DNA from: an uncultured cyanobacterium
Lineage (GTDB): Bacteria; Cyanobacteriota; Cyanobacteriia; Cyanobacteriales; CAWCAG01
NCBI GenBank assembly: GCA_963793425.1
Contig: CAWCAG010000007.1
Location: 832,001-896,000 of the forward strand
DNA: 64,000 nucleotides
Direction: 5' to 3'
Shown here: piece by piece, positions 1 through 64,000 of the stretch
How the letters are laid out: each line of letters opens with the position of its first letter
Numbering within the stretch: the stretch's first letter is position 1
The notes under the pieces: generated by a model
Told to the model about the DNA's origin: nothing
Database searches by the model: none
What the model saw: only the letters and a program-made list of their open reading frames with translations
Made by a program: the position numbers and the translations under genes

Positions 1-252
1 GCGAACAAGTTCATTTTCTAAAAAGGAAGGACGAGTAAAGGAACCCAACCCGAACATATACTCAACTTGCCGTACAAAGCCACGATTTTCAAAAAAGTCA
101 CCCGATTCTTCAGTTAAAGCGTCTTCAAAGGCATCTGGTATAGGTTGTAATTCCACTAAATCTTGAGCCATTACACTAGTAGTTAAGACACTAGAGCTAA
201 CAGCTAGGGCTAAAGAAGTAGTTAATAAATGAGCTAACCGCATCGACATCAT
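1..252 (-). CDS. Secreted hypothetical protein, 5' part only (runs off the window start)
   Basis: Manual translation from ATG at 252 is open to base 1: MMSMRLAHLLTTSLALAVSSSVLTTSVMAQDLVELQPIPDAFEDALTEESGDFFENRG... with a signal-peptide-like N-terminus ending VMA-Q. Confidence 0.7.
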   Translation of the reverse strand, partial: MMSMRLAHLLTTSLALAVSSSVLTTSVMAQDLVELQPIPDAFEDALTEESGDFFENRGFVRQVEYMFGLGSFTRPSFLENELVR

Positions 253-353
253 TTTTAAGAAGTAAATTTGGCTCAATTTTAACTGAATATTCCTCGAAAA
301 AAACCTTCTCAATGTAGTAGGTTGATTAAGACAGTAAGGATATATCCCGTTTA

Positions 354-980
354 ATGGTTAATAACATTCAATCTAGACTTGCTTCTAGCCAAGATTTGAC
401 AGTTTTACGTCAATCACTTTTAGATTTATTGGTTAATTTTGCTTATCGAGAAGGAGACTTTACCCTCTCGTCAGGACAAAAGAGTTCTTACTACATTAAC
501 GGTAAAGAAGTTACTCTGCGGGCTGAAGGAGCCTTAGCTGTGGGCTATTTGCTCTTAGACAAGTTACCGAAAGATACCCAAGCTGTAGCTGGTTTAACCT
601 TGGGGGCAGATCCTCTGGTTACGGCGGTGAGTTTAGTTTCTGCTTGGGAAAATCGACCCATACCAGCTTTAATTATTCGCAAGGAAGCTAAGGGACACGG
701 TACAAAAGCTTATATAGAAGGGCCTAGTTTAGAAACTGGGGCTAAGGTGGTTGTACTTGAAGATGTGGTTACCACTGGTAAGTCAGCTATGTTAGCAGTG
801 GAACGTCTAACAGCAGCAAGTTATCAAGTTGACCAAGTAGTTACTGTGGTGGATAGACAACAAGGAGGAGCAGAATTTTATCAACAACAAGGTTTAGAGT
901 TTGAAGCCATTTTCAACTTAGACGAAATTCAAAAACAATACCGTTCTCAAAAAAACTCTTCCACTTCCCTAGCTCCCTAG
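354..980 (+). CDS. pyrE: Orotate phosphoribosyltransferase
   Basis: GDFTLSSGQKSSYY, RKEAKGHG loop, PRPP motif VVVLEDVVTTGKS. Confidence 0.95.
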   Translation: MVNNIQSRLASSQDLTVLRQSLLDLLVNFAYREGDFTLSSGQKSSYYINGKEVTLRAEGALAVGYLLLDKLPKDTQAVAGLTLGADPLVTAVSLVSAWENRPIPALIIRKEAKGHGTKAYIEGPSLETGAKVVVLEDVVTTGKSAMLAVERLTAASYQVDQVVTVVDRQQGGAEFYQQQGLEFEAIFNLDEIQKQYRSQKNSSTSLAP

Positions 981-994
981 CTCCCTAGCTCCCC
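966..994. repeat. Short tandem repeat (CTCCCTAG)n at the convergent pyrE/mgdA junction
   Basis: ttccctagctccctagctccctagctcccc; the reverse-complement unit occurs at about 22266-22292. Confidence 0.85.
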
Positions 995-995
995 G

Positions 996-2342
996 TCAAC
1001 GACCTTGATGAACCGTCTTCACCCATTTCAGACGCTTAGGGCGCACAGACATTCTTGCGGTGGTGCTGCTCATTACAATTAACCAATGGGACATATAAAC
1101 CATACCCCTAAGAGCCTCGAAGGTTAAGGTTAGCCAATTGCGGAAACCAAAGTTTTCTTCTGGATTGATTCGGCGTAACCCTCTCAACATTGCCCAAGAA
1201 AGCATCGCCATACTTAAAGTTGTCACAGGCATTAATACAGGTGGACGGTTGCGAGTGACAGCCATCAGGAAGTCTGGGAGCGCTGCTATGGGCAGAAGAT
1301 ATTGAATAATCAAAAAAGAAATCATTTCCCAGGTTTTCCCGATGCCCATGCGATTACTAGCAATGAGTTTCCAGTAATCTAAGTAGCGCTGATAGCCTCC
1401 TTCAGCCCAACGGTTGCGTTGATGCCAAAGGGAAAGGGCTGTTTCTACTCCTTCTTCTTCTACAGGAGGGAATTGGAGAAAGTCTATTTTCCAGCCGTCT
1501 AGGTGGAGGCGTAGAGTTAAATCGAGGTCGTCGGTGATGGTTTGTTCATTCCAACCACCGCAGCTATTTAGGGCTGTGCGACGCACAAATTGACCGTTAC
1601 CTCGCAACTCTCCAATGCCACCAATGGCAATGCGTTGGCGTTGTAGGTAGCTATCTAAAGCCATTTCTGCACTTTGCCCTTTTGTCCAGAAGTTGGTAGC
1701 TGAGTTAGCGATCGCTTTTCTGGTTTGCACTGCCCCAACTTGCTTTTGAGCAAATATTGGTACGATGCACTTTAGTAAGTCTGGGGAAACTTTAGCATCA
1801 GCATCGAATACAGCGATGATTTCCCCTTTAGTTAGGGATAGCACTTGATTGAGAGCGCCAGATTTGCCACCACCTGCCCCGGCTAAACGATGCAATACTT
1901 TAAGCTGGTTGTGTAAGGGGGCTAATTGGTCTAAGATTTTGCCAGTTTTATCGGTGCTATAATCATCAATTACCCAGACTTCATATTTGTCTTGGGGATA
2001 ATCTAAGCTACAGAGCATTGTGACTAAATTGGCGATTACTGTTTCTTCATTTTTCGCGGCAACTAAGAGGGAGACTTGAGGGGCAGTGGCTAAGGCTTCG
2101 TCTTTTAAAAGTGGCTGTTTGGTGTCTGATTTAGCCAAAACCAGACGTAACGCTTGTATAACCAAAATGCTGGTGAAACCCGATACTAACCAATAACCCC
2201 AGGAGATTAAATGTAAAGCGATAACAACTCCCCAAATTAAGGTTAATACCAGAGCTGCTTTTCGCCTGCGTCCTGCTAATCCTTCAAAAAAATCACTTCT
2301 AAATTCTTCTTCTTCTTCTTCAGGATCTGACCAGTTTGGCAA
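996..2342 (-). CDS. mgdA: GT2 glycosyltransferase, monoglucosyldiacylglycerol synthase (true start probably ATG 2404, see findings)
   Basis: GT2 motifs DDYS, GGKSGALN, FDAD, TDDLD and QRNRW; acidic N-terminal patch then TM helices; divergent from an mgdE-like gene. Confidence 0.85.
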   Translation of the reverse strand: MPNWSDPEEEEEEFRSDFFEGLAGRRRKAALVLTLIWGVVIALHLISWGYWLVSGFTSILVIQALRLVLAKSDTKQPLLKDEALATAPQVSLLVAAKNEETVIANLVTMLCSLDYPQDKYEVWVIDDYSTDKTGKILDQLAPLHNQLKVLHRLAGAGGGKSGALNQVLSLTKGEIIAVFDADAKVSPDLLKCIVPIFAQKQVGAVQTRKAIANSATNFWTKGQSAEMALDSYLQRQRIAIGGIGELRGNGQFVRRTALNSCGGWNEQTITDDLDLTLRLHLDGWKIDFLQFPPVEEEGVETALSLWHQRNRWAEGGYQRYLDYWKLIASNRMGIGKTWEMISFLIIQYLLPIAALPDFLMAVTRNRPPVLMPVTTLSMAMLSWAMLRGLRRINPEENFGFRNWLTLTFEALRGMVYMSHWLIVMSSTTARMSVRPKRLKWVKTVHQGR

Positions 2343-2627
2343 AAAGAGCTAATTGTGTCAAACTCATTGCTGGTATCGCTTTTGCTCCAAGAATTCTCTG
2401 GCATGGGTTAAATGTTGTTAAAATCTTTTTTTACTTTTGATGGATATAGTTTGGCTTAATTGTAAATGAAACTGTTAACTTTCTTGGAGATTTCTTAAAT
2501 TAATCTCTACTGAGTTGATGGTCAAATCTGCTCAAAATCTCAGATAATATTTACTTAGGCTCTATTTTGCTGACAATACGGCATCTGAAAATGCTTTAAT
2601 TTACTTGACTTTTAATCACAAAACTTA

Positions 2628-3884
2628 ATGAGTAATCCAATAGCAACAATAGTCGTCGGATTAATTTCTGTAGTTTGGGTGGAACTGATTAGGGATTTTT
2701 ATCATGCCCTCTCCCACCACTGGAAACCTTTATATCGCTTGCACGTTTGGCATCATCGTGTCTTTCGCCCTGACTTATCAGCAGTCAGCACAACTATTTA
2801 TAAACAAGCTCATTGGTATAATGATGTACCAGAATCTTTGGTGATGCTTGTCTTTAGCTTCTTACCTTGGCTAACGGTTCATCTTTGCTTCCCTCAACAC
2901 CAGGGCTTAGGTTGGGCAGGTTCGGTATATACCTTAAGTTTTCTTTTAAGTGCGATCGCTAGGGGAACAGGATTAGCTTACGCTGATGAATTAACAGATT
3001 TAACCCATCGTTCCGGCCCTTTTAATGCTGCACCTTCCCATTGGTTTGTAAATCGTTCCTACCATTGGCGGCATCACTTCGACAATCAAAAGGCTTACTA
3101 TAGCGGTACATTAACTTTGGTAGATAAACTTATGGGTACTGCTCTATGTTTAAAAGGGAAAAAGGTTGCTATAACCGGAGCATCTGGTACTTTAGGGAAG
3201 GCACTTATTAGGGAGTTACGGGAAAAAGAAGCTAAAGTAACTGCTCTTACTTCCCAAGGGAATACTGTCACTCTCTATGAAAATGATCAGCATTGCCCGA
3301 TTAAAACTCTCAATTGGCAAGTAGGGAAAGAGACAGAATTAGCAGCAGCTTTAGAAGAAATTGATATCCTAATTCTTAACCACGGAGTTAATGTGGGGGG
3401 AGAAAGGACAGCAGATGCTATTGCAAAATCCTATGAAATTAATACTTTTTCCAGTTGGCGTTTATTAGAATTATTTTTAACCACTGTTCGTACCAATGAA
3501 GACATTGCTAAAAAAGAAGTTTGGGTTAATACCTCAGAAGCAGAAGTTAATCCTGCTTTTAGCCCTCTTTATGAGTTGACAAAACGGGCTTTAGGAGACT
3601 TGGTTAGCTTACGCCGTTTAGATGCTCCTTGTACAATACGCAAGCTGATTTTAGGGCCTTTTAAAAGTAACCTTAATCCCGTTGGCGTAATGTCAGCGGA
3701 TAAAGTAGCTAAGCAAATAGTTAATTTAGCTCAAAGGGACTTCCTTAATATTATTGTTACTATTAATCCTTTAACTTGGCTGGCTTTTCCTTGCAAAGAG
3801 TTAGCCGTTTCTACTTATTTCAATCTCTTTAGTAAGAAGCGTAAAGAGGTGTTGGATACTTTACCGGAAGTTATTTCTGGATAA
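2628..3884 (+). CDS. mgdE: Monoglucosyldiacylglycerol epimerase (fatty-acid hydroxylase/desaturase-like domain plus SDR domain)
   Basis: His boxes HALSH, HVWHH and HWRHH, then Rossmann motif TGASGTLG and YELTK; adjacent to mgdA. Confidence 0.85.
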   Translation: MSNPIATIVVGLISVVWVELIRDFYHALSHHWKPLYRLHVWHHRVFRPDLSAVSTTIYKQAHWYNDVPESLVMLVFSFLPWLTVHLCFPQHQGLGWAGSVYTLSFLLSAIARGTGLAYADELTDLTHRSGPFNAAPSHWFVNRSYHWRHHFDNQKAYYSGTLTLVDKLMGTALCLKGKKVAITGASGTLGKALIRELREKEAKVTALTSQGNTVTLYENDQHCPIKTLNWQVGKETELAAALEEIDILILNHGVNVGGERTADAIAKSYEINTFSSWRLLELFLTTVRTNEDIAKKEVWVNTSEAEVNPAFSPLYELTKRALGDLVSLRRLDAPCTIRKLILGPFKSNLNPVGVMSADKVAKQIVNLAQRDFLNIIVTINPLTWLAFPCKELAVSTYFNLFSKKRKEVLDTLPEVISG

Positions 3885-3984
3885 AAACTAGGGAAGTCAT
3901 TTTTTAATCTAAGCTATTTGGCGCTTGTTGAGACTTGATAATTAGCGTTATCTTTGTGCGTAAAGGCCTTGAAACTACTTAAAC

Positions 3985-4314
3985 ATGAACTTTCTCAAAG
4001 GATTAATTGTTAGTACCCTCGTCGTAGGATCTATACTGCTAGCCCCAACTGCAAATGCAGAAACTTATCGTGCTGGCAACTTTATAATTACTATTGAAGG
4101 TAGTACATATACTGGATGTGATTCTAATGGCAACTGTATTACTTTAGATAATTATCAAAAGTGGCAACATAATGGACAAAGAGGAATAGCCTGGGAAAAT
4201 GGTGATTATGTTTACTCGGTTTCTTGGCAAGAAGGTATTGATGGTATGTACCTCAAAGTGAGCAGAGGTGATGAAGTACTTGTATCTGAAAAAATGGAGT
4301 ACCTTGGCTATTAA
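3985..4314 (+). CDS. Small secreted hypothetical protein
   Basis: Signal peptide ending ANA-E; beta-rich body with a Cys pair (YTGCDSNGNC). Confidence 0.7.
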   Translation: MNFLKGLIVSTLVVGSILLAPTANAETYRAGNFIITIEGSTYTGCDSNGNCITLDNYQKWQHNGQRGIAWENGDYVYSVSWQEGIDGMYLKVSRGDEVLVSEKMEYLGY

Positions 4315-4358
4315 TTCAGTATGAACAACTTATCTTTAATGCTACAAAGCCAACAATT

Positions 4359-4709
4359 ATGAAAAAAATAATAGCTTTAACGTTAGCTTCCCTTGGTATT
4401 TTAACCTTTACTCCTCAAGCAAAAGCTGACATATTTGATGCAAATGTTTACTGTGAGGTGAAAGACATTATTACAGGTCAATTAGCACTACGGCACGAAA
4501 CTACTCTTCAACCACACGCAGGTTTAGACAACGGTAATATAGTTCAGGCTTATGGAGGCAGCATAGGTGAAAATGGAATTATTTGGTACTATGTCAATGT
4601 TTTGCAGGGGCCGAATTACAGAGTTGACGGTAAAGAAGGTGTTGTTAATGCCAAATACTTGCTCTGTGATTGGTACGACTTCGAGGGGAACTATCTTTTC
4701 ACTGAGTAA
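4359..4709 (+). CDS. Small secreted protein, possibly bacterial SH3-like
   Basis: Signal peptide ending AKA-D; LALR...WYYV...GVVNAKYL pattern resembles SH3b domains. Confidence 0.6.
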   Translation: MKKIIALTLASLGILTFTPQAKADIFDANVYCEVKDIITGQLALRHETTLQPHAGLDNGNIVQAYGGSIGENGIIWYYVNVLQGPNYRVDGKEGVVNAKYLLCDWYDFEGNYLFTE

Positions 4710-4822
4710 AATATCTTTGATGGCAAGGGATATTAGTTGAGTAAGCGATCGCCTTCAATTATCTATTGGTAAAGTCCCTCAATAAAATTAAAACGACCCA
4801 ACGTTAAACTAAAAATAACGAA

Positions 4823-4890
4823 AGAAAAACCGGATTTCTCTAAGTTATATAACTCAGTTTTAAGGGGATTAAAAAAAGAAACCCGGTTCT
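4823..4890. repeat. REP-like inverted pair
   Basis: AACCGGATTTCT near 4828-4839 and AGAAACCCGGTT near 4877-4888 are inverted with one mismatch; lies between convergent genes. Confidence 0.5.
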
Positions 4891-4930
4891 AGATTGAGAA
4901 GTTGTAACTCTCCTCGAATCAAGCTTGTTT

Positions 4931-5803
4931 TTACTTCGTTAAAGAAAACTTACGCAACTTGCGACTAGGAAGCCAAGCAAATACCCCAACTAATAACATA
5001 CCCAATAAAGAAGATGGTTCAGGAACTCTTTCTACAGCTTGGGGTTCGCTGAAAATAAAGTCATCTAAAGCAACTAAATCAACTCCATTACCATCAAAAG
5101 TATCTGCCCCTAAAGCAGCATTGCCAGAAGTAATTCTTACTTTGGAAACAAGGAAATCATCAAAAGTTACACCCAAAAAAGAGAAACTTTCATCCCGGTC
5201 GGCAACTGCTTCAACAAAGTTAGTTTGAATTAAATTACCGTCAACATCGAAAAATTCCATCTTGCTTGTTTCGGCGAGATCCACATCACTAAAAACAGCG
5301 CCGAAGCTACTAACAGTAGCAGCAGTATCTGTACCAGGAACAAAGAAGAGAATATCAAGAATGTTACTATCTTGGGCGATAAAGAGTTTTTCTGCACTAA
5401 AGGCTTCAAAAACTCCGGTATAAGTTGGATTTATGTTGCCAAAGTCTTCGCTAGGATCGTTATTGGTGGGGTCGCCATCTGCACCACTAATCTGGAAACC
5501 AGAACCAGGGGTTTCATAAACTGTACCACGGGGTACAACAGCGTTGAAGAAGTCCGCAGGCATATCAAAAGGGTCAGCAGGGGCCAGGCGGCCATCCCAA
5601 TCAATTTGCCGACGACCTCCCTCTACCGGCCCAACTTGGTTGCCGTTGTTTGGCTCCCCTGCTATAGTGCGAAAGGCATCCACAGTACCTTGAATAGAAG
5701 CAGCATCTTCCCCAGAAGCAGAAAAGACTGCCGCCTCAGACATATTGGGTGCAACAATTAAGGCTGTTAAGGCTAAGGTGATACTAGGATAAAGTTTGTT
5801 CAT
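4931..5803 (-). CDS. PEP-CTERM sorting-domain surface protein
   Basis: Signal peptide, acidic Gly/Asp-rich body, C-terminal VPEPSS plus TM helix plus basic tail (RKLRK). Confidence 0.9.
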   Translation of the reverse strand: MNKLYPSITLALTALIVAPNMSEAAVFSASGEDAASIQGTVDAFRTIAGEPNNGNQVGPVEGGRRQIDWDGRLAPADPFDMPADFFNAVVPRGTVYETPGSGFQISGADGDPTNNDPSEDFGNINPTYTGVFEAFSAEKLFIAQDSNILDILFFVPGTDTAATVSSFGAVFSDVDLAETSKMEFFDVDGNLIQTNFVEAVADRDESFSFLGVTFDDFLVSKVRITSGNAALGADTFDGNGVDLVALDDFIFSEPQAVERVPEPSSLLGMLLVGVFAWLPSRKLRKFSLTK

Positions 5804-5918
5804 GATGATGCTTTTTCCTGAGAAATTGGTTAGTTCTAGAGATTTTCTAAGTTAGTTTTGTGTTGTGCTGATATTCAACTTAGAAAACAATCGGGAAGAA
5901 CTAGGGAAGCAGTTTTTC

Positions 5919-6000
5919 AGTGATGCCTAACGGCAACGGCAAGCCGTACAATGATCAATGTTCAATGATGCTTAACGGCAACGGCAAGCTTCACAATGAT
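5919..6000. repeat. Two copies of a small dispersed element (GCyTAACGGCAACGGCAAGC) embedded in CAATGAT heptamer repeats
   Basis: tgatgcctaacggcaacggcaagccgtacaatgat and tgatgcttaacggcaacggcaagcttcacaatgat; related sequences near 19686-19698 (reverse) and 34215-34228. Confidence 0.75.
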
Positions 6001-6079
6001 TAGAGATAAGCTGTCAAGTATTTAATTTGCTTGTTGAGATTAACGGGGAGGATGCTTCATTTATTTTTAAGCATTTTAT

Positions 6080-6589
6080 TTAATAAAACTGTAAACCTCC
6101 TTGAAGCAAATTAGACTCAATTTTACAATCATCCCTACCTTCACTAGAAGCATCAAATTGACAAGTATAAGCAGCTAAACACTTTGTTTGCTGATTAAAA
6201 ACTCTGAGATTATATTGATATCGCCTTGCGACATTACCAAATTTATTAACAAAAGCGTAACGTTCGATGTCAGTTAAATTAGACCAAAGCTGTCGGTTAA
6301 CAATTAAATCTATACGATTTTGTTCTTGATGTGCAATCCAGTTAATCAGTAACTTTTTCTTGGCAAATTGCTCTTTAGCCCACCATAAACTAGGAACAGA
6401 AATTTGTTCTTGGGAGACTGTATCAGCAGTAACAATATTTAATTGAGCTAATTCTGTGGCATCTTTTTCTAATAATTCAGCTTCTAAAGGAGGCTGGCAA
6501 AAATCATTATTAATAGAAGTTTGTGCCGTAGCTATGGGAGTAAACCAAAACGGAGAAGTTAGGAATAAAAGAGTGATTTTTTTGAGCAT
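6080..6589 (-). CDS. Secreted hypothetical protein (ORF track starts at 6664; ATG 6589 more likely)
   Basis: MLKKITLLFL...ATA-Q signal peptide; PSLWWAKEQF and YAFVNKFG motifs look like a conserved cyanobacterial family. Confidence 0.7.
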   Translation of the reverse strand: MLKKITLLFLTSPFWFTPIATAQTSINNDFCQPPLEAELLEKDATELAQLNIVTADTVSQEQISVPSLWWAKEQFAKKKLLINWIAHQEQNRIDLIVNRQLWSNLTDIERYAFVNKFGNVARRYQYNLRVFNQQTKCLAAYTCQFDASSEGRDDCKIESNLLQGGLQFY

Positions 6590-6685
6590 AACTGGGATAA
6601 CAAAGAACAGGGCGTTTTTGATGTTAGATATTATGGGTAAGATTAGAAGTGGGAAGAATGACAATTTTACTTATTACTTAGTTAT

Positions 6686-7816
6686 TCATCCCCACAAACG
6701 ACGGCGGGGTTTACCATTAAGACGATTGTGAGTATCTTTTAATAACCAAGGGATATTTAATTCTTCAGGACAGCGAGGAAGACATTCGCCACAATCAGTA
6801 CAGCGGTTGCCCTTTTTGCCAGGAAACCAATGCCCAGCATTTTCTAACATCTGATAACGATATTGACCATAGTTTTGCAGATCATAAGCTACCGTAAGAT
6901 TTCGCAAACGCAAAATTTCGGGAATATTAATCTCTTCCGGGCAGGGTAGACATTGATAGCACTGACTACATTTATCAGTAGCAAGTTTCTTGTTTAACTC
7001 AATTTCTAAAACTTTAAATATTTCTTCTTCCTGGGGAGTGAGGGGGTCATCTTTGTTAGCTACTTGAAGAGGTTGTGGCAACTGTTGAGGGTTAGCCGGA
7101 CCAACACTAAGGGTAGAAATTCGGCGATCGCTTAATAAAAAACGGTAGTTCAACTCCAAAGGGGAAAAGGGCTTACATAACTCTGTTAAAGTTTCTGGAG
7201 GTGTATAGAGTTTTCCTCCTTTATCTCCTGGAGAGATAATAAATATTCCCATATCCTTCTCAAAAGCAAGCTGAATTGCGGCTGCGTTGCGCTGGAAGAA
7301 ATAGTAATAATGTAAGTTGATGAAGGAGAATAAGTTAGTATTTATAGTGGCGAGAATTATCTCTAAAGGGGCATGAGTAGAAAAGCCTACTTGCCGAATT
7401 TTCCCTGCTGCGATCGCCTCTTGCACCGCTTTCATGCAGCCTTGGGGATGAGTCAGCCAATGAAAATGTTCCCAAGTATTAACCCCATGAATGGCTAGGC
7501 AATCAAGATAATCAACCTGGAGGCGTTCTAAAGATTGATTAATTTCCTGACGCATTTGTTGAGGATCAGGAGTTGGCAACAGCTTAGTAGTAATGTATAA
7601 CTGCTCTCGCAGCAAGGGCAAGCCCCGTTTCAAAGCTTGGCCTATATAACGCTCACTCTCGCCATATCCTCTAGCTGTTTCTAAATGATTGATACCCGCA
7701 GCCGTAGCTGCATAGATAGTTTCGTAGGCTATTGAGGATGAAGCTAAACAACCCATGGTTCCCAAAGAAAAAACAGAGAACTGGAAGTCAGTTTTACCAA
7801 ACTGCCGATATTGCAT
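6686..7816 (-). CDS. Aldo/keto reductase with C-terminal 4Fe-4S dicluster domain
   Basis: YRQFGKT...GINHLETARGYG; CSQCYQCLPCP and CTDCGECLPRCP. Confidence 0.92.
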   Translation of the reverse strand: MQYRQFGKTDFQFSVFSLGTMGCLASSSIAYETIYAATAAGINHLETARGYGESERYIGQALKRGLPLLREQLYITTKLLPTPDPQQMRQEINQSLERLQVDYLDCLAIHGVNTWEHFHWLTHPQGCMKAVQEAIAAGKIRQVGFSTHAPLEIILATINTNLFSFINLHYYYFFQRNAAAIQLAFEKDMGIFIISPGDKGGKLYTPPETLTELCKPFSPLELNYRFLLSDRRISTLSVGPANPQQLPQPLQVANKDDPLTPQEEEIFKVLEIELNKKLATDKCSQCYQCLPCPEEINIPEILRLRNLTVAYDLQNYGQYRYQMLENAGHWFPGKKGNRCTDCGECLPRCPEELNIPWLLKDTHNRLNGKPRRRLWG

Positions 7817-7885
7817 GATCTCAACTACTGCGTGGAAGTCATAAACCTGTCCTATAAATTAAATATCCCTTAAGCTATGGTGTGG

Positions 7886-8374
7886 TTAGGAACTGCTACG
7901 ATCAGCAAAGTCTTCTGGCCGAATATTAGACACAAATTCTTTAAAAGCTTGCCTTTCTTCCTCATCAGCTTCCCTATCCACAGGGATGGAGGCATCAGCA
8001 ACAACTTCTTCCATAACCCAAATGGGGCTGTCTGTACGCAAAGCAACGGAAATAGCATCGCTAGGACGACAATCTATTTCTTTTTTTACCTCTCCTTGAC
8101 GCATACACAAGACAGCATAGAAAGTACTATCTTGGAGAGAATGAATTATAATACGCTCCAAATCCATTTCCCAAACTTCCAAAGTATTGGCAATTAGGTC
8201 GTGGGTTAAAGGGCGAGGGGGTTTTTGTCTTTCTAAAGCGCTGATAATTGACTTTGCCTGGTCTTGTCCAATATAAATAGGCAGAGCGCGTCTACCCAGG
8301 CCATCCTTAAGCAAAACTATAGGGCTGCGTGTGACGGCATCTAATGCAATTCCAGCAACTTTCATTTCAATCAT
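7886..8374 (-). CDS. Bifunctional nuclease family protein (DUF151)
   Basis: LPIYIG, RPLTHDL and DCRPSDAI motifs. Confidence 0.92.
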   Translation of the reverse strand: MIEMKVAGIALDAVTRSPIVLLKDGLGRRALPIYIGQDQAKSIISALERQKPPRPLTHDLIANTLEVWEMDLERIIIHSLQDSTFYAVLCMRQGEVKKEIDCRPSDAISVALRTDSPIWVMEEVVADASIPVDREADEEERQAFKEFVSNIRPEDFADRSSS

Positions 8375-8627
8375 CGGCTTAGCCTCTAAAACAGAGTTGA
8401 AATTTGGACGAGGTTATCTATATAGGGTGAATAGAGAGAAAACAAACGGTAGAATCGAAAATTAGGTAATAAGCTATGTCTCCTTTTGAAGATTTTACCT
8501 ATTATCCTTGCTAATTTCTATACTTCGCTTTTTCTTTTCAAGAATCTATCCATAATCCAAGTATGCCCCAGTCTGAAGTTGAATGGGCTTATACTTTAGG
8601 AAAAATATCGAGAATTATCACCGATAT

Positions 8628-8649
8628 ATTGGGCTGCTAGCAGCCCAAT
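8628..8649. promoter_or_regulatory. Perfect 22-bp palindrome upstream of riboflavin synthase
   Basis: ATTGGGCTGCTAGCAGCCCAAT equals its own reverse complement. Confidence 0.5.
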
Positions 8650-8690
8650 GAGAACAATTCTTTTAAAAATTACATTTCTCAGAAAATAAA

Positions 8691-9377
8691 GTGTTTACAG
8701 GATTAATTCAAACTCTTGGCAAAATTACTTCCCTAGAACAAGACAGATTTATTTTATCTTGCCCCAGGGAAAGTTCTCAGTTGCTTTGGCAAGATTTAGA
8801 AATTGGCGATAGCGTGGCAGTAGATGGAGTCTGTTTAACGGTGGAGGAGATTTTAGGTGATGGTTTTGTCGCTACGGCTTCTCCTGAGACTCTCAAGCGT
8901 ACTACCCTGGGCAAGGCTCATCAAACAGCTAGTTGGGTCAATTTAGAAACTTCCATGAGGGTTGGTAGCAAACTAGGGGGACATTTTGTCACCGGCCATG
9001 TTGACGGATTAGGTTGTTTGATGGAGTCAATGCAAGCAGATAAATCTTGGGAAATGTGTTTCGCTGCACCCCCTGCTTTAGAAAGTCAATGGCAAGAAAA
9101 CATTGCCCGCTACCTCATACCAAAAGGAAGTATTGCTGTTAATGGTATTAGCCTGACAGTATCAGATTGCGACAGGGCTGGTAGTTGGTTTAAGGTGGCT
9201 GTGATTCCCCATAGCTATGAACAAACTAATCTCGCTGCCCTTAAGGTTGGTAATTTAGTTAATTTGGAAGGAGATATTTTAGGTAAGTATGTAGACAAGT
9301 TGTTGTCCTACGGTGACTCAACTAAAGGACAAACCGAAGAAATTAGTTTGAGTTTTTTAACTGAAAATGGTTATTAA
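8691..9377 (+). CDS. ribE: Riboflavin synthase (alpha chain)
   Basis: N-terminal MFTGLI, GDSVAVDGVCLT, GGHFVTGHVD, KGSIAVNGISLT. Confidence 0.95.
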   Translation: MFTGLIQTLGKITSLEQDRFILSCPRESSQLLWQDLEIGDSVAVDGVCLTVEEILGDGFVATASPETLKRTTLGKAHQTASWVNLETSMRVGSKLGGHFVTGHVDGLGCLMESMQADKSWEMCFAAPPALESQWQENIARYLIPKGSIAVNGISLTVSDCDRAGSWFKVAVIPHSYEQTNLAALKVGNLVNLEGDILGKYVDKLLSYGDSTKGQTEEISLSFLTENGY

Positions 9378-9398
9378 ATAAGTTGATTTACGGTATAT

Positions 9399-11123
9399 AT
9401 GATCTCTAAATTATCAACTCTATTTCAACAACACTCAACCCGTAAAACCTACTTAATTGAATTTATTTTAATTCTGGGTTTAATATTAGCAACTATCCTC
9501 ATTAATCTCCGCATGATACGCTACGGAATTAGTGGTTTGGGTGATTTTAGATGGCATATTACCTGGATTCAGCATTTCTCAACTCAACTGAGGGAAGGCA
9601 TCTGGTATCCTCGCTGGCTTGCTGGTACGAATTACGGTTATGGTAGCCCTACCTTTGTTTTCTATCCGCCTCTCATTTATTATCTTGGTTCAGGCTTAAA
9701 ACTTTTGGGTTTAAATATTGATCAAACCCTGGCTATTCTCTTTTCTACTGCCCTTTTCTTATCTGGTTTAACTTTTTATATTTTTGCTCGTCATAAATGG
9801 GGGCAAATTCCTGCTTTTATAGCTGCTTTGTGCTACATGACTTGCCCTGGCATTATTTCCCTTATTAACGGAGGAACGCTTGCTTTTTTGTTCTCTGCAC
9901 CTTTAATACCTTTAGGGTTTTACTTAACAAATAAAGCTATTCATGAGCCGAAATGGAGAATTCCTCTCAGCCTTTCTTGGTCTGTATTAGCTCTAACCCA
10001 CGTTCCCAGTTTGCTCCTTTATACAATAGCTTGGTTTGTTTATTTAGGATTTCTAATTAGAAAGAATAACTGGCAGTCTATTATCTTAACTACCTTAACT
10101 ACAGGAGTTGGTTTTGGCTTAGTTTCTTTATATCTTTTACCAGCAACCCTAGAGAAATCCGGGGTTAATGTTGAGTATATGAAAAGTTCGAGGGGAACGT
10201 TTCAAGAAAAAATGCTCGATGTTTCCCAAATGCTTAGCGGTGGGCTATCAGATATAATTTTTAAGCAATTGTTAGCAGTTGCTGCTTTTGCCATAATTTG
10301 TTTCTTCATCTCTTCTCGAAATAGAGAAATAGCTAAGCAAGCTGGGCTTTGGTTAATTTATGTCTTGATAGTATTATTTTTTATTAGTGAATGGTCTTGG
10401 CCGGTTTGGAGTTTAAGTGAAACTTTACAACAAGTACAAAGTTCTTGGAGACTAGGATTTCTGTTCTATTTTGGACAAGCTGCCTTATGCGGCTTAGCAG
10501 TAAAAGGGATTTTGAATCTACGCTTACGGTACAGAATTTTCCCCTTAGTGTTAATTTTAACAATCATTTTTGCCAACTTCCATTTTGGTTATAAAATGAC
10601 TCGTAAATTTCCAGCTATTAATAGCCCCGGAGGAGGAGAAATTCCTTTAGGCGAATGGATTGAAACAGCACTTTATGACCCCTACTCAGAAAAATTAGTT
10701 GATGTACCTGAGTATGTTCCTTTATTAGAAAATGGCAATCATGCACCTTATCCAAAAATAGACCAACCTAAAGTTAGTCTTGTTGAGGGTAGGGGAGATT
10801 TTCAAATTAGCAAATGGGCTAGTTATCAAAGACTAATTCAAGTAAATGCAGAAGAAAAATCTCTACTGAAAGTTAGGACTTACTATTATCCAGGTTGGCA
10901 TTTATATGTTAATGATCAGCCGGAAGATATTGAGGTTTTGCCAGACGGAACTATGGGTATTAATATAGAACCTGGTTCATCTTTGATTAAGCTAAAATAT
11001 CAACAAACGCCAGTTTTTCAACTAGGTATCTTATTCAGTATCTTGAGTGTTTTTGCTTTCATTGGTTTCAGCTTAATTAATCTTCGAACTAGTACCAAAA
11101 TTTCTAAACACGAACCTAATTAG
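9399..11123 (+). CDS. Polytopic membrane protein, GT-C fold glycosyltransferase-like (YfhO/PTPS-related family)
   Basis: YPRWL...GYGSPTFVFYPPL motif, many TM segments, C-terminal YYPGW domain. Confidence 0.75.
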   Translation: MISKLSTLFQQHSTRKTYLIEFILILGLILATILINLRMIRYGISGLGDFRWHITWIQHFSTQLREGIWYPRWLAGTNYGYGSPTFVFYPPLIYYLGSGLKLLGLNIDQTLAILFSTALFLSGLTFYIFARHKWGQIPAFIAALCYMTCPGIISLINGGTLAFLFSAPLIPLGFYLTNKAIHEPKWRIPLSLSWSVLALTHVPSLLLYTIAWFVYLGFLIRKNNWQSIILTTLTTGVGFGLVSLYLLPATLEKSGVNVEYMKSSRGTFQEKMLDVSQMLSGGLSDIIFKQLLAVAAFAIICFFISSRNREIAKQAGLWLIYVLIVLFFISEWSWPVWSLSETLQQVQSSWRLGFLFYFGQAALCGLAVKGILNLRLRYRIFPLVLILTIIFANFHFGYKMTRKFPAINSPGGGEIPLGEWIETALYDPYSEKLVDVPEYVPLLENGNHAPYPKIDQPKVSLVEGRGDFQISKWASYQRLIQVNAEEKSLLKVRTYYYPGWHLYVNDQPEDIEVLPDGTMGINIEPGSSLIKLKYQQTPVFQLGILFSILSVFAFIGFSLINLRTSTKISKHEPN

Positions 11124-11662
11124 CTTTTAATCGCTTCTAAATAACTCTTTCTCAATTCCATAATTGTTGATTCAACTTGTTGCTCAATTAAATTAGGGTT
11201 ATCTCTGAATTGAACAATTTGTTCTCGACGTTGGCGCAAAGAAGCAATTTCTTCTTCTCCAAGGGCTTGCCCTTGAATTTCCCCTTTTTCAATTACTTCA
11301 TCTAGTTGAGATAAAGCATTACCATCTTGCAAGAGAGCTTCTAATTGTAATCTTTCCTCAAAAATAACTCCAATAAACTGGTGATATTTTAAAATCAATT
11401 GTAGGCGCGTTTCTGCTGCTTTATATTCTTCTTCTTTACCTAACTTAGTAAGAATTTGGCTCTTACCGTACCAAGAAATAATATCATGAGGATAAATGGC
11501 GATCGCCTCTTCGCAAGCACCAAGAGATTGTTGTCCCTGTAGTTGAAGACATTGGGTAATTAAGTTATCGAAGTTGTTGTTTTCTTGAGCAAGTACACTA
11601 TTGCTAAAGGAGAAGCAAAATAGCATAGTTACGAGAATTATTTTTGTCAGTAGCTGTTTCAT
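11120..11662 (-). CDS. Secreted TPR-like hypothetical protein
   Basis: Signal peptide ending VLA-Q; ACEEAIAIYP...WYGKSQILTKLG resembles a TPR. Confidence 0.6.
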   Translation of the reverse strand: MKQLLTKIILVTMLFCFSFSNSVLAQENNNFDNLITQCLQLQGQQSLGACEEAIAIYPHDIISWYGKSQILTKLGKEEEYKAAETRLQLILKYHQFIGVIFEERLQLEALLQDGNALSQLDEVIEKGEIQGQALGEEEIASLRQRREQIVQFRDNPNLIEQQVESTIMELRKSYLEAIKS

Positions 11663-11719
11663 TTCTGTTGAATATTTAATGTATTAGCTTAACCAGTACG
11701 AAAATTGCTATAAATCAAT

Positions 11720-13801
11720 TCAAAAGTCGGCATACTCATCTTCTAAATCATGATCAAATGAAGGTTGGGGTAATTCTTTCTCCTCAAATGTTAATTCATC
11801 CCCAAGTTCAATAACTTCTCCTGAAAAAATCTCCGCTAAGCTTTTCGCTGTATTAGCAATTTCTTTTCTAGTCATTTCTGTGTTTGTTTCAGGAAGATTA
11901 GTTAAATATGAATTAGGAATATTTTCAGTTACTAGTGTTTCTTCCCTAATAATAGTAGAAGTTGCGCTTTTGATCTCTGAACTAGGGACATTACTAATGG
12001 GAGTTTCTTCTTTGACAACAGTAGGAGTAGTGATTTCAAGAGGAGAAGGTTCTTGTGGAGGAGCTTTTTTTACCTCTTCCTTGGTAGGCAAAGCTGTTTG
12101 AGCTAAGTTGTCTATCTCTCTAGTTAAATTAGGATTACTTAGAGGTTGTTGCGGCGGCTTTTCTACAGCTTTAGGAGGGGTTTGCGAAAAATTTGCCTTC
12201 CCTTGAGGAGTTACTTTGTTGCCTATTTGAAAACGAACAGTTACTTGCTGATTATAAAGCTTTTTAAAGGCTTTTTCTATACCATCTTTTCTGCCTTTAG
12301 CAATATCTAGTAAAGTTTGGTTTTTAGCAGTTATAATTGCCGAAGAAGCAGTTAAACTAATTAAATTACAGTGATCTTTCAATAAGGATTGTGTTGTCGG
12401 CACTAGACATTCAATTATTTTGTGCCAAATTTCTAGCAAGTCTGCTGAATCATTAGTTGTTGCTTGAGAAGTTATTTGAGGAATAGAACCTGGTTTTTCA
12501 GGGGCTGGTTGAGGAGTTTGAGGTTTATTATTACTAACTGGTTGAGGAGGGGGAGTCTGTTTATTAGTATTTGTCTGCTGGGTATTTGTAGTTGCTTGCG
12601 GAGTAGAAGTTTGTTGATTAGGGAGTGGTTTATTAGTATTTGTTTGTTGCGTATTTGTAGTTGCAGGACGATTATTTATTAGTTGTTGATTGTTGGTGTT
12701 TGTTGGTGTTGCCATCGCTGAAGGTAACAAACTCAACAAAGTCACTTCTAACCAAAGACGAGGTTGAGTTGTATTTTTTATTTGTACTTCGCTATCTTTT
12801 AAATGCTGTTGACCCTGTAAAATTCTCTGAATATGCCAATGTTGTGCTTCGGTACATAAAGCTTGCCAAGTAAGAGCAGTAACTGCTACCATTTCTGAAC
12901 TATGAGGAGAAGTTTTTGCTATTAAAAGATTAAGATAAAATCCCGCTAAATTTTGCAAAACCACTAACGGTTCCCTACCTCTATTTAATAAGTTACGGCA
13001 TTGCTTAATAACAGTTTCGGGTTGATCGGAATTAATAGCTTGGAGTAAGTCAAATAAATCTCGTTCAGGAACAGCACCAACTAAATCCCAAACTTTTTCA
13101 ACAGTAATTTCTCCTGTCAATAAACTTAACTGATCTAAAAGACTTTCCGCATCCCTCAAACCTCCATTAGCAATTTGCCCCACAATAGTAATTGCTTCTA
13201 GGTTAATATTAATATTCTCTTCAATAGCAATCTTTTCTAAATGACTCACCATTGCTTCTAAAGCAATGCGACGGAAATCGAAACGCTGACAACGAGAAAT
13301 GATGGTTGAAAGCACTCTTTGAGGATCGGTAGTAGCTAGAACAAAAACCACTCGCCCAGGAGGTTCTTCTAAGGTTTTCAGCAAAGCATTAAATGCTGCT
13401 GTGCTGAGCATATGAACCTCATCAATGATATAAATCTTATAGCGACAACGAACCGGAGCAAATTGCGATCGCTCAATAATATCACGAATGTTATCAACCC
13501 CTGTATTACTCGCGGCATCAATTTCAATGACATCTAAAGCCAAACCATCAGCAATTTGTCTACATACTTCACATTTTCCGCAAGGATTTGGGGTTGGTTT
13601 TTGACTAGCTATACAATTAAGAGATTTAGCAAAAATCCGCGCTGAAGAAGTTTTTCCTGTCCCTCTTGGCCCTGTAAACAAGTAAGCAGGAGCAATTTTT
13701 TGGGTCAAGATCGCATTAGTTAAAGTAGTTGAGATCGCCTCTTGCCCAACCAATTCAGCAAAGGTTTGAGGGCGGTACTTATGATGTAAAGGGTTATACA
13801 T
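11720..13801 (-). CDS. dnaX: DNA polymerase III subunit gamma/tau
   Basis: KYRPQTF, Walker A GPRGTGKT, zinc motif PCGKCEVC, DEVHML, SRC motif; long Pro/Thr/Gln/Asn linker. Confidence 0.96.
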   Translation of the reverse strand: MYNPLHHKYRPQTFAELVGQEAISTTLTNAILTQKIAPAYLFTGPRGTGKTSSARIFAKSLNCIASQKPTPNPCGKCEVCRQIADGLALDVIEIDAASNTGVDNIRDIIERSQFAPVRCRYKIYIIDEVHMLSTAAFNALLKTLEEPPGRVVFVLATTDPQRVLSTIISRCQRFDFRRIALEAMVSHLEKIAIEENININLEAITIVGQIANGGLRDAESLLDQLSLLTGEITVEKVWDLVGAVPERDLFDLLQAINSDQPETVIKQCRNLLNRGREPLVVLQNLAGFYLNLLIAKTSPHSSEMVAVTALTWQALCTEAQHWHIQRILQGQQHLKDSEVQIKNTTQPRLWLEVTLLSLLPSAMATPTNTNNQQLINNRPATTNTQQTNTNKPLPNQQTSTPQATTNTQQTNTNKQTPPPQPVSNNKPQTPQPAPEKPGSIPQITSQATTNDSADLLEIWHKIIECLVPTTQSLLKDHCNLISLTASSAIITAKNQTLLDIAKGRKDGIEKAFKKLYNQQVTVRFQIGNKVTPQGKANFSQTPPKAVEKPPQQPLSNPNLTREIDNLAQTALPTKEEVKKAPPQEPSPLEITTPTVVKEETPISNVPSSEIKSATSTIIREETLVTENIPNSYLTNLPETNTEMTRKEIANTAKSLAEIFSGEVIELGDELTFEEKELPQPSFDHDLEDEYADF

Positions 13802-13908
13802 TTATCATTAAACATTTATCATTTATCATTAAATACTTATACCTATTACTTATTACTTATTACCTATCACTTATTACCTATTACCTATTACTTATTACCT
13901 ATTACTTA
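13801..13908. repeat. Heptamer short tandem repeats (TTATCAT and yTATTAC) filling the gap between the TVP38 gene and dnaX
   Basis: tttatcattaaacatttatcatttatcat...cctattacttattacttattacctatcacttattacctattacctattac. Confidence 0.9.
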
Positions 13909-14576
13909 CCAGACTCCCTTTCCTCCAACTCCTTCTGCGGAGACTGGCGACGGCGGCGATACCAGGTGGCACAGGCTACAAGCATTCCTGTTAAGGTAAA
14001 AGCGAACATCAAAGGGAGAATATTTCCCTGTTTTAACGACTGTAAGCCAGAACCCATCATTACAAAAGGTAAAATCCCTGGAACTGTTCCCAGTAGAGTT
14101 CCTATTATATAATCGCGGAAACGAATTGAAGTTAAACCCGCAGCAAAATTAACAATGCCATAGGGAATAAGGGGTAGCAAGCGAATAGCGAACATATAAA
14201 ACAAGCCCCCTTGACGCATTTCTGCGTCAATTGCTTCCCATCTTCCAGCTAACTTTTGGGCAACAAAATCTCTGCCGATGGTACGGGTAAAGGCAAAGGA
14301 AACCACAGCCGCAACTAGTGCGGCGACAGTTGTCCATAAAGTACCTTCCCAAAGTCCAAAAATTGCTCCCCCACTTAAATTTAAGGGAGTAGAAGGCAAA
14401 ATTAGCAAAGTTCCGACAGTATAAAGCACAATATAAATAATTGGGGCCCAAATTCCTGCTGCTTCTAGCCAGGCTTGAATTTGTGCTTCATCTATTCCCC
14501 CTAAAAGCACAATGCCTAATCCTGTGGCAATGATGCAAACAATAATCAAAATTAAAAAGCTCGTTTTTAGTTTCAA
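13902..14576 (-). CDS. TVP38/TMEM64 (DedA/VTT superfamily) membrane protein
   Basis: LPSTPLNLSGGAIFG and IRLLPLIPYGIVNFAAG motifs. Confidence 0.9.
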   Translation of the reverse strand: MKLKTSFLILIIVCIIATGLGIVLLGGIDEAQIQAWLEAAGIWAPIIYIVLYTVGTLLILPSTPLNLSGGAIFGLWEGTLWTTVAALVAAVVSFAFTRTIGRDFVAQKLAGRWEAIDAEMRQGGLFYMFAIRLLPLIPYGIVNFAAGLTSIRFRDYIIGTLLGTVPGILPFVMMGSGLQSLKQGNILPLMFAFTLTGMLVACATWYRRRRQSPQKELEERESGK

Positions 14577-14708
14577 AATAATCTTCCCGCCAGCATAGAT
14601 GATAGTTTGACTAAAGTAAGAGAAAAGAGGCCTTGTTCAAGAATTTATATTTGTCACTTGCTCTTTCAAAGAAGTTGAGAAAATGACTTAATTGAAAGTG
14701 TCAAAAAG

Positions 14709-15692
14709 CTACAACTTTTGTTTGGTTTCGACACTTCTATTTTCTTCTTCAAAACCATAGGATTCTCTAACAAAATAGAGAGGGCGTGCTTTAACCTCTT
14801 CATAAACACGACCTAAATATTCACCGATTACCCCCAAAGTGATCAGTTGAATTCCTCCAAAAAAGAGAATCATCACTAAAGTTGAAGCATAACCCGGTAC
14901 GTCAACATAGCCACGAATGATAATACGAATAATCAAAAACGAAGCATATAAAAAAGCAACCGAAGAAATAGATAATCCCACATAAGTCCAAATTTTTAAA
15001 GGTGCAGAACTAAAAGAAGTAATCCCATCAATAGCAAAATTCCATAACTTCCAATAATTCCAAGAAGTTGTTCCTTTATGGCGTTGAGGGCGATCAAATA
15101 ATACCGAAGTTTGCTTAAAGCCTACCCAAGCAAACATCCCTTTCATAAAGCGATTTCTTTCTGGCATTTGTTTTAAAGCTTCTATCACTCGCCGATCAAT
15201 TAAGCGAAAATCTCCGGTATTAGCGGGAATTTGAGTTTTGCTAATTTTGCCAATTACTCGATAAAATCCTGAAGCTGTAAAATTTTTCACCCAACCCTCT
15301 TCTCTAACACGGCGAGTCGCATAAACCACATCATAACCTTCTCGCCATTTTGCTACTAATTCTCCAATTAATTCGGGAGGATCTTGTAAATCTGCATCAA
15401 TAGGAATAGCGGCTGCACCCCTGCTATAATCTAATCCAGCACTGAGAGCAACTTCTTTACCAAAATTACGAGAAAAGTTAATCGTTTTAATTCTAGGATT
15501 GCGTTGATTATGCTCCTTTAAATGTTGCAGACTATTATCTTGACTCCCATCATTAATACAAATAATCTCATAATTAGTATCAAGATTTTCTAATACCGAT
15601 TCGAGCCGTTCAAATAAATAATCAAGATTGTCTTCCTCATTATAAATAGGAATAATGATTGAAAGTTCTATTTTAGTTATGTCATCAAGCAT
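14709..15692 (-). CDS. GtrB-like polyprenyl-phosphate glycosyltransferase (GT2)
   Basis: IIPIYNEE, DGSQD, SRNFGKE, IDADLQDPP, two C-terminal TM helices, GEYLGRVYEEVKARP. Confidence 0.92.
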   Translation of the reverse strand: MLDDITKIELSIIIPIYNEEDNLDYLFERLESVLENLDTNYEIICINDGSQDNSLQHLKEHNQRNPRIKTINFSRNFGKEVALSAGLDYSRGAAAIPIDADLQDPPELIGELVAKWREGYDVVYATRRVREEGWVKNFTASGFYRVIGKISKTQIPANTGDFRLIDRRVIEALKQMPERNRFMKGMFAWVGFKQTSVLFDRPQRHKGTTSWNYWKLWNFAIDGITSFSSAPLKIWTYVGLSISSVAFLYASFLIIRIIIRGYVDVPGYASTLVMILFFGGIQLITLGVIGEYLGRVYEEVKARPLYFVRESYGFEEENRSVETKQKL

Positions 15693-15843
15693 AAGTAGGA
15701 AAAAGCCAAATTACTATCGAAACTGTTATGAGTAACTACCGATATTTACTATTTGAACTTATCAAAATATTTTTTTCTTCTCCCCTATCTTGTTGATTCA
15801 ATCTTTAAGTCAGGCAATAAAAAGCTATTCTCAACCATAACTA

Positions 15844-16494
15844 ATGGCTAATAAAGACCCCAACCGTATCTTAAGATTACTTCCTCTCTATGTCGGTGGA
15901 TTGGGAGGAACATTACTATTAATTAATCGTTTAGTTACACCACAACTAACTTCTAGCCAGTCTCGTGCCGATGTTTTGGGGGTTATCCTTAGTGCCGTAC
16001 TGATTTTAACAGGTTTGCTTTGGCAACAAGTACAACCGCGTTCCCCTGATGCGGTGGAGTTAATTGGGGTTGAAGGCTTTGAGATTAAGCCCGATTTACC
16101 GGAAGAAGTAAAAACAGAGTTAGCTTGGGCAACTCATTTAATTTTGACAAATACTGCCACGCGATCGCTGGTGGTTTGGTACAAAGAGGAAGTTTTGCTA
16201 CGCAGAGGGATTTTGAGCAGTAACCCTGATGTTAAACCAGGAAAAATTCTCACAAGGGTCTTAGATAGCCAGAAACCTATTTATTTGGTTAGGTTAGATT
16301 TATACCCAGGGAAAATTGAGTTTACTTACTTGCCAGAGAACACACAAGGGGTGATTTGTCAACCTTTAGGAAACCAAGGCGCAATGATATTGGGGGCAAA
16401 TGCTCCCCGCAGCTATACGAAACAAGATGAAAAATGGCTAGAGGCGATCGCCGAGAAATTAAGCGTTACCTTAGCTGCTAATTTTCCAGACTAA
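15844..16494 (+). CDS. Cofactor assembly of complex C subunit B (CCB4/CCB2-like, cytochrome b6f heme ci maturation)
   Basis: Two N-terminal TMs with SSQSRADVL, then a GAF-like domain (YLPENTQGVICQP). Confidence 0.75.
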   Translation: MANKDPNRILRLLPLYVGGLGGTLLLINRLVTPQLTSSQSRADVLGVILSAVLILTGLLWQQVQPRSPDAVELIGVEGFEIKPDLPEEVKTELAWATHLILTNTATRSLVVWYKEEVLLRRGILSSNPDVKPGKILTRVLDSQKPIYLVRLDLYPGKIEFTYLPENTQGVICQPLGNQGAMILGANAPRSYTKQDEKWLEAIAEKLSVTLAANFPD

Positions 16495-17365
16495 CCCCTG
16501 CTATCTCCAGGATTTGAGGAATCAAATCTTCTCGCTTAACTGCCATCATATGTACTCCCTGGCATAAATCTTTAGCTAAGCTTACTTGTTCGGCGGCAAT
16601 TTTTATACCTTCAGAGAGGGGATCTTTGGCTGCCCCTAAGCGTTCGATAGTTTCTTGGGGAATATCTACCCCAGGAACGTAGCGATTAATAAAGTTGGCA
16701 TTTTTCGCTGACTTAAGCAGAAAAATTCCTGCTAAGATAGGTTGTTCTATACCGACAGCTACTTGAGACATAAACTTTTCTAACTTATCAAAATCACTAA
16801 TTAACTGACTTTGGAAAAATTGCGCCCCGGCTGCTAACTTATGCTCAAAGCGGCGCTGTATTGCTGATAACTTCATTTGTGGATCTACTGCTGCACCGGG
16901 AAATAAATCTGTAGCTGCATCAGGAAGGGATTTATCATTACTATCCACACCACTATTGAGTTTGCTAATCACTTTTAGTAAACGCACCGCCTCAAGGTCA
17001 AATACAGACTTAGCTTTAGGATAATCCCCAGCCTTAACCGGATCTCCTGTCAGGGCTAAGATATTACGAATACCTAAACCATGAGCCCCCATTAAATCTG
17101 CTTGTAAACCGATACAATTGCGATCGCGACAAGCTATTTGACAAATGGGTTCGATTCCCTGTTGTAATAAAATTGCTGAAGCAGCCACAGAAGACATTCT
17201 CAGCACCGCACGACTACCATCGGTAACATTTACCGCATGAACTTTTCCTTTGAGAAGACGTGCCATGGCTAACATTCGTTCTGGATTGCTTCCCTTCGGA
17301 GGTGTCACCTCAGCAGTAATGAGAAATTCTTTGTTTTTAACAGCGCTGCGAAAACGATTGGTCAT
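16478..17365 (-). CDS. metF: Methylenetetrahydrofolate reductase
   Basis: TAEVTPPKG, NVTDGS, ACRDRN, LALTGDP, GAQFFQSQ. Confidence 0.9.
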   Translation of the reverse strand: MTNRFRSAVKNKEFLITAEVTPPKGSNPERMLAMARLLKGKVHAVNVTDGSRAVLRMSSVAASAILLQQGIEPICQIACRDRNCIGLQADLMGAHGLGIRNILALTGDPVKAGDYPKAKSVFDLEAVRLLKVISKLNSGVDSNDKSLPDAATDLFPGAAVDPQMKLSAIQRRFEHKLAAGAQFFQSQLISDFDKLEKFMSQVAVGIEQPILAGIFLLKSAKNANFINRYVPGVDIPQETIERLGAAKDPLSEGIKIAAEQVSLAKDLCQGVHMMAVKREDLIPQILEIAGVSLEN

Positions 17366-17584
17366 ACTAGATTGGTGTTGAGTGGCATGACTTATCTGTT
17401 ATGGGAGGAAGTGGGGAGCGGGGAGTAGGGAGCAGAATTTGAGAAGTTCATTCCTGGATTTTGTAAGGGTACTTCAGTACCCGGACTTGATATCATACCA
17501 TATCGGTGTTTAGTAGCACAGGTTATTTGTGAGAGTAGGGAGTAGGAAGTTTTGTGGCGAATTTATTGTAACCGGATTGAGTAT
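17364..17584. mobile_element. Two tandem copies (17364-17493 and 17495-17584) of a MITE-like repeat with imperfect terminal inverted repeats
   Basis: Left ends ATACTAGATTGGTGTTGAGT and ATACCATATCGGTGTTTAGT; internal TTATyTGT plus GGGAG repeats; right ends CCGGACTTGATAT and CCGGATTGAGTAT; related copies at 19616, 22233 and 24639. Confidence 0.6.
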
Positions 17585-17631
17585 CATTGTTTGATCTAAA
17601 TAAAAGCTTATTATATATTTTGGTTAAAAAT

Positions 17632-17661
17632 GTAGAGACGTTCTGTTCAGAACATCTCTAC
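17632..17661. repeat. REP-like palindrome (GTAG type), possible terminator or stabiliser downstream of glmM
   Basis: GTAGAGACGTTCTG-TT-CAGAACATCTCTAC, 14-bp stem with one mismatch. Confidence 0.7.
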
Positions 17662-17677
17662 GGGGTAACAATTGCCA

Positions 17678-19147
17678 TTAAGCTAGATACTTTTGTACTT
17701 CGAGAACTAGCTGTTCGCTCCAATGACAAGCAATAGCAGCGTCAACAGCTTCTACCATTACTCTAATTACTGGTTCAGTCCCTGAAGCACGAACTAAAAT
17801 CCTACCTTGATCGGCCATTTCTCTTTCTGCATGGGCTATCGCGTTTTGTACAGGTTCGCAATCTTGCCAATTAAGACGGCGATCGCGGTTTTCTACTCGC
17901 ACGTTACGTAGTAGTTGGGGATAGGTTTTAAAGCTATTATCCACAAGTTCAGCTAAAGAAACTTCTGATTGCCTTACCACCGAAGCAATATGTAATGCTG
18001 TTTGTACCCCATCTCCAGAATAACTGTAATGGTGACAAATCACATGGCCAGATTGTTCTCCCCCCAACATAGCCCCTGTGTTAAACATTTCGGCTTGAAC
18101 GTGCTTATCCCCAACTTGAGTCCGAAGCATCTCGCCCCCTAGCTTTTGCCAAGCTTTTTCAAAGCCTAGATTAGCCATAACTGTAGCGATTAGTAAGTTA
18201 TCAGGCAATTCTCCTCTTTCTTTTAAGTCCTTGCCCCAAAGATAAAGGATATAATCCCCATCCACAGCCCTACCTTGATTATCCACTGCCATTACCCGAT
18301 CCGCATCTCCATCAAAAGCAAAGCCTAAATCTGCTTGATGGCGAACAACAGCTTTTTGCAAAATATCTAAATGAGTCGAACCACAATTGACATTAATGCG
18401 ATTCCCGTCTGGTTGTTCATGTAAGCAAATTACTTCTGCTCCCATCGCTTCAAATACTGAAGGGGCAAGGGCTACAGAAGCTCCCCAAGCCAAGTCTAGG
18501 ACAACGCGCATTCCCGACAAACTTTGTTGAGGAGGTAGAGAGCGTTGCAAAGACTCAATATAGTGGGCAAGTAAAGCCGGACGTTCATAACGTTTTCCCC
18601 AACTTAGGGATAAATCTGCTTGTCCATTAGTACCCCGCAGCCCTGCTTCAATTTCTTGGTTAGCAGCGGCTGATAATTTCGTTCCCTTAGCATTAAAAAA
18701 CTTGATACCATTATCCTGGGGAGGATTGTGGCTAGCAGAGATCATAATACCCCCAATGGCCTCTGTAATGCTGGTTAGGTAAGCGACACAAGGAGTTGGA
18801 CATAAACCAAGATGCCAAACTTCCACACCGGCTGAGGTTAAGCCAGCAGCCAAAGACATAGCCAGCATATCACTAGAGTTACGGGAATCTTGACCGACTA
18901 TAACGGGGCCAGATTCCTTTGTAGCAGCTTTCAAGACTTGCCCAGCCCAAAAACCAACTTGTAGAGCCAAAGGAGCATTTAGTAACTCTCCTGCCTTGCC
19001 TCGAATACCATCTGTACCAAATAAAGAGCCTTGGGGTAAATTTGCTAAGTTAGAGAAAAGACTAGTTGCTCTAGGTAGAGAATCAGTATACTTTTGCTGC
19101 ACATCCAAAGGACTTACTCGCTGAAAACGGGTAGGAGATGTAACCAT
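17678..19147 (-). CDS. glmM: Phosphoglucosamine mutase
   Basis: FGTDGIRG, phosphoserine motif ISASHNP, FDGDADR, GGEQSGH, RASGTEP. Confidence 0.95.
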
Positions 19148-19160
19148 AATTTAATTAAAT

Positions 19161-19175
19161 TCCTCACACAACACT
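19161..19175 (-). promoter_or_regulatory. Putative Yfr1 sRNA target site in the glmM 5' leader
   Basis: mRNA reads AGUGUUGUGUGAGGA 14-28 nt upstream of the AUG, complementary to the conserved Yfr1 motif ACUCCUCACAC. Confidence 0.6.
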
Positions 19176-19302
19176 TTCACAGTGGAGGATAACACTTTCT
19201 TTAAGAATCTCAGAAATTGTTATCCTCTACTGTTTTACAGATGCACCCATTTTAATTATTTACACAATACCAAGTTAAACATCCGGGGCAATATAAACTC
19301 CG

Positions 19303-19599
19303 TCATACTCCCACTGCTGTTAACAAGCCTTCCATTTCCTGCCAACCAAGTCCTTGTTGAATGTAACGCATCGCTTCCGGGTTATAGGGGGCATGGACTC
19401 GATCAATTGTCATAATTTCGGCTTCTTTTGGCAGCAAAGGAACATCAGGATCAAATGCCGTTGTGTACATCAAGGAGCTAGAAAAGCCCTTAAAAATAAC
19501 AATACAGTCTTCTTTTTTCGCAACTTTTGCTGTAACAATCAATACTTCACCAGGACATTTAATTGTATAATCTTCCAAGCGTTTGCCCTTGTTGTTCAT
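19303..19599 (-). CDS. Conserved small hypothetical protein
   Basis: VIFKGFSSSLM..TAFDPDVPLLP..IDRVHAPYNP, a motif typical of a cyanobacterial/plastid family. Confidence 0.75.
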   Translation of the reverse strand: MNNKGKRLEDYTIKCPGEVLIVTAKVAKKEDCIVIFKGFSSSLMYTTAFDPDVPLLPKEAEIMTIDRVHAPYNPEAMRYIQQGLGWQEMEGLLTAVGV

Positions 19600-19615
19600 G
19601 AAAAAGTAACAAGTA

Positions 19616-19774
19616 ATACCAAATCAGTGTTGAGTCCCATGACTTATTTGTTAGTGTAGGGTTCGCGTTCGCGAAGCGTCTCTCGTTGCCGTTAGGCTAC
19701 AGGGAGCAGGGAGCAGGGAGATGGGGGAATAGAATAATTAGCAATTAGCAACTAGCAACTAGCCACTAGCAATT
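19616..19774. repeat. Composite repeat: MITE-like left end, small palindromic element, GGGAGCA repeats and TAGCAAy heptamers
   Basis: ataccaaatcagtgttgagtcccatgacttatttgt; gttcgcgttcgcgaagcgtctctcgttgccgttaggc; (agggagc)n; (tagcaay)n. Confidence 0.75.
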
Positions 19775-20374
19775 CTACTGTTCCATTGCTGAGCGACCCT
19801 GTTTAGCCAATCTAATCAGAATAAAGTAGGCTAGATAAATTGTATAAATACAAAGTGCCACTATCCCCATAAAGCCTAGAAATCCTGGACTAGAGCCACC
19901 GTGAACCAAGTTTCCGTAGCCCCAAGGTGCTTCTAACCAAGCCCGACAAAAAGAACTTTTAATTTTGGCTTGGGGGAATAAAGCACACTGCAAAGCAGGA
20001 GTTGTAGCTAGTAGTCCTAAAATACAGTAAATAGTAGTTGCCCAGCGCCAGGAAGTTACGGCTAACCGAAGGAAGCGCTGGGGTTGATCGGCGATTTCTT
20101 CATTGAGATCGACCCAAAACCAAAGAGAGATGGGGATTAAAATCCTAGCAAACCAGCCTGTAACAAAACCAAGGGGCCAACTAGGAATCAAAAGATAAAC
20201 TGTGATCATCAGTAAACTAGCAACACGCCAGTAGACAATCAAAAGTCGCTGAACCCCCTCGGCTTTTTTGACAAAGGCCCAGATTAATAAAATTAAGGGC
20301 AATAGTACAGTAAAAATTACGGCTAACTTGTAGTCTGTCCAGACTAATGGTTGAAACCACATTTCATCGGGCAT
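19775..20374 (-). CDS. DUF3177 family membrane protein
   Basis: LVWTDYKLAV, YWRVASLL, LWFWVDLNEE and C-terminal KQGRSA motifs. Confidence 0.8.
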   Translation of the reverse strand: MPDEMWFQPLVWTDYKLAVIFTVLLPLILLIWAFVKKAEGVQRLLIVYWRVASLLMITVYLLIPSWPLGFVTGWFARILIPISLWFWVDLNEEIADQPQRFLRLAVTSWRWATTIYCILGLLATTPALQCALFPQAKIKSSFCRAWLEAPWGYGNLVHGGSSPGFLGFMGIVALCIYTIYLAYFILIRLAKQGRSAMEQ

Positions 20375-20537
20375 GGATCTTCTGCAAAGAAAGGGAATAA
20401 GATTTGGTAGTAAAGTTAAGAGCTATAGAGTTCAGGTGGCATAAAAATAAGCCAAAAGCCTTTTTAGCTACTAAAACTGAACTTTTATATTTTATACTTT
20501 CTTATTCCCTATTCATCTTTAAATGTGAGCTTGACTT

Positions 20538-20762
20538 CTAATCATCGTAGATTCTGCACTCAGCCGCTTCTGGATTATCATCACAGTATTTTTCTAAGGA
20601 GTTTTTTTTCGGGCCAGAAGATTTCTGGTGAGCAGCTTCTGCTTGTAATTCTTCTACAGCATCCCAAGCAGCCGCACAATCAGTAGAATCTGAATCAACA
20701 GAGCAGGCTTCACGGGCTTGCTGGCGTTCTTTTTCGATTTGTTCTTGTATGTTGTTACTCAT
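20538..20762 (-). CDS. cp12: Calvin cycle protein CP12 (canonical, both Cys pairs)
   Basis: CAAAWDAVEELQA core and YCDDNPEAAECRIYDD. Confidence 0.95.
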   Translation of the reverse strand: MSNNIQEQIEKERQQAREACSVDSDSTDCAAAWDAVEELQAEAAHQKSSGPKKNSLEKYCDDNPEAAECRIYDD

Positions 20763-20962
20763 GTTTCCTTTTTTTAGCGAGTTGTTTTTTTACTATACGA
20801 AGCTTTAACAAGCGGTATTGTTTGCCTTGCTCAAGATAAAACTGCAAACATCTTTAATTTTAAGACATAACATCTAGAGAGGATTTTTTCCTCGGATTGC
20901 TCCCAATCTTTTAAGATTTAAGCAAGCTTGAACTAAAGCACAATTATCAACACCCAAAAGCG

Positions 20963-22228
20963 ATGGCTAACCAATTCCAGTGGACAAATGCTTTATCAAC
21001 TCTTCCTTCCTTGGAAGCAGCAGTAAAGGAGGTGACAACTAGGGTTAAGCAATCCTTAGCTGCACCTCCTGAGTTGGGAATAGTATTTATTTCTTCAGCT
21101 TATGCTAGTGAATATCCCCGGTTGGTTCCTCTTTTACAAGCAGAGTTGCCTTTACCTGTACTCATTGGCTGTGGTGGTGCAGGCATTATTGGTATGGATA
21201 ACCAAGGCGAGGCTGTTGAGGTTGAAGATAATTGTGCTTTGAGTCTTAGCGTAGCTCATTTACCTGGGGTAGAAATTAAATCTTTTCAGATTCTAGGAGA
21301 TGATTTGCCGGATTCAGATAGTTCCCCCCAAAGTTGGAGCGAACTAATTGGGGTTTCTCCCCAAAAACAACCGCAATTTATTTTATTAGCTGACCCCTTT
21401 TCTTCTGGTATTAACGATTTGTTAGAAGGATTGGATTTTGCTTATCCTGGCTCTATTAAGGTAGGAGGATTGGCTAGTGCGGGGATGGTGGGAGTTCCTA
21501 ATGGGTTATTTGATTACTCTTCAACTCATCCCGACGAGTTTTTTCACCAACAAGGTACTGTAGGAGTTGCTTTGAGTGGGGAGATTTCTGTGGAAACTAT
21601 TGTGGCCCAAGGTTGCCGTTCTGTCGGCCCTTTATATCAAATAACCAAAGGAGAGCGTAATGTCATCCTGGAAATGGCTGATACAAACAACAGCCAAATG
21701 GCAACTGATTGTACCCCACGCCCCCCTTTAGAGTTGCTTAGAGAGTTAATCCATGATTTAAGCGAGTCTGACCGACAGTTGGCGCAGAACTCTCTTTTCG
21801 TTGGAGTTATTAGAGATGAGTTTAAACTTAATTTAGGGCAAAGGGATTTTTTGATCCGTAATTTGGTAGGAGTAGATCCCCGCGTCGGGGCAGTTGCCAT
21901 CGGCGATCGCGTCCGTCCCGGACAACGTATTCAATTTCATTTAAGAGATTCCCAAACTTCCGCAGAAGATTTAGAAAAATTGCTTAAGAATTATCAACAA
22001 CAAAGTAACAGTGAATCTTTTGGAACTGGGGTTTTGATGTTTGCTTGTTTGGGTCGCGGAGCAAGACTTTACAATCAACCTAATTTTGATTCTAATTTGT
22101 TACGCAGTTATCTAAAAGATGTACAGTTAGGTGGTTTTTTCTGTAATGGTGAAATTGGCCCCGTGGGAGGAAGTACTTTTCTCCATGGCTATACTTCCGC
22201 CTTCGGCATTTTTCGCCAACGGTCGTGA
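20963..22228 (+). CDS. FIST N/C domain protein
   Basis: LIGCGGAG, GGLAS, VAQGCR, FACLGRG, GFFCNGEIGP. Confidence 0.92.
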   Translation: MANQFQWTNALSTLPSLEAAVKEVTTRVKQSLAAPPELGIVFISSAYASEYPRLVPLLQAELPLPVLIGCGGAGIIGMDNQGEAVEVEDNCALSLSVAHLPGVEIKSFQILGDDLPDSDSSPQSWSELIGVSPQKQPQFILLADPFSSGINDLLEGLDFAYPGSIKVGGLASAGMVGVPNGLFDYSSTHPDEFFHQQGTVGVALSGEISVETIVAQGCRSVGPLYQITKGERNVILEMADTNNSQMATDCTPRPPLELLRELIHDLSESDRQLAQNSLFVGVIRDEFKLNLGQRDFLIRNLVGVDPRVGAVAIGDRVRPGQRIQFHLRDSQTSAEDLEKLLKNYQQQSNSESFGTGVLMFACLGRGARLYNQPNFDSNLLRSYLKDVQLGGFFCNGEIGPVGGSTFLHGYTSAFGIFRQRS

Positions 22229-22232
22229 TGTT

Positions 22233-22333
22233 ATACCTTTGTTGTATGAGTTATTTGTTAGGGCAGGGAGCTAGGGAGCTAGGGAGCTGGGGTTTGACAA
22301 CTTTGTTCGGTCGATATGAACCGGATTTAGTAT
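22233..22333. mobile_element. MITE-like repeat copy with internal (GGGAGCTA)n
   Basis: atacc...atgagttatttgttagggcagggagctagggagctagggagctgggg...ccggatttagtat. Confidence 0.55.
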
Positions 22334-22434
22334 TAGTTAGGAAACTTCTCTTTCGATTGGTGAAGATTGGCGATCGCTAACAGGAAATTTCCTAAAATTG
22401 AGTTAGATAACAGGAAAACAAAGCAAGAAAGCTG

Positions 22435-22780
22435 ATGATTGCTAATTTCAAATCTCCCGACATGACTCCGCAAGAGTATCTAGAGTGGGAAAAAAGACAA
22501 GAACTTCGTTACGAATATATCGATGGTGAAGTTTTTGCTATGACTGGCGGGACGAAACCTCACAACCGCATTGCTGGAAATTTATATACGGCTTTAGATA
22601 GTTTTTTGGCAGAAAAAGGTTGCGATATTTATATAGCAGATGTGAAGGTACAAGTCTCTCCTTCTGGGCCATATCATTATCCTAATGTGATGGTAACTTG
22701 TGATGCTAGGGACAAGGAATCAAACGATAACTGTTAAAGAACTTTATCGTAAGGTGAAATTTGACCTTAGTAATGATTGA
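22435..22780 (+). pseudogene. Uma2 family endonuclease pseudogene (internal deletion plus frameshift)
   Basis: Typical N-terminus (MTPQEYLEWE..RYEYIDGEVFAMTGGT..HNRI); frame stops at 22737; the central IEVLSPST motif is missing; a Uma2-like tail ITVKELYRKVKFDLSND* follows in another frame to 22780. Confidence 0.8.
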
Positions 22781-23259
22781 GGAATTATCTACAATTAGGT
22801 TAGACAGTTAAAGCAGAGTAAGAAAGCTAAGGAGGGGGTAGGTATATAAGCTTTGGTTTAGTTAAGTTCGGTTTGCTATCAAATCTTTTGAATTTACATA
22901 ACTTCAACTAAAAATTTGTCAAGGGCCGAAAGTTCTTTCAAAGGACGCATTTACGTGGTTTAATAGAAAAATCAGAAAATCATACTCCTTCCCTTGTATC
23001 CAAAATTAAATTTTAATCTCTACAAGCCAGACAGCGCTTTGGTTTTGCTCATTTCTATCTTCAGAATCCCGGTTATTCAAGATGTTTGGACGCACAAATT
23101 TTGGAGTAATTCTCAAAGTTTTTTTGACAAAACCGACATTTTCAGCTAAAGAAATTTTAGAAATTATTCTTGTTCTCTATTTCTCTATCGCTTTTTTCTG
23201 ACTTGACATGATATTATGTACAAGGTGGAAAAGGTGCGTCCTTAAAAACGGTTTTTTGA

Positions 23260-24618
23260 ATGTTCCAAACAACTCGTTACCGTTTAGCCCTTTGGTACAC
23301 TATTCTTACAGCAGTATTGCTTTTAGTTTTTGCTACAGGATTTTATTTTTACGTTCGCACCACCTTAATTGAACGTATTGACGACACCCTCAAACACGTA
23401 GTCGAAGTCGTAGAGCGATCGCTAGTTGTTGAACCTACACAAAATACTGCATCAGGCTACCAAGTTAGCTTAGAAGCCAGTTTTCGGGATAACGGCGGAG
23501 TTTTAGAAGACGATCACATTGAGATTGAATGGTTTAGCCCTAATGGTAAATTACTTTGGTCTACCTTCAGTGAACCCCTTGATATTCCCTTAAATCCTAA
23601 ACGGGTAGGAGAAACCGTTGCGGATCACCTCCTACGCCAGTTTACAGAAAGAGTTGATCTTCAGCGTCTTGTTGCTAGTAACTCTCGCCGTCACTTTATC
23701 TTAGGTTATTTGCGAGTTAGTCATCCTTGGTTTGAGGTGACAAAACCCATCCGCCAACTAATTTTTGATTTAACTTTGGGGACAATTTTTACTATTGGTT
23801 GCGTTGCTGCTATGGGTTGGTTTCTTTCTGGTATAGCCATGAAACCTGTTAAAGACTCCTATCAAAGTTTAAAACAGTTCACCGCCGACGCTTCCCATGA
23901 ACTACGTAACCCCATTGCCATGATTCAAACCAATGTGCAAATGGCGCTAAACTATCCTGAAGCAGAACCACAATTGTTGCAAAGGCAACTTCAGGTAGTC
24001 GAAAGGTTAACTAAGCGTTTAGGCAATTTGGTTAATGATCTCCTCTTCCTCGCCCGTTCCGATAGCGGTATAGTGCAAGTAAACTTTCAGCCCCTGTCCT
24101 TAGATGCTTTGTTAATCGAGGTTATTGAAGAACAAAGAGTTGTAGCAGAACAAAAAAGTATTTTTCTTTCTCTTCACTTAGTAGAACCCCAAAATAAAAG
24201 TCTTGAAGATGATATTTTTACCCTTAAAGGAGACTGGGATCAGTTAGCACGTTTATTTACCAACCTAATTAGCAATGCTTTGGAACATACCAATTCCTCA
24301 GATTCACAAGCATCCATTGAAGTAGAATTAAAAGCGAGTAAGCGTGATCGCCAGGAATATTTACAAGTTGAGATCAAAGATAATGGCGTAGGTATTCCTG
24401 AATCTGCCTTACCTCATCTCTTTGATCGTTTTTATCGCCTCGATCCTGCCCGCCCTCATCAACAGAGTAATAGCGAAGCAACTTCAGCCGGATTGGGTTT
24501 AGCGATCGCCAAAGCAATTGTCGAAAATCATCAAGGAAAAATTTTTGTCACCAGCATTATCAACCAAGGAACAACTTTTACTGTCATGCTTCCTGCTGCT
24601 GAATTTGAGGAAAAGTAG
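23260..24618 (+). CDS. Membrane sensor histidine kinase (ManS/RppB-like)
   Basis: Two TMs, H-box FTADASHELRNP, NLISNA, DNGVGI, FDRFYR, GLGLAIAK. Confidence 0.9.
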   Translation: MFQTTRYRLALWYTILTAVLLLVFATGFYFYVRTTLIERIDDTLKHVVEVVERSLVVEPTQNTASGYQVSLEASFRDNGGVLEDDHIEIEWFSPNGKLLWSTFSEPLDIPLNPKRVGETVADHLLRQFTERVDLQRLVASNSRRHFILGYLRVSHPWFEVTKPIRQLIFDLTLGTIFTIGCVAAMGWFLSGIAMKPVKDSYQSLKQFTADASHELRNPIAMIQTNVQMALNYPEAEPQLLQRQLQVVERLTKRLGNLVNDLLFLARSDSGIVQVNFQPLSLDALLIEVIEEQRVVAEQKSIFLSLHLVEPQNKSLEDDIFTLKGDWDQLARLFTNLISNALEHTNSSDSQASIEVELKASKRDRQEYLQVEIKDNGVGIPESALPHLFDRFYRLDPARPHQQSNSEATSAGLGLAIAKAIVENHQGKIFVTSIINQGTTFTVMLPAAEFEEK

Positions 24619-24665
24619 GGGAAAAGAAGCTGAACCTCATACAAAATCGGTGTTTAGTTGCCCAT

Positions 24666-25640
24666 TCAGGGACTGACGGTAACAAGAGGATAACTATCAA
24701 CGGGCAAAGCTGCCCATTCCCACATTGAACCAGGATAATTTTTAGCCTGGAAACCAAGCTCATTTAGTACCACAGTTAACCAAGCAGAACGTACACCTCC
24801 TGTACAATAACTCACAATTAACCGCTCAGATTCAATACCTTTTGCTGCCAACATAAAGAGAATTTTATCCCTAGCTAGTAACTTACCATCTGTTCCTAAC
24901 AACTCTTTATAGTGGAGATGAACTGCACCGGGAATATGTCCTCCCCGATCTTCTCCGTAAGGTGTTTTACCCTCATACTCGCGACTTTCCCTGGTATCAA
25001 TAATGACCAAATCCTGGGGAGGTAAACGAGCTTTAAGTTCCTCTTTGCTAATTTTCCAATCATTTCTCAATTTCACAGCAAAGTTACCTTTACTTTGAAC
25101 TACTTTCTCAAGCTTTACCCCTGCTGCTAATAATGCTTGGTATCCCCCATCTACTAATACCGCTTGATTATGCCCCATGGTACGCAACATCCAAACGATA
25201 CGCCCTTCTTCTCCCCAACCCTTAAGAAGATTACCAAAAACAACTACAGGGTTATCTTGATTAATGCCTAGCCTTTGTAATTTTTGGGTTAATACTTGCT
25301 CGTCTTCTAACAGCTTTCCTCGATGGGGATGAGATGGCTGAGAAAAGTTCTGCCAATTAATTTGTTTAGCCCCCATAATTTTGCCCTTAAGCAAACTAAA
25401 GGAACGAGCATCAAGTAAAACGGCTCTTTGGTCTACAATAATTTTGGCTTGCTCTCCACTAACTATCCACTGATTCTCCCAGTCAAGATTAGCAGAATGA
25501 TCAGTAATAAATTTTGCTGTACTTTCTCTAACCAGAGAAGATTGGGTTGGGTTGGCAAAGTAATAAACTACGGCTATTACAGAAATTAAACTAAGTAATA
25601 TAAGGATTTTAAAAGGATTAGAGAACAAATAATCAAACAT
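24666..25640 (-). CDS. Tandem rhodanese sulfurtransferase with N-terminal membrane anchor
   Basis: GGHIPGA, active-site loop YCTGGVRS, YPGSMWEW. Confidence 0.9.
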   Translation of the reverse strand: MFDYLFSNPFKILILLSLISVIAVVYYFANPTQSSLVRESTAKFITDHSANLDWENQWIVSGEQAKIIVDQRAVLLDARSFSLLKGKIMGAKQINWQNFSQPSHPHRGKLLEDEQVLTQKLQRLGINQDNPVVVFGNLLKGWGEEGRIVWMLRTMGHNQAVLVDGGYQALLAAGVKLEKVVQSKGNFAVKLRNDWKISKEELKARLPPQDLVIIDTRESREYEGKTPYGEDRGGHIPGAVHLHYKELLGTDGKLLARDKILFMLAAKGIESERLIVSYCTGGVRSAWLTVVLNELGFQAKNYPGSMWEWAALPVDSYPLVTVSP

Positions 25641-25955
25641 TAGCCATCAGAACTATTAATAAAATAATTTTTTCCAATCAGTTACTCTGCAAGTTACTCT
25701 ATATATTAATTAATCGAAGAAAAAACAGACAAAACTTTAGACAGAAAAAATATCTTCAAACCCTTACTCTGCAATAATTAGCTCTATATATTTATCAATA
25801 CTTAAGTCTCTACTTTGCTTTTTGAGTATTATTTGCAAAACAAATGTTACAAGTATTTGCCAATTTGAAAATCGCCACAATAGATACAAACAAGTTTCCT
25901 GTTCAAGCTACAATTACGCAGTGATGTGAAAATTTTTATAATTATCTAACGATTA

Positions 25956-26156
25956 ATGTCAATTAAATTATCTAGTGCCAATCCTTCACCAAATACTGTT
26001 AAAGATGCCTGGGACATGAAAAGCTTAGGAACAGTCAATAACAGCAGCTTTCCTCAGAAATCTCCTTATCAAGCCGACCAACAAGTCAAATACTTATCCC
26101 TAGAAGCAGAGATAGAGTTTTTGATGCAAGAACTGAGAACTATGCAGCAAAAATAA
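25956..26156 (+). CDS. Small hypothetical protein with C-terminal coiled coil
   Basis: 66 aa; YQADQQVKYLSLEAEIEFL resembles a conserved cyanobacterial small-protein motif; followed by a clear terminator. Confidence 0.65.
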   Translation: MSIKLSSANPSPNTVKDAWDMKSLGTVNNSSFPQKSPYQADQQVKYLSLEAEIEFLMQELRTMQQK

Positions 26157-26182
26157 GCCCGCTACTTCTTCAGAATTAACAT

Positions 26183-26213
26183 AGCTCCTGCTCAAAAAAG
26201 TAGGAGCTTTTTT
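26183..26213 (+). terminator. Rho-independent terminator
   Basis: AGCTCCTGCT-CAAAAA-AGTAGGAGCT followed by a T run. Confidence 0.8.
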
Positions 26214-26335
26214 GATAAAATATTTAATATAAGGCGATCGCAAGCATTACCTAAAATTCTATTTAATCTTTTGTCTGGTTGCCCTTCCTAATAAGAGCCT
26301 AATTTAGCTTCATAAAGCAGGTCTACAGACAGTCT

Positions 26336-26791
26336 ATGGGTCTTTTGTGGCAATATCTTAAAACAATCCTCGGCATCATCTTCCGCCATCCCCTTACTGG
26401 TGTAAGCATTATTCCTATTTTACCAGATGGAAACATAGTTCTGATTCGGCGCAGAGATACAGGTAAATGGTCTATACCAGGGGGTTTTATTGATTGGGGA
26501 GAAAATATTTCCACAACGGTTAAGCGCGAATTAAAAGAAGAAACAGGCTTAGAATTGTTAGCTATGGGGCGCTTAGTGGGGGTTTACTCAGAGATGAATC
26601 GAGATCCGAGAGTTCATTCAATTTGCATTTTAGTAGAAGCCCAAGTCCAAGGAGCTATTAATCTACAAGATGAGTTAGAAGTAACAGAAGTAAAAATTTT
26701 TACTCGCGAAACTATCCCCCTTAATAATTTATCCTATGACCACAATCGTCAAATGAAAGATTACTTAGAAGGTAACAATATTATAGCCTAA
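26336..26791 (+). CDS. NUDIX hydrolase
   Basis: Nudix box PGGFIDWGENISTTVKRELKEETGL. Confidence 0.93.
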   Translation: MGLLWQYLKTILGIIFRHPLTGVSIIPILPDGNIVLIRRRDTGKWSIPGGFIDWGENISTTVKRELKEETGLELLAMGRLVGVYSEMNRDPRVHSICILVEAQVQGAINLQDELEVTEVKIFTRETIPLNNLSYDHNRQMKDYLEGNNIIA

Positions 26792-26853
26792 TAGCTTAGG
26801 CTAATGAAAGGAAATAAAGATTTTTTAACGTTACCTGTTACCCATTGCCTCCG

Positions 26854-29340
26854 CTAATATTTAACGGGAATTTCAATAATAAACTCTGTACCTTTTTGGG
26901 GTAGAGAATAGCAATTCAGCTTTCCTTTATGTTTGTCTACAATAATTTGATAACTAATAGATAAACCTAAACCCGTACCTTTGCCTACAGGCTTAGTAGT
27001 GAAAAAAGGATCAAAAATCCGAGATTGGACTTTTTCAGGAATACCGGGTCCGTTATCACTGATGCTGATAACAACAGAGGCATCTTCTTGCTTAGTAACA
27101 ATAGTTATAATATTGGGAGCTGCTTCTATATCCTGATAAGAGCGACCTTGATTATGCTCTTCTAGGGCATCAATGCTATTAGCTAAAATATTCATAAATA
27201 CCTGATTTAGCTGTCCCAAATTACATTCTACATGAGGAAAATCGCCATAGCTTTTGTTAATAATAATTTGCGGACATTCAGCTCTAGCTTTGATACGATT
27301 ACTCAGAATAAGTAGAGTACTATCAATACCATTATGAATATCTACTGGTTTTCTCTCTGCTTCATCAGTACGGGAAAAATTGCGTAGGGATTGAACAATG
27401 TCTCGAATCCGATTAGTTCCTAACTTCATAGAATCGATAAGTTTAGGCAAATCCTTAGCCAAAAACTCCCAATCTATTTCTTCAATCTTTTGTTGTATTT
27501 CTGCTTCTGGTATAGGATAGTAGCGGTTATAAAGATTGACTAAACTAAGCAAATTTCTCGCATATTCATCTGCATGGGCGAGGTTGCCGTAAATAAAGCT
27601 GACAGGATTATTAATTTCATGGGCTATGCCTGCTACTAATTGCCCTAAGCTAGACATTTTTTCATTTTGAACAAGCTGCGCTTGGGTATACTGAAGCTCT
27701 TTTAATGTTCCTTCTAGCTTATTCGCTTTGTCTCTTTCTCTTGTTTCGGAGTGGCTAAGAGCTTTGTTCAATTGTGCTAGTTCATCTGCGGTACGAAGCA
27801 CAATTTTAATGATCGATTTTTTCAAAGTTAAAGCAGCTTCTATTTCGCAAGATTTCCAAGGCAAAGATTTTAACTTAACTGTTTCTTCCCAGTCAGCAAA
27901 AGATTTACGAGGACAAGAAATTAGTTGCCCTTGTTGATCTATTTTGAATTCTTGTTCTGGTTTCCCGGCCCAATTTACTGTTTGTAACTGTTCCGATCTA
28001 AACCAGAGAATATATTTTTTTTGAGTTCTAGAGATTGCCACCGCCAGCATACCACTAGCAATACTTTTTATAGTTAAGGTTTTTGGTTCTAACCTCGCGA
28101 AGGAATCAGTATGAAAAACCTTGTCAAAATGATTATTTTTTTCTAACCAAGTAACTAAATCCCTAATCTCTTCTCGGCTTGGAGTTTGCCCAACAAAAGT
28201 ACAGTTTTCTCCTAGAAGAATGACTGCTCCTGTAGCACTTACTAGATCAAGTAAGTTGGGTTGGTATTTAATCAAACCTTCTACAAAGTTTGTTTCCTGA
28301 GACATGAAAGCCAGTAATTCAGCTTGAATAGATTTTAGTTTTATTTTGTAGTCATAGTCTTCATTTTGTTCTTTGTTAGTTAATTCCAAAGACATGGATT
28401 GACCAAAAAACTCACAGGCTGCCCGTACTTCATAGGAAACAGATTTAGGAAGATAGTTATGACAAGCAATTATGCCCCAGAGCTTTTGCTCTTTAACTAA
28501 AGAAATTGTCAAAGAAGAAGCTACCCCCATATTCTCAAGATAATTTCGATGGCATTCTGGAGTACTTCTTAATACAGACAAACTTAAATCGAGAGGAGCT
28601 TCGTCTAGAGGATGATATTCTGGGATTATCGGTATTGGCAAACTATTAACATTAGCAATTAATCTTAACTTGTTTTTGACAGCTATATCTTGGCTAATTT
28701 GTGGTATTTCCCAAGCAGGAAAGTGTAAACCCAAAAAGGAGTTTAATTGCTTATTTCTTGATTCTGCTATAACTTCTCCACTACCATCATTGTCAAATCT
28801 ATAGACCATAACGCGGTCAAATTTAGTTAACTTACGTACTTCTAGAGCAGCAATATGACAAAGTTGCTGAATATTGCTGGCACGATTAAGTTTAGTAATG
28901 GCTAGCTTAATTAAATAGTAGAAATCAATAAAAGTAACTACAGTTTTAGAATTAGTTGGTTCTAGCTCTAAAATAAGTTTTTGATCTGAGCGGTGTAAAA
29001 TTCCATCGAATAAAACGAACTTACCAGCTACTTTTATAGATAGCTTAATTGGGTTGATGGTTTGTAAATCAATTTGGGACAAATAATTCTTTAAACTTTC
29101 TATTTGAGAAGGGCGAAAGAGAATATTTAGCTTTTTTCGTAATAACTTTTCGGGATAATGCCCTAAATACTCAAACGTATTGTTACTGACTTGCAAGATT
29201 TCAAGTTCAGGTTCTTTTAAGACAAACAGTACTCCTTGAGACTGGATACTGCCAATCATCAGAATAGATTCCTTAGTATATGTAGTAAAATCTCGTTCTG
29301 ACTTTCGGAGTTGACTGCCGATGGTTTTATTTAATTCCAT
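26854..29340 (-). CDS. Knotted phytochrome histidine kinase (PAS-GAF-PHY-HisKA-HATPase), Cph1-like
   Basis: GSIQSQG, FDRVMVYRF, GAF Cys-His in LRSTPECHRNYLENMGV, tongue WAG and PRKSF, H-box GIAHEINNP, GTGLGLS. Confidence 0.9.
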   Translation of the reverse strand: MELNKTIGSQLRKSERDFTTYTKESILMIGSIQSQGVLFVLKEPELEILQVSNNTFEYLGHYPEKLLRKKLNILFRPSQIESLKNYLSQIDLQTINPIKLSIKVAGKFVLFDGILHRSDQKLILELEPTNSKTVVTFIDFYYLIKLAITKLNRASNIQQLCHIAALEVRKLTKFDRVMVYRFDNDGSGEVIAESRNKQLNSFLGLHFPAWEIPQISQDIAVKNKLRLIANVNSLPIPIIPEYHPLDEAPLDLSLSVLRSTPECHRNYLENMGVASSLTISLVKEQKLWGIIACHNYLPKSVSYEVRAACEFFGQSMSLELTNKEQNEDYDYKIKLKSIQAELLAFMSQETNFVEGLIKYQPNLLDLVSATGAVILLGENCTFVGQTPSREEIRDLVTWLEKNNHFDKVFHTDSFARLEPKTLTIKSIASGMLAVAISRTQKKYILWFRSEQLQTVNWAGKPEQEFKIDQQGQLISCPRKSFADWEETVKLKSLPWKSCEIEAALTLKKSIIKIVLRTADELAQLNKALSHSETRERDKANKLEGTLKELQYTQAQLVQNEKMSSLGQLVAGIAHEINNPVSFIYGNLAHADEYARNLLSLVNLYNRYYPIPEAEIQQKIEEIDWEFLAKDLPKLIDSMKLGTNRIRDIVQSLRNFSRTDEAERKPVDIHNGIDSTLLILSNRIKARAECPQIIINKSYGDFPHVECNLGQLNQVFMNILANSIDALEEHNQGRSYQDIEAAPNIITIVTKQEDASVVISISDNGPGIPEKVQSRIFDPFFTTKPVGKGTGLGLSISYQIIVDKHKGKLNCYSLPQKGTEFIIEIPVKY

Positions 29341-29531
29341 TGTAAGTTAGAAAATTATAGTTAGGGAGAAATAGGGAAAAACGGTAACTTACTAATATAC
29401 TTTTATACCCTTGATTTCCAGACAATTACTTGATTTAGGAAAAAATTATTGGCACGAGCTAATTACTTCGTGGCAAAAGGTAATTAGGGTGTTTATTTTT
29501 TCAGCAAAGTATTGTTCTATGATACAGATAT

Positions 29532-29558
29532 AGACGTAGATGTAGATGTAGATGTAGA
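29532..29558. repeat. Hexamer tandem repeat (GTAGAT)n in the phytochrome upstream region
   Basis: agacgtagatgtagatgtagatgtaga. Confidence 0.8.
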
Positions 29559-29839
29559 GGCAGCCAGCTTTTATTTGATTTTAAGAGTGATTTCTACGAA
29601 ATACAGATTACGGAAATAAGAAATGCAACTTTGCTCTGTTACCTTATAAATATACTAGGTATTTAAGCAGCTTTCCGCATCAGATAGAATATTTTAACGG
29701 TCTATCGATTATAAAGAAGCAAGTAAGCAAAGTAGACAGGGAAAGCCGATTTGATTTATTGTCACAACTAAGACAGTATAAATGAGTCAATTCTCTATAT
29801 AATCTAAAATTAGAAGAATTTAATTCTTGTTAAAAAATA

Positions 29840-30031
29840 ATGAGCGATAAAAATGAGCAGGGCTTAGATTCCTCAGAGGACTCTGAGCTAAAAGGAATCA
29901 AGTCTGTTACCAAAGCTCTTACTGTAGGTTTAATGTGGTCATTCACTGGCTTATTGCCACCGAAAAAGTCTCAAAAGGAAGTTGAGTCTGAAGAACTAGG
30001 GGACGGGGAGACTGGGGGACTGGGGGACTAG
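29840..30031 (+). CDS. Small hypothetical protein
   Basis: 63-aa ATG ORF after an AT-rich promoter-like region; the 3' end runs into GGGGGACT repeats. Confidence 0.45.
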   Translation: MSDKNEQGLDSSEDSELKGIKSVTKALTVGLMWSFTGLLPPKKSQKEVESEELGDGETGGLGD

Positions 30032-30059
30032 GAGAAAACTATTAGCAATTAGCAACAAA

Positions 30060-31229
30060 TCAATAAACCCTACCTCGCCATTGGGTTGGTTTAGTATTCG
30101 CTGATAAGAAAATTCGCGCTACAGCTAAAGGATCTGCAAAAGGAGAAAGCCAGAAAAGCCAGGAAGAACCCTGATAAGAAGGTGCGATCGCCAACAATAA
30201 AGCAAAGCGAATTATCACTAAAAATAAATTTAATCCTATGGTAGCTATGAGGGAAGGAGAAGAATAGCCTAAGCATAAGCAGCTTAAAAGTACAACTAAC
30301 AAAGGTAATGGCAGACCTTGCACCATCAATAATAACCACAATTCTCCCCAGGTTTGGCTAACAGAAGCAGCGTCTTTAAGATCCAAAGATCGCCCCCATT
30401 CTTGCCAAGTCTCTTTTGCCCCTTCATACATACGCACCTTCAGGATTTTCTCCCCATCAAGGAACCCAACTTTAAATCCTTGTGACGCAATGTTACGGGC
30501 AAGGGTAACATCATCACAAAAAGAACTTTTTGCACTGCTATATCCTGCTAATTTTTCCAGTACAGAACGGCGACAGAAAAAACACTGTCCATTGGCCATA
30601 ACTTGTTCTGGTGCATTTGCTTGAACTCCTGCGGACTCAAAGCGATAGAGTAGGGTTATCAACAAAGCAGGTTGCAGCCACCATTCCCCTGGATATTTGA
30701 GGATAAATTGGGGAGATAAAGAAATGAGATCGTAGCTTTCTTTTTCAGCCACAGCAAGCAAACTAGCCACTAAGCCAAATTGGGGTTGAGTATCGGCATC
30801 AATGCCTAAAATCCATTCGCTTTGAGGAGAGCTAGCTAAGAAGCCGTTATGCAAAGCCCAAGGACGACCAATCCAGTTTTTAGGTAGGGGAGGATCGTTA
30901 ATGAGGCGAAAGCGAGGATCTTTAGTAGCTACATCTTTAACTAGTTCCTGGGTTTGATCTTGGGAGTTGCTATCAACAACAATTATTTCCCTCACTTCAT
31001 AACCTTGTTTGCCCAAACCTGCTAAACAAGGGCCAATTCTTGCAGCTTCGTTGAGGGTAGGAATCACCACACTAACTGTTCCCAAAAATTGTAGTTGTGT
31101 CTCTTTTGGTTTCAAGGGGGGATGACGCATCGCCCCTTTTAATATTCGCGAAACAAGAATTAGTGTCCCTGGCATAGTTAAGACAAACAACACCAGAGAC
31201 ACCGCAGCAATAATTTCTTTTGTTAACAA
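30060..31229 (-). CDS. cruG: Carotenoid 2'-O-glycosyltransferase (myxoxanthophyll synthesis)
   Basis: GT2 motifs (IPTLNEA, IDADT, ANGQC, FCDDV, RMYEG..WGRSLDL); directly downstream of cruF. Confidence 0.88.
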   Translation of the reverse strand: MLTKEIIAAVSLVLFVLTMPGTLILVSRILKGAMRHPPLKPKETQLQFLGTVSVVIPTLNEAARIGPCLAGLGKQGYEVREIIVVDSNSQDQTQELVKDVATKDPRFRLINDPPLPKNWIGRPWALHNGFLASSPQSEWILGIDADTQPQFGLVASLLAVAEKESYDLISLSPQFILKYPGEWWLQPALLITLLYRFESAGVQANAPEQVMANGQCFFCRRSVLEKLAGYSSAKSSFCDDVTLARNIASQGFKVGFLDGEKILKVRMYEGAKETWQEWGRSLDLKDAASVSQTWGELWLLLMVQGLPLPLLVVLLSCLCLGYSSPSLIATIGLNLFLVIIRFALLLAIAPSYQGSSWLFWLSPFADPLAVARIFLSANTKPTQWRGRVY

Positions 31230-31247
31230 ACTAACAAGCCAATATTC

Positions 31248-32162
31248 TTAAATACGACTTCCTACAACTGTCCTTACCGGAGTAGCTTCGCTAGTAACAA
31301 CAGGGTCATGGGGTTCATCTTTGGTGGAGATAGCCAGCCAATAGAATACCAGCATAGGAGTAACTCCTAATATTAAACCTAAAAGAACAGGTAGCCAAAT
31401 TCCTGCGGCTAAACTCATGATGGTAGAAAAGGCAAAGTTGCTTAAATAAACAGCTAAGGGCAATCCTAAATCTTGGTTTGGTAAACTTAAAGGCGCTTTT
31501 TTCCAGAGTAAGGTAGCTACAAACATAAATAAAGCACCGGTTCCTAACCAGCCAGCAAAGTTTTGGTAAGGCATACCGAAAAAGGCTCCCGGTTGTTCCC
31601 AAATCCAAAAAGGGACGGTGGTTTGGCTCATGGCTGGATCAAGAACAAAGTCCCAGGAAGTTAAGGTTAAAGCACCAAAAGCAATGGCAGTTAGATCCCG
31701 TAACCAATCAGGAATGGAACGAGTCGCTAAGCCACTGCGAGCAATTAAATAAGCAGCAAAACCTAAATAAAACCAAGATAGGGGTATGGTGAAGGGGACA
31801 AGGCCAGCAATTTTGTAGCCCAAACCGTTTAGGTAATGATAGTGTCCAAAGGGAAAGCCAGTGCTAGTTCCTAATAGTTCACTTCCTAAAGAAATAAATA
31901 TAGCCGGAATCATGAAACTGAGCCAATGCCAAACCCCAAGGGTACGGTAGGCATAAATTGAGATAGCAGCAGTACCCAAGAGCATATAAACAACTCCACC
32001 TCCTGCCATTGACCAGCTAAAGGCAGTTTTACCAAAATCTGGTAGGTTGAGGATAAAATTAGGATTAGGTAAGACGAGTAATAGTCCTGCTAAACCGAAG
32101 GCCATAGATAAAATATGAGCAATCAAAAAGGAACGTTCAGCAGTTATCGGTTGTTTGACCAA
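31248..32162 (-). CDS. cruF: Gamma-carotene 1'-hydroxylase / carotenoid hydratase
   Basis: SELLGTSTGFPFGHY, VPFTIPLSWF, WDFVLDPAM, GMPYQNFAGW. Confidence 0.9.
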   Translation of the reverse strand: MVKQPITAERSFLIAHILSMAFGLAGLLLVLPNPNFILNLPDFGKTAFSWSMAGGGVVYMLLGTAAISIYAYRTLGVWHWLSFMIPAIFISLGSELLGTSTGFPFGHYHYLNGLGYKIAGLVPFTIPLSWFYLGFAAYLIARSGLATRSIPDWLRDLTAIAFGALTLTSWDFVLDPAMSQTTVPFWIWEQPGAFFGMPYQNFAGWLGTGALFMFVATLLWKKAPLSLPNQDLGLPLAVYLSNFAFSTIMSLAAGIWLPVLLGLILGVTPMLVFYWLAISTKDEPHDPVVTSEATPVRTVVGSRI

Positions 32163-32411
32163 AGTTAAGACCTCAGCTAGGGGGTTTTACTAATTCCTTC
32201 TGTTAATAAGTAATTAAGGAACAGGTTTGTTAATAACAGTTTACAAAGGTTTGTTAACAAGAAATGCTTTTAAATCTAAATATTTTTGAATTTTTTGTGG
32301 TTAGCGGAGTATTCTCTGCTATCTCCAGTTGATTTCCTCACATTTATTCAGTGCTTTGCTTAACTTAACCCCTTTAGCGCTCAATTTTTAATTAACAAAT
32401 TACTAGATACC

Positions 32412-32942
32412 ATGTCCGCAACTTTCTATATCTCTCCCCTAATTAAAATTACTCTGCTTAGTCTTTATATCGCCTTGACTCTTCCTCTACCGTTTTTAGC
32501 CCAAGTCGTTGCTACACCAGTACCACCGACATTTTTGTGGGTAGGTATTATTTTAGGATTCATCGCTTTATTTGGTGCTGTAAGCGAACGAGTGATGTTA
32601 GATGAGTCACAAATAGCCGTTACCTATCCTCGCTGGTTTTCCTTCATTCGTAAAGGCTGGTCTTTATCTTGGTCAGAAATTGCCGATTTGAAAATGCGTA
32701 CCACAGGGCAAGGTGGGTTAGTTTATTATTTCGTGACAGAGACGAAGGAAAGGGCTTATTTATTGCCCATGCGAGTAGCTGGTTTTAGCCGTTTAGTTAA
32801 GCTTGTTCAAGACAAGACAGGAATTGACACTAAGGATATTCGACCTTTGTCTCAACCTTGGATGTACTTAATTTTACTAATTTGTACCCTATTTTTATTG
32901 CTGGTCGATGGTTGGACAATTGCTACAGCTTTAAGTGGTTGA
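32412..32942 (+). CDS. Conserved hypothetical membrane protein
   Basis: ISPLIKITLLSLYIALTLPLP, RTTGQGGLVYYF, LLPMRVAGF, RPLSQPWMY. Confidence 0.8.
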   Translation: MSATFYISPLIKITLLSLYIALTLPLPFLAQVVATPVPPTFLWVGIILGFIALFGAVSERVMLDESQIAVTYPRWFSFIRKGWSLSWSEIADLKMRTTGQGGLVYYFVTETKERAYLLPMRVAGFSRLVKLVQDKTGIDTKDIRPLSQPWMYLILLICTLFLLLVDGWTIATALSG

Positions 32943-33100
32943 ACTGCTCAAGCCCAAATTAATTGTCCATTGAAAAAAAACTTAACATAAACCTCGACCT
33001 CTCTTCTGGCCTACGAGATCCCCGTTTCTGATAGACTTTAACACTGAGTCCGTAGATGATAAAGCCAGAAAAATAAGCAGTTACGAGGAATAAAAAAACA

Positions 33101-34144
33101 GTGGAAAATACATTAGGTTTAGAAATCATTGAGGTTGTAGAAAAAGCAGCGATCGCCTCAGCCAAATGGATGGGGAAAGGCGAGAAGGATACTGCTGATG
33201 AAGTAGCAGTAGAAGCGATGCGAGAACGTATGAACCAAATTTATATGCGTGGTCGCATTGTGATTGGGGAAGGAGAACGGGACGATGCACCAATGCTTTA
33301 TATTGGTGAAGAAGTCGGTATTTGTACCAGAGAAGATGCCCACGATTACTGTAACCCTGACGAATTAGTAGAAATTGACATTGCCGTTGATCCTTGCGAA
33401 GGCACTAACTTAGTTGCCTATGGGCAAAATGGTTCTATGGCAGTATTAGCAATTTCGGAAAAAGGTGGTTTGTTTGCTGCACCAGATTTTTATATGAAGA
33501 AGTTGGCAGCACCACCAGCCGCGAAAAATCATGTTGATATTAACAAATCTGCTACAGAAAATTTACAAATTCTGGCTGATTGTTTAAATCGTTCCATTGA
33601 GGAATTGGTGGTTGTGGTTATGAAGCGAGAACGCCATAATGACCTCATCAAGGAAATAAGAGAAGCAGGTGCAAGAGTCAGACTAATTAGTGATGGAGAT
33701 GTTTCTGCCGCTATTTCCTGTGCTTTTTCCGGAACTAATATTCATGCTTTAATGGGTATCGGTGCTGCACCAGAAGGAGTTATTTCTGCTGCCGCCATGC
33801 GTTGTTTAGGAGGTCACTTCCAAGGGCAACTTATTTATGACCCTGCCGTTGTCAAAACAGGCTTAATTGGGGAAAGCAAAGAAAGTAACCTAGACCGTTT
33901 AAAAGAAATGGGTATAAACGATGCTGACAAGGTTTACAATGCCGAAGAATTAGCGAAAGGAGAAAACGTACTCTTTGCTGCTTGCGGCATCACTCCAGGG
34001 ACTTTAATGGAAGGAGTACGCTTCTTTCAGGGCGGGGCCAGAACCCAAAGTTTAGTTATTTCTAGCCAATCTAGCACTGCTCGTTTTGTAGATACAATTC
34101 ATATGTTTAAAGGTTCTAAGCCTACTTCTTTACAGTTGAAGTAG
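33101..34144 (+). CDS. glpX: Class II fructose-1,6-/sedoheptulose-1,7-bisphosphatase
   Basis: [45 protein letters not shown] start. Confidence 0.96.
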
Positions 34145-34149
34145 TTAAA

Positions 34150-34352
34150 CAGGGAGTAGGGAGTAGGGAGCAGGGAGTAGGGCTAGAATAATAAGTAAAA
34201 AGACTATTACCTTTAGCCTACGGCAACCGTAAGCGCGTTTTCTTTTTCTTTCAGAAACGCTAACGCGAACGTGTAAGCGTCTCTGCCCTTGAAACACCCT
34301 ATTGCCTGTTCCCCCATTAGCAATTAGCAATTAGCCACTAGCCATTAGCAAT
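34150..34352. repeat. Composite intergenic repeat: (AGGGAGT)n, small palindromic elements and (TAGCAAT/TAGCCAy)n
   Basis: agggagtagggagtagggagcagggagtaggg; tagcctacggcaaccg; acgctaacgcgaacg; attagcaattagcaattagccactagccattagcaat. Confidence 0.8.
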
Positions 34353-34374
34353 CTTTTAAAAAATAGTATTTGAT

Positions 34375-35667
34375 ATGAGTATTGTCGTTGTTGGTTTAAG
34401 CCATAAAACTGCCCCGGTAGAAGTTCGTGAAAAACTGAGTATTCCCGAAGCGAAAATTGAAGGGGCGATCGCCGATTTATTAAATTATCCCAATATTGAA
34501 GAAGTTGCGATTATTAGTACTTGCAATCGCTTAGAAATTTATGTGATTGCTAAAGAAACAGAACAAGGAGTACAAGAAGTTAATCTCTTTCTTTCTGAAG
34601 TTGCCCAACTCCCTTTAAGACAGTTACGACGACATTTGTTTACCCTCCTTCACCATGATGCGGTTATGCACTTAATGCGAGTTGCAGCAGGGTTAGAAAG
34701 TTTGGTATTGGGGGAAGGGCAAATTTTAGCCCAAGTTAAAACAGCCCATAAACAAGGGCAAAAATATCAGGGTTTAGGAAGATTATTAGATAAATTATTT
34801 AAACAAGCTATTAGTGCCGGGAAGCGGGTACGCAGCGAAACAAATATTGGTACGGGGGCTGTATCTATTAGTTCTGCGGCGGTAGAATTAGCTTTAATTA
34901 AGCTTCAGAGTTTTTCTAACTGTAGGGTAGCTATTATTGGGGCAGGAAAGATGTCCCGGTTGTTGGTTAAACATCTCCTTGCTAAAGGTGCAACGGAAAT
35001 TTGCATCGCTAACCGTTCTCAAAAACGGGCCCAGGAATTAGCCAATAAATTCCCTGAAGCGACTTTGCAGATTTGTGGTTTACCGGAAATGATGGGGGCG
35101 ATCGCCACAGCCGATCTTGTCTTTACCAGTACTGCTGCTACGGAGCCAATTCTGAATCGAGCTAAATTAGAACCAGTGATTGAAGCAACTCGTTCTTTGA
35201 TGCTATGTGATATTTCTGTACCTTTAAATGTCCATGGCGATGTTAAAGAACTTACCCACATTCAATCTTACAACGTAGATGACCTCAAAGCTGTAGTAGC
35301 CCAAAATAAAGAAAGCCGCCGCCAAATGGCATTAGAAGCGGAGGTATTATTAGAGGAAGAAGTCGGAAATTATGAATTATGGTTGCGTTCTTTAGAAACC
35401 GTTCCTACCATTAGTTCTTTACGGCGCAAAGTAGAAACTATTCGTACCCAAGAATTAGAAAAAGCTCTTTCTCGCCTTGGTACAGAGTTTGGGGACAAAC
35501 ATCAGGATGTTATTGAAGCTTTAACCAGAGGCATTGTCAACAAAATACTCCATGAACCAATGGTACAACTAAGAGCGCAACAGGATATAGAAGCCCGCCG
35601 TGTTGCCCTACAATCGTTGCAATTGTTGTTTGATTTGGATACAGAAAAGCAGTTTAGTCAAAGTTAA
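34375..35667 (+). CDS. hemA: Glutamyl-tRNA reductase
   Basis: [13 protein letters not shown], catalytic [21 protein letters not shown]. Confidence 0.96.
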
Positions 35668-35678
35668 TCCTCTGTTTT

Positions 35679-35739
35679 CCTCAATCTCTTTACTAATGCC
35701 TCTCAATTCCTACTTTTTCAAGGAGATTGAGGGGTTTTC
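35679..35739 (+). terminator. Possible terminator hairpin after hemA
   Basis: CCTCAATCTCTTT (35679-35691) can pair with AAGGAGATTGAGG (35720-35732), followed by GGTTTT. Confidence 0.4.
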
Positions 35740-35838
35740 ACTAGTCTTTTCTCATTCCATATCTAAAGAAATTTGTCAATCAGTAACTAGAAGAAAATAT
35801 TCAGGTATTATTGGTAGTAATCAGCTTGACTACTGAGT

Positions 35839-38800
35839 ATGAAAGCCCATACTAATCGTCCGAAAAAGTCCTCTTCTGCTCCTGTCCAAAAGAAATCACA
35901 GCCCCCTGTTGCTACTCCCCCGGTAGTAACAGAAAGGACGACTGAACAGATACAACAGCTTAAAAATATCCCCCCAGAGCCGCCTCCCATAACCCTAGAC
36001 GACTCTTTCGTTCAAACAGGTGGCCATAAGGTAGAAACCATAGTAGAAGAAGAAGAGCGCTTACAAAGAGATTCTACTTTATCAGCAGAAGATAGAGCAG
36101 CATTTACCAATAGAGTACGGAGTTCAATATTAGTAGGGCAGGGAGAAAGTATGGGAATGGAGAGTTCCTATGCCCTTAACCCTGGGCAGAAACCCTTAAT
36201 TCAAGCCCAAGCCATCAACCTTGACACTGTAGCGGGAACAGAAGAACGTAGACAAAACAGTCCTTTTGGGCAACAAATTCATAATTCCCTAATTGCCAGT
36301 CATCAACAGCAGATGAAGCAAGAGTGGCAAACTGCCCCTAACTCCTTTGAGCAACCTTTAGGGCAGAATCTTCAACGGCAACAGGATAGTACGGAAAGCC
36401 AGGAGCAGCCAGCAGAAGCAAAAGAAGAACTTCAGCCAAAATCAATAGTTCAGGAGCCTCGTAAGGAAAACAAATCATCGGCACAGGGAAATAAGATTGC
36501 TATTGAAACTCCTGAACAAGAGATTAAACCCAAAGCAATTAATCAATTAGAAAGCCAGCCTCAAAAAGCACCAAATTCAGAATCAATTGGAGTCCAAGAA
36601 CAAACAAAATCTCAAGGAGAAGCCCGCAATCAAGCAGAAAAACCAGAGAGTGCAGCAACCTCTGATGCAGGCTTTGTGCAACAAGGTGCTTCTGGAGGAA
36701 CTTCTCCTACTTCTGCGGGGGAAGATGCTGGTTTTCAAGGCTTGGTGGGTGATGTCAAAGGGGTAGCAGCCCAAGAAAAACAGCATGAACCAGCGACAGC
36801 AGAAGCCAAAGAAGCTCAAGGTGCTGCTCAATCCCCTAACAATGAAGTAGAAAGTAAAGCTCAAGACTCCCAAGTTGAGCAAATGGAACAGCAGCAGCCA
36901 GGGACTTTCAGTGCAAACGCTTTCAAAGCTGCCCTCTTGGCGAAAATTGATGCTATCATTCCTGATAACGAACAAGATGCAGAAAACTTTGGTCAAAGTA
37001 ACGAATTGGATTCTGTGCGGCAAGATGTTTCTTCTCAGGTGAGTGAAGAAGAAGAAAATGCTGCTGGGCCGATTAAAGAAACCACCGCAGCCCCACCAGA
37101 TACAAGCGGCATTGAACCAAAAACTTCCCAACCTTTACAATCTCCCCCAGCAGGTACACAACCTCAAGGTGTTGATGCCACCAAAGCAGTACCGAAACCA
37201 AAGTCTGAAGCAGAAGTAGCTGCCCCTTTAAATGCCAACTCACAAGAAATAGACCAGGAGATGGCTAATGTTAATATCACCGATGAGCAGCTTGCCAAAT
37301 CCAACGAACCCCAGTTTACAGCAGCACTGGATGCGAAGAATGAACTCAAGACTAATACGCAAGAAGCCCCAGCAGCATATCGCCAGCAAGAGCAGGAAAC
37401 CCTAAATCAGTCCCAAACAGAAGCCCAAACTACCAGCCAAACTCAGCTAGCAGGAATGCACGGAGAGCGTGGACAACTTCTAGGGCAGGTGTTGGGGCAG
37501 CAACAGGCAGTTAAAAGTCAAGATGAGCAGAAACGCTCTGAGGTGGCTACCCATATCAATGGTATTTATACAACCACAAAAACCGATGTTGAGAATATCC
37601 TTAGTGGTATAGATACAGAAGTGACGAGCAAGTTTGACACTGCTGCTGGTGCTGCCAAGGGTAAGTTTGAAAGCCATGTCAAAGAAAAAATGGCAGCTTG
37701 GAAGAAGGAACGTTATGGAGAATGGTACGATGTCACGGGTTGGGATGAGCGCATTAGTGATGCAGTAGTAGGTTTGCCACCGGAGGTAAATCAATTCTTC
37801 GTCGAAGGTAAGCAGCTTTATATCGACGAGATGGATGTGGCTTTGACGGATATTGCCAACTTTGTGGCTCAGAAGCTCAATGAAGCCAAGCAAAGGATTA
37901 GTGAAGGCAAAAACCAAATCAAAGAGTATGTTGCCACTTTGCCTCAATCTTTGCAACAGGTTGGACAACAAGCGGCACAGGATATTCAAAGTCAGTTTGA
38001 GCAGTTAGAACAAAGCGTTGATAGTAAGCAAGATGAGTTGATTGATTCTTTGGCTCAGCGCTACAGTGATAGTATCCAGCAAGTGAATAGCTGCATTCAA
38101 GAAATGCAAGAAGCTAATCGTGGTCTAAAAGATAAAGTTAAAGACGGTATTTTAGGTGTAGCTCAGACTATCGCACAACTCAAAGATATGTTGATGGGGG
38201 TGTTGGGCAAAGCAGCAGGAGCTATTGGCAAAATTATTCTTGATCCCATCAGTTTCCTGGGTAACTTGATCAGTGGTGTTAGCCAGGGCTTCAATAACTT
38301 TACGGGAAATATTACAACCCACTTGCAATCAGGTTTGATTGGTTGGCTTACAGGTGCATTAGGGCCAATGGGTATCACTTTACCTGAAGATATCTTTAGT
38401 TTACCGGGTATCTTCTCCCTTGCTACCCAAGTCCTCGGTTTAACCTGGAACTACATCCGTCGCAAAGCAGTGAAGATGTTCACTGAACCTATAGTAGCAG
38501 GAATGGAGAAGAGTGCAGAAGTGTTCCAAATGCTACGAGATGAAGGGCCAATGGGCTTGTGGGAGAATGTTAAGGAGCAGTTTGGTGACCTTAAAGAGAC
38601 GATCATTGAGCAAATTAAGGGTATGGTGATTACCCAGGTGATTACTGCTGGGGTGAAATGGGTTCTGAGTTTGTTGAATCCCGCTTCAGCTTTTGTGAAA
38701 GCAGCGATGGCAATTTATGACATCATTATGTTTTTCGTCAACCAAGGTTCTCAGGTGATGGCTTTGGTGCAGGCGGTGATTGATGGTGTGAGTGCGGTTG

Positions 38801-39606
38801 CTTCTGGGGCTGTGGGGGCGATGGCCAAGGGTATTGAGAATGCTTTGGTGAGGTCTTTGCCTGTGGTGATTGGTTTCTTGGCTTCTTTGTTAGGTATTGG
38901 TGGGTTGGTGAAGAAGGTTCAGAAGATTATTGGTAAGATTAGGGCGCGGATTGATAAGGCGATTGATAAGGTTTTGAGGAAGGCTAAGAAGGGGTTTAAG
39001 GGAAAGGGTAAGAATAATAAGGATAAAGATAAACCCAATAAAGACAAAGCAGTCGAAACTGGACTTAAGGGTTTACATCTTGAAGAGAAAAAATATCTTA
39101 AAGATAATAAAATTACTAAAGCTGATGCTAAAAAAGCAGCTAATATCACCAAAACTCAACACCCTATTTTCAAATCTATTACTGTTGTCGATGGAGGTAA
39201 AGATTGGGACTACGATTACACCATTCAAAGAACTGAGGATGGGGCAGAAAAAGCAGAAGGATCTAGAAAACATCCGAATCAAACCTGCGAAGATGAAGTA
39301 TTGGAGAGACTTCAAGCTGAAAAAGATGCGATTTGTGGCTCTATACCCAAGTTTCCTAATTGTAAATTGGCTTTGGATAAACTAAAAGCTGGGAAGAAAC
39401 TTAAAGGAAGTGTGAAGGGTGTAACAAGAAAAGATGTTGAAAACCGAATGAATAAAATACAAGAATGTATTGATAAAAGATGGGAAATACAAAACAAATG
39501 CTTTGGTGGAAAGCCAGATAAAGCGCATGAAGATGCTATTCAAGAGCTAGAGAATGGCTTAAGAAACTGCCAAGAATTATTAGATCATCCTGATTTGCCA
39601 ACTTGA
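35839..39606 (+). CDS. Polymorphic toxin, contractile-injection-system (eCIS) effector-like body with a C-terminal Ntox16-like Cys-rich toxin domain
   Basis: Disordered Q/E/P-rich N-terminus with LIQAQ and LQRQ motifs, long coiled coil, hydrophobic helical region, Lys-rich linker, VVDGGKDWDYDY junction, then TC..LERLQAEKDAIC..C..ECIDKRWEIQNKCFGGKPDKAH..NC. Confidence 0.75.
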   Translation: MKAHTNRPKKSSSAPVQKKSQPPVATPPVVTERTTEQIQQLKNIPPEPPPITLDDSFVQTGGHKVETIVEEEERLQRDSTLSAEDRAAFTNRVRSSILVGQGESMGMESSYALNPGQKPLIQAQAINLDTVAGTEERRQNSPFGQQIHNSLIASHQQQMKQEWQTAPNSFEQPLGQNLQRQQDSTESQEQPAEAKEELQPKSIVQEPRKENKSSAQGNKIAIETPEQEIKPKAINQLESQPQKAPNSESIGVQEQTKSQGEARNQAEKPESAATSDAGFVQQGASGGTSPTSAGEDAGFQGLVGDVKGVAAQEKQHEPATAEAKEAQGAAQSPNNEVESKAQDSQVEQMEQQQPGTFSANAFKAALLAKIDAIIPDNEQDAENFGQSNELDSVRQDVSSQVSEEEENAAGPIKETTAAPPDTSGIEPKTSQPLQSPPAGTQPQGVDATKAVPKPKSEAEVAAPLNANSQEIDQEMANVNITDEQLAKSNEPQFTAALDAKNELKTNTQEAPAAYRQQEQETLNQSQTEAQTTSQTQLAGMHGERGQLLGQVLGQQQAVKSQDEQKRSEVATHINGIYTTTKTDVENILSGIDTEVTSKFDTAAGAAKGKFESHVKEKMAAWKKERYGEWYDVTGWDERISDAVVGLPPEVNQFFVEGKQLYIDEMDVALTDIANFVAQKLNEAKQRISEGKNQIKEYVATLPQSLQQVGQQAAQDIQSQFEQLEQSVDSKQDELIDSLAQRYSDSIQQVNSCIQEMQEANRGLKDKVKDGILGVAQTIAQLKDMLMGVLGKAAGAIGKIILDPISFLGNLISGVSQGFNNFTGNITTHLQSGLIGWLTGALGPMGITLPEDIFSLPGIFSLATQVLGLTWNYIRRKAVKMFTEPIVAGMEKSAEVFQMLRDEGPMGLWENVKEQFGDLKETIIEQIKGMVITQVITAGVKWVLSLLNPASAFVKAAMAIYDIIMFFVNQGSQVMALVQAVIDGVSAVASGAVGAMAKGIENALVRSLPVVIGFLASLLGIGGLVKKVQKIIGKIRARIDKAIDKVLRKAKKGFKGKGKNNKDKDKPNKDKAVETGLKGLHLEEKKYLKDNKITKADAKKAANITKTQHPIFKSITVVDGGKDWDYDYTIQRTEDGAEKAEGSRKHPNQTCEDEVLERLQAEKDAICGSIPKFPNCKLALDKLKAGKKLKGSVKGVTRKDVENRMNKIQECIDKRWEIQNKCFGGKPDKAHEDAIQELENGLRNCQELLDHPDLPT

Positions 39607-39619
39607 AACTCCTGTTAAA

Positions 39620-40231
39620 ATGAACAATAAAGATATTTTTGAAATAATTCGAGAACATAATGAAAGTTATCTTTTAAAGATGATTGAACAAGGTATCGAG
39701 ATAAATTCTCATATGCCCAATCCTCCTTTCTGGACTCCTTTACAAGAAGCTATAGATGAAATGGATGATGGAGGAAAAATAGAAATGGTGCAATTATTAA
39801 TTCAGGCTGGAGCTGATGTAAATGCTTGGAATCTAGACCACGATTCTAATCCTTTGCTCATGGCTATGTGGAGCGGCCATGAGGATATAGTAAGTTTACT
39901 ACTCAAGGCAGGAGCTAATCCTAATATTAAAGACAATGAAGGTAATTCTCCTCTTAGATTGAGTGTAGAGGAAGAAAACATAGAAATGGTGAAACTACTC
40001 CTTAGTCATGGAGCGAAAGAAACCATAGATGAAACTGGTGGATTCGGTGGCATGAATGCACTAGGAATTGCGGTAAATAAGCTTAATATTCCTATAATTA
40101 AAATACTTCTTGCTGAAGATGCTGATCCAGAAGCAACTGATAACGATTATCGAAAACCAATAGAAAGACTTCCCAAAAATGTAGATAGTAGTAAAAAAGA
40201 AGAAATTGAGAATTTACTAGCAAGTTATTGA
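39620..40231 (+). CDS. Ankyrin repeat protein, putative cognate immunity protein
   Basis: About 4-5 ankyrin repeats (WTPLQEAI, LLIQAGADVNA, GNSPLRLSV); starts 13 bp after the toxin stop. Confidence 0.85.
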   Translation: MNNKDIFEIIREHNESYLLKMIEQGIEINSHMPNPPFWTPLQEAIDEMDDGGKIEMVQLLIQAGADVNAWNLDHDSNPLLMAMWSGHEDIVSLLLKAGANPNIKDNEGNSPLRLSVEEENIEMVKLLLSHGAKETIDETGGFGGMNALGIAVNKLNIPIIKILLAEDADPEATDNDYRKPIERLPKNVDSSKKEEIENLLASY

Positions 40232-40241
40232 AGGCAGTTAT

Positions 40242-40640
40242 AAGAAACATGATGAAAACCCTGTGTTTTTAAACCAGGGATGAAAGCTGATTGCAGGATT
40301 TATCCTGCCAGGAAATGATATAATTGCTTAAACAGGAACGGTAATTAACCTGTCTAAAAACCCAACTGCCTAGAGGCAATCTGTACCTTGACAACTGAAG
40401 ATATGGGGTTCTATTCCATAGTTCTAGTTCCTACCCAGGAATAGGTAAAATCTTCATGGGATCTAGGCGACGCAGAATTTAAGTAAAATAAATTTTTGGA
40501 GTAATCCAACTACCGAGGGACACTCGGAAAGTTAACGATCGAGGAGAGAACCACCTCTGGATTAGATACCGCAAGGGGTCTAATCCAAGTGGACTCGTTG
40601 AACCGAGAATCTCCGTGGCTAAAGCTATGGAGAGTGTCAA
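40242..40640 (+). mobile_element. Non-autonomous IS200/IS605-family element (tnpA and tnpB absent) retaining both ends
   Basis: Follows TTAT at 40238-40241; left-end hairpin CCCTGTGTTTTTAAACCAGGG (40259-40279); right end GAAT, hairpin CTCCGTGGCTAAAGCTATGGAG (40611-40632), then AGTGTCAA; no target duplication, no terminal inverted repeats, no ORF. Confidence 0.85.
40316..40324 (+). promoter_or_regulatory. Extended -10 promoter inside the element
   Basis: TGATATAAT is a perfect TGnTATAAT. Confidence 0.7.
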
Positions 40641-40660
40641 GAAGACATTAATCTAACCCA
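40509..40660 (+). ncRNA. TnpB omega-RNA (reRNA) scaffold plus flank-derived guide
   Basis: Residual TnpB-like C-terminal codons TTEGHSES* (40509-40535); hairpins CCGAG-GGACA-CTCGG and TGGATTAGA..GCAA..TCTAATCCA; right-end hairpin and terminal TCAA at 40637-40640; predicted guide GAAGACATTAATCTAACCCA. Confidence 0.7.
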
Positions 40661-40686
40661 TGATGGCTAGATATTTCCCATAACCT

Positions 40687-41802
40687 ATGTCCCTCAAAAC
40701 TCAAAGCCAACAAATCAACAAAGCCTTAACCTTATACGAGTCTTCCCAAGGTTCCTACGATTTTCATATTTCCTCCCTCTTTATAACTAAACAAGAAGAG
40801 GAAATTATCGAATGTCGCCTCACTTTACAAATTAGCTTAGAAACTTATCAACATATCAACAGCAACGCCCTATTCAACCTCAAACCAGAAATACGCAATT
40901 CTGCTACTACAAAGTTTCAACCTTCCCCTGAAATCCACCTTGAAGCCTCCCTTAAACCTGATTTATTACAACAACTAGCAAAACAGGTTGCAAATATTGT
41001 AGAAGCTGTCAACTATCTTTTACTTCTAAGCAAAGAACAAACCTACAATCCCTTACTATGCACAGAAAGTTGGCTTGCACTTTCTGTTAAGCAGCAACAA
41101 GAGTCTGGGGAAATAGGCTACCGTACCTTCTGGTCTTATGTTAGCCCTCAAGCCCTTGCCCAAGCAAGTATTTCCGATTCTGGCGAAGAAATTTCTGAGG
41201 CTGTTGTTAACTTTTTTCAAGAGTGGACAGAATCCCACCTATCAGCAGCAACCCAGCAAACCACCTCTCAAATGTTGGATGGCATCACCAACTTTTTCAC
41301 TCAATTAGCGGATACTGCTGTGGATAAGTTTGCTGAAGTTGCCACAGCCAAGAGCAAGATTTTTGAGGAGATGGTAGATTTCTTCAGCCAAGAAGATTGG
41401 CAATTTACTTCAGTAAAAGGACAAACAATTCTACATTTAGCCTGCCAGGGTAAAAATGGGCAATGGGATTGCTTTGCAACTGCTAAAGAAGAACAACAAC
41501 AGTTCGTTTTTTATTCCCTCTGTCCTATTAAAGCACCAAAGAAGAAGCGTAGGCAATTAGGAGAATTTGTTTGTCGAGCCAATTATAGTGCAGTTATCGG
41601 CAACTTTGAATTAGATTTTAATGACGGAGAAATTCGCTACAAAACCAGCATTGATGTCGAAGGGGATTCCCTTAGTTTTTCCCTCATCAAACAAATGGTT
41701 TACGCTAATGTCACTATGATGGATGAATATTTGCCAGGGATTATAGCAGTGATTGAGGGTGAAGCCTCCCTAGAAGAAGCTATTGCTAAAATCGAAACCT
41801 AA
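40687..41802 (+). CDS. YbjN-domain (CesT/type III chaperone-like fold) protein with an N-terminal extension
   Basis: C-terminal FVFYS..P...EFVCRANY..IGNFELDFNDGEIRYKTSID motif. Confidence 0.8.
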   Translation: MSLKTQSQQINKALTLYESSQGSYDFHISSLFITKQEEEIIECRLTLQISLETYQHINSNALFNLKPEIRNSATTKFQPSPEIHLEASLKPDLLQQLAKQVANIVEAVNYLLLLSKEQTYNPLLCTESWLALSVKQQQESGEIGYRTFWSYVSPQALAQASISDSGEEISEAVVNFFQEWTESHLSAATQQTTSQMLDGITNFFTQLADTAVDKFAEVATAKSKIFEEMVDFFSQEDWQFTSVKGQTILHLACQGKNGQWDCFATAKEEQQQFVFYSLCPIKAPKKKRRQLGEFVCRANYSAVIGNFELDFNDGEIRYKTSIDVEGDSLSFSLIKQMVYANVTMMDEYLPGIIAVIEGEASLEEAIAKIET

Positions 41803-41819
41803 TACCATTATTCCTCCAG

Positions 41820-42818
41820 TCACCTCGTCACCTTGATTTTAGCTAAATAAATGAAGAAGGGGCCACCCACCAAGGCTGTCATAATACCGACAGGTATTTC
41901 TTGGGGTTGCAGGATTAATCTGGCAGCAATGTCTGATGCTAATAGTAAGATGGCTCCAAACAAGGCGCTATAGGGTAAAATCCACCGATAATCTACCCCC
42001 ACCACAAAGCGAACTATATGGGGTACAACTAAACCAATAAAACCGATTGCACCCGCAACGGCAACACCACTACCAGCTAATAAAATAACACAACCCAAAG
42101 CAACAATTTTTACTAAAGCAGTTTGCTGCCCTAATCCCTTGGCTACGTCTTCTCCTAAGCTAATAATCGTGATTTGCTGCCCTATAATTAAAGCTAAAAC
42201 CATCCCTATGGCTACGTAAGGGAGAATTTTCCAAATGAGGTTAGCATCCACCCCGGCTAAGGAACCCGCTAACCAAAAACGAATTTCTTCTAGGGTGCGT
42301 TGACTAATGATTAAGATAGCAGTGGTGAGGGAAGCTAGGAAAGCGCTAATGGCTGCACCAGCAATGGTAAGGTTGAGGGGAGTAAGACCACTACGCCCTA
42401 AAGAAGCAAAGCAGTAAACACTAATGGCTGTGATGCCAGCCCCTGCAAAGGCAAACCAAAGATAAAGACTTGGTGATGCTGCCCCGCCCCAAAAGATTGC
42501 TAGGACTACAGCTAGGGCTGCCCCAGCGTTGATGCCTAAGATACCAGGATCAGCTAAGGGATTGCGAGTTATACCTTGCATAATTGCCCCAGAAGTTGAG
42601 ATGGCTGCACCCACAATTATTGCAGTTAGGGATCTGGGTAAGCGAATGCTACGGATAATTAAATGTTCTGTGGAATCGTCAAAGGCAATGAGGGCTTGAT
42701 AAACACTTTTCCTAGGGATATCCGTTGCCCCAAAAGAAATACTCAGCCACAAACAGCTTAAGAGTATTATCAGTCCTATAATTAAGCCATAAACTCTTTT
42801 CTGCACCTGATTACCCAT
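41820..42818 (-). CDS. FecCD-family iron-siderophore ABC transporter permease
   Basis: IRLPRS, MQGITRNPLADPGILGINAGA, LGEDVAKGLG, GFIGLVVPHIVR. Confidence 0.93.
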   Translation of the reverse strand: MGNQVQKRVYGLIIGLIILLSCLWLSISFGATDIPRKSVYQALIAFDDSTEHLIIRSIRLPRSLTAIIVGAAISTSGAIMQGITRNPLADPGILGINAGAALAVVLAIFWGGAASPSLYLWFAFAGAGITAISVYCFASLGRSGLTPLNLTIAGAAISAFLASLTTAILIISQRTLEEIRFWLAGSLAGVDANLIWKILPYVAIGMVLALIIGQQITIISLGEDVAKGLGQQTALVKIVALGCVILLAGSGVAVAGAIGFIGLVVPHIVRFVVGVDYRWILPYSALFGAILLLASDIAARLILQPQEIPVGIMTALVGGPFFIYLAKIKVTR

Positions 42819-43006
42819 TACTAGGGTTTTTTAACCAAAGAAAGGAAGAGATTAGGGGATGTACAATGAGTATACCCAAGGTAAAACACCAAAGAAGACT
42901 GATGGAACTGTAAAACCAGACAAAGAAGAAATAAAATAATCCGGCGATCTCACTAAACAACCCTACTCCTATTTACGGGTACATTCATAATTCCCTCATT
43001 CTCTAT

Positions 43007-44854
43007 TTAACTCAAACTAGGACGCTTTGCAGCAGTAGGAAACATGGCTTTAAAACCAGATTGACGTTGTTCGGCTGGTTCCTCGCTTAAGTTCCACAGG
43101 CTTTCATAAAAGAAGAAGGAAACTCCTGCAAAGTTTTGTTCTCGAACGGTTTGTACTTGTTGTTGAATATTTTTTAAAGGAATGGGAATGGGTTTAATGC
43201 CAGATAAAATACCAATGCCTGTGGGAATATGATTTTTCGCTACTTGCAAGCTTGGATGTGCTAATTCTTGCTTAAATCTCTCTAGATCCCGGCGGTAAAC
43301 TTGCACAATTAATTCTTCGATGTAGCCTTCTCTTTCCCAAGTATGCCAATCTTGTAAGTACTTTTCGTAGGCAAATTCATGAGGGTTAGGAGAAAGTCCG
43401 ACTAATACAGCCGGTTTGGTTTTTTTGACCGCTTGGAATACTTGTTTAAATGAGTTGGTGATTTTCCCTGCTCGCCAACGCATCCATTCTGGATCTTCGT
43501 AGTTATTGGGAGGAAGTTTGCCGTTATGTTCCTGTTGATATAACTTAATGCTGAAGGAGTCGTAACCAAAATCGGAAGGGATGCCGAAATGGTCATCAAA
43601 CTGAATGCCATCTATGTCATAGTTGCTGACAACCTCGACAACTAAATCAGTGATAAATTTTTGTACTTCCGGATGGAGAGGGTTAAGCCATACCCTTTCG
43701 TGAACATTCCCTTCTAACCAAATCTTGTCCCCATCGAGGCGATTAGTTAGCCAGTCAGGATGGCGTTTTGCTAATTCTGAGTCCGCAGGGGCCATGAAAC
43801 CAAACTCAAACCAAGGTATTACATCCATGGCAGGGCTAAGATCCCGCTTGATAGAGATAACTTCTTGCAGCATATCCCGATTTTGCAATCCTGGTTCGGG
43901 GTCAAGTTTTTGACCAATAACTCTTTGGGCTACTTGACTAGGATAGAGGGTGTAGCCCCAATTCCAAACTGTGGGGTAAAGGGTATTAAAATTTAACTGA
44001 TCTAAAGTGCTAATGGCTTGGGCGAGGCGACTACGAGAGAAGAGGACATCGCTATCAATGTTAGTTAACCACACTCCCCTTAACTCCATTGGTTGGCTGG
44101 GCAGAGTGCCAGCTACATATTGTTCCGGAATAACTTGTTGATAGCCCAAAGCCTGACACAAAAAGGCTGCTACTTCCCCCCGGCTAGCTAATTTTTGGGG
44201 TTGGAGTTGACGAACATTAGGATAGTTAACTACTAACTTTTTTTCAGTGGCTGCTGCGATCGCCTCTTTGGCATAGGGCGGAATTTGGTTAGCATCAGCA
44301 AAGGCATTGTTCAAGATGCCATCTACTTCTGCGGTGGAAGGAACTTGATTCAACCCAGCAACTAAAGCAAGCAAAACCTCTACTCTAGGAATATTTTTGT
44401 CCGGTTGAAATGTACCGTCAGGATAGCCAACCAGAAACCCGGTCTGTACTGCCCGACTGATGGGAGGAATTGCCCAATAATTAGGGCTAAGATCCCTAAA
44501 TTCCCTGGCGCTGCGGATGTTTTCTGCTTTGGAAAAAGCCTTACTAACAATGGCAGCAAACTCTGCCCTGGTGACAGGTAAGTTGGGTTTGAAACTACCA
44601 TCAGGATAGCCACTGATAATCTTTTGTTGGGCTAATTGTTGAACACAAGACTTACCCCAATAACCTTGGATGTCATTTAAAACGACTTGGGAACTGGCAG
44701 GAGGTAACTTGATAGTCGTTACGACAAGACTAAAGATGACCAGAAAAATTAGCCAAGCTTTACGCCCAAAGCGACGGCTAAAGAAAATTAATTTATCTAT
44801 ACAAAAAGTAAAAAGCTGAGAAATAGATTGTTTCATCTCTCCTTTATATTTCAT
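43007..44854 (-). CDS. SLH-domain protein with GHL10/DUF187 (GH10-like) glycoside hydrolase domain
   Basis: SLH repeats (ISGYPDGSFKP..TRAE, VGYPDGTFQP), then ELRGVWLT, PWFEFG, DGIQFDDHFG. Confidence 0.9.
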   Translation of the reverse strand: MKYKGEMKQSISQLFTFCIDKLIFFSRRFGRKAWLIFLVIFSLVVTTIKLPPASSQVVLNDIQGYWGKSCVQQLAQQKIISGYPDGSFKPNLPVTRAEFAAIVSKAFSKAENIRSAREFRDLSPNYWAIPPISRAVQTGFLVGYPDGTFQPDKNIPRVEVLLALVAGLNQVPSTAEVDGILNNAFADANQIPPYAKEAIAAATEKKLVVNYPNVRQLQPQKLASRGEVAAFLCQALGYQQVIPEQYVAGTLPSQPMELRGVWLTNIDSDVLFSRSRLAQAISTLDQLNFNTLYPTVWNWGYTLYPSQVAQRVIGQKLDPEPGLQNRDMLQEVISIKRDLSPAMDVIPWFEFGFMAPADSELAKRHPDWLTNRLDGDKIWLEGNVHERVWLNPLHPEVQKFITDLVVEVVSNYDIDGIQFDDHFGIPSDFGYDSFSIKLYQQEHNGKLPPNNYEDPEWMRWRAGKITNSFKQVFQAVKKTKPAVLVGLSPNPHEFAYEKYLQDWHTWEREGYIEELIVQVYRRDLERFKQELAHPSLQVAKNHIPTGIGILSGIKPIPIPLKNIQQQVQTVREQNFAGVSFFFYESLWNLSEEPAEQRQSGFKAMFPTAAKRPSLS

Positions 44855-45206
44855 ACTTGACGCTTCCTTAATAATTAGAGCCTAACTTCACATTCTCAAT
44901 TTTCCAAGCCTATAGTAGTTTTTTAGACTATTTATTGTGTCAGATGTTGCTATATTTAAACCTATTTTGGGGTAAGTTAGGGCCATGGTAAGAATAAGTA
45001 CGGAAAAGATGAGCTAAGTTAAACCAATCTACCTAATAGAAAATGCTTATTCATTTTGATAGCTTTTTCAGTTATCTTTCTAGAAAATCAACCTGAATTT
45101 AGGTTTAAGTAGAGCTTGTGCTTTAAATTACCATCTATTCCTAAAAGCAGATCCTGGCTGTAAATTTGCCAGATATTGAGTCAAAAAACACTCCTAACAG
45201 CAACTA

Positions 45207-45764
45207 ATGGTTAGTAATTCCGAACGCTTTTTTCCTCCGGAAAACGGTTTTCATCATTCCCCAACCAGCCTTTCTTCGGAAAACGAGCGATCGCTCCACC
45301 GTTTAAATAGAGCAATTAGCCTTTCTCAAGGAGAATTTTCCTTGATTTTATGTGTTTGTAATCGACCTGCTTTAAGGAGAAAGGTAACTAAGCAACTCCA
45401 AAATATTTCACCTTTAAAAGTTAGCGAATTAACTTTACATCCTTCGGTAAATACACTTTTTTCTACAGTTCAAACTGCCTTACAAAACCAATCTCCCGAT
45501 GCCCTAGTAATTTTAGGCTTGGAATCGGTGGTTAATCTTGATGACTTACTGAGTTCCACTAATTTAGTTCGAGAGTTATTTGCTCAGAAATTTGCTTTTC
45601 CCCTGGTTTTGTGGGTGAACGACGATACGTTAATAAAATTGACACGTATCTATACTGATTTTAGAAGTTGGGGGGGGAGTTCAATTCGCTTTGAAGTTTC
45701 CTGTTCCCAGGATGCTCCCCAAAATCATTATTGGCCCTTACAATATCAAATTGTTACAGGTTAG
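45207..45764 (+). CDS. Hypothetical protein resembling the N-terminal module of cyanobacterial STAND/WD40/TPR proteins
   Basis: NERSLHRLNRAISLSQGEFSLIL..ILGLESV..NLVRELF..FPLVLWVND..DFRSW. Confidence 0.65.
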   Translation: MVSNSERFFPPENGFHHSPTSLSSENERSLHRLNRAISLSQGEFSLILCVCNRPALRRKVTKQLQNISPLKVSELTLHPSVNTLFSTVQTALQNQSPDALVILGLESVVNLDDLLSSTNLVRELFAQKFAFPLVLWVNDDTLIKLTRIYTDFRSWGGSSIRFEVSCSQDAPQNHYWPLQYQIVTG

Positions 45765-46573
45765 GTTTTTATTAAAGGCGATACGGTTTGGGAATCTGTC
45801 CAAGGGAAAGATTTGTATTTGAAATAAAAACCTAAAATCACAAAGGCGAGAATAACTAAGCTGCCAATACCAATAGTACTAGGAAGCCAGAAAAGAGCTT
45901 CAATATGATTCACCTCACCGGGCTGTAGCTTCCAAACTAAGCTCGAACCATCCTTTTGAGCAGGAATCAAAGCATTTGTCTCTTGTGCAACGCTACGAGC
46001 GCCCCAGGGGGTATTCAGAACAAATTCTAGATTGATCAATGAACCAGGGCTAACGGCTACATTGGTGTTGGAGTTAAGAAAATCTAAGGCACGCAAATCT
46101 AAATCTAAACTTAAGCGGTTACGTTGGAATAAAAGCCAGTTGTTTTGCTTGATCTCCATTTGTGATTTTAGTTGTACCAAATCCAAATTATCTTGAGCCA
46201 CAGTTTGGGGGGTTTGTTCTGGGTTTGGGTTAAAAAATTGGTTAAACTTCTTAGCTAAGTCCTGGGCATTATAAAAGGGAATGGTGGCAACAATTTCCTG
46301 GTCAGAAATGCGCTCTGTTTTGCCTTGAAGCTCCTGTGTTCTTTGTTTAATACTATCTAACCATTGTTGCGCCTCAGACTGGCTAAAATTGGCTAATTGA
46401 TCACTAAGTTTAATATGTTGAACAATTTCTCCTTGATGCAAACCAGCAAAATTGACTCCGAGATCGTATCTTACGCAACCGGATAAAAGTAAGGTGATGA
46501 GAAAAACTAAGGCGAAAAAAAGAGAACGATAGGGAAAAAAATGCGGCTCACGGGATTTGGTTTCAATAATCAT
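45761..46573 (-). CDS. DUF3153 family lipoprotein with C-terminal TM
   Basis: Lipobox LLSGC, WKLQPGEVNHIEALFWLPS, C-terminal TM. Confidence 0.8.
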   Translation of the reverse strand: MIIETKSREPHFFPYRSLFFALVFLITLLLSGCVRYDLGVNFAGLHQGEIVQHIKLSDQLANFSQSEAQQWLDSIKQRTQELQGKTERISDQEIVATIPFYNAQDLAKKFNQFFNPNPEQTPQTVAQDNLDLVQLKSQMEIKQNNWLLFQRNRLSLDLDLRALDFLNSNTNVAVSPGSLINLEFVLNTPWGARSVAQETNALIPAQKDGSSLVWKLQPGEVNHIEALFWLPSTIGIGSLVILAFVILGFYFKYKSFPWTDSQTVSPLIKT

Positions 46574-46713
46574 AATTATTAGGTGATGTGAACTTCTTCT
46601 TTAAGCTTGCCAGAAGAAAATTTTACCAAACAATATCTCTTTGTGGACAGAAGCAGAATGTGAGAAAAGTTTGCTTTAATATCTCTGAGCTTAACTAGTA
46701 TGAAATAGAAAAG

Positions 46714-47472
46714 ATGCCTAATCAACCTAAAAATGACGATGTTGTTCTCGGCGGCAATTTCTACAAAGGCGGTGCTGTGTTAGGAGGTATAGAGGGCTTA
46801 AAAAGACGCTTAAACCACCAAGCTTGGCAAGTTAGAACAACTGCTTTGTCAGAAGCGATCGCCTATAGGGATACAGGTTTAGACTTAGTGATTAATGCGC
46901 TGCAAGACAACTCTGTGCGAGTGAGACAAACTGCGTTGGCATTACTTCAGCAAAGCAGTGAACCGAAAGTAAAGCGAGCAGTTCAAAGCTATAGAAATTC
47001 TCTTAACATTATTAAAGAAGGTATAGGTTATAAAAAAGCTAAGTTAGGCATGAATCAACAACAAGTCCTAACTAACCTGGGTAAACCTGAGAAAATTAGG
47101 CGCTATGACAAAGGAAAAAGTCTTTATTACTGTTATTATAGCTTGGGTTTGAGTGTTCTTTTTATTCAAGATTTAGTAACAACTTTATTCTTTTATAGTG
47201 GCATTGCCGGAGGAAATATTAGAGGCAATTACCAAAGGTTTTCGGGGCAAACGGAGAGTTGTATTAACTTTAATTCTGATAACAAAGAGGTTATACAAAT
47301 TTATGGTGATCTCAAAGAACAAGAAGAGGAATTACTAGCTTCTATTCCTGGTATAAGAGTCTTTTATCCTTCTAAAGGCATTGGCTTTTATTTCGTTAAG
47401 TCAACCCAAGAGATAGTTTACATTTGGGTTAATGAAGTTTTTACCTCCGATTGGCTCTTGGAGCAAAGATGA
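46714..47472 (+). CDS. HEAT-repeat-like N-terminal module plus unknown C-terminal domain
   Basis: NQPKNDDVVLGG..AVLGGIEGLKRRL..GLDLVINALQD..VRQTA; second half LGMNQQQVLTNLGKPE. Confidence 0.7.
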   Translation: MPNQPKNDDVVLGGNFYKGGAVLGGIEGLKRRLNHQAWQVRTTALSEAIAYRDTGLDLVINALQDNSVRVRQTALALLQQSSEPKVKRAVQSYRNSLNIIKEGIGYKKAKLGMNQQQVLTNLGKPEKIRRYDKGKSLYYCYYSLGLSVLFIQDLVTTLFFYSGIAGGNIRGNYQRFSGQTESCINFNSDNKEVIQIYGDLKEQEEELLASIPGIRVFYPSKGIGFYFVKSTQEIVYIWVNEVFTSDWLLEQR

Positions 47473-47481
47473 TTTCATTGA

Positions 47482-50400
47482 TCATTTATCTGATAGCTGT
47501 GTGATAGCTAAACTAACTATTTGCCAAGGTAAGATTTCTTCTTTTTCTTCTTTTTCTTCTTCCAAAGGTCGTTCTAAACAATCTATATAACCTGCCATCG
47601 CAACTGATAAATAACCTTGCAAATTCAATCTAGTTGTCTTACCTTGAGACTCATAACAGCGTAATATCCAAGTATTTTTCTCTACTTCTGATTGCTTTAA
47701 GGCTATTAAAATTAAAGTGTCTCCTGATAAGTTTAATAGCTGACTTTCGGGAGATAAAGAAGCTGTTTTTATCACTTCAGTTGTCTTTGATAATAGAGGT
47801 TGCAAAGGTATATTCAGTTCGTAGCCTTTGTGTACCGTATCCGCTTCTTGCCAACTATTTTTATGGGGATAAATAGCGTAGGTGAAATGATGTTCTCCCC
47901 GATCTGATTGAGGATCTGGCCAATTAGGGGAACGAAGTAAAGAAAGACGAATTTGATTGGGTTTACTGTCGTAACCGTACTTACAATCATTAAGTAAACT
48001 TACCCCATAGTTTTGCGAATCATCAGTTAAGTCAGCCCACCTTAAAGCTGCTACTTCCCATTGAGCTTTTTCCGCTTCTGTTTTTGGTTGAGTAGTACGT
48101 TCAATTGCACCGCAAGCTATTTCATAAGTTGCGCTGTTGCTAGTTAAGTTTAAAGGGAATGCTGCTTTGACTAATACTTGATTTTCTTGCCAGTTAACCG
48201 TAGTCGCAATTTTTAAAACAGGCGAATTAATTTGCAGAATATAATCTTGAATAAATTCTGATTGACCGAACTTTTTAGTTACTCGAATACATTGTTGTAT
48301 TTCTCCTTTTTCTCGCCATTCCAGAGAAAGCAGTTGAGCAGGAGATAAAAGATGGTGTTCATAATTGGGGTCAATATTCCAAGCATCCCAATATTGCCCT
48401 TTATCTTGGAAAAATTGTAGTTGATTGCCTGGGCCATTCAATATTTCACAACCGTTACTTTTGTCATATATTTGTTCTATTTCTCCTGTTTCAGAATTGA
48501 TCACAATTTGCAAGCAATCATTTTCTAAAACAAACTCTTCACTATGTTGGACTTCTCTGTTTATATCTCCTTGACATAACCAAAAAAGCTGATAACCAAC
48601 ACCAGGAATATTTTCTGCAAAGAATAATAAATTACCTTCTGAGGATAACTGCGATTCCACTTCATTTCCTGTTGAATCATAAATTAACCAATTTCCTAAT
48701 GGTACTTCAACAGCAACAACTTCTGAACGTGACCAATTAAGAGAATTAAAAATAATTAAGGGTTGAGCATGAGGTTTAGGAGGAGTTGGTAAACTAATTT
48801 GTGCCGCAATTTTCTGTAAAGCTTTCTCTTTTATTTCTGCCCCAGTTTCCATTACTTTTTGCCAATTTTGATTAGCTTCGGTGAAAACAGGTGTTATGGA
48901 AGTTCCGGGTAAGATATCATGAAATTGATTAAACAAGACTTTTTTCCAAGCCTTTTCTAATTCTTGCTGAGGGTATGTTGATTTTGTGATTATGGTAGCT
49001 AAAGAAGACCAAAGTTCTGCTTCATAAAGTAAATCTTCACAGCGACGATTATAGCGTTTTTGCTCACCGTGGGTAGTATAGCAGCCACGGTGTAATTCCA
49101 AATAAAGCTCACTTTGCCAAATAGGAAGGGAATCTTTTTTACTAACCTGATTAAGATAATTCTCTGCTGTCGTAAATTTTAATTGAGGGAAAAAGGGCGA
49201 CTTTTGCCAACATCTTTGTACTTCTAACATATCTCGACTTGGGCCACCGCCATGATCTCCTACACCGGGTAGCCAAAAAATGTCTTGAATCTCTGTTTGT
49301 TGTTCCCATTCCACTGCATAATTAATTTGAGTCAGAGGATTAGTATCCATAACTCCGGTAACATTAGGAGGAGACATCAAAGTTGGCAACTGTGTCCCGT
49401 CTAATCCTTGCCAATAAAATAAACTATAGGGGAATTTAGTACTATCATTCCAATGCAGTTTTTGGGTAACAAAATATTCAATTCCACATTGCTTAAAAAT
49501 TTGCGGTAATTGCCAGGAAAAACCGAAACTATCAGTTAACCAAGCAATTTTAGTGATTTGACCAAACTTTTCCTTAGTATATTTTTGACCATAAAGTAAT
49601 TGACGAACTAGAGATTCTCCACTAGGAAGATTAACATCTGGCTCAACCCACATCCCTCCTAATACTTCCCACCAGCCAGCTTTAACAGCTTCTTGAATCT
49701 CCTTGAAAAGCTGAGGACGGTTTTTTTCTAACCATTGATAAAGAACAGGGCTAGTATGACAAAAAGTTAGTTCAGGAAAATCTAATTTTAGTTTCAGTAC
49801 CGAAGCAAATGTCCGTTGTGCTACCTCCCAAGTTTCCTCAACTTCCCATAACCAAGCCAAATCTAGATGAGCATGGGTTAGCATTTGAATGCAGCGTTGC
49901 TTTAAATTAATTGCTAAAGAGAGGAGGTTTTGACGTAATTTTAATAAGGCTTGGTTAAACTCTGCTTGGTTAGTAGCAACTTGCCAATTAAGCTTATCTA
50001 ATTCTGTGGCTAAAGCGCCTAATTTTTCTGGCTCAAACTTTGCTAAATATTTCTGTAAAACCAACATTTCTTGAGCCACGAAACCCGGATCTAATGGTGC
50101 TTCGTAAATACATTTTGAAGCCATCAAAGCACCAATATCATGCCCCGGACTCACTAAGCGAATAGCTATAACTAATTCTTCTTGAGGAGTTACAGATTCT
50201 CTTAATAATACCCGTGCTGAAGAATCAAATAAATCTCCTTCTTGTAATAGCTTCCCGTCCACAAAAATTTGTGCCTCTGCTGCCCACCAAGTTAAAGCCA
50301 GCCGTAAACTCAAACCAGCTAAAGGATAAATATCTAAACGATGAGGAATGGTAATCTTTTGGGCTAACCAAATAACTTGACTACCAGCCCCAAAAACAAT

Positions 50401-50577
50401 GTATCCTTTTTCATTAAGTTCAACTTTTTGTCCCTGCTTGAGAATAGTCAGAGGGAAACTATTACTATTAACATTTAGCTGCTCTGAAGAATAGTACCAC
50501 TCACTTTGAACATCAATTTCTGTTTGTTGAGTTAGTTTGGTAATGGTAGCTGCGATGTCTTGTGAGAATTGGTTCAT
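47482..50577 (-). CDS. Alpha-mannosidase (GH38)
   Basis: HAHLDLAWLW, GGMWVEPD, WLTDSFG, GVGDHGGGP, ELYLELHRG, QFHDILPG. Confidence 0.95.
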   Translation of the reverse strand: MNQFSQDIAATITKLTQQTEIDVQSEWYYSSEQLNVNSNSFPLTILKQGQKVELNEKGYIVFGAGSQVIWLAQKITIPHRLDIYPLAGLSLRLALTWWAAEAQIFVDGKLLQEGDLFDSSARVLLRESVTPQEELVIAIRLVSPGHDIGALMASKCIYEAPLDPGFVAQEMLVLQKYLAKFEPEKLGALATELDKLNWQVATNQAEFNQALLKLRQNLLSLAINLKQRCIQMLTHAHLDLAWLWEVEETWEVAQRTFASVLKLKLDFPELTFCHTSPVLYQWLEKNRPQLFKEIQEAVKAGWWEVLGGMWVEPDVNLPSGESLVRQLLYGQKYTKEKFGQITKIAWLTDSFGFSWQLPQIFKQCGIEYFVTQKLHWNDSTKFPYSLFYWQGLDGTQLPTLMSPPNVTGVMDTNPLTQINYAVEWEQQTEIQDIFWLPGVGDHGGGPSRDMLEVQRCWQKSPFFPQLKFTTAENYLNQVSKKDSLPIWQSELYLELHRGCYTTHGEQKRYNRRCEDLLYEAELWSSLATIITKSTYPQQELEKAWKKVLFNQFHDILPGTSITPVFTEANQNWQKVMETGAEIKEKALQKIAAQISLPTPPKPHAQPLIIFNSLNWSRSEVVAVEVPLGNWLIYDSTGNEVESQLSSEGNLLFFAENIPGVGYQLFWLCQGDINREVQHSEEFVLENDCLQIVINSETGEIEQIYDKSNGCEILNGPGNQLQFFQDKGQYWDAWNIDPNYEHHLLSPAQLLSLEWREKGEIQQCIRVTKKFGQSEFIQDYILQINSPVLKIATTVNWQENQVLVKAAFPLNLTSNSATYEIACGAIERTTQPKTEAEKAQWEVAALRWADLTDDSQNYGVSLLNDCKYGYDSKPNQIRLSLLRSPNWPDPQSDRGEHHFTYAIYPHKNSWQEADTVHKGYELNIPLQPLLSKTTEVIKTASLSPESQLLNLSGDTLILIALKQSEVEKNTWILRCYESQGKTTRLNLQGYLSVAMAGYIDCLERPLEEEKEEKEEILPWQIVSLAITQLSDK

Positions 50578-50797
50578 ACTAAATCAGATTGATAAAGAGT
50601 TTCTAAGGCTATTGAGGCAAAAAATCATAATTTATGTTATAATTATCTCATCAGATAAAAATAGAATATTAACTGAAAATTTTCACAGTCGGAGCAGGGT
50701 AGGCAGCTTTCTTAAAATAGGCAAAGGAGGTAAACATTTGACCTGCAAAGTTTTTATAAGCTTAAGCTAATGTACGTTTAAACCATCTCCCCATCTT

Positions 50798-51574
50798 CTA
50801 TCTTTCCATCCCCCGCCTCCCTAAAACTATCCCCAGCAAGGTAATCGCACACAATAGAGCAACAACTTTAATCACCAAGTTATCCCCATTCTTAACTGCG
50901 ATCGCCACTAAAGCCCAAATAGTGACACCAGTATAAGTAATATCTGAACTTTGTCGGATAATGGCTATAGAAATTGCCGTAGCGATAAAAACCAAACTTA
51001 CTGTCCAAACCTCAGCAGAAAGCCTCCAACCTTGCCAATTTTGGGCAGCTAAAGCGCAGGCAACATTAACAACTGTAGCAACACTAATCCAACCTAAATA
51101 AATCCCAATAGGATAATGAACGCACCATCTTTTCGAGCGAGATACAGAAGTATTACCAATTCCTAGTAGTAGATAGATAGCAATTAGGGGTAGCAAAATG
51201 AAAAGCATCGCCACCACCGAAAGGGCAAACCACCGAGACAAAAATAAGTATACCCAAATACTTTGAGCAGTACAGGCAACTACTAAAAGATAGCTAGTTT
51301 TGCGTAAATCGGGATCATTTTTCTGGGCAGGTAAAACTTGATAGATGCCAAAAGCAAACAATCCGAGATAGATTAGTCCCCAAATAATAAAGGCATAATT
51401 AGCCGGGATAATCAAAACTTCTTTGAATAGAGTATTAGAAATTTCGCCAATATTAAGCCCATTTAAAGGAAAAATATTCGAGGCAACGTTGACAATAAAA
51501 GCAATTATTATTGCCATCAGGGTTACAATTTGTCGGAGAAAATCTTGCTGGTTACGAGATAAATAGTTTTGCAT
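50798..51574 (-). CDS. Tryptophan-rich sensory (TspO/MBR-related) membrane protein
   Basis: PANYAFIIWGLIY and IYLGWISVAT motifs; about 8 TMs. Confidence 0.75.
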   Translation of the reverse strand: MQNYLSRNQQDFLRQIVTLMAIIIAFIVNVASNIFPLNGLNIGEISNTLFKEVLIIPANYAFIIWGLIYLGLFAFGIYQVLPAQKNDPDLRKTSYLLVVACTAQSIWVYLFLSRWFALSVVAMLFILLPLIAIYLLLGIGNTSVSRSKRWCVHYPIGIYLGWISVATVVNVACALAAQNWQGWRLSAEVWTVSLVFIATAISIAIIRQSSDITYTGVTIWALVAIAVKNGDNLVIKVVALLCAITLLGIVLGRRGMER

Positions 51575-51635
51575 AGGCTTGAAGAAAATGACTTATTTAT
51601 TTAACCTGGATTGATTAAGGCTTACAATCAACGTT

Positions 51636-53312
51636 ATGAAAACTGCTATTTCTTCCTTAACAAGATTTTTATTGATCAGTCTCATTAGCTTAACCCTGAC
51701 TATCTTGAGCGGCTCTAACCAGCTCATGGCTGCCACTTCAGAAGTAAACACCGGCGAGATAGTTTATGCACCCATAACCTTAGACGGGAGAAATTTATTT
51801 CAAATTGCGGCAAATATCGGTAACTCAAATAATCCTAATCTTTCTAATCTTATCTCTCCTTTAGAAATGCGAGTAGAAATGTATGAGGCTGCCCTCTCGC
51901 AAATCCTCGCCACAGATTTTAATTCTCGCAGCTTATCTGTAACACCTCGTAATCGCCAAGATAAAACTATTATTTTCGTCTCCGATGGACAGCAACTAAC
52001 CCAACAAGCTTTAATGACTGTAACAGAATTAGATGCCCAAATTCACGGCTTATCTGTACAGGAAATAGCTCAACATTTTAGTGGCATCCTTCGCCCTGCT
52101 CTTATTCAAGCACAACGGGAGCGTCAAAGGGAATACTTACAACATCAAGGTTTAGTAACAGCAGGAATTCTTTTCGGATTAATCATTATTACCTTACTCT
52201 CAATATTTTGGCATCAACGCCTCATCAATAATTGGGATAAAATTTATGAAGCGCAACCCCAACCAATCAAACAATCTAACCTCAACTCAGAAGAAGAAGA
52301 AATAGAATATGTCAAAAACAAGCTGATGTCGCAACGTAGACTTAACATCAATCAGCTTAAAAGATGGCTTTTGCTCCTTAGTTTATTTATCCTTTGGGTT
52401 ATAGGTTTAGCTTGGATTGTCGGTTTATTTCCCTACACTCGCTGGTTTCAAGATTGGTTACTTACTAAACCTATCTTAGTAGGAATTATTATCGGCACTA
52501 ACTTAGCAATCCGAGGCACTATCTTTATCCTTGATTATGGCTTCAAAAGATGGTTTGCCCAACAATCTCAAAAACCAACGGCTTCCCCACGACAAATTGC
52601 TCGTATTACCACCTTATCTCAAGTTTGCCGTAGTCTTATCGCATTTTTAGGCATTTTTATTGGTACTATTTTCTTCCTCCATAAACTTCATATTCCCATC
52701 GCCCCAGTCTTGGCTGGGGCAGGAATTATTGGTTTTGCTGTTTCCTTTAGTTCCCAAAGTTTAATCAGAGATATCATCAACGGCATTTTAATTCTTTGGG
52801 AAGATCAGTTTGCCATTGGCGATATAGTGGATGTGGGAGAAACTAGAGGCTTCGTAGAAAACATGAATCTTCGTATGACGCAAATTCGTGGTTCAGAGGG
52901 GCGTTTAAGTACAGTTTCTAATAGTAGAATTACCACTGCCCACAACTTAACTAAAGATTGGTCGCGTATTGATTTAACCATCGAAATTAGTCCTGATACT
53001 GATATCGATCAAGCCTTAAGTGTAATTCGGGAAGTAGCAGAAGGAATGCAACAAGATCCAGAGTGGCAAGATTCAGTTATTGACCCAGTTAATGTCTTAG
53101 GAGTTAATAATATTAGTAGTAGCGGTATTGAAATATTAATTTTTCTCAAAACTCAACCCGGCAAGCAATTAGGCTTAGGAAGAGAATTTCGCCGCCGCTT
53201 AAAATTAGCCTTCGACGGTGCAAACATAACCATCGGCGCACCCCGTCAATCTTTATGGTTAGAAAATGCTTCAGCTTTGCAATTAGTTACTTCAAATGGA
53301 GAGCAAAAATGA
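51636..53312 (+). CDS. Mechanosensitive ion channel (MscS family) with periplasmic N-terminal domain
   Basis: LAGAGIIGFAVSFSSQSLIRDIING..EDQFAIGD..GFVENMNLRMTQIR. Confidence 0.92.
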   Translation: MKTAISSLTRFLLISLISLTLTILSGSNQLMAATSEVNTGEIVYAPITLDGRNLFQIAANIGNSNNPNLSNLISPLEMRVEMYEAALSQILATDFNSRSLSVTPRNRQDKTIIFVSDGQQLTQQALMTVTELDAQIHGLSVQEIAQHFSGILRPALIQAQRERQREYLQHQGLVTAGILFGLIIITLLSIFWHQRLINNWDKIYEAQPQPIKQSNLNSEEEEIEYVKNKLMSQRRLNINQLKRWLLLLSLFILWVIGLAWIVGLFPYTRWFQDWLLTKPILVGIIIGTNLAIRGTIFILDYGFKRWFAQQSQKPTASPRQIARITTLSQVCRSLIAFLGIFIGTIFFLHKLHIPIAPVLAGAGIIGFAVSFSSQSLIRDIINGILILWEDQFAIGDIVDVGETRGFVENMNLRMTQIRGSEGRLSTVSNSRITTAHNLTKDWSRIDLTIEISPDTDIDQALSVIREVAEGMQQDPEWQDSVIDPVNVLGVNNISSSGIEILIFLKTQPGKQLGLGREFRRRLKLAFDGANITIGAPRQSLWLENASALQLVTSNGEQK

Positions 53313-53321
53313 TAAATGTTA

Positions 53322-53347
53322 AATGATTAATGATTAATGATTAATGT
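53322..53347. repeat. Heptamer tandem repeat (AATGATT)n
   Basis: aatgattaatgattaatgattaatgt. Confidence 0.8.
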
Positions 53348-53353
53348 CATAAT

Positions 53354-53758
53354 ATGAAACCCAAATTTAAAAATACCCTCGCTTGGCAACAGGCGCAAAT
53401 TTTGATGCAGCCTACTTTTATCCGAGTACTTGACAATCTTCGCAAACAAGTTGAAAAAACTACTTGGAAGGCAGATTATCAAGAAGCCAACAATCCTTTT
53501 CCTGGTTATAAATTAGTTTTATCTCGCCGAGAAAGTAAAATTGAAATAGATATTTGGGATTTGTGTTTTCAAGTCTGCTTCAGTAACTATAACCCTGAAC
53601 GCATCCATGTTGTTACAGACTTGGTTAACTTCAGTTACGAAGTAGAAATGGATACAACTCTGTTATCTAACACAGGAGAAGTGAATTGGGAACTTTTAGA
53701 GGAAAAAGCTCAAAAATTAGTAGAAAAAGTATTCAATAACTTATCTGATCTGAAATAG
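53354..53758 (+). CDS. Conserved cyanobacterial hypothetical protein
   Basis: AWQQAQILMQPTFIRVLDNLRKQ..DIWDLCFQVCF..GEVNWELLEEKA. Confidence 0.8.
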   Translation: MKPKFKNTLAWQQAQILMQPTFIRVLDNLRKQVEKTTWKADYQEANNPFPGYKLVLSRRESKIEIDIWDLCFQVCFSNYNPERIHVVTDLVNFSYEVEMDTTLLSNTGEVNWELLEEKAQKLVEKVFNNLSDLK

Positions 53759-53804
53759 AAACAACAGCGCAACTACCAACTAGCAACTACTTAAAAAAGC
53801 TATT

Positions 53805-56800
53805 TTATTTTCTTCCCTTTAACCAATAGGTTTTCATATCTCCTTTTCCTTTAATATTCACTTTACCTCGATGGATAAATAAATAGTTTTCCTGCAACCG
53901 TTTGTAAGTAGCTTCGGTAACTTGAATTTCTCCTTCGGCTCCTTGGGATTCCATTCTGCTAGCAACATTAACTGTATCCCCCCACAAGTCGTAGATAAAT
54001 TTCTTAATACCAATTACTCCTGCGACTACTGGTCCTGTATTAATACCGATGCGGAGGCGGAATGGTTTACCATTTTCTTGTTTGAAACGACCAATTTCTT
54101 TTTGCATAGCTAGGGCTATATCAGCGATCGCTTCAACATGGTCTGCTCTAGGAACAGGCAACCCCCCTGCTACCATATAAGCATCACCAATAGTTTTGAT
54201 TTTTTCTAAACCAAGCTCTTCGGCGAGTTGATCAAAGCAAGAGAAAATTTGATTAAGAGTGCTAACTAATTCTAATGGGGCAACATCAGCAGAAATAGGG
54301 GTAAACTCAACAATATCTGCGAAAAGAACCGTTGCTTCATCAAATCTTTCTGCTAAAGAACCTTCGTAATGTTTGAGTTGCTCAGCAATGGTTTTGGGCA
54401 AAATATTCAGTAAGAGGCGTTCTGAACGAGCCTGTTCTTCTCGCAAAGCTTCTTCTGCCTCTTTACGCTTAGTAATATCTGTGGCTGTACCTTCATAATA
54501 AAGCAACTCGCCAACTTCATCTCGTACTACCCTAGTATTTTCAGAAATCCAGATAATACTGTCATCTTTACGATAAATTTGCGATTCAAAATTGGATACT
54601 AAGTCATCTCGCTCCAAAAGTCGCAGAAATTCCTGACGGCGTTCTCTATTCACATAGAGTTGTTCATTAATATTAGGTAAACTGCCAATTAAGTCCCTTA
54701 AGGACAGATAACCATACATATTAATCAAAGCTGGATTCGCACTAATATGACGACCATCAGGAGCAATTTGGAAAATCCCCTCAGCCGCATTTTCAAAGAT
54801 GCTACGATACTTTTCTTCCGCTTTTTCTAAGGCTTTTTCTGCATATTTGCGTTCGGTTATATCCCTTGCCACCCAAATGGCGCAATTATCAGGCATAGGA
54901 GAAACATTTGCTGCGTACCACATTTCTTGAACTGGAGCATATTCAACATTTTGAGTCACAGGCAAACTGTATTCTAAATAAACTGTCTGTCCGGTATTCA
55001 AAGCCCGTTGGATATGACTAACAAACAGTTTTGCTTGAGCAGAAGGCAAAACCTCATAAACCGTCTTACCAATTCTCTCGGTAGAAGGATTGTACAATAG
55101 TTCTGAATTAGTCGAAACAATTTTGAGATAGCGCCCTTGGGCATCAAACACCGCAATTACGTCTGTCATCGCCGCAAACAAAGCCCGCAATTCCGCTTCT
55201 ACTTTTTGGCGTTCGTTGACTTCAATGAGTAACTGACGGTTAGAGTCTCTTAAAGCAGCAGTACGTTCTTCAACTCTTGTTTCTAACTGTTCGTTTGCTC
55301 TTTGTAGAGCTTCTTGGGCTTCTTTGCGTTCAGCGATATCTTCTACTGTACCTTCGTAAAAAAGCAGATTACCTTCTTCATCACAAACAGTACGCGCATT
55401 TTCAGAAATCCAAGTTAAAGTACCGTCACGGCGATAAACTTGAGCTTCAAAACCGACTACCGAACCATACTGATTGAGTCTGCGGATAAATTCTGCTCTA
55501 GTTCCTGGTTCAACGTAGAGATTATCACCAATACTCCCCAGGTTGATAATTAAATCTTCTGGAGAATCATAACCGTAAATGCGTGCTAGGGCAGGATTAG
55601 CGCTAATAAAGTATCCTTCTGGAGTTGTTTGAAAAATTCCTTCTACGGCATTTTCAAAAATGTTACGATACTTAGCTTCAGCTTGACGCAGGCGCTCTTC
55701 TGCTTGTTGGCGTTCGGTGATATCAATGCCGATGGTAAAGGCTGCTTTGTTGTGGTCATATTTTTGAGCAACAATTAGATACTTGCGCTCAATACCATTA
55801 ACCTTAGCTGATACTTCCCGAAACGCATCTTGAATAGTATCATCAGCAAAGAATTGGCGGACAAAAGTATTAAATTCAGAGCTACTATTGAGAAAGCCAA
55901 TATTCTGACCCACAAAAGCTTCTCTTGGCAAGTTAAACGTTTCTGCTAAATGGCGGTTAACTTCTAAATAGTTAAGGTCTTTACTAATACGAGAAACAAT
56001 TCCTGGTACGGCTTCTAGCACCGCTTCCATTTGTCCTTGAGCATCAACAAGTTGCTCTTCTACTCGGTGACGTTTGGTAATGTCAATACCAACAATAAAA
56101 GTTGCTCTGTTGCGATTATATTTTCGGGCTACTAACAACAATCTTCTCTGCAACCCTTTAACCGTAGCCGATACTTCTCTATGTTCATCTTGAACTTCTT
56201 TTTTAGCGAAGAATTGACGGACAAATTCTTTAAACTCAGAACTACTGTTGAGAAAACCGATATCTTGTCCCACAAAGCTTTCTCTAGGTAGCTCAAACAT
56301 ATTGGCTAAATGGCTATTAACTTCTAGGTAGTGCAGGTCATCACTAATACGCGAAACAATGCCCGGCACTGCTTCTAATACCGTTTCCATTTGCTCTTTT
56401 GCTTCTAGGAGTTGCTTTTGCGCTTGGTGACGTTCAGTAATATCAATACCAACAATGAAAGTTGCTCGATTTTGATCGTATTTCTGAGCTACTATCAAGA
56501 ATTTTCGTTCTTCACCTTTAACAAGGGCAGATACCTCTCTATGTTCATCTTGAACTTCGTTTTTAGCGAAGAATTGGCGGACAAATTCTTTGAACTCAGA
56601 ACTACTATTAAGAAAGCCGATATCTTGCCCCACAAAGCTTTCTCTGGGTAGCTCGTATAGCTCTGCTAGATGGCTATTAACTTCTAAGTAGTGAAGGTCA
56701 TGGCTAATGCGAGAAACTCTTCCTGGTACAGCTTCTAAAATTGCCTGGAGTTGATCTCTGGCTGCCCTTAGCTCTTTTTCTGCTTGGGTTCGTTCCACAA

Positions 56801-58568
56801 CTTCCCCCACTAAGCGATCATTAGATTCTTTTAAAGCCGCAGTCCTCTCGGCAACTTTCTCTTCTAATTCTATTTTTGCTTGTTTGAGTATTTCTTCTTC
56901 CTGTTTCTGTTCACTAACATCTCTAGCAACCCAAAGTACAGAATCTGTGGAGATGGGAGAAAGGCTTCCGGCCAACCAAAATCTCTCTTCCCTGATGGTG
57001 AGGCAATATTCAAAATGGACGGTTTCTTGGCTTTCTAAGGCTTCTTGGATGTAACCTAAAAAAGTGTCAGCTTGGTTACGGTCAAATACTTCATCTAGAG
57101 TTTTACCCAACAACTGGCTACCGTCTTGATAGGAAAGATCGGCATGGTTGGGGGCAATTTTCAGATAGCGCCCCTGGTTGTTAATCACCAAAATTAGTTT
57201 TGTCATAGCCTCAAAGAGGCTCTGTAGTTCAGCTTCGGATTCTGGCAAGGGGGTGGAAATTCTCTGGGTCTGAGCCATTTCCCTTTGTAGTTGGGCCATA
57301 TTGCTCTGTAAGTCCGAAGATTTTTTTTGTAAGTCTTTTGCTCTGTTAATCCACAGAGAAACTTCTGAAAGTAAACCGGTAACAACTTCAGAATGATTAG
57401 GGCTATTTTCTCCTAAACTCAGCCAAGGTAGAGGTTTGGCTGGTCGAGGAGCCGTGTGGATGATGCTAAATTTTCCTGTGGGTAAGACTTGAGCAATGCG
57501 ATAGGGTTTCCAAACATGGTGGTTAGGTTCGAGTTGCACTAAGCCGCTAGGAGCCTTGAAAGTCTCTCCATATACTGCTACCCGTAACCTCTCTATGTCA
57601 AAGGATTGGGCTAATTCCACTGCTTGTTTCCACAGATAGATTTGGGTATAAGCTGTTTCGATTGCTTCGTTGATAACTCGCTGTTTGCCGTAGCGATTTT
57701 GAAAGTTACGAATAAATTCTCGGTTGCGTGGGGTATCGAGGCTTTGAAAATAGCTCCGAGTAGCATAGGTTCCTTGGGCATCTTTACCGATCTCTTGCAG
57801 TTCTACTTCGCTTAAACGAAGAGCCATGACGATGGTATCAGGGGAAAAACCTAACTCTTGATACTGTTTATAAAAAAGGAGGTTACTAGGTTCATTGAGA
57901 GTATTAATAATCACATCGGGTTGGATTTGTTTGATATTACCCAGAATAGGTCTAAACTCTTCAATGTCCGGAGGCATATAGACTTCACCAACAACTATTC
58001 CTGCTTGTTCAAGCTGTTGTTTAATCAGTTTGTGGACTGCATGGGAGAAAAGATCATCACTACCAACTAAGTAGAACTTTTCGTTACCGTTGGTCAATAA
58101 CCAGTTAACCGCAGGTTCTGCTTGTTGGTTAGGACAAGAGCCTGTGTAAAAGATATTCTTGGCAGATTCCATGCCTTCATATTGAGCCGAATACCAAAGT
58201 TGGGCATTTAGTTCTTCAAATATTGGTAAGACAGCTTGGCGAATTTGGGAACTATAACAACCAAAGATGTTTTGGATGCTACGCTTTTGAATTAGTTCTC
58301 TTGCTAAGCGTTCAAATTCTTTGGGATCAGAAGCTCCATCAGCAACAACTGGCTCAATTATTCTACCCAATACCCCACCTGTGGCATTGATCTCTTCTAT
58401 GGCCATCAGTTCTGCCTCTACAAGAGAGGTTTCTCTGAAAGCTAAAGTGCCGCTTAGGGAGTGCAAAATACCTACTTGTACGGTAGCACCCTCTTTTTGC
58501 TCTGGGGATTTGAGCGTATTAATGCTTGACATCTCTTCTTGGAGCATCTCACTTGTACACCGATACAC
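53805..58568 (-). CDS. Class III adenylate cyclase with N-terminal UrtA/AmiC-like ligand-binding domain and about 7 PAS domains
   Basis: VGILHSLSGT..INATGGVLGR..DGASD (type 1 periplasmic-binding fold); PAS repeats; cyclase motifs LFADIV, EKIKTIGDAYM, YDLWGDTVNVASRMES (Lys/Asp pair indicates ATP specificity). Confidence 0.9.
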   Translation of the reverse strand: MYRCTSEMLQEEMSSINTLKSPEQKEGATVQVGILHSLSGTLAFRETSLVEAELMAIEEINATGGVLGRIIEPVVADGASDPKEFERLARELIQKRSIQNIFGCYSSQIRQAVLPIFEELNAQLWYSAQYEGMESAKNIFYTGSCPNQQAEPAVNWLLTNGNEKFYLVGSDDLFSHAVHKLIKQQLEQAGIVVGEVYMPPDIEEFRPILGNIKQIQPDVIINTLNEPSNLLFYKQYQELGFSPDTIVMALRLSEVELQEIGKDAQGTYATRSYFQSLDTPRNREFIRNFQNRYGKQRVINEAIETAYTQIYLWKQAVELAQSFDIERLRVAVYGETFKAPSGLVQLEPNHHVWKPYRIAQVLPTGKFSIIHTAPRPAKPLPWLSLGENSPNHSEVVTGLLSEVSLWINRAKDLQKKSSDLQSNMAQLQREMAQTQRISTPLPESEAELQSLFEAMTKLILVINNQGRYLKIAPNHADLSYQDGSQLLGKTLDEVFDRNQADTFLGYIQEALESQETVHFEYCLTIREERFWLAGSLSPISTDSVLWVARDVSEQKQEEEILKQAKIELEEKVAERTAALKESNDRLVGEVVERTQAEKELRAARDQLQAILEAVPGRVSRISHDLHYLEVNSHLAELYELPRESFVGQDIGFLNSSSEFKEFVRQFFAKNEVQDEHREVSALVKGEERKFLIVAQKYDQNRATFIVGIDITERHQAQKQLLEAKEQMETVLEAVPGIVSRISDDLHYLEVNSHLANMFELPRESFVGQDIGFLNSSSEFKEFVRQFFAKKEVQDEHREVSATVKGLQRRLLLVARKYNRNRATFIVGIDITKRHRVEEQLVDAQGQMEAVLEAVPGIVSRISKDLNYLEVNRHLAETFNLPREAFVGQNIGFLNSSSEFNTFVRQFFADDTIQDAFREVSAKVNGIERKYLIVAQKYDHNKAAFTIGIDITERQQAEERLRQAEAKYRNIFENAVEGIFQTTPEGYFISANPALARIYGYDSPEDLIINLGSIGDNLYVEPGTRAEFIRRLNQYGSVVGFEAQVYRRDGTLTWISENARTVCDEEGNLLFYEGTVEDIAERKEAQEALQRANEQLETRVEERTAALRDSNRQLLIEVNERQKVEAELRALFAAMTDVIAVFDAQGRYLKIVSTNSELLYNPSTERIGKTVYEVLPSAQAKLFVSHIQRALNTGQTVYLEYSLPVTQNVEYAPVQEMWYAANVSPMPDNCAIWVARDITERKYAEKALEKAEEKYRSIFENAAEGIFQIAPDGRHISANPALINMYGYLSLRDLIGSLPNINEQLYVNRERRQEFLRLLERDDLVSNFESQIYRKDDSIIWISENTRVVRDEVGELLYYEGTATDITKRKEAEEALREEQARSERLLLNILPKTIAEQLKHYEGSLAERFDEATVLFADIVEFTPISADVAPLELVSTLNQIFSCFDQLAEELGLEKIKTIGDAYMVAGGLPVPRADHVEAIADIALAMQKEIGRFKQENGKPFRLRIGINTGPVVAGVIGIKKFIYDLWGDTVNVASRMESQGAEGEIQVTEATYKRLQENYLFIHRGKVNIKGKGDMKTYWLKGRK
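55681..56760. repeat. Intragenic triplication of a 360-bp PAS module
   Basis: Lines starting at 55861, 56221 and 56581 align base for base (acaaattctt..aactcaga.ctact.tt.agaaa.cc). Confidence 0.9.
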
Positions 58569-58991
58569 TCTTGCCTACGAACTCTAATCTAGAATTTCGG
58601 GATTCTTTGAGTCCCATAAATATTTGAAACTGAGATGCTACTGTTGATGCCTGATGATAATAAATGTAAACTGACAGTTTCTTGAACTCAATAAGAAGCA
58701 CAAATATGTGGCAATGATAGCCTTAATTGATTAAAATTGCCCAGATTGGTAAAGTAGTTGAAGGCTGAATCAACCATTCTATCGGGATTTAACACTTAAC
58801 ATTTATTTATATCAATATGTCATGAAAATTGAGATTTTAGGAGTAAGCAACTAAAAATAATGCTGTTTCTCTTGGGGTTTCAGGTACGATAGGGAAGGTT
58901 TGAGTATGATTTTCCCTTTTGGCAGATGTTTTTTCAGTATAACTATCAGTATCTATAAAAAAAAGTACTTCACCTCATCCCTAAGCTATAG

Positions 58992-64000: not shown

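Follow-up and report, generated by a model that had tools for sequence, protein, structure and literature searches.

The element described here lies in the window, a stretch of 64,000 nucleotides from the genome of an uncultured cyanobacterium (contig CAWCAG010000007.1, positions 832,001 to 896,000 of the forward strand), in the gap between an ankyrin-repeat gene (39620-40231) and a YbjN-like gene (40687-41802). It is an insert of 399 bp at 40242-40640 on the + strand, directly 3' of a TTAT tetranucleotide that has no second copy after 40640, i.e. there is no target duplication. The ORF list contains no + strand ORF of 30 aa or more inside the element, and three short ORFs of 41, 32 and 53 aa on the minus strand. 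In what follows the window's own genome is referred to as G000, that of a sister species as G001 and a genome of the same family as G002. The features of the element and its immediate borders are as follows.

40238-40241, + strand: TTAT target tetranucleotide, read from the sequence; it would be the TnpA insertion and left cleavage site, and also the putative TnpB TAM.
40242-40640, + strand: the whole protein-free IS200/IS605-type element, 399 bp, from the sequence, the ORF list and G001 homology that starts at exactly 40641.
40255-40258, + strand: AAAA, left-end guide tetranucleotide abutting the 5' foot of hairpin 1, from covariation with the target across copies.
40259-40279, + strand: left-end hairpin 1, bulged, CCCTG...CCAGGG, followed by the conserved ATGAAAGC, from the DNA fold.
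40293-40308, + strand: left-end hairpin 2, GCAGGA-TTTA-TCCTGC, from the DNA fold.
40316-40324, + strand: extended -10 box TGATATAAT, no -35 found, from the sequence; the -10 is kept across family copies.
40332-40353, + strand: helix P1 (ACAGG/CCTGT) with loop GGTAAT(T/C)AA, start of the RNA module; compensatory changes in 4/5 pairs.
40354-40467, + strand: remainder of the family-specific 5' domain, with the AAAAACC linker, P2, P3, P4 and two pseudoknot helices, from covariation in helices 2-5.
40367-40378, + strand: P2 hairpin, uncounted in the covariation test because the alignment is poor there.
40396-40402 with 40450-40456, + strand: P3, from the hand-curated structure.
40411-40417 with 40438-40444, + strand: P4, from the hand-curated structure.
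40423-40427 with 40463-40467, + strand: pseudoknot helix 1, 100% of cells paired.
40434-40437 with 40457-40460, + strand: pseudoknot helix 2, 92% of cells paired.
40468-40606, + strand: tnpB-derived omega-RNA scaffold, including the decayed codons TTEGHSES-stop at 40509-40535, from nhmmer matches and covariation in helices 6-9.
40497-40508, + strand: P6 hairpin, within the scaffold.
40513-40527, + strand: P7 hairpin, within the scaffold.
40546-40554 with 40589-40596, + strand: P8, a long-range helix within the scaffold that encloses P9.
40607-40640, + strand: right end, comprising GAAT (40607-40610), a hairpin (40611-40632), AGTG and the TCAA cleavage site (40637-40640), from the sequence, fold and alignment.
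40641-40660, + strand: flank that would serve as guide, GAAGACATTAATCTAACCCA, according to the OMEGA model.

The initial annotation had already described an ORF-less insert of this length after TTAT, with a bulged left hairpin and, at the right, GAAT followed by a hairpin and TCAA, and each of these parts lies where it had placed them. Its promoter holds in so far as TGATATAAT is present at 40316-40324, but a consensus sigma-70 scan of the element returned 0 sites with a -35/-10 pair, and the promoter is therefore called extended -10 only. The two ends carry subterminal hairpins and are not inverted repeats of each other. Folded as top-strand DNA, the left end reaches -11.3 kcal/mol (z -3.1); the right end reaches -6.4 kcal/mol (z -3.0) on the + strand as against a z of -0.13 on the minus strand, a confinement to one strand that is due to G-T pairs. 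The remnant TTEGHSES-stop at 40509-40535 is encoded by the codons ACT ACC GAG GGA CAC TCG GAA AGT TAA. An Rfam scan of 39500-41500 gave nothing at the gathering score, and its two chance-level matches, to unrelated eukaryotic families, scored 21.2 bits vs 45 and 12.8 bits vs 48. The architecture is more than chance because the same build recurs in many genomes with covarying helices, and the sequence supports the reading of the element as an IS200/IS605 derivative that has no protein gene but retains the two ends, a promoter and a scaffold of the TnpB omega-RNA type.

Comparison of the core of the element (40330-40645) with 401 genomes of the order gave matches in 173 of them, representing 78 of 142 genera, the weak matches among which can be tnpB-linked right ends; a strong match (E <= 1e-20) was found in 64 of the 401. 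Many matches are contiguous over query positions 2-311, with 70-88% identity. An exact-pattern scan of the genome contigs for the motif of the 5' domain yielded at least 119 loci from many cyanobacterial genera, the few non-cyanobacterial records among them being most likely chance hits. Among the at least 119 loci listed, 86 hold a full-length contiguous copy, 29 a partial one (several of these because little flank is stored) and 4 no copy. The family copies are RNA modules of 305-370 nt in which no tnpB intervenes between 5' domain and right end. G002, for example, has at least 10 copies, and a tnpB ORF lies upstream on the element's strand at none of 10 loci; at one locus of that genome (L031) an unrelated tnpB is located on the opposite strand about 500 nt away. 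In another genome (G148), copies occur in pairs whose matches do not differ in E-value, bits or query range. One family copy (L209) is split by about 620 bp, and an identification of this insert as a tnpB was ruled out, as it holds tandem repeats and a masked stretch.

Family copies thus defined occupy unrelated sites in many genomes, and the window's genome contains this copy and one diverged relative. The further copies in G000 that had been envisaged come down, by sensitive BLAST and the family profile, to that relative alone, element B (G000:C7, approximately 790525-790916, minus strand), which lies outside the window and adjoins a tRNA gene. The window copy scores 310 bits against the family profile, the best family copy 335, and we judge it not to be decayed because its score is among the best in the family. 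The initial annotation had attributed the element to a deletion that removed almost exactly the protein. One rival explanation is a local and recent internal deletion of a resident tnpB element with no wider family around it. The decayed tnpB tail codons at 40509-40535 are what such an event would leave, but full-length protein-free relatives with 70-88% identity occur in many genera, the copies are contiguous at 86 of the at least 119 loci listed, and the genome offers no parent with these ends. The wide family, the contiguous copies and the alignment of 39 copies described below refute this proposal, whose probability we consider negligible. Its relatives indicate rather that the element is a member of an old, widespread cyanobacterial protein-free lineage and not a one-off deletion. 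No published account of this cyanobacterial family turned up in the literature searched.

The product of such a copy would be a structured RNA of about 315 nt that starts behind the conserved -10 box. In 36 of the 39 aligned copies the sequence TAnnnT ends 4-12 nt, mostly 7, before P1; homology within the family begins a few bases behind the -10 box and stops at GAGTGTCAA, with AAGAAT and GTCAA invariant or nearly so in the 39 copies, while the flanks beyond the right end differ in all of them. Covariation was assessed on this alignment of 39 sequences with a structure curated by hand, which comprises 10 helices and 64 pairs. Over the 64 pairs and 39 sequences 93.6% of the cells are paired, compared with 30.7-45.9% when the 3' partners are slid, 43 of the 64 pairs are changed on both sides, and 0 of 500 shuffles reached any of five covariation measures. 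Helices 2-5, i.e. P3, P4 and the two pseudoknot helices, have 96%, 97%, 100% and 92% of cells paired, respectively, the pseudoknot helices being absent from one subfamily that accounts for nine of the 39 aligned copies. The terminal, right-end hairpin (helix 10) shows compensatory changes in 7/9 pairs. RNAalifold alone predicted 50 pairs, 32 of them compensatory.

The first ~125 nt of this RNA comprise the P1 loop GGTAATYAA, AAAAACC, P2, CCTTGACAA, and P3/P4 with the pseudoknot strands. The 5' motif was found at none of 30 tnpB loci, and 12 further loci gave one unrelated minus-strand hit; a profile of the 5' half returned nothing better than E 4.3 against these 42 tnpB loci. Conversely, a tblastn search of the at least 119 motif loci with a TnpB of the clade discussed below detected TnpB-like frames in 3, in no case within the span that separates the 5' domain from the right end. 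These first ~125 nt form a conserved, family-specific pseudoknotted domain with no homologue in the 42 tnpB loci, a further point against the removal of little more than the protein from a tnpB element.

In searches with the family profile, the 3' ends of tnpB-bearing elements from other cyanobacteria gave matches of 10.6-55 bits (nhmmer). These matches run from profile position ~185 to 318, the very end, and at four loci (L107, L111, L115 and L123) start earlier, at 123-150 (L123 from 123), which corresponds to the RuvC-III codons (KLHRDHNAA...QIL). The matched tnpB-bearing elements end in GGGGAGTGTCAA, with the right end GAGTGTCAA as in the window. Three of them (L103, L111 and L115) also have the left-end type of the window, in which TTAT is followed by AAGA...GAAAACCC...GGGATGAAGGC and the GCAGGATTTATCCTGC hairpin, then by TATAAT and the tnpB start, so that the left end GAAAACCC...GGGATGAA(A/G)GC is common to these three and the window; hairpin 2 is near-identical on the tnpB-bearing L111/L107 and L103. 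The expectation that tnpB-bearing elements share the ends of the window element is therefore borne out in other cyanobacteria, but not in its own genome, where none was found.

Inspection of the TnpB tails among the 120 best relatives of the closest TnpB showed that the intact proteins P0006, P0027, P0052 and P0057 end in ...HRDHNAA.NILVKGLEVLGHKHSTEGHSETLNAWGENHLW... and that the tails STEGHSETLNAWGENHLW match the window remnant TTEGHSES, the GENHLW codons matching after a 2-nt indel. Since both the remnant and the GENHLW codons match these tails, the tnpB-derived part measures ~135-195 nt and not the eight or so codons first recognized; the homology covers the last ~135-195 nt of the element, in shifted frames. 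The assignment of the scaffold to the TnpB omega-RNA type, made initially from the window alone, gains from both the profile matches to tnpB 3' ends and the agreement of the remnant codons with the tails. These comparisons point to a single tnpB clade as the source of the 3' 135-195 nt of the RNA, which derive from its omega-RNA region, the segment that extends from the RuvC-III codons as far as the right end. TnpB of this clade (E <= 1e-100) is present in 55 of the 64 genomes that match the RNA strongly (E <= 1e-20) as against 196 of the 337 others, with an odds ratio of 4.4 that overstates the co-occurrence because related genomes are not independent. The clade TnpB is absent from 9 of the 64, which include G000 and the 100% complete G044.

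GAAT, the tetranucleotide that precedes the right-end hairpin of the element, is the right-end guide of IS608. The rule described for IS608 in PMC3201880 is that the four bases 5' of each hairpin foot read the cleavage sites, the left site TTAC having the guide AAAG and the right site being TCAA. We compared this with the left ends of 28 recognizable family copies, whose boundaries were read by eye. The target before the left end is TTAT (15) or TTAC (8) in 23 of the 28; the notion that all copies follow TTAT accordingly holds for 15 of the 28 readable copies, but TTAC takes its place in 8. Taken together, target and guide are TTAT/AAAA in 12 copies and TTAC/AAAG in 7; a further 4 have another guide, and crossed combinations do not occur. 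The covariation of target and guide spans two unrelated left-end types, namely an A type, which is that of the window, and a B type (GGGTTTAAAGCCCCGTCC...), which element B shares with the two IS605 copies of G000 that have both tnpA and tnpB. One RNA module has thus been joined to at least two unrelated left-end types. Because the covariation follows the IS608 rule, the pairing of AAAA with TTAT, noted from the single copy at the outset, is well supported at the level of the family.

The situation in G000 itself was examined from the side of the proteins and of the ends. PF07282 is matched 20 times in this genome, with 10 of the matches lying in open frames of at least 400 aa, and PF01797 (Y1-transposase) 6 times. 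One of these six, at C5:1762012, lies among REP-like repeats and by our own reading is probably of the REP-associated type and not an IS transposase. TnpB of the parent clade was not found in G000 at E <= 1e-100, the best protein having 46% identity. Wherever a right end is linked to tnpB in this genome its sequence is GGGGAGGATGTCAA instead of GAGTGTCAA, the A-type left end was not found elsewhere in it, and no tnpA or tnpB element with the window's ends was found there. The copy appears intact yet stranded: since G000 yielded neither a cognate tnpB nor a tnpA or tnpB element sharing its ends, it is at present most likely inactive there. The proposal that it could load a TnpB and be mobilized in trans becomes doubtful here for the same reason, i.e. 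the lack of a parent-clade tnpB and of same-ended elements.

It is nonetheless conceivable that the copy is active in this genome, one of the distant resident TnpBs (about ten full-length genes of the '...GGHPETLNGRGG...' type) loading the RNA and cutting TTAT joined to GAAGACATT, and a resident Y1 TnpA mobilizing the element. The numbers of PF07282 and PF01797 matches given above, the score of a copy that is not decayed (310 bits vs 335 for the best), the plan GAATCCCCG-hairpin-...GTCAA and the similar 5-bp hairpin at the GGH codons that the right ends of the resident TnpBs share with it by eye, and an IS605 remnant at C7:424.8-425.7 kb that carries tnpA and whose left end, CCCCCAG...CTGGTGGGATGAAT, is broadly alike in build would all be in keeping with this. 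However, the resident TnpBs are only 33-46% identical to the parent clade and the family model finds none of their omega regions, the subtype is present as a single copy and so gives no sign of recent transposition, and the TnpA match at C5:1762012 probably drops out of the six as REP-associated. We consider present activity unlikely.

The right junction can be followed in the sister species. Homology of G001 to the window starts from exactly 40641, with 82% identity over 1166 nt, and is preceded there by ...GATTTAC, which confirms this junction; the element is absent from G001. The left flank is not syntenic, a different gene being found in its place that maps to another G000 contig, and a clean empty site was not found in G001, the two genomes being heavily rearranged and the right flank alone syntenic. 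The empty site sought in relatives is hence recovered for its right half at 40641, but not for its left. Within G000 the sole perfect match of the 16-nt guide is its own flank, and none of nine sites with 2 mismatches follows TTAT or TTAC. A near-match of 16 nt at C5:442702, identical to the G001 flank, was set aside as a chance match with no surrounding homology.

Among public sequencing runs, none contains half or more of the sampled words of the stretch; the 24 runs listed contain 0.11-0.16 of them each, a share accounted for by conserved sequence in relatives. Contigs of relatives, 80-96% alike, are present in four RNA libraries, each from a different study; they cover 40341-40616 only, parts of the stretch with no contig cover carrying no information. 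The summed contig depth reaches about 800 in two of the four, and some contigs continue through GAGTGTCAA into flanks of their own. These contigs fit expressed relatives; they give neither strand nor transcript ends, and DNA carry-over is possible. At the locus itself the right end is not followed by a + strand terminator, and 46 nt separate the element from the start of the YbjN-like gene. Read-through transcription into this gene is the only probable effect of the copy.

The same arrangement could be taken to mean that the RNA has been exapted or is a self-standing gene, its 5' domain conferring a role that does without cognate TnpB, be it in regulation of the host, with another protein, or as a promoter and leader cassette for the downstream gene. 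Besides the missing terminator and the proximity of the YbjN-like gene, the 5' ~125 nt are conserved, covarying and pseudoknotted and are absent from the tnpB loci examined, the same module is found on at least two unrelated left-end types, and clade TnpB is lacking in 9 of the 64 strongly positive genomes. The copies nevertheless lie at non-orthologous places with unrelated flanks, have kept the transposon ends and the target/guide covariation that are the signature of a selfish element, and co-occur as a family with the TnpB clade; the guide of the window copy has no second target in the genome, and the sister species does not have the element. Such a host function seems to us quite improbable. 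A related possibility, to which we give a small chance, is that the RNA is a self-standing cyanobacterial gene lineage freed from its parent tnpB, in which the 5' domain and promoter would replace the supply by the tnpB mRNA and which would hijack diverse TnpBs or work with no cognate TnpB. This would explain the occurrence of the module on different left ends as well as its intact persistence in genomes where the parent nuclease is missing.

The reading that we prefer, with a probability of about 0.8, is that the sequence at 40242-40640 belongs to an old and widespread family of cyanobacterial PATE-like elements, or stand-alone omega RNAs, and that this copy is stranded in its genome. It takes up what is directly observed of the anatomy, family membership, RNA covariation, tnpB 3'-end homology and target/guide covariation. 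Each copy consists of four parts, an IS608-type left end, an extended -10 promoter, the structured RNA of ~315 nt and an IS608-type right end. At the level of the family we infer a cycle in which a Y1 TnpA made elsewhere would peel out the top strand and paste it 3' of TTAT or TTAC. The RNA would be transcribed from the element's own promoter through the right end, taking its guide from the flank, and would load a TnpB that is likewise made elsewhere. This TnpB would then cut the empty donor joint (TTAT followed directly by GAAGAC...), and recombination would restore the copy. Transcription of the window copy, TnpB loading, cleavage and mobilization are inferences of this kind. Three features of the family call for explanation: the conserved 5' domain, the presence of the module on different left ends and its persistence where the parent nuclease is absent. 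For annotation, the element accounts for an otherwise empty intergenic region of 455 bp and introduces a possible foreign promoter ahead of the YbjN-like gene.

The ends of the element resemble in their organization those of IS608 from Helicobacter pylori. As described in PMC3201880, IS608 likewise inserts 3' of a tetranucleotide, TTAC in its case as against TTAT or TTAC in the present family, and has subterminal hairpins, 4-base guides 5' of their feet and the right cleavage site TCAA. The spacing from TTAT to the left foot is 17 nt in the window element vs 19 nt in IS608, and the TCAA ends 8 nt past the right foot vs 10 nt (PMC3201880). Unlike IS608, the window element has neither tnpA nor tnpB, and the hairpin sequences differ. 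A guide RNA of the TnpB type is also shared with the TldR-type domesticated TnpBs with fixed guides (PMC10705468). In contrast to these, the window element has intact transposon ends and a guide that matches its own flank only, and the copies of its family are not orthologous and have no adjacent nuclease-dead tnpB.

Stand-alone omega RNAs that are mobilized with neither effector nor transposase, and that work in trans with compatible effectors, were reported by Altae-Tran et al. (2021), as summarized in PMC10691335. The window element resembles them in lacking effector and transposase; it differs in that the parent-clade effector was not found in its genome, activity in trans being here a prediction. 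Protein-free IS200/IS605 elements often encode omega RNAs that need TnpB in trans according to a preprint by Meers et al. (2023; PMC10055086). The PATE-like elements of Geobacillus stearothermophilus described in the same preprint have no protein gene and share their ends with tnpB or tnpA elements, and the omega RNA that they encode would need TnpB and TnpA in trans. Compared with the PATE-like elements as portrayed there, the element of the window belongs to a lineage of cyanobacteria in which an extended -10 promoter of its own is conserved, its family adds a pseudoknotted 5' RNA domain of ~125 nt of which the tnpB loci examined gave no sign, more than one left-end type is combined with the RNA module, and no cognate tnpB was found in its own genome.

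The principle, that of protein-free IS200/IS605 elements with an omega RNA, is already known, and the window copy adds to it. What is added is a well-delimited family across many cyanobacterial genera with a covariation-supported structure and a conserved promoter, together with target/guide covariation following the IS608 rules and an identified parent tnpB clade. With its structure, promoter, covariation and parent clade, the family is therefore a convenient natural system for three questions: how a guide RNA is produced where there is no TnpB self-processing, what the role of the added 5' domain is, and whether non-cognate nucleases are used.

The protein-free IS200/IS605-type element (window 40242-40640, + strand) carries the hexamer TTGACA at 40389-40394, within the conserved, family-specific 5' domain of its RNA module, and this is the exact complement of the TGTCAA found at the right end (40635-40640), immediately ahead of the guide. 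On sequence complementarity, the two could form a long-range pairing. Both hexamers are nearly invariant among the cyanobacterial protein-free relatives that make up the family and are hence uninformative for covariation, and some subfamilies present TTGAAA or AAGAGA instead.

The same genome contains a second, diverged and likewise protein-free member of this family (216 bits), lying outside the window:

Contig C7, approximately 790525-790916, minus strand: element B, about 41 kb upstream of the window.

A tRNA gene lies immediately 5' of element B, and the target tetranucleotide preceding it is TTAC. Comparison with the two tnpA- and tnpB-bearing IS605 copies of this genome shows left ends that are 78-87% alike over 52-72 nt, with the second hairpin of the element B left end looking degenerate. 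This B-type left end recurs in four family copies from other searched loci (L059, L060, L061 and L063), in which about 170 extra bases separate the left end from the promoter and carry a small ORF, oriented opposite to the element, with the N-terminus MPRTKRLQLLLSEPEYEALKNYAK... By eye its product looks like a ribbon-helix-helix protein, and it could be a regulator carried by that subfamily. A further copy, in the Sphaerospermopsis kisseleviana NIES-73 record (L209), is interrupted near profile position 145; the roughly 620 bp that split it include a tandem repeat, with units like GTCGAAGGGCGGT, and a masked stretch. Among the sampled genomes, the tnpB that comes closest in sequence to the 3' half of the family (L087/L119, on contig C85 of genome G312) is a pseudogene with four internal stops (two TGA and two TAG), and a protein-free family copy lies about 1.7 kb from it on that contig.

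Two genes precede the element in the window:

35839-39606: 1255-aa protein whose C-terminus bears an Ntox16 toxin domain (E 1e-8).
39620-40231: 203-aa ankyrin-repeat protein, directly after the Ntox16 gene.

Together they look like a polymorphic toxin with its immunity partner. At the corresponding place in the sister species, neither gene has a match. Downstream, a co-oriented YbjN-like gene starts 46 nt past the right end and no + strand terminator lies in the intervening 40641-40686, so that transcription from the element's promoter may read through into this gene.

Elsewhere in the genome, and unrelated to the window element, lies a further feature:

Contig C5, approximately 1761700-1762900: Y1 transposase homologue.

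With REP-type short-repeat arrays on either side, this locus is a RAYT-like arrangement.

Follow-up and report, generated by a model that had tools for sequence, protein, structure and literature searches.

Among mobile elements that carry no gene of their own, the closest described systems are the PATEs, the original description of which is said to be that of Dyall-Smith et al. To our knowledge, little is known on how gene-less omega-RNAs compete for TnpB made elsewhere. In the account given by Meers et al. (2023, PMC10055086), PATEs often encode omega-RNAs, which TnpB must use in trans, and elements of the IS200/IS605 group move as top-strand single-stranded DNA; the sections of PMC10278001 drawn on here describe TnpB as cutting the omega-RNA out of its own mRNA.

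The window analysed here, a 64,000-nt stretch of a contig from an uncultured cyanobacterium, contains a sequence of 399 nt (40242-40640, + strand) that is recognisable as a gene-less (PATE-like) IS200/IS605-type element. An initial annotation had described a structured leader RNA in front of an omega-RNA at this place. In our reading of the sequence, this leader makes up the front half, conserved and pseudoknotted, of one RNA unit of ~310 nt, which is spread through cyanobacteria on elements that carry no tnpB.

Anatomy of the element

The element occupies an intergenic region (40232-40686), with an ankyrin-repeat gene (39620-40231) on its left and a YbjN-like gene (40687-41802) on its right. 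Both the -10 box and the lack of coding capacity that had been read from the sequence held up on analysis: the hexamer is a perfect TATAAT (40319-40324), and an ORF search found no + strand frame of at least 40 aa within 40232-40686. A 13-codon ORF from an ATG at 40404 was rejected, as the ATG is not conserved among copies. From the position of TGnTATAAT the RNA is predicted to start at ~40331, and the predicted unit of ~310 nt (40331-40640) has TCAA (40637-40640) as its end. In alignments of 45 and 48 copies, conservation begins at ~40331 and drops sharply after TCAA, a terminus found in 45/45 rows of the first alignment and 47/48 of the second (the odd row has CCAA). TAnnnT is kept 2-13 nt before the RNA start in 36/45 copies, 20 of those with TGn. 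A two-hexamer promoter scan found no sites at the element, and TTGACA as an internal -35 was ruled out, there being no -10 at 16-18 nt downstream.

Comparison of copies within single genomes carries the common sequence 90-130 nt further upstream of ~40331, through a shared part made up of a hairpin, then GATGAA, then -35 and -10 elements. Same-genome copies diverge upstream of TTAC in 8/8 rows from genome G004, and the boundary lies at TTAT/TTGT in 4/4 rows from G031, 2/4 from G027 (L007, L106) and 3/4 from G002; TTAC also precedes a tnpB-bearing relative (L026), and TTAT a phage copy. The right flank of the window element (GAAG) does not repeat TTAT, so that no target duplication is visible. 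Subterminal hairpins stand at both ends (the left one at 40259-79, the right one at 40610-15/40628-33, which covaries among copies), and there are no terminal inverted repeats. Nezha-type MITEs, as characterised in the portions of PMC3184786 drawn on here, have terminal inverted repeats, flanking direct repeats and a length of 130-170 bp; with 399 nt, asymmetric ends and no direct repeat visible, the element was rejected as a cyanobacterial MITE of this kind, bounded by terminal inverted repeats.

Several features of the surroundings are worth recording. The stop codon of the ankyrin-repeat protein (203 aa; PF00023, PF12796) lies ~10 nt before TTAT. The ATG of the YbjN-like gene lies 46 nt past the RNA end, and read-through from the outward-reading promoter could alter its expression; in a genome of the same genus (G001) the YbjN-like gene has no element upstream. 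On the minus strand, 40381-40364 reads as the complement of P2 followed by GGGTTTTT, an intrinsic-terminator-like site that might keep antisense transcription out of the element; the A-run on the + strand is invariant across copies. The left-end hairpins (40253-40309) also exist in other genomes as a separate dispersed repeat, with at least 10 matches in G007, several of them at contig ends.

Table 1. Features of the element and of its predicted RNA, in window coordinates
Feature	Position	Strand	Basis or remark
TTAT target / TAM-like motif	40238..40241	+	directly 5′ of the element; within-genome copy comparison
Left end	40242..40330	+	homologous to left ends of tnpB-bearing elements
Left-end hairpin 1	40259-40279 (CCCTG/CAGGG), then GATGAAAG	+	compensatory arm changes among copies
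Left-end hairpin 2	40293-40308	+	
Extended -10 (TGnTATAAT)	TG 40316-40317; perfect TATAAT 40319-40324	+	
5′ domain of predicted RNA (core of the "leader")	40331..40460	+	covariation; conservation similar to that of the omega-RNA scaffold
P1, ACAGG/CCTGT	40332-36/40349-53	+	covariation
PKa, probable 5′ pseudoknot (P1 loop with ACCY)	40339-42/40360-63	+	one covarying pair
P2, TGCC/GGCA	40367-70/40375-78	+	covariation
P3, TGAAGAT/ATCTTCA	40396-402/40450-56	+	covariation
P4, CTATTCC/GGAATAG	40411-17/40438-44	+	covariation
PKb, H-type pseudoknot, pair 1	P4-loop CTAG 40424-27 with CTAG 40463-66	+	covariation
PKb, pair 2	P4-loop CCCA 40434-37 with TGGG 40457-60	+	covariation
Linker	40461..40512	+	pseudoknot 3′ strand, variable stretch, GNRA hairpin P6
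P6, GNRA hairpin (loop GUAA)	40496-500/40505-09	+	covariation
Predicted TnpB omega-RNA scaffold / right end	40510..40640	+	matches right ends overlapping real tnpB genes
P5	40513-17/40523-27	+	
Multi-stem core of scaffold	40538-40607	+	
Terminal hairpin	40610-15/40628-33	+	
Guide-equivalent flank (host DNA)	40641..40656	+	G001 homology resumes at 40641; 16-nt length assumed

Covariation in the 5′ domain

Taken alone, the 185 nt from 40325 to 40509 fold with a minimum free energy of -39.8 kcal/mol (z = -0.48; 70/200 shuffles as stable); for the whole unit 40331-40640, z = -3.42 and 0/100 shuffles are as good. The energy of the 185 nt alone is unremarkable; the question of structure was settled by covariation among relatives. 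Over the 310-nt unit in 45 copies, RNAalifold predicted 44 pairs, and compensatory changes were seen at 37 of these. Under the supported fold (Table 1), 90.5% of cells in a first set of 37 copies are paired, against 77.7% in shuffles, and double changes occupy 197 cells against 62.5 +/- 8.2, a value that 0/500 shuffles reached, with slid controls at no more than 46%. The structure was then fixed in advance for a second set, composed of the window copy and 47 further non-redundant copies from other species (of 51, three at least 97% identical to the first set were dropped, together with one within-set duplicate). Here 91.5% of cells are paired, against 78.7% in shuffles, with 247 double-change cells against 77.2 +/- 8.8, 0/500 shuffles as high and slid controls at no more than 45.5%. 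The pair count for P1 is lowered because MAFFT places this helix one column off register in 11/37 rows. The covarying pair of PKa reads AU (21 copies) or GC (11 copies) in the first set; for the second set the counts are 20 and 18.

The fold leaves many invariant bases of the 5′ domain unpaired. Mean pairwise identity is 0.66-0.70 in the 5′ domain, 0.70-0.71 in the omega-RNA scaffold and 0.55-0.60 in the linker, the least conserved part.

Covariation among homologues, which the initial annotation had named as one check on its proposal, came out positive (0/500 shuffles as high in either set), and its view of the segment as a conserved, structured module acting at the RNA level rather than a product of decay agrees with covariation beyond shuffles in two sequence sets. 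Its seven helices fared unequally. ACAGG/CCTGT, TGCC/GGCA and TGAAGAT/ATCTTCA are retained; TATGG/CCATA, TTCCT/AGGAA, GGAT/ATCC and CAGAATTTA/TAAATTTTTG are not, these four jointly having 68.5% of cells paired against 67.0% when shuffled, and 26 double-change cells against 15.7. A further candidate, in which CTTGACA (40391-97) would pair over a long range with TGTCAAG at the terminus, was discarded: in 10/45 rows an A stands opposite the invariant G, for which C or U would be required, and there is no compensation.

The omega-RNA scaffold and tnpB-bearing relatives

The last ~130 nt of the unit are a predicted TnpB omega-RNA scaffold that abuts host DNA as its guide. Over ~130-145 nt this end matches right ends that overlap real tnpB genes, namely at L060 (TnpB of 389 aa) and L026 (412 aa), both proteins with PF01385 and PF07282, at 9/12 of the loci L128-L139, and at gene gp172 of a Nodularia phage. 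The guide region is the local flank of each copy. The leader had been taken to be fused to a genuine TnpB omega-RNA scaffold, and right ends common to tnpB-bearing relatives bear this out, with a unit of ~310 nt. The 16-nt length of the guide (40641..40656) is assumed from TnpB work, and the ISDra2 structures serve as a further omega-RNA comparison for the right-end scaffold. Rfam at gathering thresholds (4227 models, with RAGATH-18, HEARO, the group I intron, ribozymes and riboswitches among them) gave no match across the whole window, and at E up to 10 only noise-level ones to FtrB (17 of 66 bits), RAGATH-18 (16.5 of 44.9) and GHRLOS; the Rfam search that had been suggested therefore assigns the leader to no family, at the gathering threshold or beyond it.

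The left end, too, is shared with tnpB-bearing elements, at 86% over 42 nt with L026 and 78% over 90 nt with L021, which carries a second TnpB type. The parent element that had been postulated, a tnpB element with homologous left and right ends, is therefore a kind that exists, L026 and phage gp172 being among the examples; in both of these, tnpB starts ~35-100 nt past the left-end promoter. The tnpB-bearing relatives match the profile only from position ~172-188 on (P5 and beyond), and a search of 35 tnpB loci found no homologue of the 5′ 130 nt (best E 0.8). Because these relatives lack it, 40331-40460 does not qualify as a tnpB leader, the first of the roles once proposed for it. Partial BLAST matches that had looked like a leader on its own upstream of tnpB were in fact full copies that had diverged, or else truncated fragments. 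Searches by tblastn with two TnpBs inside at least 120 pattern-matched loci yielded no match at E up to 1e-5. Given this null result, the missing tnpB-locus homologue and the short gap between promoter and tnpB, the domain is not a tnpB leader, nor is it coding sequence that has decayed; origin as a decayed tnpA or tnpB fragment is contradicted by the covariation as well. On present sequence comparisons, the 5′ domain appears confined to the gene-less family and to move with it.

The linker differs in its apparent origin. Because nhmmer aligned ~40461-40512 to the 3′ coding end of tnpB (ELDRDFNAAIN codons) in L137, L133 and L128, this stretch has the look of sequence that once coded for the 3′ end of tnpB.

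The left-end hairpins (40253-40309) also head tnpB elements of two TnpB types (L026, L021), which suggests that one TnpA family serves several element lineages. Another gene-less element (L025:1040-1570, - strand; G033:C53) has a left end of the same kind after TTAT and a related omega-RNA end, with a different ~170-nt stretch between promoter and scaffold; the loop of its first hairpin resembles the AAGGTAA..AAC loop of P1.

Distribution and mobility

A BLAST search with 40232-40686 found matches in 36/60 related genomes, most of them covering query positions 100-412 (window 40331-40643). Copy numbers reach 11 in G002, at least 10 in G004, 9 in G027 and 8 in G044, and the multiple copies of G004, G031 and G027 are in places nearly identical. 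The neighbours of the copies are unrelated housekeeping genes, different in every genome. A motif scan of species-representative genomes returned at least 120 loci; among those listed, 73 were profile-confirmed, of which 53 are full length, and the 47 unconfirmed loci, mostly non-cyanobacterial, are likely to be chance matches. At the full-length confirmed loci listed, leader and omega-RNA are always contiguous. Among the matches listed, tnpB lies between leader and omega-RNA at 0/73 confirmed loci, and TnpB-like sequence occurs in the flanks of 1/73. The genera represented include Nostoc, Anabaena, Dolichospermum, Nodularia, Calothrix, Planktothrix, Microcoleus, Lyngbya, Microcystis, Crocosphaera, Pseudanabaena and Spirulina, among others. 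Retention of the leader after loss of tnpB, as had been supposed, is not a local event, since the gene-less unit is itself a mobile family and no confirmed locus listed has tnpB inside it.

The element is also found on plasmids and in phages. Four plasmid records match, three of them over most or much of the element and one, from Oscillatoria, over the left end only. Five Nodularia phage records (vB_NspS-kac65v151 and four related records) have a full-length copy at 80.6% identity. In vB_NspS-kac65v151 (MK605242.1) the gene-less element (L264) lies at 119688-119993, after TTAT. The product of gp172 (L266, 114506-115690) in this phage is a TnpB 58% identical to that of L026, with its own omega-RNA right end; 4.3 kb separate it from the gene-less element, and an intein-containing ribonucleotide reductase gene lies between them.

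By a profile built from 32 copies, the genome that holds the window has two copies, that in the window and a diverged one (G000:C7:790523-790853, - strand; L116:1024-1354; profile E 1e-61) just downstream of a tRNA gene. The second copy retains the helices, its left-end hairpin looks truncated or degenerate, and BLAST aligns the two copies at 76% over 97 nt. None of the 20 tnpB places in this genome matches the profile (0/20).

The same-genus genome G001 is without the element at both loci. At the window locus its homology resumes exactly at 40641, with TTTAC just before it, giving an exact right junction; the left flank is not syntenic. At the locus of the second copy the intergenic DNA has diverged, and a clean empty site, syntenic on both sides, was found in G001 for neither copy. 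Synteny of 35839-40241 with L117 (G001:C2) breaks exactly at the element. The upstream flank in G001 maps to another contig of the window's own genome (C9:826534-827924, 91% identity), and the ankyrin gene and a 1255-aa ORF upstream of the element are absent at the G001 locus.

Partner proteins and expression

A cognate TnpB clade was defined as ~50% or more identity to the TnpB of L026, at E up to 1e-100. So defined, the clade is found in 40/60 relatives and is numerous, with homologous right ends, in the copy-rich genomes G002, G004 and G027. It occurs in 14/16 relatives with a strong element match and in 26/44 of the others, a modest excess given an arbitrary threshold and genomes that are not independent. 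The window's own genome yielded no cognate TnpB (best 43% identity), so its copy is probably an orphan. Nor was one found in G031 (best 38%) or G044 (no match to the L026 TnpB, only mostly short PF07282 hits), both of which hold copies, and dependence on a cognate TnpB may not hold in every genome. Y1 TnpA is represented in the own genome by 6 matches to PF01797, of which 4 are strong.

RNA-library contigs from relatives (4 libraries, 4 studies), 85-99% alike, fall on 40341-40627. Two of them span the junction of leader and scaffold, and one of the contigs has an adapter abutting 40341; uncovered parts of 40100-40800, which takes in both flanks, carry no information, as the contigs come from relatives. 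For expression of the element as RNA this is weak evidence, because contigs give no strand information and may stem from carried-over DNA.

Proposed mechanism and alternative explanations

The observations as a whole are probably best explained by a PATE-like derivative of a tnpB-only IS200/IS605 element, in which the 5′ domain fronts an omega-RNA used in trans. TnpA made elsewhere would move the element as single-stranded DNA, and the element promoter would make the ~310-nt RNA plus guide. TnpB of the cognate clade, supplied by other elements, would load this RNA in trans and cut emptied TTAY-plus-guide sites, and recombination would then restore the element. This scheme of transposition and re-cutting presumes that details of ISDra2 and IS608 carry over to the element. 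The 5′ domain would probably make up for the absent tnpB mRNA context through 5′-end protection, RNA folding or TnpB capture; stabilising or loading the trans-acting guide RNA is the role that we favour for it, by inference. We suggest tentatively, as one possibility, that the domain is an accessory module of the gene-less lineage, which would promote guide-RNA survival and capture of foreign TnpB, or recruit a further factor.

The 5′ domain could instead be an independent RNA module riding on the element, either self-cleaving or processing, or regulatory and protein-binding, with TnpB, TnpA or host targets. Its complex fold, in which two pseudoknots occur beside a GNRA loop and numerous invariant bases stay unpaired, would suit such a module, as would conservation equal to that of the scaffold and the persistence of copies in genomes without a cognate TnpB; the depth of RNA-library contigs on the domain is at least that on the scaffold, but this figure sums organisms. 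We nevertheless regard an independent module as rather unlikely: no Rfam ribozyme or riboswitch matches at E up to 10, the domain without omega-RNA was seen only as truncated fragments, contigs bridge domain and scaffold, and the order of the helices, H-type and lacking hairpins between the strands, is at odds with an HDV-like topology. The ribozyme or second scaffold that the initial annotation had floated is shown by nothing in the analysis. It is more doubtful still that the conserved structure does its work not in RNA but in the single-stranded DNA intermediate of transposition, as a TnpA accessory site or in strand handling. GNRA tetraloops and H-type pseudoknots are motifs typical of RNA, TnpA is known to require subterminal hairpins only, and the domain is missing from tnpB-bearing relatives that share the ends of the element. 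The supported helices do lie on the top strand, the one that IS200/IS605 elements move according to the account in PMC10055086, G-T wobbles are tolerated in DNA too, and G-U asymmetry cannot tell RNA structure from top-strand single-stranded DNA structure; however, conservation begins at the start predicted from the -10 (a box kept in 36/45 copies), and the DNA between the left-end hairpins and the -10 diverges.

Two further explanations deny the domain either function or mobility. We give next to no credence to the leader as a functionless remnant of tnpB or tnpA after local deletion: the stretch 40461-40512 aligns with the tnpB 3′ coding end in relatives, but against a remnant stand 197 and 247 compensatory cells in the two sets, conservation of the unit across dozens of genera, the null tblastn result in at least 120 loci (E up to 1e-5) and the lack of a homologue of the 5′ 130 nt in 35 tnpB loci. 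A domesticated host ncRNA gene, vertically inherited and immobile, would account for two own copies that are old and diverged (76% over 97 nt), the second with a degenerate left end, in a genome where no cognate TnpB was found. It is highly improbable, given absence from G001 at both loci, neighbours that differ in every genome, multiple nearly identical copies in some genomes, occurrence on plasmids and phages, and a guide region that is merely the local flank.

Implications and comparison with known systems

With this family it becomes testable whether a trans-acting omega-RNA is more stable, better loaded or more active when it carries an extra RNA domain, and the answer bears on how guide RNAs gain independence from nuclease genes en route to CRISPR-like systems. 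Compact TnpB editors could also gain from such a domain a stabilising module of natural origin. For annotation, the unit represents an unrecorded structured RNA family in cyanobacterial intergenic regions, with an outward-reading promoter. Were the accessory-module reading true, this would be hyperparasitism at the RNA level, with a composite guide-RNA architecture of ~310 nt spreading via cyanobacteria, plasmids and phages independently of any gene.

The class of element is already known; for the conserved 5′ domain, no description was found in Rfam or in the literature searched, a limited collection that included portions of PMC3610870, PMC8136920 and 10.64898/2026.02.14.705889. Group I introns need a terminal G. 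IStrons, which combine an IS605 or IS607 element with a group I intron and an omega-RNA (10.1101/2023.11.20.567912, as far as drawn on here), likewise combine a guide RNA with a sizeable structured RNA in one small transposon, whereas the present element has no group I intron match (Rfam, E up to 10), a seemingly internal promoter and a terminal A. RAGATH-18 guide RNAs of IS607 TnpBs (RF03064; described in the part of PMC11061315 used here) resemble 40538-40609 weakly, though over the full length of the model, with a similar GGAG...GAAC...GAA layout; at 16.5 bits against a gathering threshold of 44.9 (E = 3.8) the scaffold is not a member, and the element is of the IS200/IS605 rather than the IS607 type. 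With the omega-RNA, reRNA or sotRNA of tnpB-only (IS1341-type) elements, in the accounts excerpted from PMC8612924 and PMC4615843, the unit shares the right-end scaffold, an end at the element boundary and a guide taken from the flank; in those RNAs the 5′ part lies inside the tnpB ORF, going by the portions of PMC10278001 consulted, whereas here a non-coding structured domain takes its place. The likeness to PATE-like elements extends furthest, to the lack of an ORF, ends shared with tnpB elements, a short target motif on the 5′ side and a right-end guide-RNA scaffold needing TnpB in trans (PMC10055086). To PATEs as described in the passages of that source used here, the present family adds a conserved, pseudoknotted 5′ domain of 130 nt with what appears to be its own promoter.
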